Positions 1 through 64,000 of a DNA stretch of 64,000 nucleotides are shown here, in pieces; positions within the stretch are counted from its first letter, which is position 1; each line of letters starts with the position of its first letter. The DNA is taken from assembly GCA_963977015.1 (NCBI GenBank), contig CAXBMO010000018.1, positions 1-64,000 on the forward strand. Reading direction: 5' to 3'. The stretch is from an uncultured bacterium. GTDB lineage: Bacteria; Verrucomicrobiota; Verrucomicrobiia; Verrucomicrobiales; DEV007. The notes beneath the pieces are model-generated. The model did no database searches and was not told where the DNA came from. It was given only the letters and a program-made list of their open reading frames with translations. The position numbers were made by a program, and so were the translations under genes.

Positions 1-381
1 ACCAAATCCTAGCAGAACTATCGTTTTGAGGTGTCCAGCTTTCTGGATCAGGTCAAGACCGTCAGAATTCCCTAGCCAGTGAAAATTCGCGCAATGCTAG
101 GGCTCCGTGGGTGTGGCTGTTCGTGTTCACCTTTCATTTGTAGGGCTTCATTCGACCCCCTCCCCTTTCTGCACCAGCCCAGTCTTTTGAAATGGGTCCC
201 CAAGGTCTGCCCCTCCTTTTTGTTGCCCAAACTACCCTCTCAAGTGCCAGGAACTCCGATCCTTCGCGTGTAGGTGACGCGAATAACGGAAACAAACATC
301 AATGAGCTGTTACTACTTCTGTAACTAATTCAAGCTAACAGTGCACCAAAAAAGCTGTAACTTGCTTTAGATCAGCGAATA

Positions 382-466
382 CGGAGGGGGTGGGATTCGA
401 ACCCACGATACGTTGCCGTATGCCGGTTTTCAAGACCGGTGCATTCAACCGCTCTGCCACCCCTCC
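382..466 (-). tRNA. tRNA-Ser (anticodon TGA)
   Basis: Reverse complement GGAGGGGTGGCAGAGCGGTTGAATGCACCGGTCTTGAAAACCGGC...GGTTCGAATCCCACCCCCTCCG: acceptor stem, D arm, CT-TGA-AA anticodon loop, long variable arm, GGTTCGAATCC T loop; CCA not encoded. Confidence 0.97.
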
Positions 467-545
467 TTAAATTCGAGGTGCGCGGAGGCAGGATTTTAGC
501 GCGAACGGGGGAAGACGCAAGCCTTTCGCTGGCGTTTTCTCCAGT

Positions 546-1013
546 TCAGGCAGCCGGTCGTTGGAAAACGAGATCGCAGGCGCCTTCCGCGATCTGTTGA
601 AAGCCGAGCCTCTCGTAAAGCTGCCTGGCCGGGTTGTTGCGAAGCACGCGAAGCCGAACCGGAAGATCGAGCGCGGTGGCGCGTTGCACGGTGAGTTTGA
701 CGAGTTCCGTGCCGAGGCCGGCGTTGCGGAATCCTTCCCGGATCTGGACTTCGGCGAGGTAGACGAATTCTTCCGATACCTTGGTTCGGAGGAGTCCGAT
801 GATGGCATCCTGGAAGGCCAGCACTTCGATCTCAGCCGGGTTGAAGTCATCCCGAAAGCGATGGGTGTCCCAGGGGTAGAAAGCTTCGGCGTACGGTCTC
901 ATGCAGGACTCGTAGAGGTCTGACAACGTGTCCACATCGGCGGTGGTTGCCTGCCGCAATTCCAATCCTCTTCGCGTGAGGCGATGACGCCGTTTGGGCC
1001 ATCTGAACTTCAT
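546..1013 (-). CDS. GNAT family N-acetyltransferase
   Basis: Acetyl-CoA motif 'FRNAGLGTELV' and C-terminal 'NPARQLYERLGF'; ATG at 1013 overlaps the upstream stop (ATGA coupling). Confidence 0.85.
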   Translation of the reverse strand: MKFRWPKRRHRLTRRGLELRQATTADVDTLSDLYESCMRPYAEAFYPWDTHRFRDDFNPAEIEVLAFQDAIIGLLRTKVSEEFVYLAEVQIREGFRNAGLGTELVKLTVQRATALDLPVRLRVLRNNPARQLYERLGFQQIAEGACDLVFQRPAA

Positions 1014-1378
1014 GAAGCCACGCGTTTGCGGCGATTCCTGGGTTTCGCCTGGTCCGCGCGCAAGGCGGCTTGCCATCCCAGTTCTGCCCATTGGTTCATC
1101 ACGCGCGGAGTCTGGAACGCTTCATCCGGGCAGGAGAAATAGGAAAGTTGAGCTTCGCGATCCTTCCTCAGGTAGGTGAAGGGCTCCTGGTCACGCTTCT
1201 CAAATTCAGCCTGATTCTCCGGATCAACCTTGAGGTAGAGCCGACTGTCGGCAATGAGGGCAAACATGAGCCCTTCGCGAAAGATTCCATAGCCGCCAAA
1301 CATTCGTTTCGCGGACACCTCGCCAAACTCGTTCATCAGTTCAATGACGTGCTCGGCAAACTCCTTTTCCGAGTTCAT
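1010..1378 (-). CDS. TfoX/Sxy N-terminal domain protein
   Basis: 'KRMFGGYGIFREGLMFALIADSRLYLKVD' is the TfoX_N signature. Confidence 0.85.
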   Translation of the reverse strand: MNSEKEFAEHVIELMNEFGEVSAKRMFGGYGIFREGLMFALIADSRLYLKVDPENQAEFEKRDQEPFTYLRKDREAQLSYFSCPDEAFQTPRVMNQWAELGWQAALRADQAKPRNRRKRVAS

Positions 1379-1824
1379 AGCTCCAGCGGCACTTCGTGGT
1401 AGTCCAGGGCCCACTCGCGCATAAAGCGAACGCGATTCGGCACAATCCGGTAAATGATCAGTTCCGGGTTGTCGATGCTGCCCAGGTAGTTGCGAAGCAA
1501 GGGATTGGAATCCCAGATTTCCTGCTTGAGGGCGCCATCCTCCAGGACTTCCGCGACGCCGGTGATTCGCACCTGGTCGTGTTTGTCGTCGAGATAGCAG
1601 AGCTCAACTTTGGGATTCGCCTCAATTTCCCCGGTCTTGTGATAGGACTTGAGATTGGCGACGTAAATGGTGAAGCCGTCCACGCGAACGGGCGAGACGG
1701 GTCTCAAGCGGGGTTGATCCCCGTCACACGACGCAAGTTGAGGGAACTTGGCTTTCTGAATGACGCCGGCCGCCAACTCCGGGAGCTGGCTTGGATCGAT
1801 GGGCTCTGGTTCCGGCTTTGCCAT
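1375..1824 (-). CDS. Pyridoxamine 5'-phosphate oxidase-like FMN-binding protein
   Basis: 'LASCDGDQPRLRPV...K..EIEANPKVELCY...QVRITG' split-barrel pattern. Confidence 0.8.
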   Translation of the reverse strand: MAKPEPEPIDPSQLPELAAGVIQKAKFPQLASCDGDQPRLRPVSPVRVDGFTIYVANLKSYHKTGEIEANPKVELCYLDDKHDQVRITGVAEVLEDGALKQEIWDSNPLLRNYLGSIDNPELIIYRIVPNRVRFMREWALDYHEVPLEL

Positions 1825-1839
1825 GACATCGAACGTGGA

Positions 1840-2277
1840 TCAATCTTCGCGCGGTGGCAACTTGACGACGGCAAACCAGAAGTCTTCGAGCGATTGCACG
1901 ACTTTCGTAAATTGGTCCAGATCGACCGGCTTCGTAATGTAACAGGCCGCGTGTAGCTCGTAAGCCTTGAGGATGTCCTCATCAGCCGTCGATGTCGTCA
2001 GGACGACGACCGGGATGCTGGAAAAGGCCTCGTCCTCCTTGATCTGCTCCAACAATTCAGCGCCGTGCATTCCGGGCAAATTGAGGTCCAGGAGAATAAT
2101 ATCGGGACGCGGCGACTCCGCGAATTTTCCCTCACGTTTAAGAAACGCCAACGCCTCCTCTCCGTTTGTCGCGACATGAAGGCTGTTCGCAATTTTAGCA
2201 TCCTCCAGGGCGGCCTTTGTTAACCCGACATCGCCCGGGTTGTCTTCTACCATTAAAATTTCAATCATATTTCGCAT
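1840..2277 (-). CDS. Single-domain response regulator (Rcp1-like receiver)
   Basis: 'ILMVEDNPGD', 'PDIILLDLNLPGMHG', 'VVVLTTS', 'CYITKPVD'; start could also be 2268. Confidence 0.9.
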   Translation of the reverse strand: MRNMIEILMVEDNPGDVGLTKAALEDAKIANSLHVATNGEEALAFLKREGKFAESPRPDIILLDLNLPGMHGAELLEQIKEDEAFSSIPVVVLTTSTADEDILKAYELHAACYITKPVDLDQFTKVVQSLEDFWFAVVKLPPRED

Positions 2278-2600
2278 CAGCAAACCGTTACGCACCATCG
2301 CCAATCAATTTCAGCGGGGCAGCTACTCAAAAAGAACCACGCAGAGGCTGGGCAACTACCCTTCTTGTAAAACACATCACTTTCTTGGTGTCACTCTTTT
2401 TATTGTTCAGAAAAACACTCCAAAACGAGGCGTTTCATCCACGGTTTTCCGGATCGGAGAAGTCGTTGTTCGAAAGGGTTTCGGATCGATAATTGCGGTT
2501 CCGTTCGTCTTCCGAAGTCGCTCAAAGCGAAAGAATCGAGGTCAATAAAGACACTTGATAAATATGGAATTTGGAATTATTCGTTAATTTTATCTTCTAT

Positions 2601-3998
2601 ATGCAAAATATAGCCAGAATCATCATCCAAAACTGCCTCGAGCTTCCCGAAGCTGAAGCAGAAACGATTTTGGCGAGCCCTGACACCCTGGAGTCCGTTC
2701 TCGGCTCCAAAACCCCTTCTCAACTGGCCAATCTGGTTACCTCGTTCGACCAGTTCATCGAATTTCAAAGCCGTGAAGCCCAGTTGCACATTGATGCGCT
2801 GGAGGTCAGTCGCAGGGAAGCGGAAACGCTACAATCCACGGCTGAAGATGCCTCGCGCTTGAAAGACCAATTCATGGCAAACATCAGCCATGAAATTCGG
2901 ACGCCGATGAACGGCATTCTCGGGATGATGGATCTGTTGCGAGATACCGAGCTTTCCGACCAACAAACGGACTATGTTGATACGATTCGTCGTTCGGGCT
3001 CGTCCATGATGGATGTTCTCGACAACATTTTGGACTTTTCGAGGCTGGCAGCGGGCAATATGGCGCTGGAAATGAAGCCGGAGAAAGTCGAGAGCCTGGT
3101 GCAAAGCTCGGTCGACACCTTCTCTGCGGCAGCCTTTGATAAGGGGCTCGAGTTGAGCTACCACATCGATCCGGACGTTCCGCGCTATGTGGAGACCGAT
3201 GCCGCGCGTGTCACCCAGATCCTCAACAATCTCATCGGGAACGCGATCAAGTTTACCAGTAAGGGAGGGGTTCGCGTTTGGGTAGGAACTGAGCCGAAGG
3301 ATACCGGGCGCATTCAGTTCGCGGTGGAAGACGATGGCATCGGGATTCAGGAATCTCACCTGAAGACGTTGTTCGACCCATTTGTCCAAGTCGAGCATGA
3401 GACGATTCGCGAATTCGGAGGAACCGGATTGGGCCTGACGCTCTGCCAGAATTTGGTCGATATCATGGGAGGCGCGATCGCCGTCGAAAGCGAAATCGGC
3501 GTTGGATCCAATTTTTCGTTCACGATTACGGCGCGCCCCTGCCTGCCTGACGAAAAGCTTCCCATTTCGTTTCCGTTTCTCGCCAATTCCAAGGAAACGG
3601 ACGGATCTCCCTTTGATGAGTTTGCACCTTCCCCGGTCTCGAAGCGGGTGCTGGTGGTCGAGGACAATCCGGTGAATCAGAAAGTGGCCGTCCTGACGAT
3701 TCAGCGTTTGGGACATAACGTCGACCTGGCGGAAAACGGAGTTGAGGCGGTCGAGGCGGTGCAAAACAATCCCTACGATGTGGTGTTCATGGATCTGGAA
3801 ATGCCGATCATGGGAGGGATTGAGGCGACCCTGGAAATTCGTCGCAACCCGAGCCCGATGAATCCTGACGTTCGGATCATGGCGATGACGGGACATGTTT
3901 TCGACGCCATGCGGAATCGCTGCGCCGAATCGGGCATGGACGGGTTTCTACCGAAGCCGTTCAAACTGGCTGACTTAAAGGGCGCCCTCGACGGTTAG
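2601..3998 (+). CDS. Hybrid sensor histidine kinase / receiver
   Basis: H box 'FMANISHEIRTPMNG', N box 'NNLIGNAIKFT', G boxes 'DDGIGI' and 'GGTGLGL', C-terminal receiver 'VVEDNPVN...FMDLEMP...KP'. Confidence 0.92.
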   Translation: MQNIARIIIQNCLELPEAEAETILASPDTLESVLGSKTPSQLANLVTSFDQFIEFQSREAQLHIDALEVSRREAETLQSTAEDASRLKDQFMANISHEIRTPMNGILGMMDLLRDTELSDQQTDYVDTIRRSGSSMMDVLDNILDFSRLAAGNMALEMKPEKVESLVQSSVDTFSAAAFDKGLELSYHIDPDVPRYVETDAARVTQILNNLIGNAIKFTSKGGVRVWVGTEPKDTGRIQFAVEDDGIGIQESHLKTLFDPFVQVEHETIREFGGTGLGLTLCQNLVDIMGGAIAVESEIGVGSNFSFTITARPCLPDEKLPISFPFLANSKETDGSPFDEFAPSPVSKRVLVVEDNPVNQKVAVLTIQRLGHNVDLAENGVEAVEAVQNNPYDVVFMDLEMPIMGGIEATLEIRRNPSPMNPDVRIMAMTGHVFDAMRNRCAESGMDGFLPKPFKLADLKGALDG

Positions 3999-4115
3999 CG
4001 AGAGCCGTTGAAGTGACCCATCCCCCCTTCATCGGCTACTGGTTCACCCAAAATGCGCTAAAGGCGGAGAAATCCCCGGCTTGCAATCCGGTCAAATCCG
4101 CGATGCAATAGGAGA

Positions 4116-4934
4116 ATGAAGCCACTCATGTTGGGAGTTCTCACTCTCGTCATAGTTGGCATCGTTTTGATTCTTCAAGACCGGCTCCCGTTTGCCACGA
4201 TGTCACGTCCCGTTATCACTGACCTTCTCCCGGTGGGAGGAGCCCCTCCCAATCAAGTGAAGGGCGGCTCGAGCCCGATTGAAAGTGACGACCCGAACCG
4301 GGCTTCAAAGGCAAAAAAACGGGTCACCCCTCTCCTCAAGAAAGACCTCGAAGCGAAAGGACTGACGTTTGGAAGTCCCATCTTTCTCAGAATCTTCAAA
4401 GAATCCCACGAACTGGAATTGTGGGTCCAGGGTTCGAACGGCAAGTTTCAACTGTTTCGGAACTATCGGATTGCGGCAATGTCAGGAAAGCTGGGGCCCA
4501 AGGAGAAACAGGGAGACTTTCAAGCCCCGGAAGGCTTTTACTTCGTGAACTCCGGACGCTTCAATCCCTACAGCAGCTATCATTTGTCCTTCAATATCGG
4601 CTATCCCAATACTTACGATCGCGCTCACAAGCGAACCGGGAGCCTGATCATGATCCACGGCAAGTCCGTGTCGATCGGCTGTTTTGCGATGACGGATTCG
4701 TCAATCGAGGAGATCTACACCTTGGGAGACGCGGCGCTGAACCACGGCCAACCGTTTTTCCGCGTCCACGCCTTCCCGTTTCGAATGACCAAGGAACGTC
4801 TCGCCGCGGAGGCGGACTCCGAGCACATCGACTTCTGGAACAATCTCTACGAAGGATTTTTGGCCTTCGAACATAGCCTTGTCCCGCCAAACGTGACGGT
4901 GCGCTCGAAGCGCTATGTTTTTGAGGAAGGTTAG
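4116..4934 (+). CDS. YafK/DpaA-like L,D-transpeptidase (YkuD) family protein
   Basis: 'GPKEKQGDFQAPEGFY', 'IGYPN', catalytic 'IMIHGKSVSIGCFAM'; N-terminal hydrophobic anchor. Confidence 0.88.
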   Translation: MKPLMLGVLTLVIVGIVLILQDRLPFATMSRPVITDLLPVGGAPPNQVKGGSSPIESDDPNRASKAKKRVTPLLKKDLEAKGLTFGSPIFLRIFKESHELELWVQGSNGKFQLFRNYRIAAMSGKLGPKEKQGDFQAPEGFYFVNSGRFNPYSSYHLSFNIGYPNTYDRAHKRTGSLIMIHGKSVSIGCFAMTDSSIEEIYTLGDAALNHGQPFFRVHAFPFRMTKERLAAEADSEHIDFWNNLYEGFLAFEHSLVPPNVTVRSKRYVFEEG

Positions 4935-6187
4935 CCTTTCACCTTGAATGCGGTCAGGAACTCCTGATCCCGAAGGTAGAGCCTGCCGTCCAAAACCACC
5001 GGATGGCTCCAGACTTTTCCTTTGGGACTGCGATTCGGGGATTGGGGCTCGAGCTTGAACTGGCCAAGTTCCACATAGCCCTCCGGAGTTGCCTTTGCCA
5101 TCGTCACCATGCCATCCGCTTCATTGACGCAGATCAGCTTTCCGTCAACGAGGTGGACCGCTCCCTTTTGGGTGTAACGGCCTTTCTCATTCCAGACAAT
5201 CTCGCCGGTTTCCCAGCTTTGGCAGACCAAGCCGCCGCCATCAGAAAACCCATAGAGATAGTCACCCAATTTGATCACGCCGCCATGGTGATTCTTCATC
5301 TCCTTGTTGTCCCACACATCGGTCGCGGTTGATCCCTCGATCTTCACTTTCTTGGATCCAGCGCCGTAGCCTGAGGTGATGTAAACTTCGTTGCCGCTCA
5401 CGATCGGGGTCGGGATCACAGCCGTGCGTCCTCGTGGCCATTCGCTCTTCCAAATCAGCTCGCCGGACTCGGCATTCACCCCCACCAACAATTGCTGGTA
5501 GAGTTTGACGTATTGCTTCACGCCATTGATTTCAGAGACAACGACGGTCGCGTATTCCGACTTTCCAGCCCCGGAAAAGCTCGAAGTCCAGATGGTCTCA
5601 CCGCTGGATTTGTCGAGCGCAACCAGGGGAGTCTTGTCACCACCAGGTGCAATCACCACCTTGTCGCCATCGATCACCGGTGACTCGGAATAGCCCCAGC
5701 CGCCTGCTTTTCCGGAAAACTCAGACTGCAGATTTTTCGACCAAACCTTGCTTCCATCGGCGGCATTGAGACAAGCCAACGTTCCCTTGGGACCAAAGGC
5801 GTAAATTTTTCCCGCATCGTAGGTCGGGGTGCTGCGAGGACCATGCCCCCAACCGGCACTGTATCCCTTCTGGTCGTCATTGCTGATTTCAGACGCCCAA
5901 ACTTCTTCACCCGTGTTCGGATTCAACGCGATCGCGAAGACGGAATCGCCCCGAGTGCCCAGCGTAAAAAGCTTGTCTTCCCCAAAGGAGAAGCTGGAGT
6001 AACCCATGCCTGCATTGTCGTAGGTCCAGATTTTTTCCGGTCCACCTTCGGGCCATTCCGCCATCAGGCCTTTGTCGGGAGAAATACCGTCCTGATTGGG
6101 GCCGCGCCATTGCGCCCATTTTTCAGCCTGAGCTGAGATCGAAAATACGGTGAGTAAAGTCAGTCCGGAGAGGAGTTTCGTTTTCAT
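4931..6187 (-). CDS. Secreted PQQ-binding-like beta-propeller protein
   Basis: Signal peptide, 'WAQWRGPNQDG', repeated W-ended propeller blades, 'WSHPVVLDGRLYLRDQ'. Confidence 0.85.
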   Translation of the reverse strand: MKTKLLSGLTLLTVFSISAQAEKWAQWRGPNQDGISPDKGLMAEWPEGGPEKIWTYDNAGMGYSSFSFGEDKLFTLGTRGDSVFAIALNPNTGEEVWASEISNDDQKGYSAGWGHGPRSTPTYDAGKIYAFGPKGTLACLNAADGSKVWSKNLQSEFSGKAGGWGYSESPVIDGDKVVIAPGGDKTPLVALDKSSGETIWTSSFSGAGKSEYATVVVSEINGVKQYVKLYQQLLVGVNAESGELIWKSEWPRGRTAVIPTPIVSGNEVYITSGYGAGSKKVKIEGSTATDVWDNKEMKNHHGGVIKLGDYLYGFSDGGGLVCQSWETGEIVWNEKGRYTQKGAVHLVDGKLICVNEADGMVTMAKATPEGYVELGQFKLEPQSPNRSPKGKVWSHPVVLDGRLYLRDQEFLTAFKVKG

Positions 6188-6192
6188 AAAAT

Positions 6193-7626
6193 TCACTTTT
6201 TGACGTTGTAACAGGAAATGTGTTCTTGATCGCGAAGATAAAGTTTGCCGCCAACGACAACCGGTGGCGTCCAGATTCTGCCCTGGGCGTTTCGGTTGGT
6301 GCTTTGGGGCTCCATTTTGAATTGGCTGATTTGATTAAAGCCCGCCGGAGTCGCCTCAGCCAAAGTCACCATTCCATCCCCCTCATTGAGGCAGTAGAGC
6401 ATTCCGTCGGCGATCGCGATCGAACCAAAAGAGGATTGCAGTCCGCGTTCATTCCAGGCCAGTTCACCGGTTTCCCAGGATTGGCAAACCAGCCCCGCGG
6501 CTTCTGAAAACCCGTAGACGTGATCGCCGAATTTGATCACGCCGCCGTGCTTGTTCTTCATGTTCTTGTTGATCCAAAGTTGGTTGGCATCGCCTCCTTC
6601 GATCCTCAATTTCATGCAACCCACGCCATAGCCCGAGCAGACATACACCTCGTCGCCATCCACAATTGGCGTTGGAATCACTGCCGTTCTTCCGGCCCAC
6701 TCGGATCGCCAAACTTCGCGACCCGATTCAGCATCAACTCCAACGACAAAGCTTTGAAACAGCTTCACGTAGTGCTTTCCGGAACTGGTCTCGGCAATCA
6801 CCACGGTGGCGTATTCAGCCGGCCCCGCTCCAGAGATGTCAGCTTTCCAAATGGTCTTTCCCGAGTTGCGATCCAGCGCAATCATTGGGCTCGAGCCTCC
6901 CGGAGTCACGATGACCTTTTCGCCATCCACGACCGGAGATTCGGAGTAGCCCCAGCTTCCGTCGCTTCCGCCAAAATCCGACACCAGGTTTTTCGACCAG
7001 ACCTTCGATCCATCGCCGGCTTCGAGGCAGGCCAAGGTGCCTTCCGGCCCCAGCGCGTAGATTTTACCGTCACTGAACGTCGGGGTGCTGCGAGGGCCGT
7101 TGCCCCAACCAACATTGTAGGAGTCCGTCTCATCGGCGCCAATATTGGTCGACCAGACTTCTTCCCCGGAGTCGACATCAACGGCGACCACCGCCATCCG
7201 GGAACCGCGCGTCCCCATCACGAAGAGTTTTCCCTCCGCGATCGACGGTCCTCCATATCCCATCCCGGCATCGGAAAACGTCCAGACTTTCTCGGGACCA
7301 TCCGCCGGCCATTTCTTCAACAAATCGCTGTCAGGCGAAATTCCGTCTTGCCGCGCGCCTCTCCATTGAGGCCAATCGGCGGAACCCTGGCTGGCAGCCC
7401 TGGCCATTTGCTCCTTGATGAAGGCCTGGTCGTCAGGCGAAAGGGAAGCAACGGGCACGGAATAGACGCGGCCTTTCGCCTTAAGCTGGACGTTCGCACC
7501 TTCGACGCCGCCGTATTCGGCAACAATGGTATTTCCGGAACTGGCTTGCGTCCAAGTCCTGGCGAACGATGGACTTGCCGAGATAAGGACCAAAGCAAGG
7601 AGGCCTGTAACAATGAGGGATTTCAT
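6193..7626 (-). CDS. Secreted SHD1-like domain + PQQ-like beta-propeller protein, tandem paralog of the downstream gene
   Basis: 'RTWTQASSGNTIVAEY...VPVASLSPDDQAFI' (SHD1-like), then 'DWPQWRG' propeller closely resembling 4931-6187. Confidence 0.85.
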   Translation of the reverse strand: MKSLIVTGLLALVLISASPSFARTWTQASSGNTIVAEYGGVEGANVQLKAKGRVYSVPVASLSPDDQAFIKEQMARAASQGSADWPQWRGARQDGISPDSDLLKKWPADGPEKVWTFSDAGMGYGGPSIAEGKLFVMGTRGSRMAVVAVDVDSGEEVWSTNIGADETDSYNVGWGNGPRSTPTFSDGKIYALGPEGTLACLEAGDGSKVWSKNLVSDFGGSDGSWGYSESPVVDGEKVIVTPGGSSPMIALDRNSGKTIWKADISGAGPAEYATVVIAETSSGKHYVKLFQSFVVGVDAESGREVWRSEWAGRTAVIPTPIVDGDEVYVCSGYGVGCMKLRIEGGDANQLWINKNMKNKHGGVIKFGDHVYGFSEAAGLVCQSWETGELAWNERGLQSSFGSIAIADGMLYCLNEGDGMVTLAEATPAGFNQISQFKMEPQSTNRNAQGRIWTPPVVVGGKLYLRDQEHISCYNVKK

Positions 7627-7720
7627 GAGTAGTCAGGGAAAAATCAGCAGTCAGCCCCTTTAACGTAGCCTCCGCTCCATTTCTTCCCAAAAAACGGCGA
7701 ACTTTCGGACATTGCCTCCG

Positions 7721-8674
7721 TCATTTTTCAACAATTGTGTAATCCAACAAGACTGCGCGATGGTCCGAACCCGCAAAATCGAGCCTCCGCCCTTTGATCA
7801 ACCGAAAGTGTTCCGAGACAAATTGGAAGTCCGTCGGCAAACCAACCAGCGGCAAGGAGAGCGGCTTCCACGTTGATTTGGCCGGCGAGTACGCACTGAC
7901 AAGCCCCGATTCCTTGAGAAAGGTTCGGTAAGCAGCGCTCCACGGCGTCGCATTGAAATCTCCGACGACGAGCAGTGGTTTCCGCTGCAAACGCGCCGCT
8001 TGAGCGAGCGATTCGAGATGCCAATTGCGCACCTCCCACAAATCCCGTGCGACAGGAGGAGGCGGGTGGGTTCCAATCACTTCGATGTTCCTCCCATCCA
8101 CTTCAATTGTAGCGGTAATGGACGGGACATCCCAGCCGCTGAAATCTGAAATGCCGTAGTCGACGATCGGGAAGCGGCTCATCAGCATCATCCCAAAATT
8201 GTTCTCACGCGCCTCGGTCACATCAAACTGATAGACATCCAGCAAGGGCTTCAATTGCTCCAACCATCCCGCGGTGACCTCCTGCAACACCACGATGTCG
8301 GCATTCGACTGGCGAATTTGGGAAACGACCGCGCTCTTGTTGTCGTTGCGAAACGCGATATTTTGTAGATAGACCCGGAACCTCGGGGAGTCGGCCTCCC
8401 CGTCCCCTCTCGGAGCGGTTTGGAACAACGGAGGCAAAATCAACAGGAGGGCGAGCAACACGCCTCCCGCGGCGATGCTCCCCAGTCTTTTCGCCTTCTT
8501 CCCAAAGAAGAACACTGCGCAGAATGCCAGAACGGCGGCCAGGAACGGACGCAGATGTGCAAAGAGATCCGCAACCCACCAGATTCGTTCCAGCAGTCCA
8601 AACCCGAGAAGCCCAAGTGTTCCCCACAGAACACGAAGGAACACCGGATCGGCTTTGAAGGTTGGAGAAATCAC
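7721..8674 (-). CDS. Membrane-anchored endonuclease/exonuclease/phosphatase family protein
   Basis: N-terminal TM helices; 'VVLQEV', 'VVGDFNATPWS', 'GSDHRAV'; start uncertain. Confidence 0.85.
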   Translation of the reverse strand: MISPTFKADPVFLRVLWGTLGLLGFGLLERIWWVADLFAHLRPFLAAVLAFCAVFFFGKKAKRLGSIAAGGVLLALLLILPPLFQTAPRGDGEADSPRFRVYLQNIAFRNDNKSAVVSQIRQSNADIVVLQEVTAGWLEQLKPLLDVYQFDVTEARENNFGMMLMSRFPIVDYGISDFSGWDVPSITATIEVDGRNIEVIGTHPPPPVARDLWEVRNWHLESLAQAARLQRKPLLVVGDFNATPWSAAYRTFLKESGLVSAYSPAKSTWKPLSLPLVGLPTDFQFVSEHFRLIKGRRLDFAGSDHRAVLLDYTIVEK

Positions 8675-8783
8675 GATTCAGCCTAGCTTGATTCTCGAAA
8701 TCTGAAATTTGAATTCGGCCGCGAAAGATTGGCGGCACGAAATTCGAGTTTGGAATTCTTCCCGACATGTCTAAGATCAGCCC

Positions 8784-9389
8784 ATGTCATTTCTACAACA
8801 ATTGGTCGAATCATACGGCGGAGAGGTAAGCGACACGCTTTCGAAAAAGCTCGATATCCCGGAATCGCAAGCTTCAGAGTTGCTGCCAAAGATCGCACCA
8901 CTCATTCTTGGAGGACTGGCGGCAAAAGCCCAGAAAAATGGCCCGGAGAGCGTCGCCGAAGTCATTGCGCAGCACGGAAATGAAGCGGCTCTCGAAAACG
9001 TGGAGGAAAGCATGGTCAAAGGCGAAGAACAATCCGGCGACATTCTTCAGTCTCTGATGGGTGGCGGGATGTCAGGATTGCTCGGTGGCGGAGGACTCGG
9101 CGGATTGTTGGGAGGAGGCAGCGGGGGTGGAATCATCGGCCAGATCCTGGGTCAGCACCTGGGAATCGAAGGCGATAAGGCGATGAAAACCGTCTCCATG
9201 CTCGCCCCGATTCTTCTGGGAGCGCTCGCCAAAAAGAAAAGCGAAGCGGAAGGCGACGGAATGAACGCCATTCTCAGCATTCTGGACGAGGATGGCGATG
9301 GAAACGCGATCAACGATTTGGCTGCGAAATTTCTGGGTGGTGGCGGTTTGGGCGGTGCGCTCAGCGGAATGTTCGGCGGCAAAAAGTAA
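8784..9389 (+). CDS. DUF937-like Gly-rich protein
   Basis: 'LLPKIAPLILGGL', 'LAPILLGAL', 'LDEDGDGNAINDL', Gly-rich linkers. Confidence 0.7.
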   Translation: MSFLQQLVESYGGEVSDTLSKKLDIPESQASELLPKIAPLILGGLAAKAQKNGPESVAEVIAQHGNEAALENVEESMVKGEEQSGDILQSLMGGGMSGLLGGGGLGGLLGGGSGGGIIGQILGQHLGIEGDKAMKTVSMLAPILLGALAKKKSEAEGDGMNAILSILDEDGDGNAINDLAAKFLGGGGLGGALSGMFGGKK

Positions 9390-9399
9390 ATCCAAATTC

Positions 9400-10428
9400 A
9401 TGAAACGTGCGTTGAACCTAGCCTTGTTGGCCGGCTTTTTGAGCCTTGGCCTGAGTCAGCTTTCGGCGGATGAGCCCCTGCGGTTTGTGCTCAAAGCCCG
9501 GGCGAGTGAGATTGACCCTCTCGCCAAGCCACATCCCGAAATTGGCTTCATCTTCGAAAAAGACGGAAAGCCCCAGGACGTCCAAGTCGCCAGTGTCGAC
9601 ACGCGAGTCAAAGCCCAGGGCAAGCTCGTCATCTGGATGATGGGCCACAACGACCGCTTGTTCGAACGCCTCAACAGCTACGGGCTCCACGCGATTCAAC
9701 CGCACTATGCCAATCGCTGGTTTTCCCTCGTTTGCCGCGAAGAACCGGTGGGAGACATGTGCCGAGGCAATGTGAGGCTGGAGGCCGCGACCGGCGAGGA
9801 CTTCAGTGAGCATGTCGCGATCCCGAAGCCAGACGGAATGATGGAGCGAACACGCCAGTTCCTGATCTGGCTAAGCCAGGAAAATCTGGATGGAAACTGG
9901 GGACAATTTCTAACCAAAGACCAAAGTGCGGTGCGATGGGACAAAGTGATCATGGCAGGCAGCTCCCATGGCTCAACGACTTCGGCACGATTCGCCAAGC
10001 ACCAGAAAGTGGATCGTGTCGTGATGCTTTGCGGCCCGCGCGACCAGCTTCAGATCTGGCAAAGTCTGCCTTCCGCCACCGCACCGAATCGCTACTTTGG
10101 ATTCAGTCACGTTCTCGACGGCGGCTGGACAGCTGACCACTACTGCCGCTCCTGGGAGCTCCTCGGCCTTCACGAGTTTGGTCCCATCGTCAACATCGAC
10201 GACACCGCGAGTCCCTACCAGAACAGTCGGCGACTGATTTCTGCCGCCGACGTGAAAAACGACTCGGGGCGCGCCCATTCAGCGGTCACACCAGGAGGCG
10301 CTTCGCCCAAAGACGAAAACGGCGTCTTTCTCTACGAACCGGTGTGGAAGTATCTCTTCACCCATCCTGTCGATCAGGTTGGAACGGCAGTGCCAATGGA
10401 TGATGGCTGCGAAAAAAACCAGCGCTAA
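9400..10428 (+). CDS. Secreted alpha/beta-hydrolase-like protein
   Basis: Signal peptide; nucleophile-elbow-like 'MAGSSHGSTT'; C-terminal 'AHSAV'. Confidence 0.55.
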   Translation: MKRALNLALLAGFLSLGLSQLSADEPLRFVLKARASEIDPLAKPHPEIGFIFEKDGKPQDVQVASVDTRVKAQGKLVIWMMGHNDRLFERLNSYGLHAIQPHYANRWFSLVCREEPVGDMCRGNVRLEAATGEDFSEHVAIPKPDGMMERTRQFLIWLSQENLDGNWGQFLTKDQSAVRWDKVIMAGSSHGSTTSARFAKHQKVDRVVMLCGPRDQLQIWQSLPSATAPNRYFGFSHVLDGGWTADHYCRSWELLGLHEFGPIVNIDDTASPYQNSRRLISAADVKNDSGRAHSAVTPGGASPKDENGVFLYEPVWKYLFTHPVDQVGTAVPMDDGCEKNQR

Positions 10429-11290
10429 ATCCCCCCGGTTTCGATGGTCGCGAACCATTCCCGCCGACGAGACGGAATCCTGGGAAACCCGATTCTTTCT
10501 TCTCGGTCATACCAACGTCGTGTTTACGGGGAAACCGGGAAAGCGGGAGACGATCGAAGCGTATTTCTTTTCCAAATCGGAGGCGGAAGCTTTCGAAAAG
10601 CAATTCGGAGGCTCCATCGAATCGTTTCAGGACCAAAACTGGGCCGCACTCAGCAAATCCGGTTCAGCCGGGAAGTCGATTCGAATTCGCGACCGGTTTG
10701 TCGTCGCGCTGGACGACGATCCCAAGTTTTTGAGCCAGCTCCAAAAGGAATTCCCGAATCGCCACATTCTGGAGTTTCCCCCGGACATGGCGTTCGGTAC
10801 CGGCGACCACGCAACCACCGCGACCTGTCTCCGAATGCTGAGCGATCTTCGCCAAAGCCTGCCCAACGGTGATTGGACGTTTCTGGATTTGGGAACCGGC
10901 ACCGGTATCCTCGCAGTCGCAGCCTGCCGATTGGGTGCCAAACAGGTCGTCGCAACGGACTTCGACCCGAAGGCCGTCGAAATCGCGAAATCCAGCCTCG
11001 TGCGCCACCATCTCGACGAAAGTCAGGTTGCGGTCATCGAGCAGGACGCGCTCAGTTGGCGGCCCTCCCAACGGTTCGATGTCGTGGCAGCCAATATTTT
11101 CAGCGACACCCTCATTCAGGTCATGCCCAAGATCCGCCGAAGCGTGAAAAAGGCTGGCTTTGTGGTCCTCTCAGGCATTCTGCGAGAACAGGCTGCCAAC
11201 GTGGAAGCGGCGGCGGAGAAAAATGGACTTGCGCTTCAACGCAAAGTGACTCGAGGGAAATGGGTGAGCCTGTTAGCTCGTGCGGCCTGA
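10400..11290 (+). CDS. prmA: Ribosomal protein L11 methyltransferase
   Basis: 'MAFGTGDHATT', SAM motif 'LDLGTGTGIL', 'VAANI', 'LSGIL'. Confidence 0.9.
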   Translation: MMAAKKTSAKSPRFRWSRTIPADETESWETRFFLLGHTNVVFTGKPGKRETIEAYFFSKSEAEAFEKQFGGSIESFQDQNWAALSKSGSAGKSIRIRDRFVVALDDDPKFLSQLQKEFPNRHILEFPPDMAFGTGDHATTATCLRMLSDLRQSLPNGDWTFLDLGTGTGILAVAACRLGAKQVVATDFDPKAVEIAKSSLVRHHLDESQVAVIEQDALSWRPSQRFDVVAANIFSDTLIQVMPKIRRSVKKAGFVVLSGILREQAANVEAAAEKNGLALQRKVTRGKWVSLLARAA

Positions 11291-11537
11291 CAACCAGCGC
11301 ATTTCATGGCTTCTTTCTCTTGCGTAGAAGGGCTTTCTGGGTAAGGAAGTCAGCCCCATGTTTCTGGGAATCGTAGCCGCCAACCGACTTGCTTCCTGAA
11401 ATGCGGGAACAACGGTTTAATGCAACTCTCGCCCACGGTCATCGATTGCTTCCGATTTCTTTCTCCGGGCACTTCGTGGTTACATTTTACCCCGACAACC
11501 TCTGTTTAACGTCAATATTTTCACCGAACGCCACATC

Positions 11538-12704
11538 ATGGACCTCGTAGCCGACCGCATCAAAAACCTCTCCGAATCGATGACCCTATCGATTACCGCC
11601 ACTGCCAAGCAAATGTATGACGAAGGAATCGACGTTTGCAGCTTTGGTGCCGGCGAGCCTGACCAGGATACCCCCCAGTTCATCAAGCAGGCAGCAATCG
11701 ATGCCTTGGAAGAAGGCAAAACGCGTTACACTCCGGCTTCCGGCATCCCAGCCCTGAGGGAAGCGATCGCCGAGAAGTTTCTGCTCGACAACAACATCGA
11801 AGTCGAGCCGAACCAAGTCGTCGTGAGTTGCGGCGCCAAGCACAGCATTTTCAATGCGATTTCCGCGATTTGCGATCCCGGCGACGAAGTCATGATTCCA
11901 GCTCCGTATTGGACGAGCTATCCGGAAATGGTGAAGACCGTGGGAGCAGAACCCAACATCATCGAAACGAAGTTCGAAAACGGCTGGAAGCTGACGCCTG
12001 AAGAATTTGATGACGCGATGACCGCGAAGACGAAGATGATCATCCTCAACTCGCCAAACAATCCGACCGGCGCAGTCTACAGCGAGGACGAGCTGAGAGC
12101 GATTGGTGAGATCGCAGCCGCGGAAGACATCGTCATTCTTTCAGACGAGATTTACGAAAAGCTGATCTACAACGATCGCAAGCACGTCAGCATCGCCTCC
12201 TTAAGCAAAGAACTCGCCGACCTGACGATCACGGTAAACGGTTTCAGCAAAGCCTACGCAATGACGGGTTGGCGCCTGGGTTACCTGTGCGCGCCCAAGG
12301 AAATCGCCAAGGCAATTGCAACCATTCAGAGCCATACGACCTCCAACGTTACTTCGTTTGCGCAGTATGGTGGATTGGCAGCAATCAAAGCCGATCAACA
12401 GTTTGTCAGCGACATGCGCGACGAGTTCGACATGCGCCGCCAATACATGTTGAATCGCCTTCAGGGAATCAAAAACATCCGCGTGCTCGAGCCAGAGGGA
12501 GCGTTTTACTTCCTGGTCGATACGTCTCCCATGGAGATTAAATCCATCAATTTGGCAGAGAAGCTCCTCAGCCGTTATCAAGTTGCCGTGGTTCCCGGAA
12601 TCGCCTTCGGATATGACCACAGCTTGCGCTTCAGCTATGCAACCGGCCTTGATATCATCAAGAAGGGATTGGATCGCTTCGAAGAGTTTTGCCTTTCGCA
12701 CTGA
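11538..12704 (+). CDS. aspC: PLP-dependent aminotransferase class I (aspartate aminotransferase-like)
   Basis: 'NSPNNPTGAVY', 'SDEIY', PLP lysine 'GFSKAYAMTGWRLGY'. Confidence 0.85.
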   Translation: MDLVADRIKNLSESMTLSITATAKQMYDEGIDVCSFGAGEPDQDTPQFIKQAAIDALEEGKTRYTPASGIPALREAIAEKFLLDNNIEVEPNQVVVSCGAKHSIFNAISAICDPGDEVMIPAPYWTSYPEMVKTVGAEPNIIETKFENGWKLTPEEFDDAMTAKTKMIILNSPNNPTGAVYSEDELRAIGEIAAAEDIVILSDEIYEKLIYNDRKHVSIASLSKELADLTITVNGFSKAYAMTGWRLGYLCAPKEIAKAIATIQSHTTSNVTSFAQYGGLAAIKADQQFVSDMRDEFDMRRQYMLNRLQGIKNIRVLEPEGAFYFLVDTSPMEIKSINLAEKLLSRYQVAVVPGIAFGYDHSLRFSYATGLDIIKKGLDRFEEFCLSH

Positions 12705-12813
12705 TCTCTTGCCTCGGCCAATTCCCGGCCCAAGGACGAATTTCGCCGCCCCTTATTCTAAAGTTTATAATATTTATTGATTATCACGTCTAGGTAACGG
12801 AATTTTGTGCATC

Positions 12814-13287
12814 ATGAAGCGCAAACACTCCTCCATTCGTCTTGCACTTGGTTTCATCGCGGTTGCGTTCTTGACCGGGCAGGCCACTGCGTCATCATCG
12901 CTTGAAGGTACCTACGGAGCTGCATGGCGTAGTTTCAGTGTCCATTCTACGACCGTAGCGCCTCCTGTGAACACCTACAGCATGAGGTATGCGACCGGAA
13001 TCAACGTCACCGACAACCGGGTTCAGCTTGTCAGCAATGGCGGGAATTTTGTTCGCGACGGCCATTCTCAGCCCATCAATCAGCAGGTGTATGCCAACCT
13101 CGAATTGCGGCCCAAATGCGCTCCCACGACATCCAAGAAGAGCTTCAAATTCCGCAAATCTCAGCGGGTTGCAAAATCGGCAACCTTCGCCAGTCATCGC
13201 AAATCCTCGTCGGTTAAAGTGCCTGTGATCGGGCATGCCGGACGTTTCGTGGGAAAACTTTTCGGCAAGAACCGCAAGGTTGCGTAG
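12814..13287 (+). CDS. Hypothetical exported basic protein
   Basis: ORF with signal-peptide-like N-terminus and Lys/Arg/Ser-rich C-terminus; AT-rich upstream region. Confidence 0.55.
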   Translation: MKRKHSSIRLALGFIAVAFLTGQATASSSLEGTYGAAWRSFSVHSTTVAPPVNTYSMRYATGINVTDNRVQLVSNGGNFVRDGHSQPINQQVYANLELRPKCAPTTSKKSFKFRKSQRVAKSATFASHRKSSSVKVPVIGHAGRFVGKLFGKNRKVA

Positions 13288-13389
13288 CGAAACTGAGAAA
13301 AAAGTTCGCAACTGCCATCGGTAGCTTCGTCTAGGTGGGTCCAAGTTCCCTTATCGGGATTCGACCTCAACCCTTAGCTGCAACTACCG

Positions 13390-13743
13390 ATGAAAATCTT
13401 TGCCCTCTCCGCCTCTGCCGCCCTGGCAGTTCTACTTCTGGCCCCGACCACCGCTTCCGCAGGTCATCCCTCGCGCAAGGTCTCGGGGCATTGCAACGTT
13501 TGCCGCCAGCCGGTTTATGCTTACCCAACCGTGATCGGCTACAATCACTACCGCCAGCCTATTGTTCGCTGGATTTCGAGACCGCATAGTCACGGACATT
13601 CGTATCGCAGCCGCAGCCCCTATGATTACGGTCGTTCCAGCTACGGGCGAGGTTCGAGCTGCCCACAGGATTATCGGGGTCACCCTTCGTCCCGCTACCG
13701 GAGCAGTCGAGGAACCTCTTTCCAATTTAGCTTTGGGCGGTAA
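13390..13743 (+). CDS. Hypothetical small secreted protein, R/S/Y/H/G-rich with CxxC
   Basis: Signal peptide 'MKIFALSASAALAVLLLAPTTASA', 'HCNVC', followed by a terminator. Confidence 0.65.
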   Translation: MKIFALSASAALAVLLLAPTTASAGHPSRKVSGHCNVCRQPVYAYPTVIGYNHYRQPIVRWISRPHSHGHSYRSRSPYDYGRSSYGRGSSCPQDYRGHPSSRYRSSRGTSFQFSFGR

Positions 13744-13773
13744 CCACCGCTTGAGCACCAACTGCTGAACGAT

Positions 13774-13811
13774 CGGGGAATGGAGGAAACTTCATTCCCC
13801 GCTCCTTTTTT
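13774..13811 (+). terminator. Rho-independent terminator
   Basis: CGGGGAATGGAG-GAAA-CTTCATTCCCCG hairpin followed by a T tract. Confidence 0.7.
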
Positions 13812-13887
13812 GGAGAATCCTGGATTATAAATCGACAAATCGATTATAATCGCACACAAAGTACCGGATCTGTAACGATCTATTGGT

Positions 13888-14916
13888 ATGGAGATCATCG
13901 ACCAACTCGCTGTGGCTCTGGGGTTCGCAACCCTGGCGGGCATCAATCTTTACCTAACCGCCTTTGTCACTGGTCTCGCGGTACGAATGCAGTGGTTGAT
14001 CCTCTCCCCCGAATATCACGAGCTTTCAGTCTTGGGCTCAGACTTGGTTTTGGTGGTGGCGGGCGCGCTCATGGTTGTTGAGGTGATGGCAGACAAAGTT
14101 CCCTGGGTTGATAGCGTGTGGGATTCCTTTCATACGTTGATTCGCCCCGTGGGCGGCGGTCTCATGGCGATCTCCACCCTCGGCACCGTTGATCCGGAGT
14201 TTCAGGTGGTGATCGGATTGGTTGCCGGTGGCGCGACCATGGTGAGCCACGGATTCAAGGCTGGAACCCGCCTCGTCGTCAACAACTCGCCTGAGCCGGT
14301 TTCCAACTTCGCAGTCAGCGCGATTGAAGACACGGCCGTCATCGGAGGCTTGGCCCTGATGTCGGTCTCGCCCAAAACCATGGCTGTGGTTTGCGTGATA
14401 TTCCTCGCTTTTGCCATCTTCATTTTCCCGAAAATGTTCCGCCGAATTCGCGGCTTCTACTGGCTTCTCTACCAGAATCTCTTTGGCACCGACCGAAAGG
14501 AACTCACCCACACTCTGAATCCAGACGAAGATCTGGCGCTTTCCAACATTGCCCAAAATACGGAGGTTCTCTGGACCGCCCAGGTTCTCACCGGCAAATC
14601 GAAGGGCTTGCCAGGCGTGAAACCGTGGCTTTTTGGGCGATTGGTCGCGGTTCGGGGACAAGAAACCAAACTCTATTTTGTCGGTCGACGCTGGCGGCAA
14701 CACTTCTGTCTCAAGCTCGGCGGTGAAGATCTCCAACTCGCCTACGAGCCGGGACTACTCAGCGAACGGATCTCCATCTACGACCGGGGAGGAAGTTTCC
14801 AAGTGGCTTTCCGCATGCCCCGCAGCCAGGCGGAACTCGCCAAACGCGTCGTTATCGCTTTGCGGGAAATTCTTTCAAGTCTCAAGACTCCGGCACTTGG
14901 ACCGGTGCCTTCCTAA
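13888..14916 (+). CDS. DUF4126 family membrane protein
   Basis: 'LAGINLYLT', 'EVMADKVPWVDSVWD..HT.IRP', 'SPEPVSN..VS..ED'. Confidence 0.85.
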   Translation: MEIIDQLAVALGFATLAGINLYLTAFVTGLAVRMQWLILSPEYHELSVLGSDLVLVVAGALMVVEVMADKVPWVDSVWDSFHTLIRPVGGGLMAISTLGTVDPEFQVVIGLVAGGATMVSHGFKAGTRLVVNNSPEPVSNFAVSAIEDTAVIGGLALMSVSPKTMAVVCVIFLAFAIFIFPKMFRRIRGFYWLLYQNLFGTDRKELTHTLNPDEDLALSNIAQNTEVLWTAQVLTGKSKGLPGVKPWLFGRLVAVRGQETKLYFVGRRWRQHFCLKLGGEDLQLAYEPGLLSERISIYDRGGSFQVAFRMPRSQAELAKRVVIALREILSSLKTPALGPVPS

Positions 14917-14922
14917 AAGAAT

Positions 14923-17900
14923 CTAGCGAAGGAACACAAAATCCTTGGTGTTGAAAAGAGCGTGCGCCAGGTCGGCCCACGCCTTTTCTGTTTCTCCGCC
15001 ATGCTCCTGAATCTGAGCTTTCAGAAAATTCTCCAGCATTTCCACCGTGGCATCGGAGGGATGCACACTCAACGCCTGCTCATACATCGCAATGATTCGC
15101 GACTTCGAATCCAACGAGAAGTCTCCCAATTCGGCCTGTGCCCACACTTTTGACTGTTCGATGACGAAGGGGTCATTCAGCATCACCAAGGCTTGGGCGG
15201 GAACATTGGAGTTACTTCTCCGGCCCTTGGGGCCAAACGGTCCCGGCATATCAAAGGTGAGCATGAAAGGGCTCAGGAAATTCCGGTAAATCGAGAGGTA
15301 AATACTGCGCCGCCCATTGCCGTCCAGAGGACCACTCCGGCGACCTCCACGTCCGGACATGAAGGCCGTCCGATGCGTGGCGATGCTCGGGCCATACAAT
15401 TCTGGGTTGAGTCGGCCCGATACGCTCAACAACGCATCACGAATGGCTTCCGCCTGCAGACGCCGAACCGGCATCCGATGCATCAGCACATTGTTAGGAT
15501 CAATCGCGGCGATTCGAGAGGAATCCAGGGATGGATGCGCGACGCTGGACTGTTGATAGGTCTGTGAAAGCACAATTTGGCGAATCGCCGTCTTCACGGA
15601 CCATCCGTTCTCGACAAACTCGCTCGCCAACCAATCCAGTAACTCGGGATGACTTGGAGCCCGGCCCTGAGGCCCAAAATCATCAACCGTTGGAACGATG
15701 CCTCTTCCAAACAAATGGTGCCAGAGGCGGTTGACCATCACTCGAGCCGTCAATGGATTCCCGGGATCCGCCATCTGATTTGCGAGGTCCAACCGATTTC
15801 CTTCCACCGCGCCAAACGCCTCCAGGTATCGGTTGGGAACCTCGGGGCCACGGCTCTTGTGACTCCCCCGAATGTAAACCTGCGCTTGCTCGGAAGTGCC
15901 TTGGGCCATTGCGACCGCAAACCGGGCCGGCGGTAACGCACCGGCCAACTGGACGCCTTCATCCAACAGCGTGGCCAGGCCAGGATGAACATCTCCCAAC
16001 GTAATGAGCTGATTCCTGCTTAGCCAGTTGAGAACCCCGGGATCACCGGTTTCCCAGGCCTTGTCGAGCAAACTCGCGACTTGCGCATCGGTCTCCGGCG
16101 CAGCCGTGCCCAGCAACGCCAGAACCAGCGGGTGCGGTTTGCGAGCAACCGGCCCCCGGCTACTGAAGCGAACCTCGTCAACGGCAACGAATCCATCGCC
16201 AGCATCGACAAATTCCAGATAGGCCCGATGACCGACGTATTTGCTCAGGTTTCCCGCGATCTGGTGCCAGTGAAACTCGCCCTCGGTGTCGGTCTTGGTG
16301 AGAACCGTTCCCCGAAAGAGCAGACTTTGATAAACCGCCATGTGGTAGTTGTCGATGACCACACGAACCATTGCGTTCTTCGTTTTCTGTCGAATGTGAA
16401 TCGCGCCCGGACGGATCTCAAAGGTGGGCGAGCGAAGGGTTCCGACGTGGTTCCGTCCGAGCGCACCGCTGTCGACCGTTCCAGGCTCGGCGATGGGATT
16501 CTCCGGATCAAACCGCAGCGTCTTGCGGTCGCCTGTCGAAACGAATGCATCTCCGGTCGTGGTCCAGCCTTTCGGCAGAGTCGTTCCCGAAAAATCAGCG
16601 AACAACTCGGTCTCGTCTTGGTATTTTGCGAGCGCCTCGGCGTAACCTTTCCAATTGGGAAGCCGGCCAACTTTCTGGTCCAATGTCCATTGGCTGAGGA
16701 GCGCTTCGGGAGTCCCGGACTTGGCATCCACCGAAGCCAGAATCTTGCACCAAGCCAGCAACCTGGCGGAATCCAGCCCCGAATTTTCCGCGACTGCAGC
16801 GATCTCCGGCTGAACCGGAATGGGGCGGTAGGGCTGATCGATCCGGTGATCTGAAAACACAATGTGGTCAACGTTGATGTGCCCCCAGCCGCCGCTCGAA
16901 TTGTCGATGATCCAAATTCGCGCCTCCATGCCAATCCACGGGGTGACGTCCCAAGTGGCGGCCTCCAATTTTTCGTCGTCCTTGCCAAAGGTCTGCAGGA
17001 CCGGTTTGCCGTCGACCTGAATCTCAATCCGGGTTTGTCCTGACTTTCCGCCGCCGACCAACAAATTCACGAAGGGCTTCTCGATAACAAAAGAATCGGA
17101 GATGAGCTTTCCTACCGGTCGGTCGCCGTCGATGTAGCTGTTGACCAATCCTTTGCCTTGGAACCCGGAAACCGGTTCTTGATTCGCGAATGCCCCCTTT
17201 ACTGGAGCGTCGCCCATCGCCTCTCCTTCAACCTTCCAGCCGTCGTAACCGGATTCGAAGTCCTCGAACACGATTCCATCCCAGGGATCCGGCTCGGGCT
17301 CTGCGGCCTTGGCCCGAACGAGTTTGGCTGCGGCGAGAAAATAGTCGCTCACGTTGTCCTCCGCGATGGGAGCGGCGAGCAAGGGCTCCGCCTGGGTTTG
17401 CAGCTGCTTCTGGCGAATCGCCGCCCGTTCGCGAACCCGGTTGGGATCAAGCGGGTAGTCCGTTCGGGCGCTCCCATGCAGATATCCGGTTAACGCGTAA
17501 TAATCAGCCGTTGAGATCGCATCAAACTTATGATCATGACAACGGGCGCAGGCAATCGTCAGCCCTTGAAACGCTTTTCCCATCACATCAATCTGACTGT
17601 CTTGATGATCTGCCTCGTCTTGCAGCACATCCGTTGGCGCGTGAGTTGCGTCGTGGAAATACCAGAATCCAGTCGCGATGACCGATTCATTGAATTGCTC
17701 TTGGGAGTGAAGTCTTGGTTCCTGAAGCAGATCGCCCGCGATGTGTTCTCGAATGAATTCGTCGTACGGCAGGTCCAGGTTGAAGGCCCGAATCAGGTAG
17801 TCGCGGTATTCGTGAGCGTTCGGAATTGGGTAGTCAAATTCGTGCCCGCATGTCTCCGCATAGCGAACGAGGTCCATCCAGTGACGCGCCCACTTCTCGC

Positions 17901-18600
17901 CGAAATGGGGAGACGCCAGGAGTTCATCCACAATCTCAGGCCGACTTTTCGACTCTGCATCGCGAATCTGCTCGGGAGTAGGAGGCAACCCAACCAAATC
18001 AAAATAGACCCGGCGAAGCCAGATGCGATCGTCCGCGCGTTCCGCGGGTTTCAAACCAGCCTGCTCCAATCGCGCCAGAATGAACCGATCAATCTCAGAC
18101 GCCGCCCAGGATTCGTTCCTGGTCGCAGGAACCTCCGGACGCTCAACTGGTCGCCAACTCCAATGCTCAGCAAACCGCTTCTCGAGGTCAAACGCCTCCA
18201 CCAATCCTTTTTTGGCTTCCACCTTTTCCCGAGGATCGGGCGCCCCCATTTTGACCCAGGCTTCAAGGTCCGAGATTTGCTGGTCCGTAAGCTTCGATTT
18301 CGGCGGCATCGCATCAACAACCTCCTCAGTTCGCCGGACTGCATCAATCAAAATACTCTCGTCAGGATCTCCCGGAATGATGGCCGGCCCCGAGTCACCA
18401 CCGGTTTCCCAACCCCATCTTGAATCCAAGAACAAGCCGCCTTTCAACTTCTTCGCATCGTTGGAATGGCAGCTGTAGCAGTGTTCGGCCAGGACCGGTC
18501 GAACTTTGGCCTCAAAAAACTCCAACTGCTCAGCTGGAAGGTCGGCGGCTGTCGCGACCATGAGATTGACCGCAACAAGGGAAAGAATCAGACGAAACAT
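14923..18600 (-). CDS. Planctomycete cytochrome c (PSCyt1) + DUF1549 + DUF1553 protein with inserted carbohydrate-binding-like domains
   Basis: 'CYSCH', '[17 protein letters not shown]', 'CARCHDHKFD', 'NPLTARVMVNRLW', 'PSHPELLDWLA'. Confidence 0.92.
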   Translation of the reverse strand: MFRLILSLVAVNLMVATAADLPAEQLEFFEAKVRPVLAEHCYSCHSNDAKKLKGGLFLDSRWGWETGGDSGPAIIPGDPDESILIDAVRRTEEVVDAMPPKSKLTDQQISDLEAWVKMGAPDPREKVEAKKGLVEAFDLEKRFAEHWSWRPVERPEVPATRNESWAASEIDRFILARLEQAGLKPAERADDRIWLRRVYFDLVGLPPTPEQIRDAESKSRPEIVDELLASPHFGEKWARHWMDLVRYAETCGHEFDYPIPNAHEYRDYLIRAFNLDLPYDEFIREHIAGDLLQEPRLHSQEQFNESVIATGFWYFHDATHAPTDVLQDEADHQDSQIDVMGKAFQGLTIACARCHDHKFDAISTADYYALTGYLHGSARTDYPLDPNRVRERAAIRQKQLQTQAEPLLAAPIAEDNVSDYFLAAAKLVRAKAAEPEPDPWDGIVFEDFESGYDGWKVEGEAMGDAPVKGAFANQEPVSGFQGKGLVNSYIDGDRPVGKLISDSFVIEKPFVNLLVGGGKSGQTRIEIQVDGKPVLQTFGKDDEKLEAATWDVTPWIGMEARIWIIDNSSGGWGHINVDHIVFSDHRIDQPYRPIPVQPEIAAVAENSGLDSARLLAWCKILASVDAKSGTPEALLSQWTLDQKVGRLPNWKGYAEALAKYQDETELFADFSGTTLPKGWTTTGDAFVSTGDRKTLRFDPENPIAEPGTVDSGALGRNHVGTLRSPTFEIRPGAIHIRQKTKNAMVRVVIDNYHMAVYQSLLFRGTVLTKTDTEGEFHWHQIAGNLSKYVGHRAYLEFVDAGDGFVAVDEVRFSSRGPVARKPHPLVLALLGTAAPETDAQVASLLDKAWETGDPGVLNWLSRNQLITLGDVHPGLATLLDEGVQLAGALPPARFAVAMAQGTSEQAQVYIRGSHKSRGPEVPNRYLEAFGAVEGNRLDLANQMADPGNPLTARVMVNRLWHHLFGRGIVPTVDDFGPQGRAPSHPELLDWLASEFVENGWSVKTAIRQIVLSQTYQQSSVAHPSLDSSRIAAIDPNNVLMHRMPVRRLQAEAIRDALLSVSGRLNPELYGPSIATHRTAFMSGRGGRRSGPLDGNGRRSIYLSIYRNFLSPFMLTFDMPGPFGPKGRRSNSNVPAQALVMLNDPFVIEQSKVWAQAELGDFSLDSKSRIIAMYEQALSVHPSDATVEMLENFLKAQIQEHGGETEKAWADLAHALFNTKDFVFLR

Positions 18601-18614
18601 ATTCAGGAACGGGG

Positions 18615-20048
18615 TTAGGCGATGATCTCGTGAATGATGTGACCATGCACATCGGTTAACCGCATATCACGTCCACCAAAGCGAACCGTGCTCTGCGTGT
18701 GTTCAATCCCCAACAGATGCAGCATCGTTGCGTGGAGATCGTGAATCTCCCATCGGTCCTCCACTGCTTTGTAGCCAAAATCATCGGTCTGGCCAACGCT
18801 CGCCCCACCTTTCACACCTCCTCCGGCCATCCACATCGTGAACCCGTACGGGTTGTGGTCCCGCCCGTTTGATCCTTGCGCGAAAGGCGTCCGTCCAAAT
18901 TCCCCGCCCCACACCACCAACGTCGAATCGAGCATTCCGAGACGCTTCAAATCCTTGATCAACGCCGCGATCGGCTGATCCACCGTTTGGCAATTCTTGG
19001 TATGGCCATCCTCCAGATTTCCATGCTGGTCCCATCGATCTCCATTTCCTCCCGGGCACGTTAGCTCAATGAATCGAACACCTCGTTCGACCAGACGCCG
19101 CGCGAGCAAACATTGAAGCCCGAATGTCTGCGTGTTCTTGAAGTCCGCATCCAGACCGTAGAGTTTCTTCACGGATTCCGGCTCACCCTTCAGATCCATC
19201 AAGTCCGGAACCGCAGTCTGCATGCGGTAGGCGGTTTCGTAATTCTGAATCGCGGCTTCCACTTGAGAATCACCATTCAGAGCTTCAAGAGATTGCTGGT
19301 CGAGCTGGCGAATCAAATCGAGCTTGTTGCGCTGAAGTTTCGGCTTCGGCTCGGAAGGGGTGATGTTCGCAATGGGATGGGCTTGCGGAAGGAACACGGA
19401 CCCCTGATAAGCGGCGGGCAAAAACCCGGAACCAAAACAGTCCAAGCCACCGGGTGGAATCAAGCCGCCGTTCAGAACGACAAAGCCAGGCAAATTTTGG
19501 TTCACGCTCCCCAGCCCATAGCCCAACCATGCCCCCATGCTGGGGCGTCCCTGCAATCCGGAACCGGTGTGGAGAAAGTAGTTGGCGGAGGTATGCTCCG
19601 AGAACTGGGATGTCATTGATTTGATGATCGCCAGGTCATCGGCAACCGTCGCCATGTGAGGGAACAGATCACTCACCCAATGCCCGCATTCGCCATACTG
19701 TTTGAAGTTCCATGGCGATTTGAGAACCTTGCCGATGGAGTCAAACTGAGTGGGCTCCAGCTTTCCGATGGCTTCGCGAGGGTCCACCCCGTGATATTTC
19801 TCCAGGAGCGGTTTATAGTCGAACGTGTCCACATGGGAAGGGCCGCCGTCCATGTAGAGAAAAATGACATTCTTCGCGCGAGCTGCAAAATGAGGCACTT
19901 TGGGCGCTAGAGGGTTCGTCCGCCCAGCGGCAGCTTTGGCTGTCGATTGGGCAAGCGCACTCAATGCAACGGCACCAAATCCGTTGGCACAACGTTTCAG
20001 CATTTCTCGACGACTCGTTGATTGGGCAACGAAATTTTGGCAGTGCAT
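18615..20048 (-). CDS. DUF1501 domain protein (Tat-like signal)
   Basis: 'SRREML', '[20 protein letters not shown]', 'WGGEFGRTP', 'GRDHNP'. Confidence 0.92.
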   Translation of the reverse strand: MHCQNFVAQSTSRREMLKRCANGFGAVALSALAQSTAKAAAGRTNPLAPKVPHFAARAKNVIFLYMDGGPSHVDTFDYKPLLEKYHGVDPREAIGKLEPTQFDSIGKVLKSPWNFKQYGECGHWVSDLFPHMATVADDLAIIKSMTSQFSEHTSANYFLHTGSGLQGRPSMGAWLGYGLGSVNQNLPGFVVLNGGLIPPGGLDCFGSGFLPAAYQGSVFLPQAHPIANITPSEPKPKLQRNKLDLIRQLDQQSLEALNGDSQVEAAIQNYETAYRMQTAVPDLMDLKGEPESVKKLYGLDADFKNTQTFGLQCLLARRLVERGVRFIELTCPGGNGDRWDQHGNLEDGHTKNCQTVDQPIAALIKDLKRLGMLDSTLVVWGGEFGRTPFAQGSNGRDHNPYGFTMWMAGGGVKGGASVGQTDDFGYKAVEDRWEIHDLHATMLHLLGIEHTQSTVRFGGRDMRLTDVHGHIIHEIIA

Positions 20049-20309
20049 GGGGAACACAGGGTTTCAGGGGTCTAAGATATTGTCGATGACGTGATGCGTA
20101 ACGATCCTTCGTCCTTCGGTCGATCTGGAGAGAACAGTTCCGGTATGGTCCTTTTCCAGGAACCATTTGGAACGTTCCAGAACACATCTGCTCAATTTTC
20201 GTTCTCGCTGTCAAGACATCGGCTCCCCGTCAGAACTCGTAGTCGCCCCTTTAATTAAACTCTATCCCAACTTGATTATCATGTCGTTCTGATAGGGTTA
20301 CCCAGCCCC

Positions 20310-23300
20310 ATGTTACTTTTTTCCACCGACATTGACGGGACCATCTACGATGGCCCCACTTCGTCAAAACGTTTCAAAGCATTTTGGTCAAAGCGACGAG
20401 AAGACGGGAATTGCCCGCTGCTCGCCTACAACTCCGGTCGTTCACTGGAGAATACCCGGAACTTGATTCGGGAAGCCGGGTTGCCGGAACCCGAATTCGT
20501 CATCGGTGGCGTGGGAACGGAGATTTATGATTTAAGCCGCAATGCACGGGTTGTGGAATGGGAGGAGACGCTCAGCGACCACTGGGATTTTGAGGAAGTC
20601 ACCCAACTGGTTCGCGCCCACGCCGCTGACATTGAAATGCAGCCAGCGGAGTGCCAAAACCCGTTCAAATGCAGTTGGTTTTGGCGCGACCGCAGCTCTG
20701 AAGACATTGAGACCCTTGCCACGATTCTTCAGGAGGCCGGATTGGATGCCCAAATCGTCTATTCCTCGAAACGGGATCTGGACGTGCTTCCCCGCCGGGC
20801 CAACAAAGGCAACGCCCTGGCCTGGCTCGCCGAATGGCTCGGAGTATCTCATGAAGACGTTGCCGTGGCGGGTGATTCCGGCAACGACGCCTCCATGTTT
20901 TTGATCGACGATGTTTTTCGAATTCTCGTTGCCAATGCAGAACGCACCTTGATCAACCACGTCGATGGACTCGACGTTTATCGCGCTGAACATCCTTGTG
21001 TGGAAGGCACCATCGCAGGTTTGGAGGAATGGATGAATTCCAGGCGCAAGGCCAGCGCCAAGCGCTCGAAGTCGACCACGTTCGACAATCTTTACCTCGT
21101 CCACATCTCCATCCATGGACTCATTCGGGGCGAAAACCTGGAGCTCGGTCGCGACGCCGACACCGGCGGCCAATGTCGCTACGTGCTGGAACTCGTCAAA
21201 GCACTGGCAGAGCACGAAAACGTCGAGCAGGTTGATCTTTTTACACGGTTGATCTCGGATGCAAAGGTCAGCCCGGATTACGCCAAACCGGTCGAGCCAC
21301 TCGGCAATGGCGCGTTTATTCGCCGCATTCAGTCCGGACCACGGCGCTACATTCGGAAGGAAACGCTCTGGCGCTACATGGATGCATTCATCGATCAATG
21401 TCTCGCGATCTTTCGCCAGAACAACCGCCTGCCGGACATCATCCACGCGCACTATGCCGACGCCGGCTACGTCGGAAGCCGATTGGCTTCGCTCCTCGGT
21501 TGTCCATTCGTCTTTACCGGGCATTCCCTGGGACGAACCAAGCTCGAGCAACTGCTGAAGAGCGGAAATCAGCCGAATCGAATCGAACGCCGCTACAATA
21601 CTTCGACGCGAATCGAAGCAGAAGAGTTGAGCCTCGACAGTGCTTCGTTCATCATCACGAGCACCAACCAGGAGGTCGAAAAGCAATATTCGATTTACGA
21701 TCAATACGTTCCCGAACGGATGCGGGTCGTGCCTCCGGGAGTTGATGTTACGCGGTTTGCTCCGCCTGGATCCGCCGATATTCCGGATGCGGTTTTCTCC
21801 AAAATCGAACGGTTTCTGGATCATCCGGAACGGCCCGCGGTGCTGGCGATCGCCCGGGCGGATGAAAAGAAAAACCTGGCGAACCTCATTCGAGCATTTG
21901 GAGAAAGCAAAACGCTGCGCAACCAAGCCAACCTTGTGCTGGTCGCCGGAAATCGTGATCGGATCCAGAACCTCAATCCCGGTGCGCGAAAAGTCTGGAG
22001 CGAGTTGCTTCGACTGATCGATGACTACGATCTCTACGGCTGCGTTTCCATTCCCAAACATCATGAGCCGTCTGAAATCCCGGCGTTTTATCGATACGCA
22101 GCACTCCGAAAGGGCATCTTCGTCAATCCTGCGTTGACCGAGCCCTTTGGATTGACCCTGATTGAAGCAGCCGCCTCCGGCTTGCCGAGCCTCGCAACCA
22201 ATGATGGCGGTCCGCGCGACATTCTCTCGAACTGCAAGAACGGGGCCTTGATCGAGCCGCTCGATGTTCCAGCGATGACGAAAGCACTTGAAGACGCGTT
22301 GTCCGATCCCAAACAATGGGAGCAATGGTCCACGAATGGCATCAAGGGAATCCAAGAATTCTACACCTGGAAAGGACATGTTGAACGTTACCTGGACCAT
22401 GCGTCCAATCTGCTTGAGGAGATCACCCAGCCTCACCTGATTACCGAAAAAATCCGGTCATCACTGCCGCTCAAAGATCGCATGATCTTTACGGGACTGG
22501 AAGAGCAACGCATCGAAGGCGACGCCGAGGCGATCGATCGCATTCGCGAAATGGCGAACGCCAATCTTCCCAAGTTGGGATTCGGGATTTGCTCCGGACG
22601 GAGCCTCCCCATGGTTCGCCAATTGATCGAAGAACTGGGCCTCCCCTCCCCCGATGTCTACATCACGCAACTCGGGGCTGAGATCCATTACGGAAAACGA
22701 TTTGTCACCGATTTGGCGTGGGCCAAACACCTCGCTCATCGCTGGGAACCGGATTCCATCCAGCAAGTTGTCAATCAAGTTCAAGGCCTGAAACTTCAGA
22801 CTGAGAAGGATCACCAACACCGCTTCAAAATTTCCTACGAAATCGAAAACGAAGCGGCCCCCAAACGCAGACGCGAGATCCAAAAACTTCTCCGCGAGAA
22901 CAATCTGCAGGCCAAGGTCATCCTCTCGCAGGGGCGCTGGCTCGACATCGTTCCATTGCGTTCCGGCAAGGGGCAGGCGATCCGCTACGTGACGATGCGT
23001 TGGGGAATTCCCGCCGATCGCGTCTTGTTCTACGCACGGCGCGGAAGCGATTACGAAGCCATGTCTGGACAATTTCTCGCGGTTTTGGGAGCGGATCACA
23101 GTCTGGAGCTCAATCCGTCAAAAAGTCTGCCCCGCGTCTATGTATCCCGAAAGCCCAACTTCTCAGGATTGTGGGATGGAATTCGGGCATATGGATTTGA
23201 CGACGGAAGCATCCGCATCCCTAGAAGTGCATCAGGCCTACAACCAGAAGAAGCCGAGGAGAATGAATCGGTCCTTGCGCCCGATTTCGTTGCCCACGTG

Positions 23301-23315
23301 AATGATGGAGAATAA
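20310..23315 (+). CDS. sps: Sucrose-phosphate phosphatase (HAD-IIB) / sucrose-phosphate synthase (GT4) / degenerate SPP-like fusion
   Basis: N-terminal 'STDIDGT...NSGR...NKG...GDSGND'; central 'HGLIRGENLELGRDADTGGQ', 'HAHYADAG', 'FVNPALTEPFGLTLIEAAASGLP'; C-terminal SPP-like domain. Confidence 0.9.
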   Translation: MLLFSTDIDGTIYDGPTSSKRFKAFWSKRREDGNCPLLAYNSGRSLENTRNLIREAGLPEPEFVIGGVGTEIYDLSRNARVVEWEETLSDHWDFEEVTQLVRAHAADIEMQPAECQNPFKCSWFWRDRSSEDIETLATILQEAGLDAQIVYSSKRDLDVLPRRANKGNALAWLAEWLGVSHEDVAVAGDSGNDASMFLIDDVFRILVANAERTLINHVDGLDVYRAEHPCVEGTIAGLEEWMNSRRKASAKRSKSTTFDNLYLVHISIHGLIRGENLELGRDADTGGQCRYVLELVKALAEHENVEQVDLFTRLISDAKVSPDYAKPVEPLGNGAFIRRIQSGPRRYIRKETLWRYMDAFIDQCLAIFRQNNRLPDIIHAHYADAGYVGSRLASLLGCPFVFTGHSLGRTKLEQLLKSGNQPNRIERRYNTSTRIEAEELSLDSASFIITSTNQEVEKQYSIYDQYVPERMRVVPPGVDVTRFAPPGSADIPDAVFSKIERFLDHPERPAVLAIARADEKKNLANLIRAFGESKTLRNQANLVLVAGNRDRIQNLNPGARKVWSELLRLIDDYDLYGCVSIPKHHEPSEIPAFYRYAALRKGIFVNPALTEPFGLTLIEAAASGLPSLATNDGGPRDILSNCKNGALIEPLDVPAMTKALEDALSDPKQWEQWSTNGIKGIQEFYTWKGHVERYLDHASNLLEEITQPHLITEKIRSSLPLKDRMIFTGLEEQRIEGDAEAIDRIREMANANLPKLGFGICSGRSLPMVRQLIEELGLPSPDVYITQLGAEIHYGKRFVTDLAWAKHLAHRWEPDSIQQVVNQVQGLKLQTEKDHQHRFKISYEIENEAAPKRRREIQKLLRENNLQAKVILSQGRWLDIVPLRSGKGQAIRYVTMRWGIPADRVLFYARRGSDYEAMSGQFLAVLGADHSLELNPSKSLPRVYVSRKPNFSGLWDGIRAYGFDDGSIRIPRSASGLQPEEAEENESVLAPDFVAHVNDGE

Positions 23316-23321
23316 CATTTC

Positions 23322-24227
23322 ATGACAGAAAACGATCAATTGCCCTTACTGGCCGGAATCGAAGCAGGCGGCACCAAGTATGTCTGCGCGGTGGCCACCA
23401 ACCCGGCGGAACCACTGCGCGAGGTTCGATTTCCAACCGAGGAACCGGAAACCACGCTGAAGCACGCCGTCGAGTTTTTCGCCGAAGCGAGCAAGGATTT
23501 CGGACCGATCCGCGCCATGGGAATCGGCACGTTTGGCCCTGCCGACATTCATCCCAAGTCCCCTGGCTACGGCTCCATCCTCACCACTCCCAAGCAAGGC
23601 TGGGCCGGATTCAACGTGGTTCAGGCTATCCGCGAAGGTCTTGGCACACCGGTTCCCACCGTTTTCGAAACCGATGTCAATGCAGCCGCGATCGGCGAAG
23701 CGGAGTTCGGAGCCGCGAAAAACCTGCGCTACGTTGCCTACATTACCGTGGGAACCGGGATTGGAGCAGCCTTTCTTCACGATGGTGATCTCATTCGGGG
23801 TCACATGCATCCCGAGGTCGGCCACATGATGATTCCAGATTTTGATCAGAAATTTGGAAAAGCGACCAACGTTTGCCCCTTTCACGATTCCTGTTTTGAA
23901 GGACGAGCCAGTGGACCATCGATTGAGGCGCGTTGGGGGAAACCCGGCAACGAATTGCCGGAAGATCATGAAGCCTGGGATCTCCAGGCATCGTACCTCG
24001 CCGCAGGATGCATCAGTTTGACGGCAACATGGTCACCGGAATTGATTATCCTCGGAGGCGGAGTGTTTCAACATCCCGGCCTGATCGGCAAGGTGCGCCG
24101 GGAATTTGAACGGCAGGCGGGGAATTACTGGAATTTGCCTTCCCTCGATGTTTACCTCAAAACACCCGGCTTAGGTCAACAGGCCGGAATTGTTGGCTCA
24201 CTTGCGTTAGCGCAGAAGTTACTTTGA
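23322..24227 (+). CDS. ROK family fructokinase
   Basis: 'GIEAGGTK', 'TDVNAAA', 'TVGTGIG', Zn site 'HPEVGH...CPFHDSCFEG'; lies in the sucrose operon. Confidence 0.88.
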   Translation: MTENDQLPLLAGIEAGGTKYVCAVATNPAEPLREVRFPTEEPETTLKHAVEFFAEASKDFGPIRAMGIGTFGPADIHPKSPGYGSILTTPKQGWAGFNVVQAIREGLGTPVPTVFETDVNAAAIGEAEFGAAKNLRYVAYITVGTGIGAAFLHDGDLIRGHMHPEVGHMMIPDFDQKFGKATNVCPFHDSCFEGRASGPSIEARWGKPGNELPEDHEAWDLQASYLAAGCISLTATWSPELIILGGGVFQHPGLIGKVRREFERQAGNYWNLPSLDVYLKTPGLGQQAGIVGSLALAQKLL

Positions 24228-24252
24228 TGGTAGCATTACCGCTATTGTATTC

Positions 24253-26199
24253 ATGGTAATTTCCAAGCAGCAATGCCAAACAGCCCTTCGCAGGCTTAAG
24301 AGACTTCTCGCCGCACGCTATCCCGAGGCGGTAAAGACGCCTGAATGGGGAGGCTTCGAGTATCGCTTGGAGGAAAACTTTCCAACGCTCTTAAATCATC
24401 TTCTCGAACTGTACGGGCACCACTTCGACTTCTATTACCATTTGGAGCGCCTCCTGGAAATCATGGCGGATGCCTGGCTCGAGCGTCCGCCAGATTGGAA
24501 GAGTGTCGATGCCATGCGGGAAGCGGATCCTTCCTGGTATCAATCCGGCCACCTCATCGGGGCCATGGCATACGTCGATCTGTTCTCCGACGATTTGAAG
24601 GGATTGCAGGACCGCATTCCCTACCTCAAAGAACTGGGAATTGCCTATCTTCACCTCATGCCGCTCTACAAGAGTCCCGATGGGGACGATGATGGAGGGT
24701 ATGCCGTCAGCAGCTATCGCGAGGTCGACGCCCAGCTTGGCACCACTGAAGATTTGATTGAGCTGGCGAGCGAGTTGCGCCGGCAGGGAATCAGCCTGGT
24801 GCTCGATTTCGTTTTCAACCACACTTCAGACGAACACGAGTGGGCGTTGAAGGCGCGCGAGGGCGATGAGGCGTATCAGGATTACTACCTGATGTTTCAC
24901 AACCGGGCGGAGGTCGATGAATATCAGCAGCACCTTCGCGCGATTTTCCCCGACGAACGTCCCGGCAATTTTACCTACCTCAACCGCCTGAGAAAATGGG
25001 TCTGGACGACCTTCCATACCTATCAGTGGGACCTCAACTATCGCAATCCGGAAGTCTTCAACGCCATGGCCGGAGAGATGCTCTATCTCGCCAATTGCGG
25101 GGTCGAAATTCTCCGCATGGATGCCGTTCCCTTCATTTGGAAGCAGAAAGGAACCTCCTGCGAAAATCTGCCCGAGGCGCATACGCTGATCGAGGCATAC
25201 AATGCCATTTCCCGGATCGTTGCGCCAAGCATGGTCTTCAAATCGGAAGCCATCGTCGCTCCGGATGAAATCAAAAAATACATCAGCACCGATCAATGCC
25301 AGATCTCCTACAATCCGCTGCTGATGGCTTTGCTTTGGGATGGGTTGGCAACGCGCAACGCCAAGCTCCTTCGGCATTCGATGGAGAAGCGGTTCGATAT
25401 TCCCAACGGCTGCGCCTGGATAAACTACGTTCGTTCCCATGACGATATCGGCTGGGGCTTCGACAATGATGACGCGCACGAAATTGGTCTGGACCCGCAT
25501 TCGCATCGCCGGTTCCTGACCCAATTCTATGTTGGCAATCACGAAGCCAGCTTTGCCGAGGGAGCCCTGTTTCAGGAAGATCCCAATACCGGCGACGCCC
25601 GCGTTTGCGGCACCACCGCGTCCCTGTGCGGGCTGGGACGCGCGCTGGATCTGAACGACGAGGCTGAGATTGAGCTTGCGATCCGCCGCATTCTGCTCAT
25701 TCACGGCGTGACATTCACGATTGGTGGAATCCCCCTGATTTACCTTGGTGAAGAGATTGGGATGCTCAATGATTCCAGCTACAAGCAGGAAGTCGATAAG
25801 GAGGACGACGAGCGATGGCTCCATCGTCCGCAATTCGACTGGGCCAAAGCGGATCTCCGCGCAGAGTCCGGCAGCGTCGAACAACGAATTTACGAAGGAT
25901 TCCTCAAGCTTTCCCAGCTCCGTTTCAACAACGCGGCGCTGGCCCGTGGCGACACCGAAATCATCGATCCCGGCAACGATCACGTTTTTGGCTATTTCCG
26001 GACGCTCCCGGAACAGAGCATTCTCTGCCTCGCCAACTTCAGCGATCGCGAACAGATCGTACCGGCACCGCGGCTCCGTCAGTTGGGCCTCAAAAAAGTG
26101 CTGACCGATATCATCGCCGGTCAAACCGTGATCGCGAACAAGGTTCTCCGGATGGAACCCCATCAGTTCATGGTCCTCCTGCGCCAGGGTGGCGGTTAG
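24253..26199 (+). CDS. Amylosucrase / sucrose hydrolase (GH13)
   Basis: 'DGGYAVSSY', 'DFVFNHTS', nucleophile 'RMDAVPF', 'FKSEAIV', 'VRSHDDIGW'. Confidence 0.88.
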   Translation: MVISKQQCQTALRRLKRLLAARYPEAVKTPEWGGFEYRLEENFPTLLNHLLELYGHHFDFYYHLERLLEIMADAWLERPPDWKSVDAMREADPSWYQSGHLIGAMAYVDLFSDDLKGLQDRIPYLKELGIAYLHLMPLYKSPDGDDDGGYAVSSYREVDAQLGTTEDLIELASELRRQGISLVLDFVFNHTSDEHEWALKAREGDEAYQDYYLMFHNRAEVDEYQQHLRAIFPDERPGNFTYLNRLRKWVWTTFHTYQWDLNYRNPEVFNAMAGEMLYLANCGVEILRMDAVPFIWKQKGTSCENLPEAHTLIEAYNAISRIVAPSMVFKSEAIVAPDEIKKYISTDQCQISYNPLLMALLWDGLATRNAKLLRHSMEKRFDIPNGCAWINYVRSHDDIGWGFDNDDAHEIGLDPHSHRRFLTQFYVGNHEASFAEGALFQEDPNTGDARVCGTTASLCGLGRALDLNDEAEIELAIRRILLIHGVTFTIGGIPLIYLGEEIGMLNDSSYKQEVDKEDDERWLHRPQFDWAKADLRAESGSVEQRIYEGFLKLSQLRFNNAALARGDTEIIDPGNDHVFGYFRTLPEQSILCLANFSDREQIVPAPRLRQLGLKKVLTDIIAGQTVIANKVLRMEPHQFMVLLRQGGG

Positions 26200-26213
26200 C
26201 CAATCCGCGTTTG

Positions 26214-27191
26214 TTACTTGAGGGCGCCCTCTGGCTCCCCATTGGTCGTCAGGACGTGAACTTCATGGGCTTTGACCGCCGGATTGAGGTATTCCCAAAC
26301 CACTTTCTTATCGCGGTTTACCTCAAACAATTTCGCCATGTCTGGCTTCCGTTGGCCATAACTGCAGATCACCGTATTTCCGTTCGCCAACCGCTGCCCT
26401 CCGCAGGGATCCGCAAAGCGACCGCCCACGTCCGCGTTGTCGACGCGCCACGCAACCTTTCCATCCGCATCAAACTCGACGGTCTTGTTGCCATGCGTCA
26501 GATTGACTAACGTGTTTCCATTGTCCAACCGAATCGCGGTGAAGGGCCAATTCTCGGCCTCTCGTCCCCCCAACTCTTCCAGGTCCGTTTTGAAGATCTT
26601 CACAACGGTTCCGTCAGGAGCGTATTCCTTGACGGCAAAGGCGAGCAAATGCGGAACCAGATAATTCCCGTTCGGCAATTTGCGCGCCATCCGAGTCTGC
26701 ATGTGTCCGTTCGCCGTTTCAGGTTGCAGTGGAACCGCCACCGCAATCGTTCCCTCGGGCGTCACTTCCACCAACTGCGGTTTGGTTCCCCGCTCCACAA
26801 CCAGGGTATTGCCATTCGGCAACCGGGCAACGCTTCCCAATTCCTTGTTCGCCTTACTGAGTTGGTAAGACCAAACCACTTCACCATCCCGGGTGATTTC
26901 CTTCGCGACATTCTTTCCTCCAATGGAAACCAGCACATTTCCGTTCTCCAACACAAAGCCATCCCGCGCCGCGCCTTCAGTCCGCCAGACGATTTCGTTC
27001 TCCTCGCTCACGATCACGGTTGGCTTCCCACAGATGAGGAAGGAGTGCCGAATCCCGCTTTCGCTGATCTGTTTCCCAAAGACGGCTGGCTTCGAGTTGG
27101 AATCGTTTGGCTTGGGATCTTCAGCCCAAGCTGCGAAGGTCGCCGAAACAAAAAGGAGAAGGGTCGTCGTCGTCGTCGTAAAGGGTTTCAT
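26214..27191 (-). CDS. Secreted beta-propeller repeat protein
   Basis: Signal peptide; repeated 'RLPNGNTL / RLDNGNTL / RLANGNTV' blades with 'VVW'. Confidence 0.75.
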   Translation of the reverse strand: MKPFTTTTTTLLLFVSATFAAWAEDPKPNDSNSKPAVFGKQISESGIRHSFLICGKPTVIVSEENEIVWRTEGAARDGFVLENGNVLVSIGGKNVAKEITRDGEVVWSYQLSKANKELGSVARLPNGNTLVVERGTKPQLVEVTPEGTIAVAVPLQPETANGHMQTRMARKLPNGNYLVPHLLAFAVKEYAPDGTVVKIFKTDLEELGGREAENWPFTAIRLDNGNTLVNLTHGNKTVEFDADGKVAWRVDNADVGGRFADPCGGQRLANGNTVICSYGQRKPDMAKLFEVNRDKKVVWEYLNPAVKAHEVHVLTTNGEPEGALK

Positions 27192-27380
27192 TCCTCTCCA
27201 CCGTGCAAAACTTCCCGAGTCTTGGCGAGTTCCGATTTGGCCAAAAAGGATCCGATTTTCTCTTTCCGTAAAGCGCGCGAGACCTTTTCCCGCGAGGAAC
27301 GAAACTTTTTGGGGAGAAGTATGGTTGCAAACGATCGGTTCTTCCGCCCTGCTTTTCCCTCAGAAGCAACCCCTTCAATC

Positions 27381-28922
27381 ATGATCAAGCCCCTTACCCG
27401 TTTTCTTTGCCTCATTGCCCTAACAACCGCAATTCCAGCCTTTTCGTCTCAACCCAACATCATGGTTTTCCTCGTCGACGATATGGGCGTCATGGACACT
27501 TCGGTTCCCTTTCTGACTGACGAGAGCGGCGAGCCGAAACGATACCCGCTCAACGATTTTTATCGCACTCCGGGGATGGAGCGTCTCGCCGAAAACGGCA
27601 TTCGGTTTAACAACTTTTACGCCATGAGCGTTTGTTCGCCGACGCGGATTTCGATCATGACCGGTCAGAATGCAGCCCGTCATCGCGCCACCAACTGGAT
27701 CAATCCCTGGAAAGACAATGCGGGCACAAACGGACCTCCAGACTGGGACTGGAAGGGATTGGAGAAGGGAGACGTGACGCTTCCCGGGCAGCTTCGAACG
27801 GCCGGGTATCGCACGATCCACGTTGGCAAAGGCCACTTTGGTCCCGAAGAAACCGATGGCGAAGAGCCCCTGAACCTGGGATTCGACATCAACATTGGCG
27901 GGCGTTCTTTTGGCGCGCCCGGCAGCTACTATGCCGAGAAAAACTACGGACTGGGCACCAAGCGCGCCAAATCTGCGGTGCCTCACCTCGATCACTATCA
28001 CGGAACGGACACGTTTCTCACCGAGGCGCTCACGATCGAGACGAAGAAGGTGGTCGCCAAAGCGGTCGAAGAGAAGCAGCCCTTTTACCTCTATTTCTCG
28101 CATTACGCGGTGCATGCCCCGTTTGAATCTGACCCACGGTTTGCCGCAAACTACGCGGACTCTGACAAACCCAAAAACGCGCAGGCTTTCGCGACGCTGA
28201 TTGAGGGCATGGACAAGTCGTTGGGCGATATGCTGGATCAATTTGAAGAGTTGGGAATTGCCGAAGACACACTCGTCATCTTCCTGGGAGACAATGGCTC
28301 CGACGCACCGCTCGGAAACCAGCATGAGATCGCTTGTGCCGCTCCGCTTCGCGGAAAAAAGGGCGCCCACTACGAGGGCGGAATGCGCGTGCCTTTCATC
28401 GCCGCCTGGGCCAAACCCAATCCGGAAAACACGTTCCAGAAACAGCTCCCCATTCCATCCGGCGCGATTCAAAGCCAGGTCGCCTCGGTTCAGGACATCT
28501 TCCCAACGCTGCTGAGAGTCACCGGCGCGACCTCGCCTGACGACCATGCCGTCGATGGATCGCCGCTGCAGACGCTCCTTGCCGGCAAACCTGATTCAAC
28601 CCGACCCGAGCAGTTCTTGATGCACTACCCGCACGGTCCTCACCGCAGCAATTATTGGACGAGCTGGCGCGACGGCGATTGGAAGGTCATTTACCACACC
28701 CTGCCTCACACCAAGACCACGGGAGGGTTTCTCCAGTTTGAAGGCGGCAATTATGAACTCTTCAACCTGGCCGACGATCCCTTTGAATCCACGAATCTCG
28801 CAGATTCAAACCCTGATGAACTCAAGCAGATGATGACAGGATTGATCTCCGCATTAAAGCAACACGACGCGGTCTATCCGATCGATGATGCGGGCGCGCC
28901 CCTTCCTCCCAAACTTCCCTAA
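27381..28922 (+). CDS. Sulfatase (S1, formylglycine-dependent)
   Basis: 'PNIMVFLVDDMG', CxPxR motif 'CSPTR', 'GKGH', 'GDNG', 'YEGGMRVP'. Confidence 0.92.
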   Translation: MIKPLTRFLCLIALTTAIPAFSSQPNIMVFLVDDMGVMDTSVPFLTDESGEPKRYPLNDFYRTPGMERLAENGIRFNNFYAMSVCSPTRISIMTGQNAARHRATNWINPWKDNAGTNGPPDWDWKGLEKGDVTLPGQLRTAGYRTIHVGKGHFGPEETDGEEPLNLGFDINIGGRSFGAPGSYYAEKNYGLGTKRAKSAVPHLDHYHGTDTFLTEALTIETKKVVAKAVEEKQPFYLYFSHYAVHAPFESDPRFAANYADSDKPKNAQAFATLIEGMDKSLGDMLDQFEELGIAEDTLVIFLGDNGSDAPLGNQHEIACAAPLRGKKGAHYEGGMRVPFIAAWAKPNPENTFQKQLPIPSGAIQSQVASVQDIFPTLLRVTGATSPDDHAVDGSPLQTLLAGKPDSTRPEQFLMHYPHGPHRSNYWTSWRDGDWKVIYHTLPHTKTTGGFLQFEGGNYELFNLADDPFESTNLADSNPDELKQMMTGLISALKQHDAVYPIDDAGAPLPPKLP

Positions 28923-28952
28923 CTCCCCAATCAGACCTTCGAAATTTCCAAT

Positions 28953-29639
28953 ATGAGTGCCAAGCAACAGATTATCGCCAGCGGTGGCGGCGGATTCGGA
29001 CGGAGCGTTGACGATCTCCGGATGGAGAAGTGGATGCTGGATCAAACCGGCAAATCGAATCCCAAAGTCGGCTTTCTTCCCCAAGCCAGCCGCGAAGACG
29101 ACGCTTACACGAGCCGTTTTTACGAGGCGTTTACGCGGTTGGGCGCAACGCCGACCTGCGTTTCGATGTTTGGCGTCGTCAAGCCGGAGTGGGAGGATCG
29201 CCTCCTCAGCCAGGACCTGATTTACGTCGGTGGCGGAAACACCCGAACCATGTTGGCCATCTGGAGGGAATGGGGCGTGGACAAGGTCCTGAAAACCGCG
29301 CTGGAAAAGGGAATCGTCCTGGCCGGCGTCAGCGCGGGAGCGATTTGTTGGTTCGACCAGGGCGTCACCGATTCGGTCTGGCCACTGGGCGTCCTTCCCT
29401 GCCTTGGATTTCTCAGCGGAAGTTGTTGTCCGCACTTTGATGGCGAGGTTGACCGTCGTCCGTCCTACACTGCGATGCTCGCCGAAAACCGCATCCATCC
29501 CGGCATCGCGCTCGACGACTTTGCCATGGGCCACTTTGTGGATGGCGAATTGGAAAGCGTGGTGAGCGCCCGGGAATCCGCGAGCGGGTACTTGATGGGG
29601 GAGAATTCAGAAACGCCACGAGTCGACATCAGGATCTGA
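28953..29639 (+). CDS. Peptidase E (S51) family
   Basis: 'IYVGGGNT', catalytic 'GVSAGA', 'CPHFD'. Confidence 0.85.
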   Translation: MSAKQQIIASGGGGFGRSVDDLRMEKWMLDQTGKSNPKVGFLPQASREDDAYTSRFYEAFTRLGATPTCVSMFGVVKPEWEDRLLSQDLIYVGGGNTRTMLAIWREWGVDKVLKTALEKGIVLAGVSAGAICWFDQGVTDSVWPLGVLPCLGFLSGSCCPHFDGEVDRRPSYTAMLAENRIHPGIALDDFAMGHFVDGELESVVSARESASGYLMGENSETPRVDIRI

Positions 29640-29663
29640 TTCGCCGAAAGCCCGGAGACCGGA

Positions 29664-31079
29664 TTAATCCTCAAATCGCACCGCCAGCGTCGGTGGCGGC
29701 AGAACCGGGTGACGCCGACTCGCGAATCCGTGAACGAGGCCTCCAGACTGTTCTTCGGCGGTCTTTCGAACCACGATCAGCGTCGCGAATCCATCCGTTT
29801 GGGAACGGAGATAGTCCACCAGCGCCGAACCACTGATTCCAAAAGTTCCCCGCGACACACCTTGCTCCATCGTAAAGGTCCCGAGCTTTTCAACCAAGCC
29901 GCTTTTCAGATTGGCTCCATGCTCAGGAACGTTGGCAGGTGCATTCTCCCACGTCATCGCATCCCTGTTCCAGCCGTCCATTTCCGCACCTTTCAGGCCG
30001 TAAACCTCGAACTCGGAATCGGGAACGTGGGACGCGAGTCCCCACCCCGTGGGATCGAAGTGGAGGATCAATTCGGCATCCACAATTCGCGCCAAGTCTG
30101 ATGAGGACACTTCAAATCCGAGATAGGCCTTCCGGCTCGGACCTTGTTTGGAATTCGTATTTTTGACCAGAAGCAGCTCATCGGAAATGTGGTCGCCAAT
30201 GGGATGGGACGCGACATAGGCATCACGCGTCGTCGCAATCATTCTCCAGTCCGAGCCCTTTCGCAGAACCGGCAACGATTGCGCCCAATCACCTTCTTCG
30301 GGAACCGAACTCGCTTCCGAAACGCGATCGCCCGCCACATAATTCCGCTGACCGGCTTCCAATCGCACGATCTCCTTCGAAGCCGGATGCTCCACTTCGA
30401 CGACGCCTTCAAAAACCTGGGTTTGCGTCGCTCCCGACCCGGAATCGACATTGACGGCAAATCGCGTTCCATAATCGACCACATTGGCGGTGGGCGTTCC
30501 AATCTGGAACCCAAGCGCCGACTCGGGAATATCGGCCACCGCCGTCCCACGCGTCAGCAGGCAATTCATTCGATCAATCAGCTGGATCTCAACCGGCGCC
30601 TCGAGAATCACTTCAGCGCCCGAATCAAAACGCAGCGTGGCCAGTCCTTCCGCCAATCGCAGCTGTCCCTGGCTCAATCGCGCTCCTTCTGCCGTCGGCA
30701 AATTGCCGCTCTCCCATCTTGCCGCGCGGGTTTTCTCCATCGTCGCAAACGTCGCATCCTTGGGGGAATTCCCCCACCAAACCAGGGTGACGGTCGCGAG
30801 AGCTACCATCGCCGCCGCAACTCCCCAGATTCCGCTCACCCGACCCAGGAACGACGACGTTGCCGGAAAGTCGATCACGTCGCCCGCTTCCGATTTCGAT
30901 TCGCTGACCTGGTCCCAATAGAGCGCCGCGTGGTCGTGCATGAAGTCGGCAAATTTTCGCCTCGCCGCTTCGTCCGACTGCAACCACTCATCGAGTCGCT
31001 TGCGCTTCGCTTCCGTCAGTTCGCCCTCGGCGTAATCGTTCGCCAAATCCAGAAGTTCGTCCTGTTCCTTCTCGTTCAT
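29664..31079 (-). CDS. FecR-domain anti-sigma factor with C-terminal extracytoplasmic (DNRLRE-like) domain
   Basis: N-terminal anti-sigma helix, TM segment, 'VVDYGTRFAV...VFEGVVEV'; coupled to the ECF gene. Confidence 0.8.
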   Translation of the reverse strand: MNEKEQDELLDLANDYAEGELTEAKRKRLDEWLQSDEAARRKFADFMHDHAALYWDQVSESKSEAGDVIDFPATSSFLGRVSGIWGVAAAMVALATVTLVWWGNSPKDATFATMEKTRAARWESGNLPTAEGARLSQGQLRLAEGLATLRFDSGAEVILEAPVEIQLIDRMNCLLTRGTAVADIPESALGFQIGTPTANVVDYGTRFAVNVDSGSGATQTQVFEGVVEVEHPASKEIVRLEAGQRNYVAGDRVSEASSVPEEGDWAQSLPVLRKGSDWRMIATTRDAYVASHPIGDHISDELLLVKNTNSKQGPSRKAYLGFEVSSSDLARIVDAELILHFDPTGWGLASHVPDSEFEVYGLKGAEMDGWNRDAMTWENAPANVPEHGANLKSGLVEKLGTFTMEQGVSRGTFGISGSALVDYLRSQTDGFATLIVVRKTAEEQSGGLVHGFASRRHPVLPPPTLAVRFED

Positions 31080-31609
31080 GATTGTTGAGTCTGTTGCTCC
31101 ACACAAAGGTAAAGATTCTTCCGCAGACGGCTCAGGAGCCGGTAGACGGCCCCCTCGGTCTTCTCAAAACGCCGGGCAATTTTCTCGATCGAGGCTTCGT
31201 CGCGATACCGCATTTGAACCAAGTCGCGGTGTTCGTCGCTGAGCTTGAGCAGGCACCCCTGCAAGGCTTTCTCGCGATTCACCCAACGGCGCTCGCGAAT
31301 CGCAGACTCGGATTCCTCGCTCAAGAGCTCGAGCGTCCGCTCGCTCAATTGAAAGGGCTGACGCTTGCTCTTCCGGCGATAGGCAAGGATCTGGTGAAAG
31401 AGAATCTTCCGCGCCCAGGCCGCAAAGTTGGTTCCCAGCTCAAACTGCTCGAAATTGCGCCACATGATCACCTTGCCTTCCTGCAAAATGTCCTGCGCGT
31501 CCTGGGGGGAGGCGATCAGGCCGGTGACGTAGAGTCCGAGTCGACGCTCATGCTCGGCGAGCAATCGCAGAAACGCTTCGGTGCGGTCGTTGGGTTCGGA
31601 TTCGGGCAT
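31076..31609 (-). CDS. ECF RNA polymerase sigma-70 factor
   Basis: 'DAQDILQE', 'NFAAWARKI', region 4 'SIEKIA...GAVYRLLSRLRKNL'. Confidence 0.9.
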   Translation of the reverse strand: MPESEPNDRTEAFLRLLAEHERRLGLYVTGLIASPQDAQDILQEGKVIMWRNFEQFELGTNFAAWARKILFHQILAYRRKSKRQPFQLSERTLELLSEESESAIRERRWVNREKALQGCLLKLSDEHRDLVQMRYRDEASIEKIARRFEKTEGAVYRLLSRLRKNLYLCVEQQTQQS

Positions 31610-31699
31610 GGGTTCAATGGAATAAGGCAAATTGCGCGGATTTTGGACAAACAGAAATTTTTATGTCCAAACTTCCGTGAACGGGCCTTGATAAGACAG

Positions 31700-34534
31700 A
31701 TGCTCGCAAAACCCCAACTTTACGCGCTCGCCTCATGCTGGTTTGCTTTCGCCCCAATTACGGTTTCCGGAACGGAAGGCATCGCATTCTTCGAAGAACA
31801 CGTTCGCCCAATCCTGATGGAGCGTTGCCTGGATTGCCATTCGGAGGAATCCGGCAAACGCAAGGGCGGGCTCTGGCTCGATCGCAAGGAAGCCTGGCAA
31901 ATGGGCGGCGACGGGGGCCCCGCGATCGTTCCCGGCGACCTCGAGGAAAGCCTGCTGGTTCATACGATCCGCTATCTGGAACCCAGCTTGCAGATGCCGC
32001 CCAAATCCAAGCTTCCCGACGAAGAAATCGCGATTCTGGAGCAATGGATCGCGATGGGCGCACCCGATCCACGGAATGAAGCTCTGGCCGGGGCTGTTCG
32101 CAAAACAGAGATCGACTACGAAGCCGCGCGCCGTTCCTGGGCGTTCCGTCCCCACGTCAGCCCGGAGATCCCGACGGTCAACGACGCGGAATGGGCCCGC
32201 AACGCAATCGATCCGTTCATCCTCGCGCCGCTCGAAGCTCATGGGTTGGAACCGGCCGCCGATGCAGCTCCCCGCGCCCTGATCCGGCGGCTCTACTTTG
32301 ACCTGACCGGCCTGCCTCCGACTCCCGAGGAAGTCGAAGCCTTTGCCCGGAATCCCTCGCAGGAAGCTTCCGAAGCGTTGATCGATGATTTGCTCGCTCG
32401 CCCGGCGTTTGGAGAAAAATGGGGACGTCACTGGCTCGATATCGCGCGCTATTCCGACTCGAACGGCGCCGATCGCAACTTCACGTTTCCGCAGGCCTGG
32501 CGCTACCGGAACTACGTGATCGACTCCTTCAATCGCGATCGGCCGTTCTACGAATTCGTCCAACAACAGCTCGCCGGAGATCTGCTTCCCGCCGGGAATG
32601 ACGAACAACGCCGCGAACAACTCGTCGCCGCGACCTTCCTCGCGCTCGGCCCCAAAATGTTGACCGAACGCGACAAGGAGAAACTGCGACTCGATACCGC
32701 AGACGAGCAGCTCGACACCGTGGGACGCGCCTTTCTCGGCCTCACGATGGGTTGCGCCCGCTGCCACGATCACAAATTCGATCCCATCTCACAAAGGGAT
32801 TACTACGCCATGGCTGGGATCTTTCGCTCCACCCAGGTGGTGATGGGCACTCGCAACGGCTGCGTCAACGTCGCCAGTTGGGTCGAACGTCCGCTGCCGA
32901 TTCCGGAACCGGAACGGAGCCAGTTGGCCGCCAAGGTCGAGCGCCTCGAACTCGCGATGCGCCTAACCGTTGAAAAGAGCTTCATGAAGAAAGCGGGTGG
33001 CAAAATGACGCTCGATAACCTGCCCCTGGCTGGCGTGATTTACGACGAAGCGGATGCTGAATTGGTGGGCAACTGGAAAGCCTCCACGATTTCGATGAAC
33101 CGGTTCGGGAAAGGCTACATTCACGACGACCAGGAAGCCAAAGGGGAAAAGAAGGCGATCTTCACGGCGGCTCTTCCTGAGAACGGAGAATACGAAGTTC
33201 GCCTCGCCTACAGTTCGGCATCCAACCGCGCGAGCAACGTTCCGATCAAGGTCGAAGCCTGGAAAAACATCCATCACGTCGCCCTCGATGAAACGAAGCG
33301 GCCCTCGATTGGCGGACTGTTTGAGCCGATCGGACGATTCCGGTTCGAGAAAGGTGGTCGCGCCAAGGTCACCATCGAAACCGGTGAAACCAACGGCTAT
33401 GTCATCGTCGATGCGGTCCAATTCATCGCCGTTGACGATATCGAGCGCGAAGCCATGGCCTTGGCCGCGGTCGAAGGTGAACAGGGCGAAGACGAGCTCT
33501 TCCGGATGACCGAAGGCGAATTGAAGAAGGTGTTGGGCAAGTTGATCGGCGAATTGCGGGGAGCTGAACTGGCAATGGCGCCACGCGACGCGAAGGACGC
33601 GGGCGACATCAATTTGCGCGTTCGCGGCGAAGTCGGCCAACTGGGCCCGGTCGTTCCCCGCAACTTTCCTCTCGCCCTTCATGCCGGTGACCAACCCAAG
33701 ATCTCAGACGGCGAAAGTGGGCGCCGCCAACTCGCCACCTGGATCACCGGACCGGAAAACGCCCTTCTCGATCGCGTCATCGCAAACCGGCTCTGGCACA
33801 ACTTGATGGGAAGGGGAATCGTCGCCTCGGTCGATAACTTTGGCGCCTTGGGAACCAAACCAACGCACCCGGAATTGCTGGACCATCTCGCGACTCAATT
33901 TCGAAACAGCGGTGGCTCGATGAAGACGCTCATTCGTGAGATTGCCTCGAGCCGGACCTACCAACTGAGCACCACAGTTCCGGCTTCCCAGCAAGCTGCC
34001 GACCCGAAAAATGATCTCTTCGGTCGCCAGAATCATCGGCGGCTTACCGCAGAGGAAATCCGCGACAGCGCACTGTTCCTCGCCGGAGAACTCGAATCCT
34101 CTCCCGGCCAGGCCACGGCAAGCAAATTTGGCGTTGATCTCGACAAGCCGATATCGTTCGCCAAGGAGAAGTTGCGGACCGTGTATCTTCCCATCGCCCG
34201 GAACAATCTGGTCGCGGACCTGGAGGTTTTCGACGCCGCGAATCCCGATCTCGTCAGTGGCAACCGCGCCGAAACGACCGTCCCAACCCAGGCGCTCTAC
34301 CTCATCAACAGCGACTTCTTTCTGAGCAAGGCGAAAATCCTGGGAACAAAGGCAAGCTCAAAACCCGACCGCATTTCCTGGCTTTATGAGACGATTCTCA
34401 ATCGCCCTCCGGAAACCGAAGAGGCATCCCGCGCCCAGGCGTTCGTTTCCGAAATCAGTCCCAATCCCGAAGAAGCGCACGCCCACCTCGCGCACCTGCT
34501 CCTCGTCTCCACCGAATTTCTCTACCTCGACTAA
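31700..34534 (+). CDS. PSCyt1 + DUF1549 + golvesin/xanthan-lyase C-terminal-like domain + DUF1553 protein
   Basis: 'CLDCH', 'GEKWGRHWLDIARYSDS', 'CARCHDHKFDP', 'GEYEVRLAYSSASNRASNVP', '[11 protein letters not shown]'. Confidence 0.9.
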   Translation: MLAKPQLYALASCWFAFAPITVSGTEGIAFFEEHVRPILMERCLDCHSEESGKRKGGLWLDRKEAWQMGGDGGPAIVPGDLEESLLVHTIRYLEPSLQMPPKSKLPDEEIAILEQWIAMGAPDPRNEALAGAVRKTEIDYEAARRSWAFRPHVSPEIPTVNDAEWARNAIDPFILAPLEAHGLEPAADAAPRALIRRLYFDLTGLPPTPEEVEAFARNPSQEASEALIDDLLARPAFGEKWGRHWLDIARYSDSNGADRNFTFPQAWRYRNYVIDSFNRDRPFYEFVQQQLAGDLLPAGNDEQRREQLVAATFLALGPKMLTERDKEKLRLDTADEQLDTVGRAFLGLTMGCARCHDHKFDPISQRDYYAMAGIFRSTQVVMGTRNGCVNVASWVERPLPIPEPERSQLAAKVERLELAMRLTVEKSFMKKAGGKMTLDNLPLAGVIYDEADAELVGNWKASTISMNRFGKGYIHDDQEAKGEKKAIFTAALPENGEYEVRLAYSSASNRASNVPIKVEAWKNIHHVALDETKRPSIGGLFEPIGRFRFEKGGRAKVTIETGETNGYVIVDAVQFIAVDDIEREAMALAAVEGEQGEDELFRMTEGELKKVLGKLIGELRGAELAMAPRDAKDAGDINLRVRGEVGQLGPVVPRNFPLALHAGDQPKISDGESGRRQLATWITGPENALLDRVIANRLWHNLMGRGIVASVDNFGALGTKPTHPELLDHLATQFRNSGGSMKTLIREIASSRTYQLSTTVPASQQAADPKNDLFGRQNHRRLTAEEIRDSALFLAGELESSPGQATASKFGVDLDKPISFAKEKLRTVYLPIARNNLVADLEVFDAANPDLVSGNRAETTVPTQALYLINSDFFLSKAKILGTKASSKPDRISWLYETILNRPPETEEASRAQAFVSEISPNPEEAHAHLAHLLLVSTEFLYLD

Positions 34535-34543
34535 GCCCCTATC

Positions 34544-35944
34544 ATGAGCCCTCAATCGACAGCCTGTCATCACTACGACCCGCCGGCGCTTTCGCGACGC
34601 CAAATGCTGCAACGCTCCGTCTGCGGGTTTGGATCGCTCGCCATGACCGGCCTCGCCGCAGCGTCCGGGCAACAAATGCATCACGCGCCCCGGGCCAAAC
34701 GCGTCATCTTTCTCTTCATGCACGGTGGGCCCTCCCAGGTCGATACCTTCGATTATAAGCCGAAGTTGCAGGAGCGCGACGGCCAGCGTCTGCCCTATGC
34801 TCCCGCCAAAAATCTGGATCCTTCCGCAACCGCTCAGGCCAAACTTCTCGGCTCACCCTGGAAGTTTTCCCGGCACGGCGAATCCGGCCTTTGGGTCAGC
34901 GATCTCTTCCCGAATGTTGCCAAACTGACCGATGATCTCTGCGTCATTCGCTCGATGCAAAGCAAGGGCCAGTCGCACGGTCAGGCCGTCTGCATGCTGC
35001 ACACGGGAACGGACAATTTCGTCCGCCCGTCCGTCGGGGCCTGGGTCAGTTACGGGCTCGGCACGGAAAACGAGAACCTCCCCTCGTTTGTCAGCATCAG
35101 TCCTTCGGCGACCCACGGCGGTCCCCGCAACTACGGACCTGCCTTTCTCCCCGCCGAGCACCAGGCCACCACCATCGGTCGCAATGGAAAGCTGGACCAA
35201 TCCGCTTCGTTCCGTTTTCTGAGTTCCAAATCCGGCGCTGACATCCAAACCAAGAAACTCGCGTTTCTTCAGGCGATGAATCGCCAGCACTTTGAGCGGA
35301 CCCAACACGGACCGGTCGAGGGAATGATCCAATCGATGGAGCTCGCATTTCGCATGCAGAGTTCGGCCCCGTCCGTCATCGACACCAAGGACGAGCCCGA
35401 ACACATTCGCGACCTCTACGGCATCGGCACCAAGGAGACGGACAACTACGGCCGCCAGTGCCTCCTCGCCCGGCGCTTCGCCGAGGCAGGGGTTCGCTAC
35501 ATCCAGGTGAGCACTCCTAACGTGTGGGATCAGCATGGAAACCTGAAAGGCGGTCACGCCAAGAACAGCCTGGCCGTCGATAAACCCATCGCCGGATTGC
35601 TGACGGATCTGAAACAGCGCGGCATGCTCGAAGACACCCTCGTGGTTTGGGGGGGAGAATTTGGCCGCACCCCAATTGTGCAAGGTTCCAACGGCCGCGA
35701 TCACAACCCTCAGGGGTTCACCATGTGGATGGCCGGAGGTGGCGTCAAGGGAGGGCTCGCCTGGGGCGAAACCGACGAATTCGGCTACTACGCAGTGAAG
35801 GACAAAGTCCACATGCATGATCTTCACGCGACCATTCTGCACCTCTTGGGAATCGATCACCTCCAGCTCACCTATCGCTACGCAGGACGGGATTTCCGGC
35901 TCACCGATGTCTATGGTGACGTGGTGAACGGGATTCTTGCCTGA
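34544..35944 (+). CDS. DUF1501 domain protein
   Basis: 'SRRQML', '[20 protein letters not shown]', 'WGGEFGRTP'. Confidence 0.92.
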
Positions 35945-35956
35945 TGGATTGGGCCA

Positions 35957-36775
35957 TCAACTTCCCGGCACCACAAACTGGACGTCGCGAACTTCGTGGT
36001 TCTCCAGTTGGAACGTGAGATAGCCGGCCTGCTTTTCTTCTGCGGTCGAATGCATCCCGGCAGACCCGGCATTGAGACAAAGCGTCGCCGGTGCCGAATC
36101 CGCTCGCAGTTGCCAGCGAACGTGCTTGTGCCCGTGAAGGTAAGCCACGGGACGATGTTTGGCGACGAGAGCGGCGAGGCGTTCTTCGCCCAAGAGCTGA
36201 TGATGGGGCGCTTCAGGATGCTCCGGAGGATTCGCGAAGGGATAGTGGCCGATCACCAGCGTCGTCTTCCCGGCATGCTGGGCCAATTCCGCATCAAGCT
36301 GTTTCTCGAGTGCGTTCGTGAGGAGTCCATTCGACCGAATCGCGAACGGACGCGAAGCATCATATCCCACAACCACAGTTGAAGCATCAATCTCCCACGA
36401 TCGAACCCCTTCAATCCGACCGGACGGAAACCACCGGTCGTATCTCGCCCGCGATCCCGGAGTGTAACGATCGTGGTTGCCGGGAATCTCGATGAACCGC
36501 TCCCCCCACTTTTCCCGAATCGGCGCCATCAGCTCGGCAGCCGCCTCGAACTCCGAATCCAGCGACATGGTGGAATAGTCGCCGGTAAAGATCACCAGGT
36601 CCGCATCCTGAGACGCGATATGGGCGGCGACCTCAATGGCGAGATGAGGCGGAAATTTGCCGCGACGATGAAACGCCAGATTCAGGAACCCCAGCCAACG
36701 CTTGGGATAGAACGGATCCGTCCAATCGAATTTGCAACGCCAAACATGGAGATCACTGAAATGAAGGACTTTCAT
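35957..36775 (-). CDS. Metallophosphoesterase (calcineurin-like)
   Basis: 'SDLH', 'TGD', 'PGNHD', 'HGHKH'. Confidence 0.88.
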   Translation of the reverse strand: MKVLHFSDLHVWRCKFDWTDPFYPKRWLGFLNLAFHRRGKFPPHLAIEVAAHIASQDADLVIFTGDYSTMSLDSEFEAAAELMAPIREKWGERFIEIPGNHDRYTPGSRARYDRWFPSGRIEGVRSWEIDASTVVVGYDASRPFAIRSNGLLTNALEKQLDAELAQHAGKTTLVIGHYPFANPPEHPEAPHHQLLGEERLAALVAKHRPVAYLHGHKHVRWQLRADSAPATLCLNAGSAGMHSTAEEKQAGYLTFQLENHEVRDVQFVVPGS

Positions 36776-36811
36776 GGGAAGGGGCCAACACCAAAAAAAC
36801 TACCATCGAGG

Positions 36812-38281
36812 TCAGGCAAGGATGGAATCGAGATCCTTTTTCGTTCGTGGATGTTCCAGGTAGGGATCTCCATGTTGATCCGCGTAATTCGAGAGGTCCC
36901 TGGCCAATTCTTTGGCGACTTCCGGCTGCGCGTCGATGAAGTTGATCAATTCGTCAGGATCGGTCTCAAGATCAAGGAGCCAGGGTTTGTCGTGGGAAGA
37001 CAGAATCAGCTTGTGGCGCGGCGTCACCGCACTGATCCACCCTTCGGATGAGCCGGGACGCCCCGTCCCCCGCATGAAGGTCACGTTTTTCCAGTCATTG
37101 CCTTCGCGCTCGGATTTCAGAAGCGGGCTGGCATCCCTCCCCTCTTCCTTTCCCGCAGTTTCGACTCCCATCAAGGCGAGCATGGTGGGCAGAAAATCGA
37201 CCGTATTCACGACCTCATCGACCTGCGTTCCCGCCTTGATTTGGCTGGGAAACCTGGCCACGAAGGGAACCTTGGCGGAAGCCTCCAGCGGAATGCCCTT
37301 ATTTTGCCGATGATGCTCGCCCCGCATATCTCCGTGATCCGCCGTGAACACAACAATCGTGTTCTCCAGCAACTCGCGCTCCCGCAACGCCTCCAACAAG
37401 CGCCCCACACAATCATCAATGCACTTGATCATGCCGCGATAGCTGGCCATCGGATAATTGCACTTCTGGGGAGCGGCCCAGCTGGGAACGCCCTTTCGCT
37501 CCTTGTCGTAAGTTCGCGGTTTCTCGACCACGTCGTCATCATACATGGTGTCGTAGGGAGCACGAACCGTATCCGGCCCATGGGGATCCGGGATACTCAG
37601 CATATGGCAAAACGGCTCAGCCTGATGCCGATCAATAAACTCGATCGTGCGATCCGTGAGAAAGTCCGTCGCGAACGACGTTTCGTCAGCGCCTCTGACG
37701 CTATAGGTCGGGTTGCCCTTCGCGTCGCGAGCCTTCACCCGCGGTCCATCCTCGGTTTCCTCAAACTGCTTCCAGTGTCCGCGATTGAACATGTAACGGT
37801 TGTCTTCAAACCCGAACTTGCGCTCAGGTCCCCACTGGGGTTTCCCAACCCCGTCCAAGTGCCACTTCCCGGCATAACCGGTCGCATAACCCGCATTTCC
37901 AAGCGTCTCGGCAAAACTGACGATGTCATCACGCAACGGGATGTTGTTGGTCGTTACCGGCGTGTTTTGCGGATAGCAGCCGGAGATAAAGGATGAGCGC
38001 GAAGGCGAACAGACCGGGGTTGCCGCATAGAACTTGGTACACAAGACGCCTTCTTTGGCGATGGAATCGATATGGGGAGATTCCACAACCGATTTCGTGC
38101 CCCACATGAACGCCTGCTCCGGCGGAAGCGTTTCCCGATAACAGCCCAGGGTTCGAAAATTGAGTTCATCGCAATGAATCACCAACAAATTGGGCTTCGC
38201 CTCTCCTTGAGCGAAAGCCGGAGCGGCTGCGGATGCAGTGGCGGCGGCAGTGGAGGTTTGAAGAAAATCGCGGCGTTGCAT
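36812..38281 (-). CDS. Tat-exported sulfatase
   Basis: 'MQRRDFL', 'CSPSR', 'GKWHL', 'TADHG'. Confidence 0.92.
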   Translation of the reverse strand: MQRRDFLQTSTAAATASAAAPAFAQGEAKPNLLVIHCDELNFRTLGCYRETLPPEQAFMWGTKSVVESPHIDSIAKEGVLCTKFYAATPVCSPSRSSFISGCYPQNTPVTTNNIPLRDDIVSFAETLGNAGYATGYAGKWHLDGVGKPQWGPERKFGFEDNRYMFNRGHWKQFEETEDGPRVKARDAKGNPTYSVRGADETSFATDFLTDRTIEFIDRHQAEPFCHMLSIPDPHGPDTVRAPYDTMYDDDVVEKPRTYDKERKGVPSWAAPQKCNYPMASYRGMIKCIDDCVGRLLEALRERELLENTIVVFTADHGDMRGEHHRQNKGIPLEASAKVPFVARFPSQIKAGTQVDEVVNTVDFLPTMLALMGVETAGKEEGRDASPLLKSEREGNDWKNVTFMRGTGRPGSSEGWISAVTPRHKLILSSHDKPWLLDLETDPDELINFIDAQPEVAKELARDLSNYADQHGDPYLEHPRTKKDLDSILA

Positions 38282-38459
38282 TCCCCACGCGAAGCTCTCC
38301 CTCACCGATTTTCAAATGCGAAGTCACAGATTTGCGCTCACTCCAGATTCGCGCGGCCCATCCCGGGATACTTCGAAATCCCTACCGTCAGGCCCGCCAA
38401 ATCTCGCGAACTGAAGCCGTTTCCACAAAACCACTAGTCAATCCCAGATTCCATGAGAT

Positions 38460-39272
38460 ATGATGCGGCAAATGGCCCTGCATCACTCAATTTTGGCTTT
38501 GGCCGCAACGCTGCTGTTTACCTGTCCCGCCACCGCGCAGGACATCCCCAAGGAATTGCTGGAGGACGAACACTTTCTGGAGGAATTCGGCGTCAACAAA
38601 CTGACCACCCCTTCAATTCGGAAGATTTTTGACCAGTTGAGTCGTCTCGAAGACCTTCCCTATGAGAAATTTCAGCGCGACGTCCCAAAGACTTCCAGCG
38701 ATCGCACCAAACTGGCGCTGAACCTCGGAGGTCTCATCGCCGACGGCTTTTTCGTGGTTTACACGGAGAACCTTCAGGATCTGGAGGACGTCGGCCGTGC
38801 GATTTTGAAACACGCCGCCGGCCTGGGAGCAGGTGCCCGCTTTACCAGCCACGCCAAATCGCTTGTCGAGCACAGCAATGACGGCAATTCCGAAAAGTTG
38901 CGCGATGAGCTCGCCAGAACCCAGGCCGATGTCGAGATGGAAATGATCACGCTCCGTGACGAGGACGCCGTTCACCTGATTGGGTTTGGGGGCTGGTTGC
39001 GAGCGTTTGAAGTGGCCTGCGCGGCGAGTCTCGATCCCTTCGATGCGGGCCAGGCCGAGATCTTGCGCCGGGTCGACATTGCCGATTACTACGTCCAGGA
39101 ATTCGAGACCCTGCATCCGGACATTTTGGAAAAGGATTACATGACCCAACTGTTCAAGCTCTTGATCGAGTTTCGGGACGTCGTGGACATTTCTCCCGAG
39201 CAACCGCTCACCGAGAAGCAAGTTCTGGCGATGAAACAGAAGGTGGAGCAGATGGTGAAACTCGCCTTTTGA
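38460..39272 (+). CDS. Hypothetical secreted alpha-helical protein
   Basis: Signal peptide ending ATA-Q, long ORF with normal codon style. Confidence 0.7.
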   Translation: MMRQMALHHSILALAATLLFTCPATAQDIPKELLEDEHFLEEFGVNKLTTPSIRKIFDQLSRLEDLPYEKFQRDVPKTSSDRTKLALNLGGLIADGFFVVYTENLQDLEDVGRAILKHAAGLGAGARFTSHAKSLVEHSNDGNSEKLRDELARTQADVEMEMITLRDEDAVHLIGFGGWLRAFEVACAASLDPFDAGQAEILRRVDIADYYVQEFETLHPDILEKDYMTQLFKLLIEFRDVVDISPEQPLTEKQVLAMKQKVEQMVKLAF

Positions 39273-39358
39273 TGGCACGCCGGAATCGCTTCGGCAAATC
39301 GGCCAAAACTGACGGTTCAGAATGAACAAACGGCCGGAGGGGTGGTCCCAACCGCTGC

Positions 39359-40714
39359 ATGAACTCGTCCCAGACTCGAAGAAATTTTCTCCGTGGAACC
39401 GGAGCCTGCATCGGCATTCCCGTTTTTGAATCCATGCTTTCCACCGCAACCGCGGCGGGTTTGCCTCAACCCGGCACCACGGCGACTGGCGCCCCACTCC
39501 GCATGGCGGTTGTTTACAAGCCGAATGGCGTCAACTACGACCGATGGAAGCTTGAAAAGACGGGCCAGGACTACGATTTGAGCCCCACGCTGCAGCCGCT
39601 GGCCAGTTTCAAAAAGGATTTCCAGGTTTTCACGGGATTTGAGCATCAATTTGGTTGGGGACGTCTCGATGGCGCCGGCGATCACGCGAGAGCAAACGCG
39701 ACGTTTCTGACCGGTGTTCGCCCTCACAAGACGGCGGGTTCCGATATTCGCCTCGGCATCTCATTTGACCAGGTGATGGCGAACGCGATTGGCGATCAAA
39801 CCCGTCTCGCCTCTCTCGAACTCAGCTGCGACGGCGTTCGCAAATCCGGTGCCTGCGATTCCGGCTACTCCTGCGCCTACCAGTACAACGTTTCCTGGCG
39901 GAGTGAAACCCAGCCCATGACGCCGGAATCGAACCCACGCCTGGTCTTCGAACGTCTTTTTGGGGCCGGAACCGGGGCCGAACGCACCGAGAATCTCAAG
40001 CGCCGTCAAGTTCAGCAGCGCAGCATCCTCGATTTCGTGATGAGCGACGCGAAAAAGCTGCACACCGCATTGGGCCGCAACGATCAGCAAAAGCTGGACG
40101 AGTATTTGACCGGAATTCGGGAAGTTGAGCAGGCGATCGAAAAGTCCGAGCGCTTTGGACTTCCCCCCGAACCCGGGATCCCCGCTCCATCTGGAATCCC
40201 AGGGAACTTCAGCGACCACCTCAAGCTCATGTTCGACATGATGGTTCTGGCCTTCGAGACCGACTCCACCCGGGTCGCAACGTTCATGCAGAGCTACGAC
40301 GGAAGTAACCGGACGTTCCCCGATGTCGGCGTCAAAGAAGGCCACCACGGTCTCTCACACCACCGCGGCAAATCGGAATCGCTCGAGAAACTGGCCAAAA
40401 TCGACCTGTTTTACTCGGAACATTTCGCGTATTTCCTCCAGAAACTCCGCGAGAAGAAGGATGCGGACGGAAACACCCTACTCCACAACTCCATGGTTCT
40501 CTGGGGCAGTGGACTGAGTGATCCGGATCGCCATCGCCATGACAACCTGCCGATCGTCCTGGCCGGAAACGGGGGCGGTCAACTCACACCAAACCGCCAC
40601 ATTCAGTTTGGGGAAAACAAGCCCATGACCAACCTGTTCCTCAGCATGTCAGAGAAAATGGGAGTGCCGATCGATCAGTTTGGCGATTCGACCGGGAAAA
40701 TCGCTTCCATCTAG
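39359..40714 (+). CDS. DUF1552 domain protein
   Basis: 'RRNFLRGTGACIGIPVFESM', 'PNGV', 'CDSGYSCAY', 'NPRLVFERLF', 'HHGLSHH'. Confidence 0.9.
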   Translation: MNSSQTRRNFLRGTGACIGIPVFESMLSTATAAGLPQPGTTATGAPLRMAVVYKPNGVNYDRWKLEKTGQDYDLSPTLQPLASFKKDFQVFTGFEHQFGWGRLDGAGDHARANATFLTGVRPHKTAGSDIRLGISFDQVMANAIGDQTRLASLELSCDGVRKSGACDSGYSCAYQYNVSWRSETQPMTPESNPRLVFERLFGAGTGAERTENLKRRQVQQRSILDFVMSDAKKLHTALGRNDQQKLDEYLTGIREVEQAIEKSERFGLPPEPGIPAPSGIPGNFSDHLKLMFDMMVLAFETDSTRVATFMQSYDGSNRTFPDVGVKEGHHGLSHHRGKSESLEKLAKIDLFYSEHFAYFLQKLREKKDADGNTLLHNSMVLWGSGLSDPDRHRHDNLPIVLAGNGGGQLTPNRHIQFGENKPMTNLFLSMSEKMGVPIDQFGDSTGKIASI

Positions 40715-41972
40715 CCCCGCGCGCCCCGGGCTGGCTTGTTCCGGCTGTTCAGGCCAACGCAACCGAATCACCCGACGATCCTGGCGGGCAAATCCCAACG
40801 GGATTTCGCATGAACAGCCCAGTGTTGCCGAAGGCTACGCTGGGATTACCGAGCCAGCACGAATCCAATCCTGAAGGGATTGCGGAAGGCTTCGGGCGTC
40901 CCTTCCGGGACGCATCCTGGCACCGTCTCTGATCCGGTGGTTGCGCTGCGCTTCACCGACCGGCTAGGTTCGGGATGAGCCTCCGGCTCTCTGCTTGACC
41001 CATCCGGCGAAGACGATGGATGGGAAAAGGACATGGTTGTCTCACGCTTTCAGCGCTCGCGAATGCGGGCATCTTGCCCCGGGGCTTTGCTCGCGTGGGC
41101 TCGCGCACCCCAGGCTGGCAGGTTCTGGCTTTCGGCCAGCTCTAGCCAGAGAACGAAACACCCAGCAGGAAGCCGGAAAAGAAATCGAAAACGTTGGCGA
41201 GGCCTGAAAGGCCGAAACACGCCAGCCCGGGGCACCGCCCCGGGTCAAAGATCCGCAAGAATCGAGCGCTGAAAGTGCAATACAATCGCTCTATGTCTCA
41301 CGCTTTCAGGGCTCGCTCGCGACTGCGGGCATCTTGACCCGGGGCTTTGCTCGCGTGGGCTCGCGCACCCCAGGCAGGCAGGTTCTGGCTTTCGGCCAGC
41401 TCTAGCCAGAGGGCGAAACACCCAGCAGGAAGCCGGAAAAGAAATCGAAAACGTTGGCGAGGCCTGAAAGGCCGAAACATGCCAGCCCGGGGCACCGCCG
41501 GGTCAAAGATCCGCAAGATTCGAGCGCTGAAAGTGCGAGACAATCGCTCTATGTCTCACGCTTTCAGCGCTCGCAACCACGGCCATCACCACCCGGGCTT
41601 TGCTCGCGTGGGCTCGCGCACCCCGGGCTGGCCTGTGATGACCTACAGGCCAACTCTCTGACTCGTGCTGTGAAGCGGACAGGATTGTCCGCACTCCTTG
41701 GCTGGCTCACTCCATCGCACCCCATCAGGCCACTGCGACCAAATCACCCGACGATCCTGGCGGGCAAAATCCCAACGGGATTTCGTACGAACAGCCCAGT
41801 GTTGCCGAAGGCTACGCTGGGTTTACCCGGGCAGCACGAATCCAATCCTGAAAGGATTGCGGAAAGCTTCGGGCATCCCTGCCGGGACGCATCCTGTCAC
41901 CGCGACTTTTCCGGTGGTTGCGCTGCGCTTCACCGACCGGCTAGGTTCGGGATGAGCCTCCGGCTCTCTGCT
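40715..41972. repeat. Nested REP/REPIN-like palindromic repeat cluster (A-B-B-B'-A)
   Basis: About 230 bp repeat A at 40766-40995 and 41742-41972; about 257 bp repeat B starting at 41038, 41294 and 41552 (partial); many GAAA-loop hairpins. Confidence 0.9.
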
Positions 41973-42024
41973 CGTTCCTTCCGTCTGCGGGGAAGCAGCC
42001 CAACCCTCGATCGGGGTTGCCAAT

Positions 42025-42717
42025 TTACGGCAACTCCGGAAGATCGCCTTTCACAGCGTCAATTTGAGCGCGGGGAGCCATTGCCTGCCCCTGGTATTTT
42101 TCGCGAGCCCAGGCAATTTGGGCTGGAGTAACTGCTCCCGACGAATTCCCGAAATTCATGCGGATGTAGGTAATAACGGCAGCAATCTGCTCATCGCTCA
42201 TGCTGGCGCCCCAGCCAACCATCGCGCCCGTGTGACGGGTCATATCGGGCACAACCCCATTCAAGACCAGGTAAGCAATGCGCTCCGTCGGCCCGTTGAC
42301 AAATTCAGAGCCGGCCAGAACCGGCGCCATGGGAGGAGTCATCACCATTGGCGGTCCTTTTCCTTCCGGGCCGTGACAAGCGACACAGTTCGCGAAAGTC
42401 GCGCGTCCAAGCGCTGCAAACTCTGCAGAAACTCCGCCTCCCGTGCTTGCGGCTTCAGAAGGTGCTGGCTTGGGCGCCGCTGGCTCGTCGGTCCCACTTG
42501 AAGCAGGCTTGGGTGCTGGCGTTGCCGCGGCAGTCACCGTTGCGGGAGCCGCTGCAGCTGCCGGTTCCTCAACCAGTTGCGCGTTGACGAACATGGCGTT
42601 GAGCAACCTTACGCCAAAAATGCCAAGCATGACGAAAAGGGCCAGCGCAGTGATTCCGCTTCCTGCGAGACCAAGCTTTCCAGCAAACGAGTTGGATGAA
42701 TGGGAGTCCTGAGACAT
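42025..42717 (-). CDS. Membrane-anchored mono-heme cytochrome c
   Basis: TM helix, Ala/Pro linker, 'CVACH', 'GAMVGW...SDEQIAAVITYIR..FGN'. Confidence 0.88.
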   Translation of the reverse strand: MSQDSHSSNSFAGKLGLAGSGITALALFVMLGIFGVRLLNAMFVNAQLVEEPAAAAAPATVTAAATPAPKPASSGTDEPAAPKPAPSEAASTGGGVSAEFAALGRATFANCVACHGPEGKGPPMVMTPPMAPVLAGSEFVNGPTERIAYLVLNGVVPDMTRHTGAMVGWGASMSDEQIAAVITYIRMNFGNSSGAVTPAQIAWAREKYQGQAMAPRAQIDAVKGDLPELP

Positions 42718-42951
42718 GATTTCAAACAAGTTACGCTCCCTGAAGGAGCACGGGCGCAATACTGTCATCACCCACCTGTTTTTCAATCGAAATTCTGTCC
42801 GGGTGCCTTCGCTGCCGATTCAGCTCGCCCCTTCCGGGCCCAAACGGTGCATCTCCGCTGCTCAATTGGGAGCGAATGAAATCCGGCAAAATCCCGATCC
42901 AACAAACTGTCAGCTTGTCAATTCCCTCCAGTCCCTCCAAACTATCGTGTC

Positions 42952-43431
42952 ATGGAATCGCACGAGGTTATTAAAGAAGCTCTCAGCAAAACGAGCCCCA
43001 AAGCGGTGGCTTCCGATTTGGGAGTCTCACTTTCCTTGGTTTACAAATGGGCGCAGCCGAATACGGAACTCGGTTCAGGAAGCCGAAATCCCCTCGACCG
43101 AATCCATGAGCTGATGAAGCTGACGGGGGAGGAGAAAATCATCCACTGGCTCTGCAAACAGGCCGGAGGTCACTATGTCCGCAATCCGGACGACCAGATC
43201 AACGACTACGAATATGCGCCGGCAACGAACGAAATTGTTCACCAATTTGCCGAACTGCTTCAGGTCATCACCCGCGCAGCGGCAGACAACACCATCACCC
43301 CGGACGAGTCGGATCGCATTCGTCAGGTTTGGGATGAACTGAAAATGATCACTGAAGGCTTTGTCAAAGCCTGCGAGGAACGACGGTTCGAAAGAATCCC
43401 GACCCCCGGCGGTCACCATCACCACGGATAG
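42952..43431 (+). CDS. Phage regulatory CII-like HTH protein
   Basis: N-terminal HTH 'PKAVASDLGVSLSLVYKW', 'NPLDRI', 'ADNTITPDE'; C-terminal HHHH. Confidence 0.6.
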   Translation: MESHEVIKEALSKTSPKAVASDLGVSLSLVYKWAQPNTELGSGSRNPLDRIHELMKLTGEEKIIHWLCKQAGGHYVRNPDDQINDYEYAPATNEIVHQFAELLQVITRAAADNTITPDESDRIRQVWDELKMITEGFVKACEERRFERIPTPGGHHHHG

Positions 43432-43488
43432 TGGTTCGGATGGGCCAGGCGGGAATGTCGTGCCTTCGACGTCTGCGGGGGAACTTCA

Positions 43489-43632
43489 GAGGGCACAGAC
43501 GGCATGTTTGCGATCGCCCAGGTCAATCCCCAAGGTCGCTTTCCGATAGATGGTAGGTCGTGTCGTTTTCATCAGCAGAGAGTCTATCAACCTCGTCCAG
43601 CGACGTGGCGCTCTGCCTTCTCATCTAATCTT
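43489..43632 (-). mobile_element. Truncated left end of the IS110/IS1111-type element (IR plus the first ~28 transposase codons)
   Basis: Identical except for one base to 48983-49126; joined to GGCTAAC-AAG at the end of cassette 3. Confidence 0.92.
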
Positions 43633-43633
43633 G

Positions 43634-44101
43634 TTAGCCTTTTAGTCTTCCGCGCCACCGGTTGTCGAGCTCTTGCCGGAATGCGGGAGGATCTCGATGG
43701 CTCAGCCACCATACTACGGTTTCATAGCGCTTCTTCAATTCATCGGGTAGATCTTCACAAAGTCTGTTCTTCGCTGCGTTTTGGGTCGCTTCAATTCCTT
43801 CGACTTCCGCCAGATACCATGGAAGCTCCTCCACGCTCACATCCCACTTCGGGATCAGGCGCCCAAGGTCACTGCCGATGTCGCCATCATAAGGTGGCTT
43901 GAGGAGCCAGAGAATCCCTCCCGCTACTTCCTGAGCAGCGAATCGATTCGTGTGATCGTCTTCGAAGACGCTCAGCATCGCATCCCGCAAGGCATCACTA
44001 TCGCAATTGCGCAGTCGGCGAACGAGATGCTGAATCGCTTGCCATCCATTCGGCCGATCTAGGGACGCGTATAACTCAGCTTTGATTTCGTCCGCGTCCA
44101 T
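43634..44101 (-). CDS. Integron cassette ORF 3, hypothetical protein (155 aa)
   Basis: Begins right after (GTT)AGCC; its stop lies inside the complementary inverse core GGCTAAC. Confidence 0.8.
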   Translation of the reverse strand: MDADEIKAELYASLDRPNGWQAIQHLVRRLRNCDSDALRDAMLSVFEDDHTNRFAAQEVAGGILWLLKPPYDGDIGSDLGRLIPKWDVSVEELPWYLAEVEGIEATQNAAKNRLCEDLPDELKKRYETVVWWLSHRDPPAFRQELDNRWRGRLKG

Positions 44102-44112
44102 TTTCTGAGGCT

Positions 44113-44421
44113 ATCAAGGTAGGGACACCGGTTGCCCGGCGCCCCCCTCACAGATCCCGGTGTGCGGATTTCCCGCACCGGGCTCCTCGGAGAATCGCGC
44201 ACGTTCACGCTTGGTTCTGAAGTCCTGTTGGCTCCCCATCGGATGATAAGATGGCAGGATTGCGCTCATAAGGCAAGGCGGGGTTGATAGGCGGGGTCGA
44301 TTTCTTCCACCACCCTCGCGGGCGGCAGTCGCCACACCGTGGTCCACCGGGCTAGCAGCTTTTCCCAGGTAAAGCTCTTGCGCTGGCTGCACCGATTGAG
44401 CCATTTGAAGATCAATCCCTT
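44113..44421 (-). mobile_element. 3' remnant of a group II intron (IEP C-terminus + domains V/VI)
   Basis: 'KWLNRCSQRKSFTWEKL' maturase tail (stop at 44266); DV GAGCCCGGTGCGGGAAATCCGCACACCGGGATC; DVI ending CCTACCTTGAT. Confidence 0.88.
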
Positions 44422-44877
44422 GACCTCCAGCACGTCGGCCGGGGGAAGAGCGCGATCCGTTACCTCGCCGCCTACGCCACCCGCAGCGCGTTTTCCGCCC
44501 AACGCCTGCTGGGCTACGACCAGAGCGGCAACCGCCTGCTCCTACGCTGGATCTCCAGCGAAACGGGCAAAGTCGGCACCCTGCACCTGGCTCCGCACGA
44601 ACTCATCCGGCGCTGGCTCCTGCACGTTCTCCCCAAAGGGTTCACCCGGATCCGGCACTACGGCTTCCTCAGCAGCGCCGCGCGCAAGAAGCGGCTCAAG
44701 ATTCGGCTCCTGCTCGGAGAACTGCGGCCCGAACCGGAACCCGTCCTTCCCGAGCACGAGGTGCCGAACTGTCCACACTGCGGCGGCACGCTGATCCACT
44801 GGTTCGACTTGCCTCGGATTTATCCGGTGCGAGGACCACCGCCATCAACATCACCATCCTTCGCCGCATCATCATGA
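44422..44877 (+). pseudogene. IS91-family (Y2 HUH) transposase C-terminal fragment
   Basis: My translation of a frame not in the ORF track: 'AIRYLAAYATRSA...ELIRRWLLHVLPKGFTRIRHYGFL...CPHCG'; 5' part missing. Confidence 0.85.
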
Positions 44878-45174
44878 CAATCGGCGCCTACCCACAAAGC
44901 CAAGTCATCCTAACACCTGCCAAATCGGGATGTCTTGGGAACGTGCGGACTCGTCCCGCGAAAAACCCGCAACTCGTCATCGCTCCTGCCTCCGCTGGGG
45001 GCTCGGACGCCACCAAGGCGCTGCCTTTCGCGTTGCTGGTGACGAATCGGCGGAGCGATTCGTCACGCAGGCCTGTGCGCGTCACTTTGCAGGATCGCCC
45101 CAGTGTCGCGTGGTCCGTAAGTCGCTCACCCTCAGCCTGAAATCGAAACCGCAAAGGAGGCATGAGGGCCCGTT

Positions 45175-47072
45175 ATCGGGTAGGAGGAGGGGTTGCCCCC
45201 TCCGTCCTCCCACACCACCGGGCATACGGTTCCGTACCACGGCGGTTCACGAAGTGGACGCATAGAAGCGAACCGAATCCAACAATCTAACAAGTCCACG
45301 TAAATCAAAGAACTTTCGGGGCATCGCCTTATTCAGATGCGAGGCTCCGGCATTCCACCACGGGCCCCGACCATTGTAGGCAGAGGCTGAAGCGCGCGCT
45401 TCATCAACCCCCAAGCCCATCAGCTTGCGCCGACGGGTTTTGGGCTTCTTCCACTGTCGCCAGAGTACACCTCGCAGCCTGCGCCGCAGCCATCGGTCCA
45501 GTTCCTCCAATACGCCCTTCACCTCGGCGTGCCGAAAGTAGGAGGCCCAGCCACGCAGCAGCGGGTTGAGATCCTCCACAATGAACCGCTCCAAATTCCG
45601 GCCGCGTCCGTGCCGAAGCAGGGCTTTGACCTTCTGGCGCAAGCGCCGCAGCGATTCGTTCGACACCTTGAGTCGTGCTTGATAGTGCATCGTTAGGCTG
45701 TAGCCAAGGAACGAACGGTTCCAAGGCCGGTCTACCGCGCTCTTTTCGGCGTTGACCTTCAACTTCAGATGTTTTCCCAGCCAGATGGTCAGGTTTTCGA
45801 GCACGCGTTCGCCTGCTGTCCGGGATGAAACGTAAATGTTCACATCATCGGCGTAGCGGCAGAAGCGATGCCCGCGTTTCTCCAGATCTTTGTCCAACTC
45901 GTCGAGTAGGATATTGCTGAGCAGCGGCGAGAGCGGGCCGCCTTGTGGCGTTCCCTGACGGCGCGGCCGCACGAGGCCGCCGTCCATCATACCCGCTTGC
46001 AGGTAGCGGCGGATCAGTCGCAAGACCCGTTTGTCCTTCACTTTACGCATCACACGGGCCATGAGCACGTCGTGGTTGACGTTGTCGAAGAACTTTTCCA
46101 GGTCCATATCGACGACCCAGCGCCGCCCGCCTCGCACGTGCTCGCGCATGGCTTTCACCGCCTGATGGGCGCTGCGCCCGGGCCGAAAGCCATAGCTGGA
46201 GTCACTGAACGTGGGATCGAAGATCGGGCCCAACACTTGCGCAGTCGCCTGTTGAATCAGACGGTCGAGCACCGTGGGTATGCCCAGAGTTCGTTCCCCC
46301 TTTCCTCCCGGTTTGGGGATTTGCACCTTACGTACTGCGTTTGGCCGGTATGTTCCGGCCAGCAGTTGTTCTTTGATTTCGGGCCAATGGATTTTGAGGA
46401 AGGGGCGCATTTGCTCCCAGCTCATGCCATCGGCCCCGGCGGCCCCTTTGTTGCGTTCTACCGCGTGGAGGGCACGCCACATGTTCTCACGATCGACGAT
46501 TGCCGCCATCAGGTCGGCTTCTTTGGATGGGTTTCCATCTGGGTTGGCCGGAACGCTCGTTGACGCCCCACATTCCAACAGCCCTGGCGGATTCTGTCCG
46601 TTACCTCTGCCGGGTGGGTCAGGCATCTCAGCCTTCTGTTCTGCATCTGCTTCGTTCATCGACAACTTGGTTGGTTAACCATCACACTTCATGTTCGGGC
46701 CTTCAGCCGGGTCGATCTCCGGCCTACTATGCCCTCTGCTGACTTCTGGCGCGTCATCCCAGCACCTCTCAATGCTGGTAGCACATGGCAACACGCCAGA
46801 TCTCCCCGGGTAATGCGCATTCACCTCCGCACTTATCCCCGCCACATATACATCAACACCTTCTGTGCAAGTATGGGACTTCGAATGTGTTGGCCTTCTC
46901 ATCCGGTATTGATGCCTCATATGTGATTTCTGTTCGTCGGGGTAGTGTTTTGCCTACGGCTTCCTTCAGACTCCACCTCACGGTGGACGCCCTTGCCGCT
47001 CAGCTAGCGGTTCCCCTTGCCGGGTCCGCGGAGGACTTGAACCTCCAAGTGAATGCGCCCTGCCGGGCGCAC
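45175..47072 (-). mobile_element. Group IIC intron, apparently full length (1898 nt)
   Basis: 5' GTGCGCCCGGCAGGGCGCA; short DV GAACCGCCGTGGTACGGAACCGTATGCCCGGTGGTG with CGC triad; 3' CCTACCCGAT; inserted just after a hairpin. Confidence 0.93.
45247..46665 (-). CDS. ltrA: Group II intron reverse transcriptase/maturase (no endonuclease domain)
   Basis: 'RTLGIPTVLDRLIQQA', 'SYGFRPGRSAH', 'DLEKFFD', 'GTPQGGPLSPLL', 'RYADD', 'LRGWASYF'. Confidence 0.95.
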   Translation of the reverse strand: MSMNEADAEQKAEMPDPPGRGNGQNPPGLLECGASTSVPANPDGNPSKEADLMAAIVDRENMWRALHAVERNKGAAGADGMSWEQMRPFLKIHWPEIKEQLLAGTYRPNAVRKVQIPKPGGKGERTLGIPTVLDRLIQQATAQVLGPIFDPTFSDSSYGFRPGRSAHQAVKAMREHVRGGRRWVVDMDLEKFFDNVNHDVLMARVMRKVKDKRVLRLIRRYLQAGMMDGGLVRPRRQGTPQGGPLSPLLSNILLDELDKDLEKRGHRFCRYADDVNIYVSSRTAGERVLENLTIWLGKHLKLKVNAEKSAVDRPWNRSFLGYSLTMHYQARLKVSNESLRRLRQKVKALLRHGRGRNLERFIVEDLNPLLRGWASYFRHAEVKGVLEELDRWLRRRLRGVLWRQWKKPKTRRRKLMGLGVDEARASASAYNGRGPWWNAGASHLNKAMPRKFFDLRGLVRLLDSVRFYASTS

Positions 47073-47127
47073 CAACAACCGATAGCTCTTGGGCTAAGCC
47101 CGGAAGCTATCTTTGGGGTTGTTCGGC
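47073..47127 (+). other. attC-like terminal hairpin of the IS91-like remnant, joined to the inverse core of cassette 2
   Basis: With the intron removed: GTTCAAC-AACCGATAGCTCTTGGGCTAAGCCCGGAAGCTATCTTTGGGGTT-GTTCGGC (RYYYAAC ... GTT, internal stem GATAGCT/AGCTATC). Confidence 0.6.
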
Positions 47128-47134
47128 TTGGTCT

Positions 47135-47527
47135 TCATTTGGGTGCGCGGTCCGGTTCGGGGTATCGCTGGGGAACCTGTGGATCATAGAAGCCACAGCC
47201 CAAGCTGTGTGCAACGTCTATAATCCTGTTCAGAACCTCGGAATGGTCGAGCAGCTTGTATCCGCAGGTAATAACAATCAAATGCACACTGTGCTTGTCG
47301 GCATGACAGAAGTTGACCTCGAATCCAGAATCAAATCCCCGCCAAATCAACTGGCCGTGATCTAATTCGATCTCTGGGAACGCCTTCTCGAAGCGGTCAA
47401 TCACATCCTCGCGGGGGAACGCATCAACTTCGGGATTCGGACGCTCCTGTGAGAGGGTATCCACTCTCATACCTGCATCGCCAACAAAAGGCTTCTTCTC
47501 GCGCCAAAAATAGAGGTCGTAGCTCAT
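47135..47527 (-). CDS. Integron cassette ORF 2, hypothetical protein (130 aa)
   Basis: Preceded by core GTTCGGC (47545-47539), 11 nt before the ATG; followed by the complementary GCCGAAC (47127-47121). Confidence 0.82.
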
Positions 47528-47538
47528 CTGATTTTTCT

Positions 47539-47658
47539 GCCGAACGTCCGAGGTGTGGCAGCGGCTACTGAGAGCGCCACCTCGAAACAGGGTTGAGTGT
47601 TGAAGTAAAGAGGGTCATGCCGACTCGGGGCGTGTAGCCGCTTGTCCACCACCGCCTT
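47539..47658 (-). other. attC site of cassette 1 (distal part; its R'' GCAGAAC lies at 49133-49127, on the other side of the IS)
   Basis: Reconstructed GCAGAAC-AAGGCGGTGGTGGACAAGCGGCTAC...GTAGCCGCTGCCACACCTCGGAC-GTTCGGC, an imperfect palindrome of about 127 bp. Confidence 0.85.
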
Positions 47659-47670
47659 CCATGAGAAGGC

Positions 47671-47998
47671 CATCAAGTAGTAACATCAAAATTTCAATTT
47701 TGCTAGGGTTTGTTGTTGGGCTGGGTGGTGGTGGTTTCAGGGATGAAGGTTGAATCGCGCTTCCATTCGCACTCGTTTGGTAGAGCCACTGTTCGCTGGG
47801 CTTCGGTGCATGTTTGGATCCGGTTCATCTCTGTTCTATCACAAAGAAAAGGACGCTGCTATCTTGTTCCCGCATTCCTAACTCATAAGGTTTGATGCTG
47901 ACGCATGGACCGCAGTCGCCCCAAAGGTTGGTTGCTGGCGTTAGCTTCGCAGTCGTCCAGGAAAGGCGTTCTTGGCTTTTGAAAATTCATGTCGGTTT
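47671..47998 (-). ncRNA. Candidate bridge/seek RNA region of the IS1111 element
   Basis: Non-coding region downstream of tnp with TGCG-GGAACAAG (target match, 47874-47863) and TGCG-AATGGAAG (donor match, 47771-47760); RNA boundaries unknown. Confidence 0.7.
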
Positions 47999-49066
47999 TC
48001 AGGCGCTGGCTAACTTCATCGGCTCATACGCGGTATCGTTCTTCCAAATTGTCATCATCACCACCGCCAACTTCCGGGCGGTCGCGACCACGGCTTTCTT
48101 CTTCGCGCCACGACCGCCTCGTTGCGCTAGACGCAGGCCGCGGATTTGCAGATCGCACTCTTCGCCAAACGGTCCCAACAGATATTGGGCGCTACCGACG
48201 AGGAGGCGACGCAGATAAGCGTTCCCACATTTGCTAATCCGCAGGGACTTGTCGACCCCGCCGGATTGATCGCGCCGCGGCACCAAGCCGAGATAAGCTC
48301 CCCCATCGCGAGGGTGACGGAAACGTTGGGGATCGCCAATTGTGAGGATAAAGCAAAGCGCCGTGATCGGCCCAATCCCACGGATCTCGCGCAAGCGTTG
48401 GCTCTCCGGATAGCGTTCCTGACACAACCGCTCAATCTCGCGGTCCAGTTCCCGGATCTTTGCCGTCATCGTGTCGATCACTTGCAACGAGGGCTCGATC
48501 ATGGCTAACACCTCAGCCTCGTCCCCCTGCAGTAACATTTGAGCCCGACGGGCGAAGCAGGTCGTTTTGGGCGATGGCAGGCGAATTCCCAAACCTTTGA
48601 GTGTGAAGCGCACCGCTGAGATCACGTCCACGCGTTGGCGCACCAGATTGTCGCGCAGCTTGATCTGAAGAAGGTCGCGCTGGGCCTGCTCGCTACCGTG
48701 CACAATGGGATGCAACAGACTCGCATCCACCCGAGCCAGCTTCGCCAACATCCGCGCATCCAACTCATCGCTCTTGCGTTCGTTTTGGTAGATCGCACGC
48801 AGTTTACGTGAGTTCGCCACAATGACTTCGCATCCCAACTTGTCGAGTAGCCGACTGATCCACAGGCTATGACTTCCCACCTCCATAGCGATCCGTGCTT
48901 TGGGAAAGCGCTTCACCAACATCGCCAACCGTTCTCTGGTATTGGGGATCGTCATTTCCGCGACAATCTCGCCCTTCGCGTTGAGGGCACAGACGGCATG
49001 TTTGCGATCGCCCAGGTCAATCCCCAAGGTCGCTTTCCGATAGATGGTAGGTCGTGTCGTTTTCAT
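47999..49066 (-). CDS. IS110 family DEDD recombinase/transposase
   Basis: RuvC-like 'GIDLG', 'MEVG', 'KSDELDA'; 'IRGIGPITA'; 'YLGLVPRRDQSG' with catalytic Ser; 'VATARKLA'. Confidence 0.95.
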   Translation of the reverse strand: MKTTRPTIYRKATLGIDLGDRKHAVCALNAKGEIVAEMTIPNTRERLAMLVKRFPKARIAMEVGSHSLWISRLLDKLGCEVIVANSRKLRAIYQNERKSDELDARMLAKLARVDASLLHPIVHGSEQAQRDLLQIKLRDNLVRQRVDVISAVRFTLKGLGIRLPSPKTTCFARRAQMLLQGDEAEVLAMIEPSLQVIDTMTAKIRELDREIERLCQERYPESQRLREIRGIGPITALCFILTIGDPQRFRHPRDGGAYLGLVPRRDQSGGVDKSLRISKCGNAYLRRLLVGSAQYLLGPFGEECDLQIRGLRLAQRGGRGAKKKAVVATARKLAVVMMTIWKNDTAYEPMKLASA

Positions 49067-49118
49067 CAGCAGAGAGTCTATCAACCTCGTCCAGCGACGA
49101 GGCGCTCTGCCTTCTCAT

Positions 49119-49724
49119 CTAATCTTGTTCTGCTTCTTTGGCTGTTATCGAATTACGTATGGCTGCCTTGAAGTGATCCAGCTTGCTGCCATTCCAGCTA
49201 AAGTCCCAATCTTCTGGGTCAAACTTCTGATTTAGCATTTTACCTAGTTCTTCATTATCTAGGCTTGCTGCCCAACGATTCTGCTCCTTCACGCACAGAG
49301 CCTCGATGCGAAGACGCTTATCTTCATCGTAGCGAATTCCTCGGCATTCAAGATACGCATGTGTCGCCTCATGGACTAGTAAGGCAGCATGAAAAGCGAT
49401 AGAAAACTCGACATCCCGTTCAGGCCAAGACTCTTCAAAGTTAATCGCGCAAGCATGCGCCCAGTGCCAATATTCAGCACCCGGCGTAGAAAGGCTCGTG
49501 TTCACGATCCAATCCAAATTCTTAGTTACGCGAGAAAACCTACGCGAATCTGTGTCCTTGAGAAGATTCAGTGAGGCTAGAATCGTGGTGTGAAAATCCA
49601 CACTTCTTCTCCTAACGTCCACAATCCGAATCGAATAGACCTCCTCGACTGTCATTGATGACCACAATCGGAGGGTGAGCTTGCGAGATACTATGCCGAT
49701 ACAGCGCCGTATGCTTCCGATCAT
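49119..49724 (-). CDS. Integron cassette ORF 1, hypothetical protein with HExxH zincin-like motif
   Basis: 'LLVHEATHAYLE'; lower GC than the flanks; bounded by GTTCTGC and GCAGAAC. Confidence 0.78.
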   Translation of the reverse strand: MIGSIRRCIGIVSRKLTLRLWSSMTVEEVYSIRIVDVRRRSVDFHTTILASLNLLKDTDSRRFSRVTKNLDWIVNTSLSTPGAEYWHWAHACAINFEESWPERDVEFSIAFHAALLVHEATHAYLECRGIRYDEDKRLRIEALCVKEQNRWAASLDNEELGKMLNQKFDPEDWDFSWNGSKLDHFKAAIRNSITAKEAEQD

Positions 49725-49733
49725 AATTTCTTA

Positions 49734-49760
49734 GCAGAACAGTATATTATTTCCCTTGAA
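49734..49760 (-). other. attI-like site at the head of the cassette array
   Basis: ...GGGAAATAATATACT-GTTCTGC: core matches cassette 1 R''; AT-rich upstream with no attC-like hairpin. Confidence 0.55.
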
Positions 49761-50314
49761 GGGCTGATATCCAAATCACGCAATTGGACCTAAATTCTTA
49801 AGGGATGTTGATCGTTTAATTTGGGAATTCATGATTTCTCTAAAAAGGTATGAGGATTATCAGTTCCTAGACTGCCAACCCAAGATTGCAGATGGACTAG
49901 CAATACGGGATATCGTCGTTTTCCTCAAGGAAGTTCCGACGTGGTGAGGACTTTTCTTGGAAGGGGCCGTTCTCATTTTTGATTTCCACTTCTCGACCAG
50001 GAATTATTGGGACATGGGGATGCGAAGACGGGCAGTTGCATTTGCATGCCATGAATCGTGGGATGGATGGACAGGAAGATGGAAGTTGGGGGCTTGGAAG
50101 TGACGGCGACAGGATGTCGCCGCTACCGCGTAGGCTGAATCCGGCGGTGAGAGTGGCTGCACCGGATTCCTCCGTGCGTTCGACGGAAAATGCCACCGAT
50201 CTCGAAACCCGGCGTTTTTGCAATCTTGCGACGTTGTATTGAAGGAAATCCGCGAAGTTGCGCCATCCTAACACGCTCATCTTCCTGCAAAATCTCTGAG
50301 CAGTTCATCCAAAT

Positions 50315-50377
50315 CGAAAACCCGTTTAGCTTAAACGAGAACCCGCTTGGCTGAGACGAAAACCTGGTTAGCTGAAG
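50315..50377. repeat. Three tandem 21-bp imperfect direct repeats
   Basis: CGAAAACCCGTTTAGCTTAAA / CGAGAACCCGCTTGGCTGAGA / CGAAAACCTGGTTAGCTGAAG. Confidence 0.75.
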
Positions 50378-50598
50378 GCGTTTTATCTATAACCAGGACC
50401 CGGGGACGTTTATCCGGTTCTCCTGTTTTCAGGGTTTGGTCGGGGGCGGGTTGCGTTTGGTTTGGTTCTTTTGGGCTGCCAGGGCGGCGATTTTTCGGGT
50501 GAGAGTTTGGGTGTGATGGGGATGCTCGGATTCGACTGCCAGTCGAATCTACGGGGCTGGTTCGGAATTTTGGCAAATTCCGCTACCTCCTCACTTCC

Positions 50599-51993
50599 CT
50601 AGGCAAGAATGTCGTGCAGCACGTTGCCGTGAACATCGGTCAACCGGACGTCCCGCCCCGCGTATCGATAGGTAAGGTCTTCGTGGTCGATCCCGACCTG
50701 GTGGAGGACGGTGGCCCAGAGATCGAAGATGGTCGCTTTCCCATCCACGACATGGTAGCCGTAATCGTCCGTGGCGCCGTAGGCGGTGCCACCTTTGATT
50801 CCGCCGCCAGCCATCCAAACACTGAATCCAAAGGGATTGTGATCGCGGCCATTTGAACCTTGGGAAAATGGGGTTCGGCCAAATTCTCCCGTGAAAATAA
50901 TGAGCGTTTCATCAAGCATGCCGCGTTGCTTGAGGTCCTTGATCAATGCGGCAATGGGCTGATCGACCTGTTGCCCCATGGCGCGATGTCCCTCTTCGAG
51001 CGCGCCATGTTGATCCCAGGGATTGGGGGCTCCGCCAGCTCCAAGCTTTTTGGTTAGGCACGAGAGTTCGACAAAGCGGACGCCGCGCTCCACCAATCGC
51101 CGTGCGAGGATGGCTTGCCGGGCGTAGGCCGCTTTTTCGGGATCGGGATCGTCGAGCCCGTAGAGCTTTTTCGTAATCTCGCTTTCGCCACGCAGGTCAC
51201 AGACTTCCGGCACGGCGGATTGCATGCGGAAGGCGGTCTCGTAGTTCATGATGGCGGCTTCCACATCTGCGTCGCCACCGGTGGATTTGGCGAAGCCCTG
51301 ATCGAGACGGTTCACAAAGTCCAATCTGGATCGCTGAATGGACGCAACCTGGGACGGCGCAACGTTGGGGATGGCCGGTGTGTTGTCTGCCTTGATGATG
51401 GAAGCCTGGTGCTGGGCGGGAAGAAATCCGCTGCTGAACAACCCAACGCCCCCATGAGGCGCGACGGCGTGCCCACTCTGCAGGACCACATAGCTGGGCA
51501 GGTTTTCGTTGGCAGAACCAAGCCCATAGCTCATCCAGGCACCGGCGCTGGGGTGGCCCAAAAACGGAAAGCCGGAATGGATCATGAAGTTCCCTTGCGC
51601 ATGCTCGTTCACGGGAGTGGTCATGGAGCGGATGACCGCGATGTCGTCGGCACAGTCTCCGATTTGTTCGAAGATCTCGCTGACGGGCAACCCGCTTTCC
51701 CCGCGATTGCGAAACGCGAACGGGCTGGGCATGATCTTGCCGTTGTTGTTGAACTGGGTCCGCTCAACCTTCATCGGCATCTCCTGGCCCGCTTCCTTCT
51801 TGAGCCTTGGCTTGGGATCAAAGGAATCGACGTGGGAGACGCCACCCGACATGTAGCAGAGAATGACGTTCTTGGCCTTGGCCTTTGGCAGGGCGGCGTT
51901 CGTATTGGGAGCCAGCAAACCTGACAAGGCGACCAAGCCGAACCCACTCGAGGCGCGGGCGAGGATCTGGCGGCGGGAGATTTCAGCGAACAT
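50599..51993 (-). CDS. DUF1501 domain protein
   Basis: 'SRRQIL', '[20 protein letters not shown]', 'FTGEFGRTP', 'GRDHNP'. Confidence 0.92.
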
Positions 51994-54900
51994 AGATGAA
52001 TTCCTTGAGGTTAAAGATGGAGTGGGCAAGATCGATCCAGGGTTGGTTTTCACCGACCGGTTGACCGTAGTCCCTGAGCTGGGATTCGAGGTCACGAATC
52101 CCGGATTCCAATTCCTGGAGCCGCGATGTTTGTGATGGGGTGAGGGCGGCGAGCACCTGGTTTTCGCTGACAAAACGGCGACCATGAGCCGAGGCGGCCA
52201 CTTCCTCCGGAGAGAGCGCCCGGTTAAAGAGTTTCGCCTCGTGGATGCGCCCCTTCAACATTCGATTCCCGCCGACTCCGGTTCCATGACGCAGACCGAA
52301 GACAAGCTGGGTCTGGCCGGATTTGAAGGGATTCAGGTTCGTCTGGCGATAGGGAGACCCATAGGGCTGACCATTGCGGTAAGCGCGGATGGTGCCGTCC
52401 GCATCATAGGCGATGGTGATGCAAACCGGCAGGGAGGAGGCGTCCGTTTCCGGCCCGCCTTCAAAGCTTCTCGTGCGCTGGTGATGATTGCTCCCAGCCA
52501 ACCAATGCCCTTTCTTCATCTCGGCGAAGACGATGGAATCAAAGACGGCCCCGTTGCTATCCTGAACGGTCATGACACCCCCACCACGCTGATCGAGATT
52601 CTCGAGCTGGACGACGACTTCGAGGGTTTTTTCCTGGAGATCCAGATTGAGCGGAGGCGTGCTGACGTAACCTCCGCCATCCAGAACCAAGGCGTCATCT
52701 TCGAGCCTTGCCGTTCCGTTGGCCTTGCCGTTCAGGTTCGCAAGTTCATCCCGAAGATTCCCGTCAAATTTCCAGTAGGCAAAGGGTTCGGGTCCAGCGA
52801 GAGCCGCTTCACCCTCGGAATTCAACGCGGCCTCCAACCGTGTCCGGACCGGTTGCTTGATGGATGCGACCTCGTGTTTCAGGCGCTGAATTTCCTCGAC
52901 CAACTGAGTCCGCTCGCGTTCCACGCCTTCGTAGCGTTGCTCCATGTCCTTCAGAAATTCGTTGGCTGCGCGGAGTTCGTCGGACGTCGGTTTTCTGCCC
53001 AGCGCCGTCGACCACATGTCCCCGATGCTTGGCGATTGACTGGCGAAGTTGGAAGCGGCGTTCGCAACAAACCGGTCATTCATCAGCATCAACGATTGAG
53101 CGGGCACGTTGGTAACATCGCGGCTTCCCTTGGTGGAGAACGGAACGGGTGCATCAAACGTCGTGAGAAAGGGATCCATGCGATTGCGGATCACGGAAAC
53201 GTAGACCGAGCGCCGATTCGAGGTTCCCGAGGCGGGAGGGCCGAAGAGCGACAAGTCCAGATTTCCCGACACGGCGAGGAACTGGTCGCGAATCGCCTCG
53301 GCTTCCAAGCGGCGGACATTGGCATGCGACAGGAGCCGGTTGGAAGGGTCCGTGGTTGCGGCGATCCTGCTGGGATGACTTGCCTGCTGCCAGGTTTCGC
53401 TCGTCACCAAAAAGCGGATCAACGATTTGAGCGACCAATCATCCTTCTCCTCAAATCGCGTTGCCAGGTAGTCCAGCAGCTCCGGGTGCGTCGGCTCCAC
53501 GCCCAGCCGCCCAAAGTTGTCCGTCGTCGAAACCAGACCGTTTCCAAACAGGTGATGCCAGATGCGGTTCACGATGACGCGACTGGTAAAGGGATTGTCG
53601 CGGCGGAACAGATCGTCGGCCAGTTCGAGACGCCCGCTGATGTTCGACTGATAAGGCGTGTCATCAATGGCATCGAGAAAGCGGCGTGAAACGGGCTGCA
53701 GTGGCTTTTTGTGATCGCCGCGATTATAGAGCGGTTGATCCACACCCTTCCATTCGGCCAGGGTCGGAATTCGGGTTGCCACGGGAATGGCCGCCTCCAA
53801 CTCGCGATAGCTCTCGATCAATGGTTTCGCCGTCGGCAACTTGCCGAGCTCGTTCGGTAGCATCCCGCGCTCCAACGCCTTGCTGAGGATCAGGCTCTCG
53901 GCGTTGGTGATGGTCTGGTCACGCCAGGCTTCGACGGCGTTCTTCAAGGCGGTCCGGTCGACCGATTGGCGAACGGGTTTCGGGCCGGGTTCCCCCTTCT
54001 TCACCAACCAGGCTTCGCGGATTCCAAACCAGGAACGATCCTTGTTCTTCACCAGGAGCGGCGCGTCGCGAGCGGTGGCGAGTTCGATGTGGATGTCGTC
54101 GCCATCCCAATAGGCCAGGTCGAACTTCAGCCAACGCCATCCGCGTTGCTTGTCGTCATCCTTCAGCCCTATGACCTTGTAGACCGTTCCGCTGCGAGGG
54201 TAGTTTTGAACGACGTAACGAGCCATGGCCTCCCCTCCCCCGCGAACGTGGAGATAAAGCTCATACGCGCCATCGAGATGAAGATCCGGCGACGTCAGGA
54301 CGGCTCCCGCTTTGTCGGTGATCAGGTTCGAGTAGGCTCCGGCCGGAAAGAGGTCGACAAGCGCATTCGCTCCCTGCGGCGCGATGGCGAATTCTCCCGG
54401 TTCCGACGGTTTCTGCGGCAACCCGTCGCCATACTGAAACCACGCTTCATAGGTTTCGGGATCCGACAAATCCCAATGCCGGCTTCCGCCCGAAATTTGA
54501 TGATCCACGACTTCCAGAGCGTCTCCGGACTCGGGAAGTTGCGCCAACCAATCGGACGCGATCGCGGCGCGAATCTCAGGCTTCAAGCCGGTCAAGGCCT
54601 CGCGATTCACCAGGCGTTTCTCAGGAAGATCAATCGCCGCGCTGGCGGGCCGGGTTGATCCCAGGATTCCAAAGAGCGCGTAGTAATCGGCCTGGCTGAT
54701 CGCATCAAACTTGTGGTTGTGGCAGCGGGCGCAACTTACCGTCAGCCCCAGAAATGCCTTGGTGAAAACGTTGATCTGATCATCGGTAAAGCGCACTTTT
54801 TCGTCCAAGGCATCGGTCGGAGCGAACCCGTGAAAAACCATGCGCCAATGAGCGGTCCCGATCAGTGATTCATTGATCGCCAGTTCGGGATTGATTCGTG

Positions 54901-55774
54901 GATTGGGCAGCAAGTCTCCCGCAACGTGTTCCCGAACCAACTGATCATACGGAATGTCGGCGTTGAGCGCGCGGATGAGATAATCCCGGTAAAGGTGAGC
55001 ATTGGGAATCCGGGGATCGCCTTCCGATCCGTGGGTCTCGGCATAACGAATCCAGTCCATCCAATGCCGCGCCCATTTCTCGCCAAAGTGAGGACTGGCG
55101 AGCAATTCATCGATCACGCGCTGAGCGCCTTTTTCCTCGAATGCTGCGATTTGCTCCGGCGTTGGTGGCAGGCCAATCAAGGCAAAGTAGAGACGCCTTG
55201 CCAGGATGTGGGTTTCCGCTGGGAAGGAAGGCTCCAGTCCCGCGGTTGCCAGTTTTTGGCGAATAAATCCATCCACGGGATGCCCGTCTCCCGGCGGCGT
55301 CAGGTCGCGTCGGATCGGCTGAAAACTCCACCATGCCTTGCGGCGTTCCAGGACCGCCTCCCAACTTGCGTCTTCCGCCAATTCCTCGGCACTGGGCGGA
55401 GCGTCGCGAGGATCCGGCGCGCCCATGTTCACCCATTGCACGAAGTCCGCAATGATGGCGTCATCCAGCATCACGCCCGCTTTGGGCATTTCCAGATCCT
55501 CAAACTCGTGGCGAATCGCCTGAATCAGCAAACTCTCGTCCGCATTGCCCGGGATGATGACCGGCCCGGAGGTTCCCCCCTTCATCATCGGCTCGCGATG
55601 ATCCAGAATAAGCCTGCCTTTGGCTTTCCCATTTGAGTTGTGACATTCGTAGCAGTCCTGAGCCAGCACCGGGCGAATTCTCGATTCAAAGAATTCGATT
55701 CCTTCCGAGGAAAACGCCGGGGTCGAAGCCAAAACGACGACCGAGAGACTGAGGGTGCGAAGGAACGGGGTCAT
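51983..55774 (-). CDS. PSCyt1 + DUF1549 + DUF1553 + LamG-like domain protein
   Basis: 'CYECH', '[10 protein letters not shown]', '[11 protein letters not shown]'; C-terminal 'WKFDG...[18 protein letters not shown]'. Confidence 0.9.
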
Positions 55775-55782
55775 GAGAGGGG

Positions 55783-56565
55783 TTAACTAAGGAGTCGTTG
55801 GCGAATCAGGTTCGCTGCGGCGAGGGTCTTTTCACCAAAGTCCTGGAAGCCGGATTCCGGCAGGCGAAAAATCGGAGCGATCACCGTGATGGCCGCGACG
55901 GGATAGGCGTGGCTGTTGAGAATTGGCGCGGCGATGCAGTGGATGCCCTCCAACCCTTCCTCGCGATCCACCGCGTATCCGCGTTTCGAGGTTTCCTCCA
56001 AATCCGCCGTCAACTTGGTGTGGGTGTCGAGGGTTTTCGGGGTGAAGGATTTCAGGTTCACCTCTTTCAGCCAGCTTTCGAATTCGTTGTCGGGCAAATG
56101 AGCCAGGATCGCCTTTCCCGGCGCACAGGAATAGAGCGGGATTCGCATCCCAACCGCCCCCATCACCTGAATCGGATGAAGCCCGGCCGCCTGCTCCAGC
56201 ACGACGCCATGCCTGCCGGAACGAACCATGAGCTGGGCCGTTTCGCCGGTTTGATCGCGGAGGGTCTGCAATCCTTCGTAGGAGCAAACCACTAGGCTCT
56301 TCTCGTTCACCTTGGGTCGCCCCAGGTCGAAAAAGCGATTGCTGAGCGTGAACCGTTTGTCGGACTCCCGCCGGTGAACGTAGCCCCGGGCAAACAGCGC
56401 ATTGGCGATGCGATACACCGAGTTCTGGGGAAGTTCCGTAGCGCGAACCAATTCCGAGAGCGTCAATCCAGCGGGTTCCTGACTCAAGGCTTCGAGAATA
56501 TCGAGGGCGCGGTCGGTGCTGGGCGACTGAGAGACCGGCTTGGAAGGTTCGACGTATTGAGACAT
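55783..56565 (-). CDS. IclR family transcriptional regulator
   Basis: '[12 protein letters not shown]...LTLSEL', 'CAPGKAILA', '[21 protein letters not shown]'. Confidence 0.93.
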
Positions 56566-56570
56566 GTTTT

Positions 56571-56600
56571 TCTAAATTTAGATCTATTTCCAAATCTAGA
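56571..56600. promoter_or_regulatory. Tandem palindromic operator candidate upstream of iclR
   Basis: TCTAAATTTAGA (perfect palindrome, 56571-56582) and TCCAAATCTAGA (56589-56600). Confidence 0.5.
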
Positions 56601-56799
56601 CAATTCACCACCTCCCAGAGACGATCCTTTCACGAAGTTCAACAACCGTGCGTTCAAGGCCTCCAGTTTGGCTGCTCGGACTCGGTCTGGCGCCAGGCTC
56701 AAATGCCACGTCAGCCGGTTTTTCGAACCAGTGCCAATCCCGGGCAGATTTGAGCCGGATTCGTTGACAAACGCGGCGTCTCAGGTTGGTGTGATCAGT

Positions 56800-59700
56800 A
56801 TGCCCCTTAAATCCCTCGCCTTCGTTCTTTTCCTAACTCTGTTCGCCCCGTTTTCCGGCTTTGCGCAGGACAAAAAAATCATCTGCTTTGTCGGCCACCG
56901 CACGTCTCACGGCTTTGGTAAACACGAGTATCACGCCGGCAATCATCTGATCGGCGAATGGCTCGAAAAAGCCTATCCCGGCCAGATTGAAGCTCGCTAC
57001 TCCGTCAATTGGCCCGAGAACGAAACCGAGTTTTTCGCCAATGCCGATTCGGTGGTGTTTTTCTGTTCGGGCGGCGGCGGGCACCTCGTCAACAACCACG
57101 TTCCCTTCTTTGATCAAGTGATGAAGACCGGGGCGGGGTTGGCCTGCCTGCATTACGCGGTGGAGGTGCCAATCGGGCCGAGCGCAAAAGGGATGCTCAA
57201 CTGGATGGGCGGCTATTTTGAGGCGAACTGGTCGGTGAATCCGCATTGGGTGGCCGACTTCCAACTCTTTCCGAACCACCCGGCGGCGAATGGGGTCAAG
57301 CCGTTCAAGAGCGATGACGAGTGGTATTTCCACATGCGTTTTCGCGGCGATATGGAAGGGATCGTGCCGATTTTAAGCGCAGTGGCGCCGGCTGAAACCA
57401 TGAAGCGCGGCGATGGCCCACACTCGGGAAATCCGACGGTGCGGAAAGCGGTCGCGGCGAGGGAGCCTCAGCACGTGGCGTGGACCTACCAACGCGGCGA
57501 TGATTACCAGCAGGGACGCGGTTTTGGCTTCACCGGCCTGCACTACCATTGGAACTGGCTCGACGACAGCTTCCGGAAGACCGTGCTGAACGGCGTGGCC
57601 TGGTCGGCTAAGCTGCCGATTCCCGAAAACGGCGTCGAGTCCGCCCGCCCCACGAAAGAGGAGCTGGAGGCGAACGTCCTGGAATACGGCGGTGCCCAAA
57701 ACCGGAAACCTCAACCGAAGAAAGCCGCGAAGGCGGAGTCTGGGCCCTCGCCCGTCAATCCCAACGCCAAGCCGATCTGGGAATCGCCGGTCGTCAACGA
57801 GTCCACGCCGGGAATGGCGGTGGCGGTTGACATCGCGATCCCGACAGGCACGAAGGAACTTTATCTCGCGGTTTCCGATGTCGATGGGATGTCCTTTGAT
57901 TGGGCCAACTGGATCGAGCCCAAATTGATCCTTGCCGATGGAGCCGAGAAAAAGCTGACGGATCTGCATTGGAAGAGCGCCAGCGTCGGTTGGGGGAATG
58001 CTCACAAGAACCGAAACGCCGGCGGGAAGGAAATGATGACGGCGGGAAAAAAGATTCCGTTTGGAGTTGGAGTGCACGCCCCTTCGATGTTGGTTTACGA
58101 GATTCCAGATGGTGTGAAACGATTTCAGGGCAGGGTCGGGATCGACAATGGCGGCAGTGACCAGAACGGCCAATCCACGATTCGCTTTCACATTTTTAAC
58201 GAGAATCCTGGCGCGTTCGCGAAGAAATCCAGCGGCGGGGGCGGTGGGAATGCTGCAGGCCATGATCCCGGTGAGGCGCTCGATTCCCTCAACGTTCATC
58301 CCGAGCTGAAGGCGCAACTCTTCGCGAGTGAGCCGATGATCCTCAGCCCCAGCGCGATTGATGTGGATGCGCAGGGACGCGCCTGGGTTTGCGAAGTCAT
58401 CAACTATCGCCGTCACCAGGGAAAACGCCCCGAAGGCGATCGCATCGTGATTCTGGAAGACACGGATGGTGACGCGAAGGCTGACAAGTCGACCGTTTTC
58501 TATCAGGGCACGGATATTGACTCGGCGCATGGAATTTGCGTGCTGGGTGATCGGGTCATCATCTCCGCCGGCGATGACGTCTTCAGCCTGTACGATCGCA
58601 ATGGCGACGGGAAAGCGGATCCGGGCAGCAAGGAGCTGATGTTCACGAAGATCGGCGGGAAGCAGCACGATCACGGCATCCACGCCTTTCATTTTGGGCC
58701 GGATGGCCGCCTCTATTTCAACTTTGGAAACGCCGGCAAGCAGCTTTGTGATGCGGAAGGCAAGATCGTCATCGACATCGCCGGAAACGAGGTCCGTGGC
58801 GGAAATCTGCCCTATCAGGAAGGGATGGTGTTCCGCTGCGAATTGGATGGGTCGAATGTCGAGACGCTCGGCTGGAACTTCCGCAACAACTGGGAAGCGG
58901 TGCCGGATTCGTTCGGCACGGTTTGGCAGAGTGACAATGACGACGACGGTAACCTCGGTGTTCGGATCAACTACGTCATGGAATATGGGAACTACGGTTA
59001 CAAGGACGAAAAGACACGAGCAGGTTGGCGCGATCCCCGTCCCAATCTCGAAGCGGAAATCCCCCTTCGTCATTGGCATCTGAATGATCCTGGCGTCGTC
59101 CCAAACCTGATCCAGACCGGAGCTGGTTCGCCCACCGGAATCTGCGTTTATGAAGGCGACCTGCTTCCCGAGATTTTTCGCGGTCAACCGATTCACAGTG
59201 ATGCGGGACCAAACGTGGTTCGAGCTTACGTTACGGAGAATGACGGCGCGGGTTACTCGGCGGAGATGGTGAACATTCTGGATTCCTCCAAAGATCGCTG
59301 GTTTCGGCCGAGCGACGTGTGTGTCGCGCCTGATGGATCGTTGATCGTCGCGGATTGGTATGATCCCGGCGTCGGTGGGCACGGGATGGGAGACCTTGAG
59401 CGCGGCCGAATTTTTCGGGTGACGGTTCCCGGGAAAGAACGCTATCAATCGCCCAAAGAGGCTTCGCTCGGCAGTCCGAACAAGGACGCGTTTTACCAGG
59501 CCTGGCAGAAAGTTGCCGACAAGGAGAACTCCCGTGGAGAGCTTGAGAAGCATTTCGCAGGCGCCACACCTGCCGATCAAGTAACCAGGGCGCGCTCCCT
59601 CTGGCTTTTGGCTCGGCTCGATCCCCGCGCCGCGACCGTGGCTCTCGGCGATTCCGAACCCAAGATCCGCATGGTCGCCCTTCGCGCGATTCGCCAGCTC

Positions 59701-61140
59701 TATCCCGACCTGCTTCTTGATGCCTGCACCAAACTGGCCAACGACGCCGATCCCCAGGTTCGCCGGGAAGTCGCGATTGCGATCCGGTTCGACGGCAGCG
59801 CCAAAGCCAACGAAATCTGGGCAACGCTTGCAGGAAACCTTGAACCCGGCGATCGCTGGGGACTCGAAGCCCTGGGAATTGGCGCCGACCTGCATTGGGA
59901 CGCGAGGTGGGCTGCGTTTGAGAATCTCGACGACCAACCGGCAGCATCGTATCATCATGTTTCCTGGCGGGCTCGCGACTCCCAAGCCGCGTGGCGCACC
60001 GCAAATTACTTGGAGGGCAACACGCCAAAGCCGGACGCCGCCAAACATCTTCGCAAGCTCCATTTCGTCGATCAGGAACAACGCGATGAAGCCTATCGCC
60101 GGATCTTTCTGACGGCATCGCCGGATGCGGCGCTGTTCGCCGCCGGTCAACTTGGCCCCGACAAGATCAAGACGATCGATGGCGGTCCAGCCCGGCTCGA
60201 TTCGCTGCTCGGGCCGATTCGCGGCAAAGCTGAGTTTGTCCAACTCGCGGCAACGCTCAATCTTCGCGGTTTCGGGGACGAATTGATCGGCTTCATCGTG
60301 ACCAATCCCGGCAGCTCCGAATCCGTCACCGCTGCAAGGCTGTTGTTGAATGATCGCGGTGCGATTTTCCCAATTCTACGCGGCAAAGACACCGCCAAGG
60401 CGGAGGCGGTCGCGACGGCGTTCGGCAAAACCGGCGATCGCAATGCGACCAGACTTCTCGCCGACGAATTGAAACGAGCAGAGGTAAGTCCCGCCACCAA
60501 AGTTTCCATCGTCCGTGCGTTGGCGATCTCCAATCAAGGCGGGCGCGAACTCCTTGGCCTTGCCCAGAAAAATCAGCTCAGCGACGCGCTGAAACCGGTC
60601 GCCGCCCTCAGCCTCTCGCAAAGCGCGGACGGGGGAATTCGGAACGCCGCCGCACAAAGCCTCCCGATCCCGAAGGCGCAAGGTGTCGAGAATTTACCAC
60701 CCGTGGTCAAATTGTTACAAATGAAGGCCGATCCGAAAAACGGCGTCGCCGCGTTTTCGAAAGCCGCCTGCATGACCTGTCACAAGGTGAAGGGCCAATT
60801 CATCGACTTCGGACCGGATCTCAGCGAAATCGGGAACAAGCTTTCCAAGGAGGCGATGTTTGAGGCGATTCTGTATCCGAGTGTCGCCATCAGCCACGGG
60901 TTTCACGGGGTCGCCCTCAAAACGAACAGTGGAGAAACCTTCAGTGGCTACATTACGGGGGAAACCGACGACGAAGTCACCTTGCGATTGCCCGGCGGAG
61001 TCAGCCGGGCCTTTCCCACGAAGGATCTCTCTGCTCGCGAAAATCTGGAGCAGAGCCTGATGCCTCCGGGATTGGCGGCGGCCCTGACGACTCAGGAGCT
61101 GGTGGATTTGGTCGCCTACCTCCAGAGTCTCAAGGGCTAG
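56800..61140 (+). CDS. PVC-type heme-binding CxxCH protein: ThuA-like + NPCBM + dehydrogenase-like propeller + HEAT repeats + cytochrome c
   Basis: 'GLACLHYA..DEWYF', 'GVHAPS..F.G.VGID', 'FASEPMI..P', 'WFRPSDV..APDG', 'CMTCH..GPDLS', 'SLMPPGL'. Confidence 0.9.
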   Translation: MPLKSLAFVLFLTLFAPFSGFAQDKKIICFVGHRTSHGFGKHEYHAGNHLIGEWLEKAYPGQIEARYSVNWPENETEFFANADSVVFFCSGGGGHLVNNHVPFFDQVMKTGAGLACLHYAVEVPIGPSAKGMLNWMGGYFEANWSVNPHWVADFQLFPNHPAANGVKPFKSDDEWYFHMRFRGDMEGIVPILSAVAPAETMKRGDGPHSGNPTVRKAVAAREPQHVAWTYQRGDDYQQGRGFGFTGLHYHWNWLDDSFRKTVLNGVAWSAKLPIPENGVESARPTKEELEANVLEYGGAQNRKPQPKKAAKAESGPSPVNPNAKPIWESPVVNESTPGMAVAVDIAIPTGTKELYLAVSDVDGMSFDWANWIEPKLILADGAEKKLTDLHWKSASVGWGNAHKNRNAGGKEMMTAGKKIPFGVGVHAPSMLVYEIPDGVKRFQGRVGIDNGGSDQNGQSTIRFHIFNENPGAFAKKSSGGGGGNAAGHDPGEALDSLNVHPELKAQLFASEPMILSPSAIDVDAQGRAWVCEVINYRRHQGKRPEGDRIVILEDTDGDAKADKSTVFYQGTDIDSAHGICVLGDRVIISAGDDVFSLYDRNGDGKADPGSKELMFTKIGGKQHDHGIHAFHFGPDGRLYFNFGNAGKQLCDAEGKIVIDIAGNEVRGGNLPYQEGMVFRCELDGSNVETLGWNFRNNWEAVPDSFGTVWQSDNDDDGNLGVRINYVMEYGNYGYKDEKTRAGWRDPRPNLEAEIPLRHWHLNDPGVVPNLIQTGAGSPTGICVYEGDLLPEIFRGQPIHSDAGPNVVRAYVTENDGAGYSAEMVNILDSSKDRWFRPSDVCVAPDGSLIVADWYDPGVGGHGMGDLERGRIFRVTVPGKERYQSPKEASLGSPNKDAFYQAWQKVADKENSRGELEKHFAGATPADQVTRARSLWLLARLDPRAATVALGDSEPKIRMVALRAIRQLYPDLLLDACTKLANDADPQVRREVAIAIRFDGSAKANEIWATLAGNLEPGDRWGLEALGIGADLHWDARWAAFENLDDQPAASYHHVSWRARDSQAAWRTANYLEGNTPKPDAAKHLRKLHFVDQEQRDEAYRRIFLTASPDAALFAAGQLGPDKIKTIDGGPARLDSLLGPIRGKAEFVQLAATLNLRGFGDELIGFIVTNPGSSESVTAARLLLNDRGAIFPILRGKDTAKAEAVATAFGKTGDRNATRLLADELKRAEVSPATKVSIVRALAISNQGGRELLGLAQKNQLSDALKPVAALSLSQSADGGIRNAAAQSLPIPKAQGVENLPPVVKLLQMKADPKNGVAAFSKAACMTCHKVKGQFIDFGPDLSEIGNKLSKEAMFEAILYPSVAISHGFHGVALKTNSGETFSGYITGETDDEVTLRLPGGVSRAFPTKDLSARENLEQSLMPPGLAAALTTQELVDLVAYLQSLKG

Positions 61141-61405
61141 GAGCGTTTGGAATTGATGACAGACTCGCAAGGTATTGCGAGGGTTGGGTGAAGCGTGGCT
61201 TCGCCCGCGATTGAAACGCGGTTCGGAGCATTGTGACGATGCTCATCGCCGCCCCGAGCCATCATTCCTGGTCGAAAAAGTCACTCGCAGCGCGTCTCGC
61301 CCTCATTTTCAAACGCCGCCCTATGGTTTGACAGCCATGAGGCTTATGGCATAAATCCTGCGTTCGCGGGGAGAGACGCAACCACGTTTCCCCCTCTGAA
61401 AACCT

Positions 61406-62893
61406 ATGAAGTCTAAATTCGCCCTACCTGTCCCCCCTCGATCGCTCAACGAGAAAGTCGCTCAGCCGAAATCTCGCTACGCCCATGAACTTTCCGGTCA
61501 GGGAAAGACTTCTTCCGCTCCGGTGGCCAAACCATCCGGGCTCTTGATGAACACACCCCGGAGCGCGCAGGGTGCCCGGAAGAGCGCATTTCTTTCCGCC
61601 CGCGACAGCGAGGCAACTCCGCAGCCAGTAGTCGCAGCGGCTCCAGCAAAACCAGCGGTTCCAACACCAGCACCCGCGAAGCCGACGGCGACTCCAGCCG
61701 TTCCAACGCCCGGACCCGCGATACCGGCGGCGACTCCATCTGTTCCAACGCCCGGACCCGCGAAACCAGCGGCGTCTCCAGCCGTTCCAACGCCTGCGCC
61801 CGCGAAACCGGCGGCGACTCCATCTGTTCCAACGCCCGGCCCAGCAAAACCGGCGGCGTCTCCTACGGTTCCAACGCCGGAACCCGCGAAACCAGCAGCA
61901 TCTCCAGCCGCTCCAACTCCGGAACCCGCGAAACCAGCAGCGTCTCCAACCGTTCCAACGCCGGCCCCCGCGAAACCAGCAGCGTCTCCAGCCGTTCCAA
62001 CGCCGGAGCCCGCGAAACCAGCGGCGACTCCAACCGTTCCAACGCCCGAGCCCGCAAAACCAGCTGCGTCTCCAGCCGTTCCAACGCCGGAGCCCACAAA
62101 ACCAGCGGCGACTCCAACGGTTCCAACACCCGGCCCCGCAAAACCAGCTGCGTCTCCAGCCGTTCCAACGCCCGAGCCCGCAAAACCAGCTGCGTCCCCA
62201 GCCGTTCCAACGCCCGAGCCCGCAAAACCAGCAGCGTCTCCAACGGTCCCAACGCCGGAACCGGCAAAACCAGCGGCGTCTCCAGCCGTTCCAACTCCGG
62301 AACCCGCGAAACCAGTTGCGTCTCCAGCCGTCCCAACGCCGGAACCCGCGAAACCAGCGGCGACTCCAGCCGTTCCAACGCCGGAACCCGCGAAACCAGC
62401 TGCGTCTCCAGCCGTTCCAACTCCGGAACCCGCGAAACCAGCAGCGACTCCAGCCGTTCCAACGCCGGAACCCGCGAAACCAGCAGCTTCTCCAACCGTT
62501 CCAACGCCGGAACCCGCGAAACCAGCAGCGACTCCAACGGTTCCAACTCCGGAACCCGCGAAACCAGCGGCGTCTCCAGCCGTTCCAACGCCGGAACCGG
62601 CAAAATCCGCTCCCCAACCTGCGCCCGCCTCTCCTCCGCCAAGCGAGAAGGTCGCTGCGGTTGCCGCCAAGCGGAGCATTCCAGCCGAAGCTCAAGGCGC
62701 CGCCGCCGCCGCGAAAAAGGCGGCAAGCAATGAGCCGAGCGATACTCGACCACGCTGGATCCTCATGATTCTCTTTCTGGTCGCTTTTATTGCCTTTGCC
62801 GTGCTGGTGGTGCTTCCCCGGATTAACTCCTCGTCAGCCGAAGACAGCGGCGCTCAGGGAGAGACAGAGACTCCCGCCGCCACGACCGAATAG
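61406..62893 (+). CDS. Pro/Ala-rich tandem-repeat membrane protein
   Basis: About 22 copies of the 14-aa unit (PTPEPAKPAASPAV); single C-terminal TM 'WILMILFLVAFIAFAVLVVL'. Confidence 0.8.
   Translation: MKSKFALPVPPRSLNEKVAQPKSRYAHELSGQGKTSSAPVAKPSGLLMNTPRSAQGARKSAFLSARDSEATPQPVVAAAPAKPAVPTPAPAKPTATPAVPTPGPAIPAATPSVPTPGPAKPAASPAVPTPAPAKPAATPSVPTPGPAKPAASPTVPTPEPAKPAASPAAPTPEPAKPAASPTVPTPAPAKPAASPAVPTPEPAKPAATPTVPTPEPAKPAASPAVPTPEPTKPAATPTVPTPGPAKPAASPAVPTPEPAKPAASPAVPTPEPAKPAASPTVPTPEPAKPAASPAVPTPEPAKPVASPAVPTPEPAKPAATPAVPTPEPAKPAASPAVPTPEPAKPAATPAVPTPEPAKPAASPTVPTPEPAKPAATPTVPTPEPAKPAASPAVPTPEPAKSAPQPAPASPPPSEKVAAVAAKRSIPAEAQGAAAAAKKAASNEPSDTRPRWILMILFLVAFIAFAVLVVLPRINSSSAEDSGAQGETETPAATTE
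61660..62605 (+). repeat. 42-bp coding tandem repeat (about 22 units)
   Basis: Repeated CCAACGCCGGAACCCGCGAAACCAGCGGCG(T/A)CTCCAGCCGTT with synonymous variation. Confidence 0.92.
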
Positions 62894-62919
62894 GGCAGCT
62901 CATCTCTATTGAAAATGCT

Positions 62920-63789
62920 CTAACTCGACAAAGCGAGGCTTCCTCGATCCTGATCGAGCAACTTCAAGAGTTGTCGATAGTCCGCGACCTGCTCCTCCAA
63001 CACTTGAGCGGCCACGCGGCGAGCCGATCCCGAAACCTTGCTCTGATTGAGGGCCTCCAACTGAGTTCGCGAGTTCTCGGCGCAGTATCGATCTCGAGTT
63101 TCCACCCCTAAAAATTGATGGATCTCACCCAATAACTGGGCCGGTGCACGACACAAGGCTTCGAACTGCCCGAGAAAGACGTTGCCGGAGCCAAGTTGCC
63201 CCTGCCATCGTTCAATCAGCTCGGAATACAGCATGGATTGGCCTTCGTAATCAGACCGCAGAAAGACGCCGAGCTCGCTGTCGGGAATTTGATTGAGGGA
63301 AACGCCGAATTTTCGGGCAAACACTTTCTCCGCCGATGCCACCGCCCGATCAACCGGATCGCGCAGGATCAAAATGGCCTTGAGACCGGAATTCAGCATC
63401 GCGATTTCTTCGACCACTTCGCGGGACAAGCTCGCGTAGGACTCCGACATATCGCCGATGATTTGAGGCCGATAAACCGTCCCGAAACGTCGCAGTGCTT
63501 CGAAGGTTTTTTTGGCAAAACGCCCGGGCGTATCCTGCAGGTGTTCCAGGTATTGCCGAAAAGAGGGCTGCACGAAAGGAGACCGCCTCTTTGTTCCCAA
63601 ATCTGCAATGAACTTGTTTTCAGTCGATTGCGGCAAAAAGACCTGCGGATGAGCGCTCAGGTTCGCATGAAGCCATTCCGTCCCCGTCTCCGGAGGGCTG
63701 ATCACCAGGAAGTCGGGAAACCGGGAAAGGTCGGACTCAGAAACATCATGGAGGGAAATTCGGCGAACTCGGGGCTGAGAATCGTTCAT
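62920..63789 (-). CDS. Sulfotransferase family protein
   Basis: 'PDFLVISPPETGTEWL..NL..HP.VF' (5'-PSB-like) and 'ILILRDPVDRA.S' (3'-PB). Confidence 0.75.
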   Translation of the reverse strand: MNDSQPRVRRISLHDVSESDLSRFPDFLVISPPETGTEWLHANLSAHPQVFLPQSTENKFIADLGTKRRSPFVQPSFRQYLEHLQDTPGRFAKKTFEALRRFGTVYRPQIIGDMSESYASLSREVVEEIAMLNSGLKAILILRDPVDRAVASAEKVFARKFGVSLNQIPDSELGVFLRSDYEGQSMLYSELIERWQGQLGSGNVFLGQFEALCRAPAQLLGEIHQFLGVETRDRYCAENSRTQLEALNQSKVSGSARRVAAQVLEEQVADYRQLLKLLDQDRGSLALSS

Positions 63790-63811
63790 GTTTCGGAAAC
63801 GCGGTGGGGTA

Positions 63812-63835
63812 GATAATTAGGTTATCCTAATTATC
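63812..63835. promoter_or_regulatory. Perfect inverted repeat, candidate metalloregulator operator
   Basis: GATAATTAGG-TTAT-CCTAATTATC just upstream of the sulfotransferase start. Confidence 0.55.
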
Positions 63836-64000
63836 CTGCAACCAAAACTTTCTCCCCCGCTCTGGCAAGAAACAAAAACGCCCGGTTTCCTCAGGGGGAT
63901 CGTTTTTAGCTCTGCTGCTGATGCTACTCTTGTCGACGATGGTGTTGATCGTCCAAACCATCTACTTTTTGCTTGGAACCAGCATAGCCTTGATTTCTAT

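Follow-up and report, generated by a model that had tools for sequence, protein, structure and literature searches.

Locus organization

The window, meaning the whole 64,000-nt stretch of DNA analysed here, carries on its minus strand between positions 43489 and 49965 an attI-type head and three cassette ORFs, interspersed with complete and truncated mobile elements. All of this lies in a strain-specific insertion of approximately 7.1 kb (43464-50599), located between a convergent CII/YmfL-like gene (42952-43431) and a DUF1501-type gene (50599-52185), with an imperfect direct repeat at its two edges (43446-43463 and 50600-50617). Comparison of the locus between related strains revealed an empty site in three of three congeners (G001, G002, G003), where the flanking genes were found just 10-47 nt apart and the 7.1-kb block was absent. 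ORF1, ORF2 and ORF3 were present in 1, 0 and 2 of 120 other genomes of the family, respectively.

ORF3 (49119-49724, minus strand) encodes a protein of 201 aa that contains an HExxH motif; the ORF now terminates at a stop codon within an insertion sequence. Searches of Pfam and NCBIfam yielded no family for it, and the nearest Atlas clusters were unnamed hypothetical proteins. ORF2 (47135-47527, minus strand, 130 aa) and ORF1 (43634-44101, minus strand, 155 aa) were likewise assigned to no Pfam or NCBIfam family. The stop codon of ORF1 is located within the R'' core GGCTAAC (43639-43633).

Cassette boundaries

An earlier note on this DNA had described three minus-strand ORFs, each bounded by a GTT core and its reverse complement. 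These boundaries were confirmed for all three cassettes, two by exact 7-mers and one by a 4-mer. For the ORF3 cassette, the head R' GTTCTGC (49740-49734) is the exact complement of R'' GCAGAAC (49133-49127), and for the ORF2 cassette the attC R' GTTCGGC (47545-47539) exactly complements R'' GCCGAAC (47127-47121). In the ORF1 cassette AGCC (44112-44109, minus strand), the distal four bases of R', directly abuts an intron 3' end at 44113 and is complementary to GGCT of R'' GGCTAAC. The GTT of this R' is absent from the window, having been lost together with the 5' part of the intron. The chance of three 4-mer matches beside fixed AAC/GTT cores is about (1/256)^3. Genome-wide, 23 R' sites were examined (6 heads and 17 attC-model matches), and for 9 of them an exact 7-mer complement was found at the 5' edge of the following attC arm or occupied R''; array ends, contig ends, degenerate GTT cores and intron-occupied sites account for the remaining 14. 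In each cassette the bases following GTT complement those preceding AAC in its own attC, which shows that recombination of the integron type, acting at G|TT, inserted the cassettes.

The attI-type head and integrase genes

Using BLAST, MAFFT and model R2, the head was delimited to approximately 230 nt (49734-49965, minus strand). It holds a conserved 18-codon ORF (49832-49776); GTT (49740-49738) marks its exact end, and the CTGC after it is specific to the cassette. Seven copies were found in this genome and 2 in congener G002, and in 8 aligned copies conservation stops at GTT. The G002 copy on contig C302 lies divergent from an intI gene. At four of six heads examined in this genome, R'' of the first cassette is complementary to the head R'. 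The AT-rich attI-like head proposed earlier at 49734-49760 is therefore real, repeated and ends at GTT, but its length is about 230 nt and not 27 nt.

A profile search of the genome with TIGR02249 identified no intI in the window, as previously noted, and none on its contig C18. Six matches were obtained on contigs C1, C2, C15 and C31. An integron integrase is encoded on C1 by an uninterrupted frame of 431 aa (291 bits versus a cut-off of 265), which is 33% identical to the head-linked IntI type. No match to the attC model R1 was found on C1. An intact head site and an IntI gene coexist in this genome at different places.

The attC family

The sites in the window belong to an attC family of approximately 126 nt. 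The search for similar sites in the genome yielded 17 copies with model R1, which was built from the genome's own repeats; nine of the 17 matches are training rows. Compensatory changes were observed in 13 of 20 stem pairs, compared to 1-4 pairs in slid controls, and 92.1% of the cells were paired versus 75.1% in shuffles; the observed values were reached by none of 500 shuffles. The R''/L'' arm contains single unpaired columns. R1 matches were found in 34 of 41 related genomes, among them all 22 with TIGR02249 above cut-off, while none of the 7 without R1 matches contained an intI over cut-off. In G029, G008 (C37), G039 (C71), G023 (C144) and G001 (C21), R1 matches and intI are no more than a few kb apart. 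These data show that the attC sites form a structured family of about 126 nt that accompanies the genes for integron integrases throughout this bacterial order.

In its present state the window contains one model-detectable attC only. This is the rest of the ORF3-cassette attC (L'' arm, loop, L' arm and R' at 47539-47657, minus strand; R1 106 bits, E 4.4e-24), which an insertion sequence separates by 1.47 kb from its own R''. The claim that one attC could be reconstructed held, as this site is collinear with a natural uninterrupted attC of G002 (C332:4636-4762; 91.5% identity over 118 nt). After in silico removal of the insertion sequence the rejoined site folds with R'' paired to R'. Its minimum free energy was no better than that of shuffles (z -0.1), with two natural copies at z -1.7 to -2.6. 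The other two sites, putatively deduced from R'' cores and element junctions, are an ORF2-cassette attC without its middle and an ORF1-cassette attC that is cut off. Because roughly 11-12 of about 27 recognisable attC positions in this genome hold an element (a rough tally), the occupancy of three of three sites is not exceptional here.

Mobile elements at the cassettes

A complete IS1111-type insertion sequence of 1,468 bp (47658-49125, minus strand), the only complete copy in the assembly, follows R'' of the ORF3 cassette. Its transposase (49084-47999) matched Pfam DEDD_Tnp_IS110 and Transposase_20 as well as NCBIfam NF033542 (230 bits versus a cut-off of 140). Subterminal inverted repeats (ATGAGAAGGC / GCCTTCTCAT) and an AG core at both junctions were identified, and the 340-nt non-coding region 3' of the transposase gene contains GAACAAGAT at 47869-47861. 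The stump of a second copy (43489-43631, minus strand) comprises the first 143 bp with 99% identity; the array breaks off here. In agreement with the earlier observation of two such insertions after R''-AAG, complete element and stump each follow R''-A at the same position. In the whole genome, four of four left ends follow NNNNAAC-AAG, and a natural empty site reads AAC-AAG-GCGG. For relatives in other Verrucomicrobiota, 11 of 15 readable left junctions consist of AAC plus AAG or CAG. The non-coding motif tracks the target, with AACAAGA in 5/5 AAG-type copies, AACCAGA in 5/5 CAG-type copies and neither of them in 3/3 copies at other targets.

At R'' of the ORF2 cassette an IS91-family remnant was found in two pieces (44439-45174 and 47073-47120, plus strand). 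It retains the C-terminal ~150 codons of a Y2 transposase (~44431-44874; Pfam PF04986 Y2_Tnp, E 4.6e-21, profile positions 99-180 of 183), the 3' non-coding region and a subterminal palindrome beside GTTC. This end abuts the GAAC of R'', as the IS91-like remnant reported earlier should, and the same GAAC provides the GTTC which is the family's target next to oriIS (PMC13181058). An intron-free homologous end lies at C4:216687-216985 and another at C11:159708, giving three IS91-family ends that abut GAAC. The remnant contains no HUH domain, and the genome search yielded neither a further Y2 transposase match nor an intact IS91-family copy.

The two pieces are split by intron A, a full-length group II intron of 1,898 nt (45175-47072, minus strand) with an RT/maturase ORF (46665-45247), which begins with GTGCG and ends with GAT. 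Rfam D1-D4 families (141 and 71 bits), Pfam RVT_1 and GIIM, and TIGR04416 (419 bits) were matched, and no domain V was detected by Rfam, even at E 0.1. Both boundaries are known because the C4 homologue represents the empty site, and public contigs in two runs join 45174 directly to 47073. The intron sits after ...GGTTGTTG of the terminal palindrome, so that its placement in the hairpin of the remnant was correctly recognised before.

Intron B, the second group II intron noted in R', is present as a 3' fragment of 326 nt only (44113-44438, minus strand), comprising the end of the RT ORF followed by domains V and VI (Rfam RF00029, 40.2 bits, ending at 44113). The 5' portion of the intron is lost, as are the R' GTT and the central segment of the ORF2-cassette attC. 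Further copies are located on C36, C11, C28 and C6. All three intact 5' ends in this genome (C6, C28, C36:11942) and one in G002 (C302) directly follow the GTT of R', i.e., the GTT-then-GTGCG junction occurs at four independent sites in two genomes. The expected R'' was found downstream of three of four 3' exons. The non-ORF part of the intron was estimated at ~730 nt.

Interpretation of the array

We interpret positions 43489-49965 (minus strand) as an integron platform without its own integrase, in which an attI-type site and three promoterless-looking cassettes lie within the 7.1-kb insertion and all three attC sites have been struck by mobile elements (probability approximately 0.8). The earlier reading was thus supported for the type of array, cassettes without a neighbouring integrase, and for the four kinds of elements named. 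Three of the three attC sites are taken; nevertheless, only three of the four elements sit at an attC, as intron A occupies the IS91-family palindrome. The proposed convergence of all elements on one DNA structure was not upheld. As the guide motif of the insertion sequence matches AAC(A/C)AG, the IS91-family remnant abuts GTTC and intron B always directly follows GTT, the elements look as if they read short sequences at fixed positions and not a shared folded structure.

From these junctions we infer the following order of events. The IS1111-type element would have entered between R'' and the L'' arm (AAC-A|AG) in the ORF3 and ORF1 cassettes, probably directed by an RNA that is transcribed from its 3' non-coding region and carries a copy of the target AAC(A/C)AG. 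An IS91-family element may have landed with its transposase-distal end on the GTTC made by the ORF2-cassette R'' and then gained the hairpin-seeking intron A in its own palindrome. At the ORF2/ORF1 boundary intron B, which in this lineage appears to insert cassette-sense right behind GTT, ahead of the remaining four bases of R', would have been added. Most of the IS91-family element, the central part of the ORF2-cassette attC, the 5' portion of intron B and all sequence past the second IS copy were presumably lost in later deletions between element interiors. An R''/R' stem would now no longer form at any of the three attC sites, and therefore the cassettes are probably not excisable one by one. 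In this sense the array may be frozen. The intact head could still accept cassettes if a compatible integrase acts in trans.

Alternatively, the array might be a functional satellite platform on which the C1 integrase acts in trans, with the insertion sequence and the introns as tolerated passengers and the introns spliced from the sense transcript. An R'-like GTTGTGC is retained where intron B is inserted, and the attC it occupies would then still recombine, carrying the intron as leader of the next cassette. The uninterrupted intI frame, the intact head with its seven genomic copies, the sense orientation of the IS and both introns, and the GTGC right after GTT at 3/3 intact intron B sites are in line with this. 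We nevertheless consider it unlikely, as the ORF3-cassette R'' lies apart from the remainder of its attC, the sites of the ORF2 and ORF1 cassettes are incomplete, intron B is here a 3' fragment that cannot splice, and the C1 integrase is distant from the head-linked type, with no R1 match on its contig. More improbable still is that the nested, truncated layout is partly an assembly artefact, in which IS and intron copies were misjoined and the real locus is simpler. We are aware of the fact that the assembly is a metagenome-derived draft of 51 contigs with 2% contamination, that copies of the IS and introns at other loci terminate at the end of a contig or within another repeat, that the public contigs covering the region measure only 180-1,210 nt with none spanning a whole element, and that in one run the same flank continues into a different join (43497 to 48960, with 13 other letters). 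However, the joins make biological sense across repeats: the AGCC after the intron fragment fits GGCTAAC 473 nt downstream, the IS stump occupies the same AAC-AAG position, and C36 carries a parallel join of IS fragment and intron B fragment. Moreover, zero-difference public contigs cross 43489 (43200-43518) and the right end of the IS (47475-47688), with about 30 nt only on the far side.

REP-targeting IS1111 relatives are described in PMC11187229 and the genome is rich in other small repeats. Terminators serve as targets of class C introns. The repeats might accordingly be REP- or terminator-like palindromes instead of attC sites, the ORFs ordinary chromosomal genes and the IS and introns simply hairpin-targeting. 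This explanation, the least probable, is contradicted by the cassette-specific complementarity flanking GTT and AAC, the one-orientation arrays next to intI in relatives with full intI co-occurrence, the intI-linked head, and the empty site in all three congeners together with the rarity of the ORFs.

Comparison with known systems

About half of the CALINs reported in PMC4889954 sit in genomes encoding IntI elsewhere. The window array resembles them, as proposed before, by cassettes of unknown function and attC sites without a nearby intI and by an IntI elsewhere in the genome. It differs from the CALINs described there in keeping an attI-type head, one of seven in the genome; because of this head it is more exactly named an integrase-less integron platform than a bare attC cluster. 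With one detectable attC, it might not be called a CALIN under the strict criteria of the published tool.

With IS91, IS801 and IS1294, as described in PMC13181058, the remnant shares the Y2/HUH-type transposase fragment, the gene-distal subterminal palindrome and the end abutting 5'-GTTC; in contrast to these, only a remnant without HUH domain is left. For the repeated use of R'' GAAC by IS91-family ends no description was found in the sources cited here.

Parasitism of attC sites is of a known kind, while its density and orientation here are unusual: the IS and both introns are oriented cassette-sense, unlike the published attC-targeting groups. The IS1111-attC group (ISPa21, ISPst6, ISKpn4) shares with the window element the DEDD transposase, the subterminal inverted repeats, a long downstream non-coding region with a segment matching the target, and one fixed insertion position near the R'' end of attC, as far as described in PMC3001079 and PMC11187229. 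The elements reported there are antisense, whereas the transposase is cassette-sense in the window and in 8/8 R1 matches at loci of related elements. The likeness drawn here is one of features. The transposase is less than 40% identical to anything among the best 5,000 PLSDB records.

Group IIC-attC introns such as S.ma.I2 also home to attC and enter beside a stem-loop at a T-rich motif. An antisense relative was observed in the same genome as the window, at the 5' edge of an attC on C17. Those described in PMC3001079 and PMC7923331 are antisense and use the bottom strand at R'' (TTGT/T), whereas intron B uses the sense strand and enters R' immediately after GTT, and intron A lies in the IS91-family palindrome and not in an attC. 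Closer to intron B in being cassette-sense at the 3' edge of attC are the group IIB intron UHB.I2, which lies immediately 3' of an attC, and a single class C intron located on the top strand in Enterobacter cloacae (both PMC7923331). These are presented there as single cases, while the intron B junction recurs.

Structure of the Cassette Array

The array is encoded on the minus strand of the window. It opens with a conserved, non-coding head of approximately 230 nt, which ends with GTTCTGC (49740-49734) and is followed by ORF3 (49724-49119; 201 aa) and the R'' end core GCAGAAC (49133-49127), with AAG next. There follow an insertion sequence (IS) of 1,468 bp (49125-47658), whose transposase gene (49084-47999) is of the DEDD/IS110 type (Pfam; NF033542, 230 bits), a palindromic sequence of about 120 nt ending with the R' core GTTCGGC (47545-47539), ORF2 (47527-47135; 130 aa), the R'' core GCCGAAC (47127-47121) and a 48-nt palindrome. 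Next come a full group II intron (intron A, 47072-45175; Rfam D1-D4, reverse transcriptase (RT) and maturase domains, TIGR04416 with 419 bits) and, on the plus strand, a 736-nt stretch with the C-terminal part of a Y2 (IS91-family) transposase (PF04986, E-value 4.6e-21). The last 326 nt of another intron (intron B, 44438-44113), in which an Rfam domain V/VI match ends at 44113, are followed by AGCC (44112-44109) and ORF1 (44101-43634; 155 aa). The stop codon of ORF1 lies inside GGCTAAC (43639-43633), AAG is next, and a second copy of this IS follows, of which 143 bp from its start are present before it breaks off at 43489. The earlier note had described three ORFs, each bounded by a GTT core and its reverse complement. 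The order of the elements and the core sequences along the minus strand bear this out, with two pairs being exact 7-mer complements and the third a 4-mer complement which has lost its GTT.

No family match was obtained for any of the three ORFs in Pfam and NCBIfam, and an Atlas search with ORF3 yielded unnamed clusters only. If they were ordinary chromosomal genes, relatives should carry them as such, a possibility already raised in the earlier note. Among 120 other genomes of the family, homologues of ORF1, ORF2 and ORF3 were found in 1, 0 and 2, respectively, which speaks for cassettes. Next to the ORF3 homologue of the related genome G057 an antisense intron end was found, and no attC was definable at that site. 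Overall, R'' and R' cores, a covarying palindrome, the cassette signature and the association with the integron integrase gene intI, all detailed below, identify the locus as an integron cassette array.

The assembly is a draft (51 contigs). Contigs from public sequencing runs on this region were too short to confirm its long-range structure, some runs left several bins uncovered, and none spanned the whole stretch; the runs listed included no RNA data set. In a contig of one run (X2) the CII-like flank of the array, at 43497, is separated from IS position 48960 by 13 other letters only; this seems to represent a differently truncated IS beside the same flank in a related genome.

An attC Family Associated with Integrases

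The approximately 120 nt behind the IS resembled sequences on other contigs and served as seed for iterated nhmmer and pattern searches. The family gathered in this way consists of imperfect palindromes of approximately 126 nt, which start with NNNNAAC-AAG and end with GAC-GTTNNNN, and a short form of about 60 nt shares both ends. RNAalifold predicted 20 pairs in a long interrupted stem for nine aligned members, with compensatory changes in 13 of them. Paired cells amounted to 92.1% versus 75.1% after shuffling, the 13 pairs changed on both sides compared to 6.4 in shuffles, and none of 500 shuffles reached the observed values. Sliding the partners by 1-3 columns as a control left only 1-4 pairs changed on both sides. 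An attC site is characterized by R'' (..AAC) and R' (GTT..) cores around an imperfect palindrome that is conserved in structure rather than in sequence, with unpaired bases on one arm. In the family, single unpaired columns fall on the R''/L'' arm, where extrahelical bases of attC sites have been described (PMC4889954). After in silico removal of the IS, R'' of the rejoined window attC paired with R' on folding; its minimum free energy was no better than that of shuffles, and covariation was therefore used as structural evidence.

A covariance model trained on this genome's own repeats (R1) detected 17 copies in the genome, 9 of them training rows. Six were located on contig C36 in one orientation. 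The window attC scored 106 bits and was the sole site detected by R1 in the window. A CALIN in the sense of IntegronFinder has two or more attC sites recognized by that program's model and lacks an intI within the clustering distance. The cassette signature, i.e., bases behind GTT complementary to the bases before AAC of the next site, was present at all three window boundaries. Of 23 R' sites examined genome-wide, 9 were matched by an exactly complementary 7-mer at the next arm's 5' edge, including five consecutive boundaries on C36, while the other 14 represented array or contig ends, degenerate cores, or an intron directly after GTT. One family member on C36 (38209-38400) contains about 70 extra bases directly after AAC-AAG, the insertion position of the IS, which may be the footprint or remnant of another insertion.

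Among 41 related genomes, 22 encoded an intI above the NCBIfam cut-off and 34 contained R1 matches. All 22 intI-positive genomes were among the latter, and none of the 7 genomes without R1 matches had an intI over the cut-off. R1 matches were found a few kb from an intI gene in G029, G008 (C37), G039 (C71), G023 (C144) and G001 (C21). The cassette signature, the covariation and the co-occurrence and adjacency with intI thus provide strong comparative evidence for this family as the attC of the clade's integrons. No intI match was found on the contig of the window. The assembly encodes a single integrase (C1:216131-217426, 291 bits), which shares only 33% identity with the head-linked type described below; no R1 match was found on C1.

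An attI-Type Head Present in Several Copies

The stretch of approximately 230 nt preceding ORF3 recurs in the genome, with further copies on C41 (twice), C36, C19 and C6, and a diverged seventh copy was found by a sequence-only model. Two copies were found in the congener G002; of 41 genomes, the window's genome and G002 were the only ones with the head. In eight aligned heads conservation reaches ...ATACTGTT and stops there; the sequences diverge after GTT. For 4 of the 6 heads examined in the window's genome, R'' of the first cassette is the exact complement of GTT and the next four bases. One of the G002 heads (C302) lies approximately 570 nt from a divergent intI reading frame (286 bits), which is split by a repeat element of approximately 155 nt with inverted ends. 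The conservation stop at GTT, the complementary first R'' and the divergent intI suggest that the head behaves as an attI site. No head in the window's genome adjoins an intI gene, and tblastn with the head-linked integrase of G002 detected no remnant near any of them. A promoter scan of the head found one sigma-70-like site, with 1.0 expected.

Several minor features were observed around the heads. An ORF of 18 codons lies within the head (49832-49776); its ATG is invariant in the eight aligned heads, its frame is kept in six heads of the window's genome, and both G002 copies carry a 4-nt insertion. The cassette behind the second G002 head (L047, C332, 1979-4106) contains two ORFs (397 and 306 aa), of which the first resembles an ATPase. 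The element splitting the G002 intI gene (L046, C302, 1542-1696) also occurs on the window's contig at 120069-120220, and 26 matches to it are listed for 21 contigs of that genome at 75-84% identity.

A Sense-Oriented IS1111-Family Element

In all four copies in the genome, of which the window copy alone is complete, the left end of the IS follows NNNNAAC-AAG. The empty site is known from an uninterrupted attC of G002 (C332), which reads AAC-AAG-GCGG and is 91.5% identical to the remainder of the window attC. Verrucomicrobiota assemblies contained related transposases (50-74% identical); of 15 readable left junctions in these loci, 11 consist of AAC followed by AAG or CAG, three show other sequences, and one was unclear. 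The right ends listed (12 loci and the window) all read ...CATGGAAG (13/13), including five copies at CAG targets. The same right end at AAG and CAG targets indicates a two-base AG core at both junctions. A 3-bp target duplication of AAG was considered as well and ruled out, since copies at CAG targets still end with GGAAG. Once the AG core was placed by comparing AAG- and CAG-type targets, perfect subterminal repeats of 10 bp with extensions of 7 bp and 3 bp became visible, and a non-coding region of 340 nt is located downstream of the transposase gene. Members of the IS1111 family have been described with a DEDD transposase, a long non-coding region downstream of its gene, and subterminal inverted repeats of about 11-13 bp that are extended by 7 bp and 3 bp (PMC11187229). 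By its Pfam and NF033542 matches, end geometry and non-coding region the element belongs to this family.

A motif mirroring the left junction is located approximately 90-140 nt into the 3' non-coding region of each copy. AACAAGA was present in 5/5 copies at AAG-type targets and AACCAGA in 5/5 at CAG-type targets, while neither was found in the 3/3 copies at other targets; a second match in two loci is probably incidental. This covariation of motif and target is what the seekRNA model predicts, and RNA guidance of the IS is inferred on these grounds. With its motif changing from AACAAG to AACCAG as the target changes, the lineage is a case of covariation in nature that bears on the seekRNA/bridge-RNA idea, and it supplies a pair suited to reprogramming tests.

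All eight R1 matches in the related IS loci lie on the transposase strand, and the window transposase gene is also found on the cassette strand; the lineage is thus oriented sense to the cassettes. With the published IS1111-attC elements it shares one fixed position in attC (4/4 in the genome, 11/15 related junctions). However, those were described as antisense to the cassettes (PMC3001079). A narrow literature search found no description of a sense IS1111 lineage with natural guide-target covariation at R''. The transposase was less than 40% identical to the best 5,000 plasmid records of PLSDB, and a DNA search for the IS in 40 related genomes found none. Finally, the same repeat-bearing sequence, with GGTCAG...CTGACGGCTGTTACCTGACGG motifs, truncates the IS copy on C19 (at about 71033) and an IS91-family remnant on C4 (at about 216690). 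It is probably the end of another mobile element.

Intron A Resides in an IS91-Like Palindrome

The palindrome behind GCCGAAC might be taken for the ORF2 cassette's own attC, with intron A as a guest of that attC, or for the end of the adjacent IS91-family element. On the far side of intron A it passes into the non-coding sequence 3' of the Y2 transposase fragment. C4 (216687-216985) carries an intron-free version of this palindrome and the adjoining sequence next to GGCAGAAC; on C11 a third IS91-family end borders ACCGAAC, and the intron found there at the corresponding position has an internal deletion. Since the same palindrome with the same 3' sequence recurs on C4 and C11 in different GAAC contexts, the reading of 47073-47120 as an attC of ORF2 was ruled out. 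With an empty site on C4 and a third end on C11, intron A is a guest of the IS91-family palindrome rather than of an attC. The gene-distal end of the element abuts 5'-GTTC on its own strand, and the palindrome with adjacent GTTC is found at three ends. Elements of the IS91 family have been described as encoding a Y2/HUH transposase, causing no duplication of the target and carrying a subterminal palindrome at an end adjacent to 5'-GTTC or 5'-CTTG, GTTC being the target tetranucleotide next to oriIS (PMC13181058). The window remnant, a probable member, retains the C-terminal part of Y2_Tnp only, the HUH part and the other end being absent, and no other Y2 transposase match was found in the genome.

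The limits of intron A (47072-45175) were fixed by the empty copy on C4, and public contigs from two runs join 45174 to 47073. Group II introns are recognized by ribozyme domains, an RT/maturase ORF in domain IV, a 5' GUGYG and a 3' AY. Intron A is a group II intron, with boundaries GTGCG...GAT and Rfam matches to D1-D4 of 141 and 71 bits. Its domains V and VI were read by eye only; an Rfam E-value scan of 44000-49200 returned nothing beyond three gathering-score hits and no domain V for this intron. Within the same genome, an antisense group II intron (C17:826-2840), whose RT shares 45.6% identity with that of intron A, abuts the 5' edge of an attC-family site in the textbook orientation; no clean R'' could be reconstructed there.

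Intron B Inserts at the R' Crossover

Intact 5' ends of intron B (GTGCG...) were found on C6, C28, C36 (at 11942) and in G002 (C302), each directly behind GTT in the R' of an attC. At the four 3' ends the next bases are AGCC, AGGC, AGTC or CGGT, and for three of the four the matching R'' is found downstream. The 5' ends behind GTT and the matching R'' downstream of the 3' exons place the insertion on the cassette-sense strand directly after GTT, at a distance of one to two bases from the point of integrase crossover. GTT is then followed by the intron's own GTGC. Published attC introns are described on the bottom strand at R'' and antisense, with sense cases as single examples (PMC7923331). 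Neither intron of the window follows the group IIC-attC pattern (bottom strand at R'' TTGT/T, antisense): intron A resides in the IS91-family palindrome in sense orientation, intron B at R' on the sense strand. The sense-strand R' crossover is an insertion point unlike that of textbook attC introns. No description of intron homing to it at several sites was found in a narrow literature search.

Proposed History and Present State of the Array

In the window the remainder of intron B meets the truncated IS91-family element at about 44438, and a similar join of an IS fragment to an intron B fragment was found on C36. The cassette structure, the attC family with its integrase link, the attI-type head, the insertion status and the positions and orientations of the elements are shown by the data. 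For the order of events we propose that cassette capture came first and that the IS, the IS91-family element and intron B inserted next. Intron A would then have entered the IS91-family end, and deletions between element interiors would have come last. As none of the three window attC sites appears able to pair R'' with R', the three cassettes would be locked in place; the head could still accept new cassettes.

In a rough tally about 11-12 of about 27 recognizable attC positions of the genome were occupied. Three occupied sites in a row are therefore notable, not extraordinary. Integrase-less arrays are already known, as are IS1111 elements and group II introns that target attC, and the preference of IS91 for GTTC. 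The locus adds integron sites of an environmental phylum, the Verrucomicrobiota, that serve mobile elements of at least three unrelated chemistries in a stretch of 6 kb. As a practical yield, an attC model and an attI sequence become available for a clade where generic tools may miss occupied or orphaned platforms.

A 7.1-kb Insertion and a Possible Spread of Heads

The homologues of the two flanking genes, a CII/YmfL-like (42952-43431) and a DUF1501-type gene (50599-52185), are 10, 27 and 47 nt apart in three congeners; in the window 7.1 kb separate them. On either side of this block lies an imperfect direct repeat (43446-43463 and 50600-50617; 15/18 bases), which corresponds to the 3' end of the DUF1501-type gene and may record how the block arrived. 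A further shared TGGTTCGGA is located upstream of the flanking repeat on both sides.

The attI-type head with a few cassettes might constitute a dispersing module, so that platforms in these Verrucomicrobiota multiply and move without an integrase of their own. We consider this reading speculative, with odds of roughly one in five. It is based on the approximately 230-nt heads at seven sites in this genome and two in the congener in unrelated chromosomal contexts, on the split intI gene beside the only integrase-adjacent copy (G002:C302), and on the arrival of the window copy as a 7.1-kb block with an imperfect direct target repeat. If it were true, the platforms would depend on an integrase in trans, and their attC sites would be farmed by sense-oriented elements, namely an RNA-guided IS and an intron that re-creates an R'-like core with its 5' GTGC. 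The two could then travel with the cassettes rather than merely break them. For multi-copy orphan attI sites no description was found in a narrow literature search; such heads raise a testable question on the origin and spread of integrase-less arrays.

Close to the block, approximately 1.3 kb without convincing ORFs (40715-42030) consist of units of about 250-350 nt, which are about 91% identical to each other. Relatives of this repeat occur on many contigs (C28, C4, C16, C11, C32, C21, C29 and others), and a short piece of the same repeat family is located at 50518-50587, the right edge of the inserted block.

Follow-up and report, generated by a model that had tools for sequence, protein, structure and literature searches.

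An IS1111-type element at an integron attC-like site, with a predicted 3' guide RNA and a duplicated candidate guide arm

The locus described here raises the question of how a mobile element of the IS1111 type selects its insertion site, in this case an integron attC-like repeat, and whether a non-coding RNA encoded downstream of its transposase gene (tnp) may direct this choice. In the window, i.e., the whole stretch of 64,000 nucleotides that was analysed, we found an intact IS1111 element that inserts at attC-like sites. Comparison of its sequence with those of relatives leads us to put at roughly 0.88 the probability of the overall reading, in which a non-coding RNA encoded in the 3' region of this element most likely guides its recombinase.

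The element, its ends and its recombinase

The ends of the element were set by four left junctions in its own genome and by more than 100 relatives, the left repeat (with at most one mismatch) serving as the anchor for finding the left ends of these relatives (Table 1). Read on the minus strand, the IS opens with ATTAG at 49123, and its right end reads CTCATGG up to 47659, followed by the AAG and then by the right flank GCGGTGG from 47655. The two sub-terminal inverted repeats agree perfectly over 10 bp, within the 7-17 bp of the IS1111 group, and the right one is located 2 nt from the core. The three other left ends found in the genome follow TAACAAG or GAACAAG. An intact DEDD/Ser recombinase, sub-terminal inverted repeats and an AAG at both junctions had been announced in the original prediction, and all three were borne out. 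Regarding the AAG or (A)AG core that it also proposed, the AG part holds, but the third A is coincidental here, since only AG is common to all targets and right ends of the family. Were the two ends to be joined, TTGATG would be set 17 nt from TAGATG (49121-49116), thus forming a candidate junction promoter.

The recombinase matched two Pfam families, PF01548 (DEDD_Tnp_IS110, E 1.7e-22, residues 20-164) and PF02371 (Transposase_20, E 1.5e-21). Residues D23, E68, D106 and D109, together with S274-G275, were invariant in eight aligned relatives. The segments KSDELDARMLA and RRDQSGG aligned with the transposase chains of IS621 and ISCro4, the serine motif GLVPRRDQSGG (of the GL-P----SG type) being aligned with RRYESGS of IS621. 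Among the matches listed, identity with IS110-family genes carried by PLSDB plasmids reached at most about 37%. The left end is situated 39-57 nt ahead of the start codon and the right end 340 nt past the stop codon, leaving a long non-coding region downstream of tnp, as in the IS1111 group.

Table 1. Coordinates of the element, of its candidate guide-RNA segments and of its target site within the window (sequences read on the strand indicated).
Feature	Coordinates	Strand	Remark
Left target flank GCAGAACAAG	49124..49133	minus	attC R''-like GCAGAAC, then AAG; final two bases = AG core
Whole IS1111-type element	47656..49123 (49123 to 47656)	minus	1,468 bp, with one core included (right end)
Left sub-terminal inverted repeat ATGAGAAGGC	49109..49118 (49118-49109)	minus	5 nt from left tip
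Recombinase (transposase) gene	47999..49084	minus	361 aa from TTG 49084, or 355 aa from ATG 49066
Target-loop 5' arm 1	47933..47958	minus	outer-stem 5' strand GGACGACTGC 47958-47949; candidate right-target guide CTAACGCC 47944-47937; AGCA
Target-loop 5' arm 2	47895..47922	minus	outer-stem 5' strand GGGCGACTGC 47921-47912; candidate right-target guide CCATGCGTC 47908-47900
End of arm 2	47898-47895	minus	inner-stem 5' strand GCAT, within AGCAT
Target-loop inner-stem 3' strand and candidate left-target guide	47861..47875	minus	ATGC 47875-47872; spacer GG; guide + core GAACAAG 47869-47863
AT after left-target guide	47862-47861	minus	= first 2 nt of IS (handshake-like)
Target-loop outer-stem 3' strand GCAGCGTCC	47851..47859	minus	
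Donor loop	47748..47824	minus	stem GGATC 47821-47817 / GATTC 47756-47752
Candidate right-donor guide AUCCAA	47819-47814	minus	
Donor-loop inner stem	47809-47806 / 47772-47769	minus	GCAC / GTGC
Candidate left-donor guide AATGGAAG	47767-47760	minus	carries ATGGAAG = right end + core
Right end	47656..47676	minus	-35-like TTGATG 47676-47671; repeat GCCTTCTCAT 47670-47661; GG; AAG 47658-47656
Rest of interrupted attC-like site	47527..47655	minus	R'-like GTTCGGC 47545-47539, then start codon of next ORF (47527)

The candidate guide RNA and its covariation with insertion sites

The two motifs that gave rise to the guide hypothesis, TGCG-GGAACAAG (47874-47863) and TGCG-AATGGAAG (47771-47760), are both present in the 3' non-coding region (about 340 nt), on the minus strand and where they had been claimed. 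To evaluate their occurrence by chance, the 340-nt non-coding region was shuffled 200,000 times at the mononucleotide level. The left 7-mer arose in 4.0% of these shuffles, the donor 7-mer in 1.9% and both together in 0.077%, while the 9-mer GAACAAGAT, composed of the flank and the first 2 nt of the IS, arose in 0.28%. GAACAAG occurs 1,082 times in the genome, so that the left guide alone cannot give specificity. Folding of this region had been proposed as a check in the original prediction; the whole region (342 nt) folded no better than shuffles (z = 0.94), and only comparative structure was informative. A search of positions 45000-51000 with Rfam 15 (E up to 1) returned a group II intron only, the guide region being unmatched.

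Comparison was thus extended to about 120 related elements (16 loci from genome contigs, 80 from metagenomes and 29 from genomes of the same order), and two separate covariance models were built, R1 for the target loop and R2 for the donor loop. R1 found matches in 90 of 93 sources and R2 gave 79 matches, all of them downstream of tnp and on its strand. Each model had one match in the 64-kb window and one in the 6.9-Mb genome, and the loops of the present element scored 63 and 66 bits, like those of its relatives.

The left guide was seen to follow the insertion site. In the 81 non-identical rows with a left junction, the left-guide 9-mer was identical to its own junction in 57, differed by one mismatch in 14 and by two or more in 10; 71 of the 81 relatives thus displayed at most one mismatch, versus exact agreement in 17 of 4,664 cross pairs with a different guide. 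Among the relatives with two or more mismatches, L016 occupies a site that matches another element's guides. Twenty distinct left-guide values were recorded, including TAACCAG, CGTTGAG, TGTCAAG, CCACTAG and GCCGGAG, each beside its matching flank, and the segment at the position of GAACAAG therefore changes together with the insertion site, as the covariation check suggested earlier had anticipated. The two bases after the core also track the start of the element (AT with ATTAG, AA with AATAG and TA with TAGGA). The right guide was complementary to its site at seven or more of eight positions in 40 of 70 rows, versus 6.2% of 4,668 cross pairs, and at all eight in 18 of 70 rows, versus 0.9% of cross pairs; 44 right-guide classes were distinguished in the clade.

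The stems were conserved through changes on both of their sides. In the outer stem of the target loop, 98.4% of cells were paired and nine of ten pairs changed on both sides (slid controls, 29-50%), and in the donor-loop stems 96.3% were paired and five of ten pairs changed on both sides, counts that are biased towards the structures, the alignments having been fitted to the models. This comparison with relatives supports the bispecific guide that had been proposed, with GAACAAG in the target loop and ATGGAAG in the donor loop. Of the short stems described with it, GCAT/ATGC corresponds to the inner stem of the target loop and GCAC/GTGC was confirmed, as it covaries with GGAC/GTCC. The segments assigned to the right flanks had been placed approximately. 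On the target side, CGTC corresponds to the 3' end of the guide's second copy, and the first, better-fitting copy had been missed; on the donor side, GATC overlaps the best placement, AUCCAA, but does not coincide exactly with it, and support is partial. This candidate right-donor guide is complementary at five of six positions here and covaries partially in relatives, in most of which no register was fully complementary. GGAAG and the 2 nt that follow it were also compared with the start of the right flank, in search of a handshake-like match beyond the donor guide, and none was consistent among the relatives inspected.

From a mechanistic point of view, a non-coding RNA transcribed from about 47958-47752 (minus strand) would bind the DEDD/Ser recombinase and guide it by means of two internal loops, one for the target and one for the donor. 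In the target loop, the 3' strand GAACAAG would reproduce the top strand of the target (the AAC of the R'' side of attC, one base, and the AG core) and, having top-strand sequence, would pair with the bottom strand; the AT that follows would correspond to the first two bases of the element, and the 5' strand would be complementary to the top strand to the right of the core. In the donor loop, AATGGAAG would represent the right end and the core, the 5' strand being partly complementary to the left end. The element would probably pass through a circular intermediate. Its insertion point falls 3 nt past the AAC in attC-like sites, and the element then shares the orientation of the cassette ORFs.

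The left-guide 9-mer is a literal copy of the left junction, which could also suggest that the guide-like segments act as DNA, either as junction copies recognised by a protein or through gene conversion, without any RNA. Such an explanation appears highly improbable. Both sides of the loop-closing stems change together, as expected for a folded single strand and not for duplex DNA sites, and the order and position of the segments match those of IS1111 seekRNAs (available excerpts of PMC11187229).

The attC-like target and the duplicated arm

The R'' and R' boxes of the target read GCAGAAC ... GTTCGGC, and the flank belongs to a repeat family of the form xxxAAC...GTTxxxx. Uninterrupted members of this family measure about 125 nt and fold into long, imperfect hairpins whose AACAAG-side arm bears single-base bulges; this is the arm on which the extrahelical bulges of attC belong. 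The same genome encodes an integron integrase (intI, above cut-off), on another contig (C1), and the proposed match between the target-loop guide and attC is upheld by both observations. Three rounds of nhmmer with an attC sequence profile led to 14 sites on 10 contigs, a number to be read as a floor, since the conservation of attC concerns its structure more than its sequence. In the window, a stretch of 6 kb holds at least three sites that resemble attC, at 49133, about 47125 and about 43645. Insertion takes place 3 nt after AAC, both here and in the clade.

Another palindromic repeat, REP-like and ending in AAC...GTT, could be mistaken for attC, and several features are compatible with such a confusion: the location of intI on a separate contig, the scattering of the 14 sites that our profile reached, and an R' box, GTTCGGC, that departs from the strict GTTRRRY. 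We nevertheless consider it quite unlikely that the target is of this kind. Many relatives are located after canonical GCCTAAC or GTCTAAC boxes, and the length of the repeats, their imperfect hairpins and their bulges on one arm are those mentioned above. The repeats moreover stand directly between small ORFs of the same strand: ORFs without Pfam matches are found on both sides of the element, tnp shares the strand of both flanking ORFs, and the next ORF begins 12 nt past R'. In 38 of 46 related attC-like loci, the longer of the upstream open frames runs on the same strand as the element, and a group II intron lies directly after the neighbouring palindrome. Our own profile and folds are the basis on which the target is called attC-like; the array around it is cassette-like.

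The candidate right-target guide, located opposite GAACAAG on the 5' strand of their common internal loop, is present twice. The guide of arm 1 pairs at six of eight positions with the actual right flank of the element, GGCGGTGG, and UCCAUGCG of arm 2 is the perfect complement (8/8) of CGCATGGA, which flanks, on the right, a second insertion observed in another strain (run X2). The duplicated 5' arm is common to eight relatives, in which different arms match different insertion sites, and one relative carries three alternative right guides. As a result of this duplication of the 5' half of the target loop, one left guide could be combined with either of two right guides. We tentatively suggest, at slightly less than even odds, that the duplicated arm constitutes a natural multi-target guide RNA, in which one left guide pairs with alternative right guides; both arms may then be in use. 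A single element would, in that case, enter several attC classes that differ on their variable side, and alternative RNA folds would provide a natural form of guide multiplexing.

The element of run X2 is a variant about 99% identical to the present one; its right flank is not the same, a difference suggestive of recent movement. The present copy could still be a dead relic, once guided by RNA, that no longer moves and whose motifs are merely inherited. Indeed, the assembly comprises one full copy and three truncated 5' fragments, and the right flank of the element agrees with its guides at only six of eight positions. No joints indicative of a circle junction or of an empty site were found for 47300-49500 in the contigs of four DNA runs either; as contigs drop rare forms, these missing joints say nothing about absence. 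We hold this explanation to be unlikely, considering that the ORF is intact and keeps all invariant catalytic residues, that the sub-terminal repeats are perfect, that both loops score like those of relatives and that the variant of run X2 has a different right junction.

Comparison with known systems

The IS1111-attC group, reportedly described by Tetu and Holmes in 2008 and by Post and Hall in 2009, is said to include ISPa21, ISPst6, ISKpn4 and ISPa25. The present element resembles this group in its IS1111-type recombinase, its sub-terminal inverted repeats, the long region 3' of tnp from which the guide RNA would come and its target, the R'' (5') side of attC. According to the available excerpts of the 2024 study, seekRNAs co-purify with IS1111 transposases and are needed for their movement, and those of the attC-targeting ISKpn4, ISPst6 and ISPa25 were shown experimentally (Siddiquee et al., PMC11187229). 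The novelty attributed to the locus in the original prediction was therefore overrated. IS1111 seekRNAs likewise have the top-strand match on the 5' side of the bottom-strand match (same excerpts, PMC11187229). By contrast, the published attC elements (ISKpn4, ISPst6 and ISPa25) insert between CTAACAATTCG and TTCAAGCCG, 6 nt after AAC (PMC13604230, in the text available), and are antisense to cassettes (PMC3001079, likewise), whereas the present element and its clade insert 3 nt after AAC and in the sense orientation. The element belongs to a known kind, and its novelty resides in its lineage, its point of insertion, its orientation and the duplicated arm. In the literature listed for IS1111, attC and integrons, no entry dealt with this lineage. 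The available excerpts of PMC11187229, PMC11208160 and PMC11208158 describe bridge RNAs and seekRNAs with no reference to a duplicated guide arm, and the text available of a 2026 review (PMC13604230) contains no wording on duplication or tandem arrangement.

RNA-guided recombinases of the IS110/IS1111 type are under development as programmable genome-insertion tools, and less is understood about their IS1111 branch. In the present clade, nature has retargeted one conserved scaffold many times, each member having its own junctions, and from this large series the pairing registers, the mismatches tolerated and a handshake-like dinucleotide can be read for an IS1111-type RNA before any experiment. 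If the two arms are alternative guides, the target range would be widened without losing specificity, which offers a compact design for multiplexed guides. The attC sites of environmental bacteria are, moreover, attacked by a second IS1111 lineage, the present one, which has the opposite orientation and splits the site between R'' and L''.

Natural retargeting of seekRNAs is known from ISEc11 and ISXne4 (PMC11187229, available excerpts). As in that pair, close relatives of the present element keep the stems and swap the target-matching bases along with the insertion site; unlike that pair, a single clade displays 20 left-guide values and 44 right-guide classes, established from sequence alone. 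The bridge RNA of IS621 offers the other comparison: in the available excerpts of PMC11208160 and PMC11208158, it is a two-loop bispecific RNA with a 2-nt core, used by a recombinase with a composite DEDD and Ser site, and extra handshake bases in its loop match the partner DNA after strand exchange. The present element, with its predicted RNA, resembles it in these respects, its own handshake-like bases coming after the left-target guide. It differs from IS621 in the location of this RNA, which in the latter is 5' of the gene, and in the order of the guides, which is reversed (same excerpts).

The element and its attC-like target

The finding is real, and the original prediction of an IS1111-type element with a bridge/seek RNA programmed against integron attC sites was supported by guides that covary with the junctions across relatives, by covarying stems and by an attC-like target. 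The two motifs that it had placed in the non-coding region, one with the left target flank plus core (GAACAAG, 47874-47863) and one with the left donor flank plus core (ATGGAAG, 47771-47760), are confirmed in the window sequence, and both 7-mers occurred together in 0.077% of 200,000 shuffles of this region. Residues D23, E68, D106, D109 and S274-G275 of the recombinase are kept in eight aligned relatives, and the solved IS621 and ISCro4 transposases align with the protein across the serine motif and the second DD. The sub-terminal inverted repeat (ATGAGAAGGC / GCCTTCTCAT) is perfect over 10 bp, at a distance of 5 nt from the left tip and of 2 nt from the core. Two hairpins, CAAAAT..ATTTTG near the right end (47702-47687; TGAAAT..ATTTCA in relatives) and CCTCGTC-GCTG-GACGAGG inside the left end (49102-49085), both present compensatory changes among relatives.

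Features of the element and its fragments (window coordinates, except where a contig of the same genome, G000, is named)
Feature	Position	Strand	Basis or content
Left flank GCAGAACAAG	49133-49124	minus	sequence reading
Element start ATTAG	49123	minus	
Recombinase ORF	49084..47999	minus	Pfam PF01548 and PF02371
Non-coding region, 340 nt	3′ of recombinase ORF	minus	
Right end ...GCCTTCTCATGG	to 47659	minus	
AAG at right junction	47658-47656	minus	
Right flank GCGGTGG...	directly after 47656	minus	
5′ fragment, 147 bp	43635-43489		
5′ fragment, 360 bp	G000 C36:40089-40448		
5′ fragment, 161 bp	G000 C19:70873-71033		

In the 51-contig assembly, the one full copy is accompanied by the three 5′ fragments, which are 96-99% identical to the element and break off at different internal points. 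xAACAAG precedes the left end in all four (GCAGAACAAG, GGCTAACAAG, ACCGAACAAG, AGCGAACAAG), so that this genome by itself defines the element's boundary and the left half of its target. Marine metagenome runs X1, X3 and X4 share some of the same truncation junctions, namely those at 48772 and 48983, X3 having the first only.

Our repeat profile and folds point, with small doubt remaining, to an attC-like site as the target. The right flank is part of a family of ~125-nt repeats (start xxxAAC-AAG-(A)CGCGG..., end ...GACGTTCxxx) with 14 members on 10 contigs in a three-round nhmmer profile. Uninterrupted members, folded as bottom strand with DNA parameters, gave long imperfect hairpins, with pairing between the AAC and GTT boxes and with single-base bulges on the AACAAG-side arm. 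An integron integrase is encoded on contig C1 (TIGR02249, 291 bits versus a cut-off of 265). In the window, the target site is flanked on either side by a small minus-strand ORF without a Pfam match; the next ORF begins 12 nt after the GTTCGGC box, and a third AAC-AAG box precedes the truncated copy at 43635. A second attC-like palindrome (GCCGAACAACC...GGTTGTTG) is found at 47125-47072.

Immediately after this palindrome, a group II intron (45100-47071, minus strand) starts at GTGCG, with Rfam D1-D4 models at 46987-46698 and a reverse-transcriptase ORF at 46665-45247; its strand is that of the cassette ORFs. Described group IIC-attC introns are on the bottom strand. One X4 contig, single and of low depth, diverges from the window at 47533, just beyond the attC R′ box GTTCGGC (47545-47539), a possible sign that another cassette lies downstream in some members of the population. 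Tandem and inverted repeats of ~260 nt (families D1-D10 and I1-I2) lie upstream of the cassette-like region, at 40700-42000.

Guides, core and stems among relatives

Relatives comprised 16 genome-contig loci (30-74% identical, mostly Verrucomicrobiota records; full-length ones used, 52-74%), 80 metagenome loci, and 29 loci found in 17 of 300 further genomes from the same order. The aligned non-coding regions of the first twelve displayed two conserved modules, each of which was given one covariance model, R1 for the target loop and R2 for the donor loop. R1 matched in 90 of 93 sources, with no match in L019, L050 and L054 (the contigs of the last two stop just past tnp), and R2 gave 79 matches. 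Every match lay downstream of tnp and on its strand, with one per model in the window and one per model in the entire 6.9-Mb genome.

The left guide, taken as the 9 nt immediately 5′ of the outer-stem 3′ strand, was checked against the left junction of the same element (92 R1 matches, 89 non-identical, 81 with a left junction). It was identical to that junction in 57 of 81 rows; 14 rows had one mismatch and 10 had at least two. Of 4,664 cross pairs in which the guide differed, 17 matched exactly. Twenty distinct values each adjoined a matching flank, such as TAACCAG with ..CTAACCAG^ and CGTTGAG with ..GTCGTTGAG^ (^, junction), further values being TGTCAAG, CCACTAG, GCCGGAG and ACAGGAG; the guide segment thus covaries with the insertion site in homologues. 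Its last two bases track the first two of the element (AT with ATTAG, AA with AATAG, TA with TAGGA) and resemble the handshake guides of IS621, as outlined in PMC11208158. Since AG alone is shared by every target and every right end, the core is AG: the predicted AAG is indeed present at the junctions, and the family-wide comparison shortens the core itself.

The target loop's 5′ strand complements the top-strand sequence to the right of the core. This right guide matched at 7 or more of 8 positions in 40 of 70 rows (versus 6.2% of 4,668 cross pairs) and at all 8 in 18 of 70 (versus 0.9%), for example CATCGCCT with AG^GCGATG, GTAAACCCG with CGGGTTTAC, and CGAAGAC with GTCTTCG. As outlined for IS1111 seekRNAs (PMC11187229), the top-strand match precedes the bottom-strand match in the 5′ to 3′ direction.

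L016 has guides identical to those of L015 (CGTTGAG / CGAAGAC), and its insertion site, GATGAAAAGAG^CCAGTG..., fits those of the L055/L056 element (TAAAGAG / GGCACTGG), which may point to a trans-acting guide RNA or to recombination of one copy with another. In L092, two complete target loops stand in tandem (1490-1557 and 1595-1663), and their left guides differ (TATCCAG vs TAACAAG). In genome G223, a 63%-identical relative occurs as five identical copies (L119, L130, L133, L136, L138) at five sites of a single repeat, TTCAACAAG^(G/A)CCGCGGTG...; all have the same single left-guide mismatch (target C, guide T), and their right guide pairs one base farther from the core.

Because the alignments were fitted to the models, the stem counts lean towards the structures: the target-loop outer stem was paired in 98.4% of 700 cells (slid controls, 29-50%), with both-sided changes in 9 of 10 pairs, and the donor-loop stems in 96.3%, with such changes in 5 of 10. 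Stem swaps were already visible in the first, unfitted MAFFT alignment, and the predicted GCAC/GTGC stem covaries with GGAC/GTCC in relatives. The donor-loop match to the right end is universal but cannot covary, because ATGGAAG and the right end (CATGGAAG) are both constant. The donor-loop 5′ strand is only a candidate right-donor guide, judged by complementarity to the left end: 7/7 in L014 (ATCTAAA against TTTAGAT), 6/6 in L091, 5/6 in L048, 5/6 in the window (AUCCAA, 47819-47814, against TTAGAT), and poorer in other relatives.

Duplicated 5′ arm and activity

The subclade of the window's element has two copies of the target loop's 5′ half (outer-stem 5′ strand, right guide and AGCA), and L115 has three. 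A pattern search of 100 elements with a right junction gave eight distinct multi-arm elements (the window's, L011, L012, L028, L112, L114, L115, L116), L027 being the window's element at the same site and counted with it. Both arms of L028 have GGATG and its single 3′ strand CATCC, versus GGACG with CGTCC elsewhere; both arms thus follow the single 3′ partner. The right flank is fitted by the first arm in L012 (8/8), L028 (7/8), L112 (7/8) and the window (6/8), and by the last arm in L011 (8/8), L116 (8/8) and L115 (7/8), with a tie in L114. Uninterrupted attC-like sites of the genome divide into AAG^ACGC... (six sites), where arm 2 pairs with GACGC, and a class AAG^GCG(T)... that corresponds to arm 1. 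Contigs of run X2 contain a ~99% identical variant with right junction AAG^CGCATGGAG..., whose flank CGCATGGA is the perfect complement of UCCAUGCG in arm 2, one base off the usual register, an offset shared by the five G223 copies. Constrained folds reached -33.3 kcal/mol for the pairing of arm 1, compared with -29.6 kcal/mol for that of arm 2. Both arms may tentatively be regarded as alternative guides, at slightly under even odds.

The intact gene, the perfect ends and the second right junction in another strain (X2) argue for activity. So does a -35-like TTGATG abutting the right repeat, which joining of the ends would place 17 nt from TAGATG of the left end. Against activity, or undecided, are the single full copy and the lack of circle or empty-site joints among DNA-run contigs over window 47300-49500.

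Relation to known systems

IS110/IS1111 guide RNAs were described in 2024 (PMC11208160; PMC11187229). Since seekRNAs were shown for the attC-targeting ISKpn4, ISPst6 and ISPa25 (PMC11187229), the attC-targeting RNA-guided kind is already known. Published targets, as outlined in PMC13604230, are CTAACAATTCG^TTCAAGCCG on the cassette strand, 6 nt after AAC, whereas insertion in the present lineage occurs 3 nt after AAC. The known IS1111-attC group is outlined as antisense to cassettes (PMC3001079), whereas the present lineage is sense to them: flanking ORFs share the element's strand in the window, and 38 of 46 related loci have the longer upstream open frame on the element's strand. The recombinase is at most ~37% identical to plasmid-borne IS110-family genes, among the matches listed. 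Insertion point, orientation and recombinase divergence therefore place the element in the IS1111 group, outside the described IS1111-attC subgroup.
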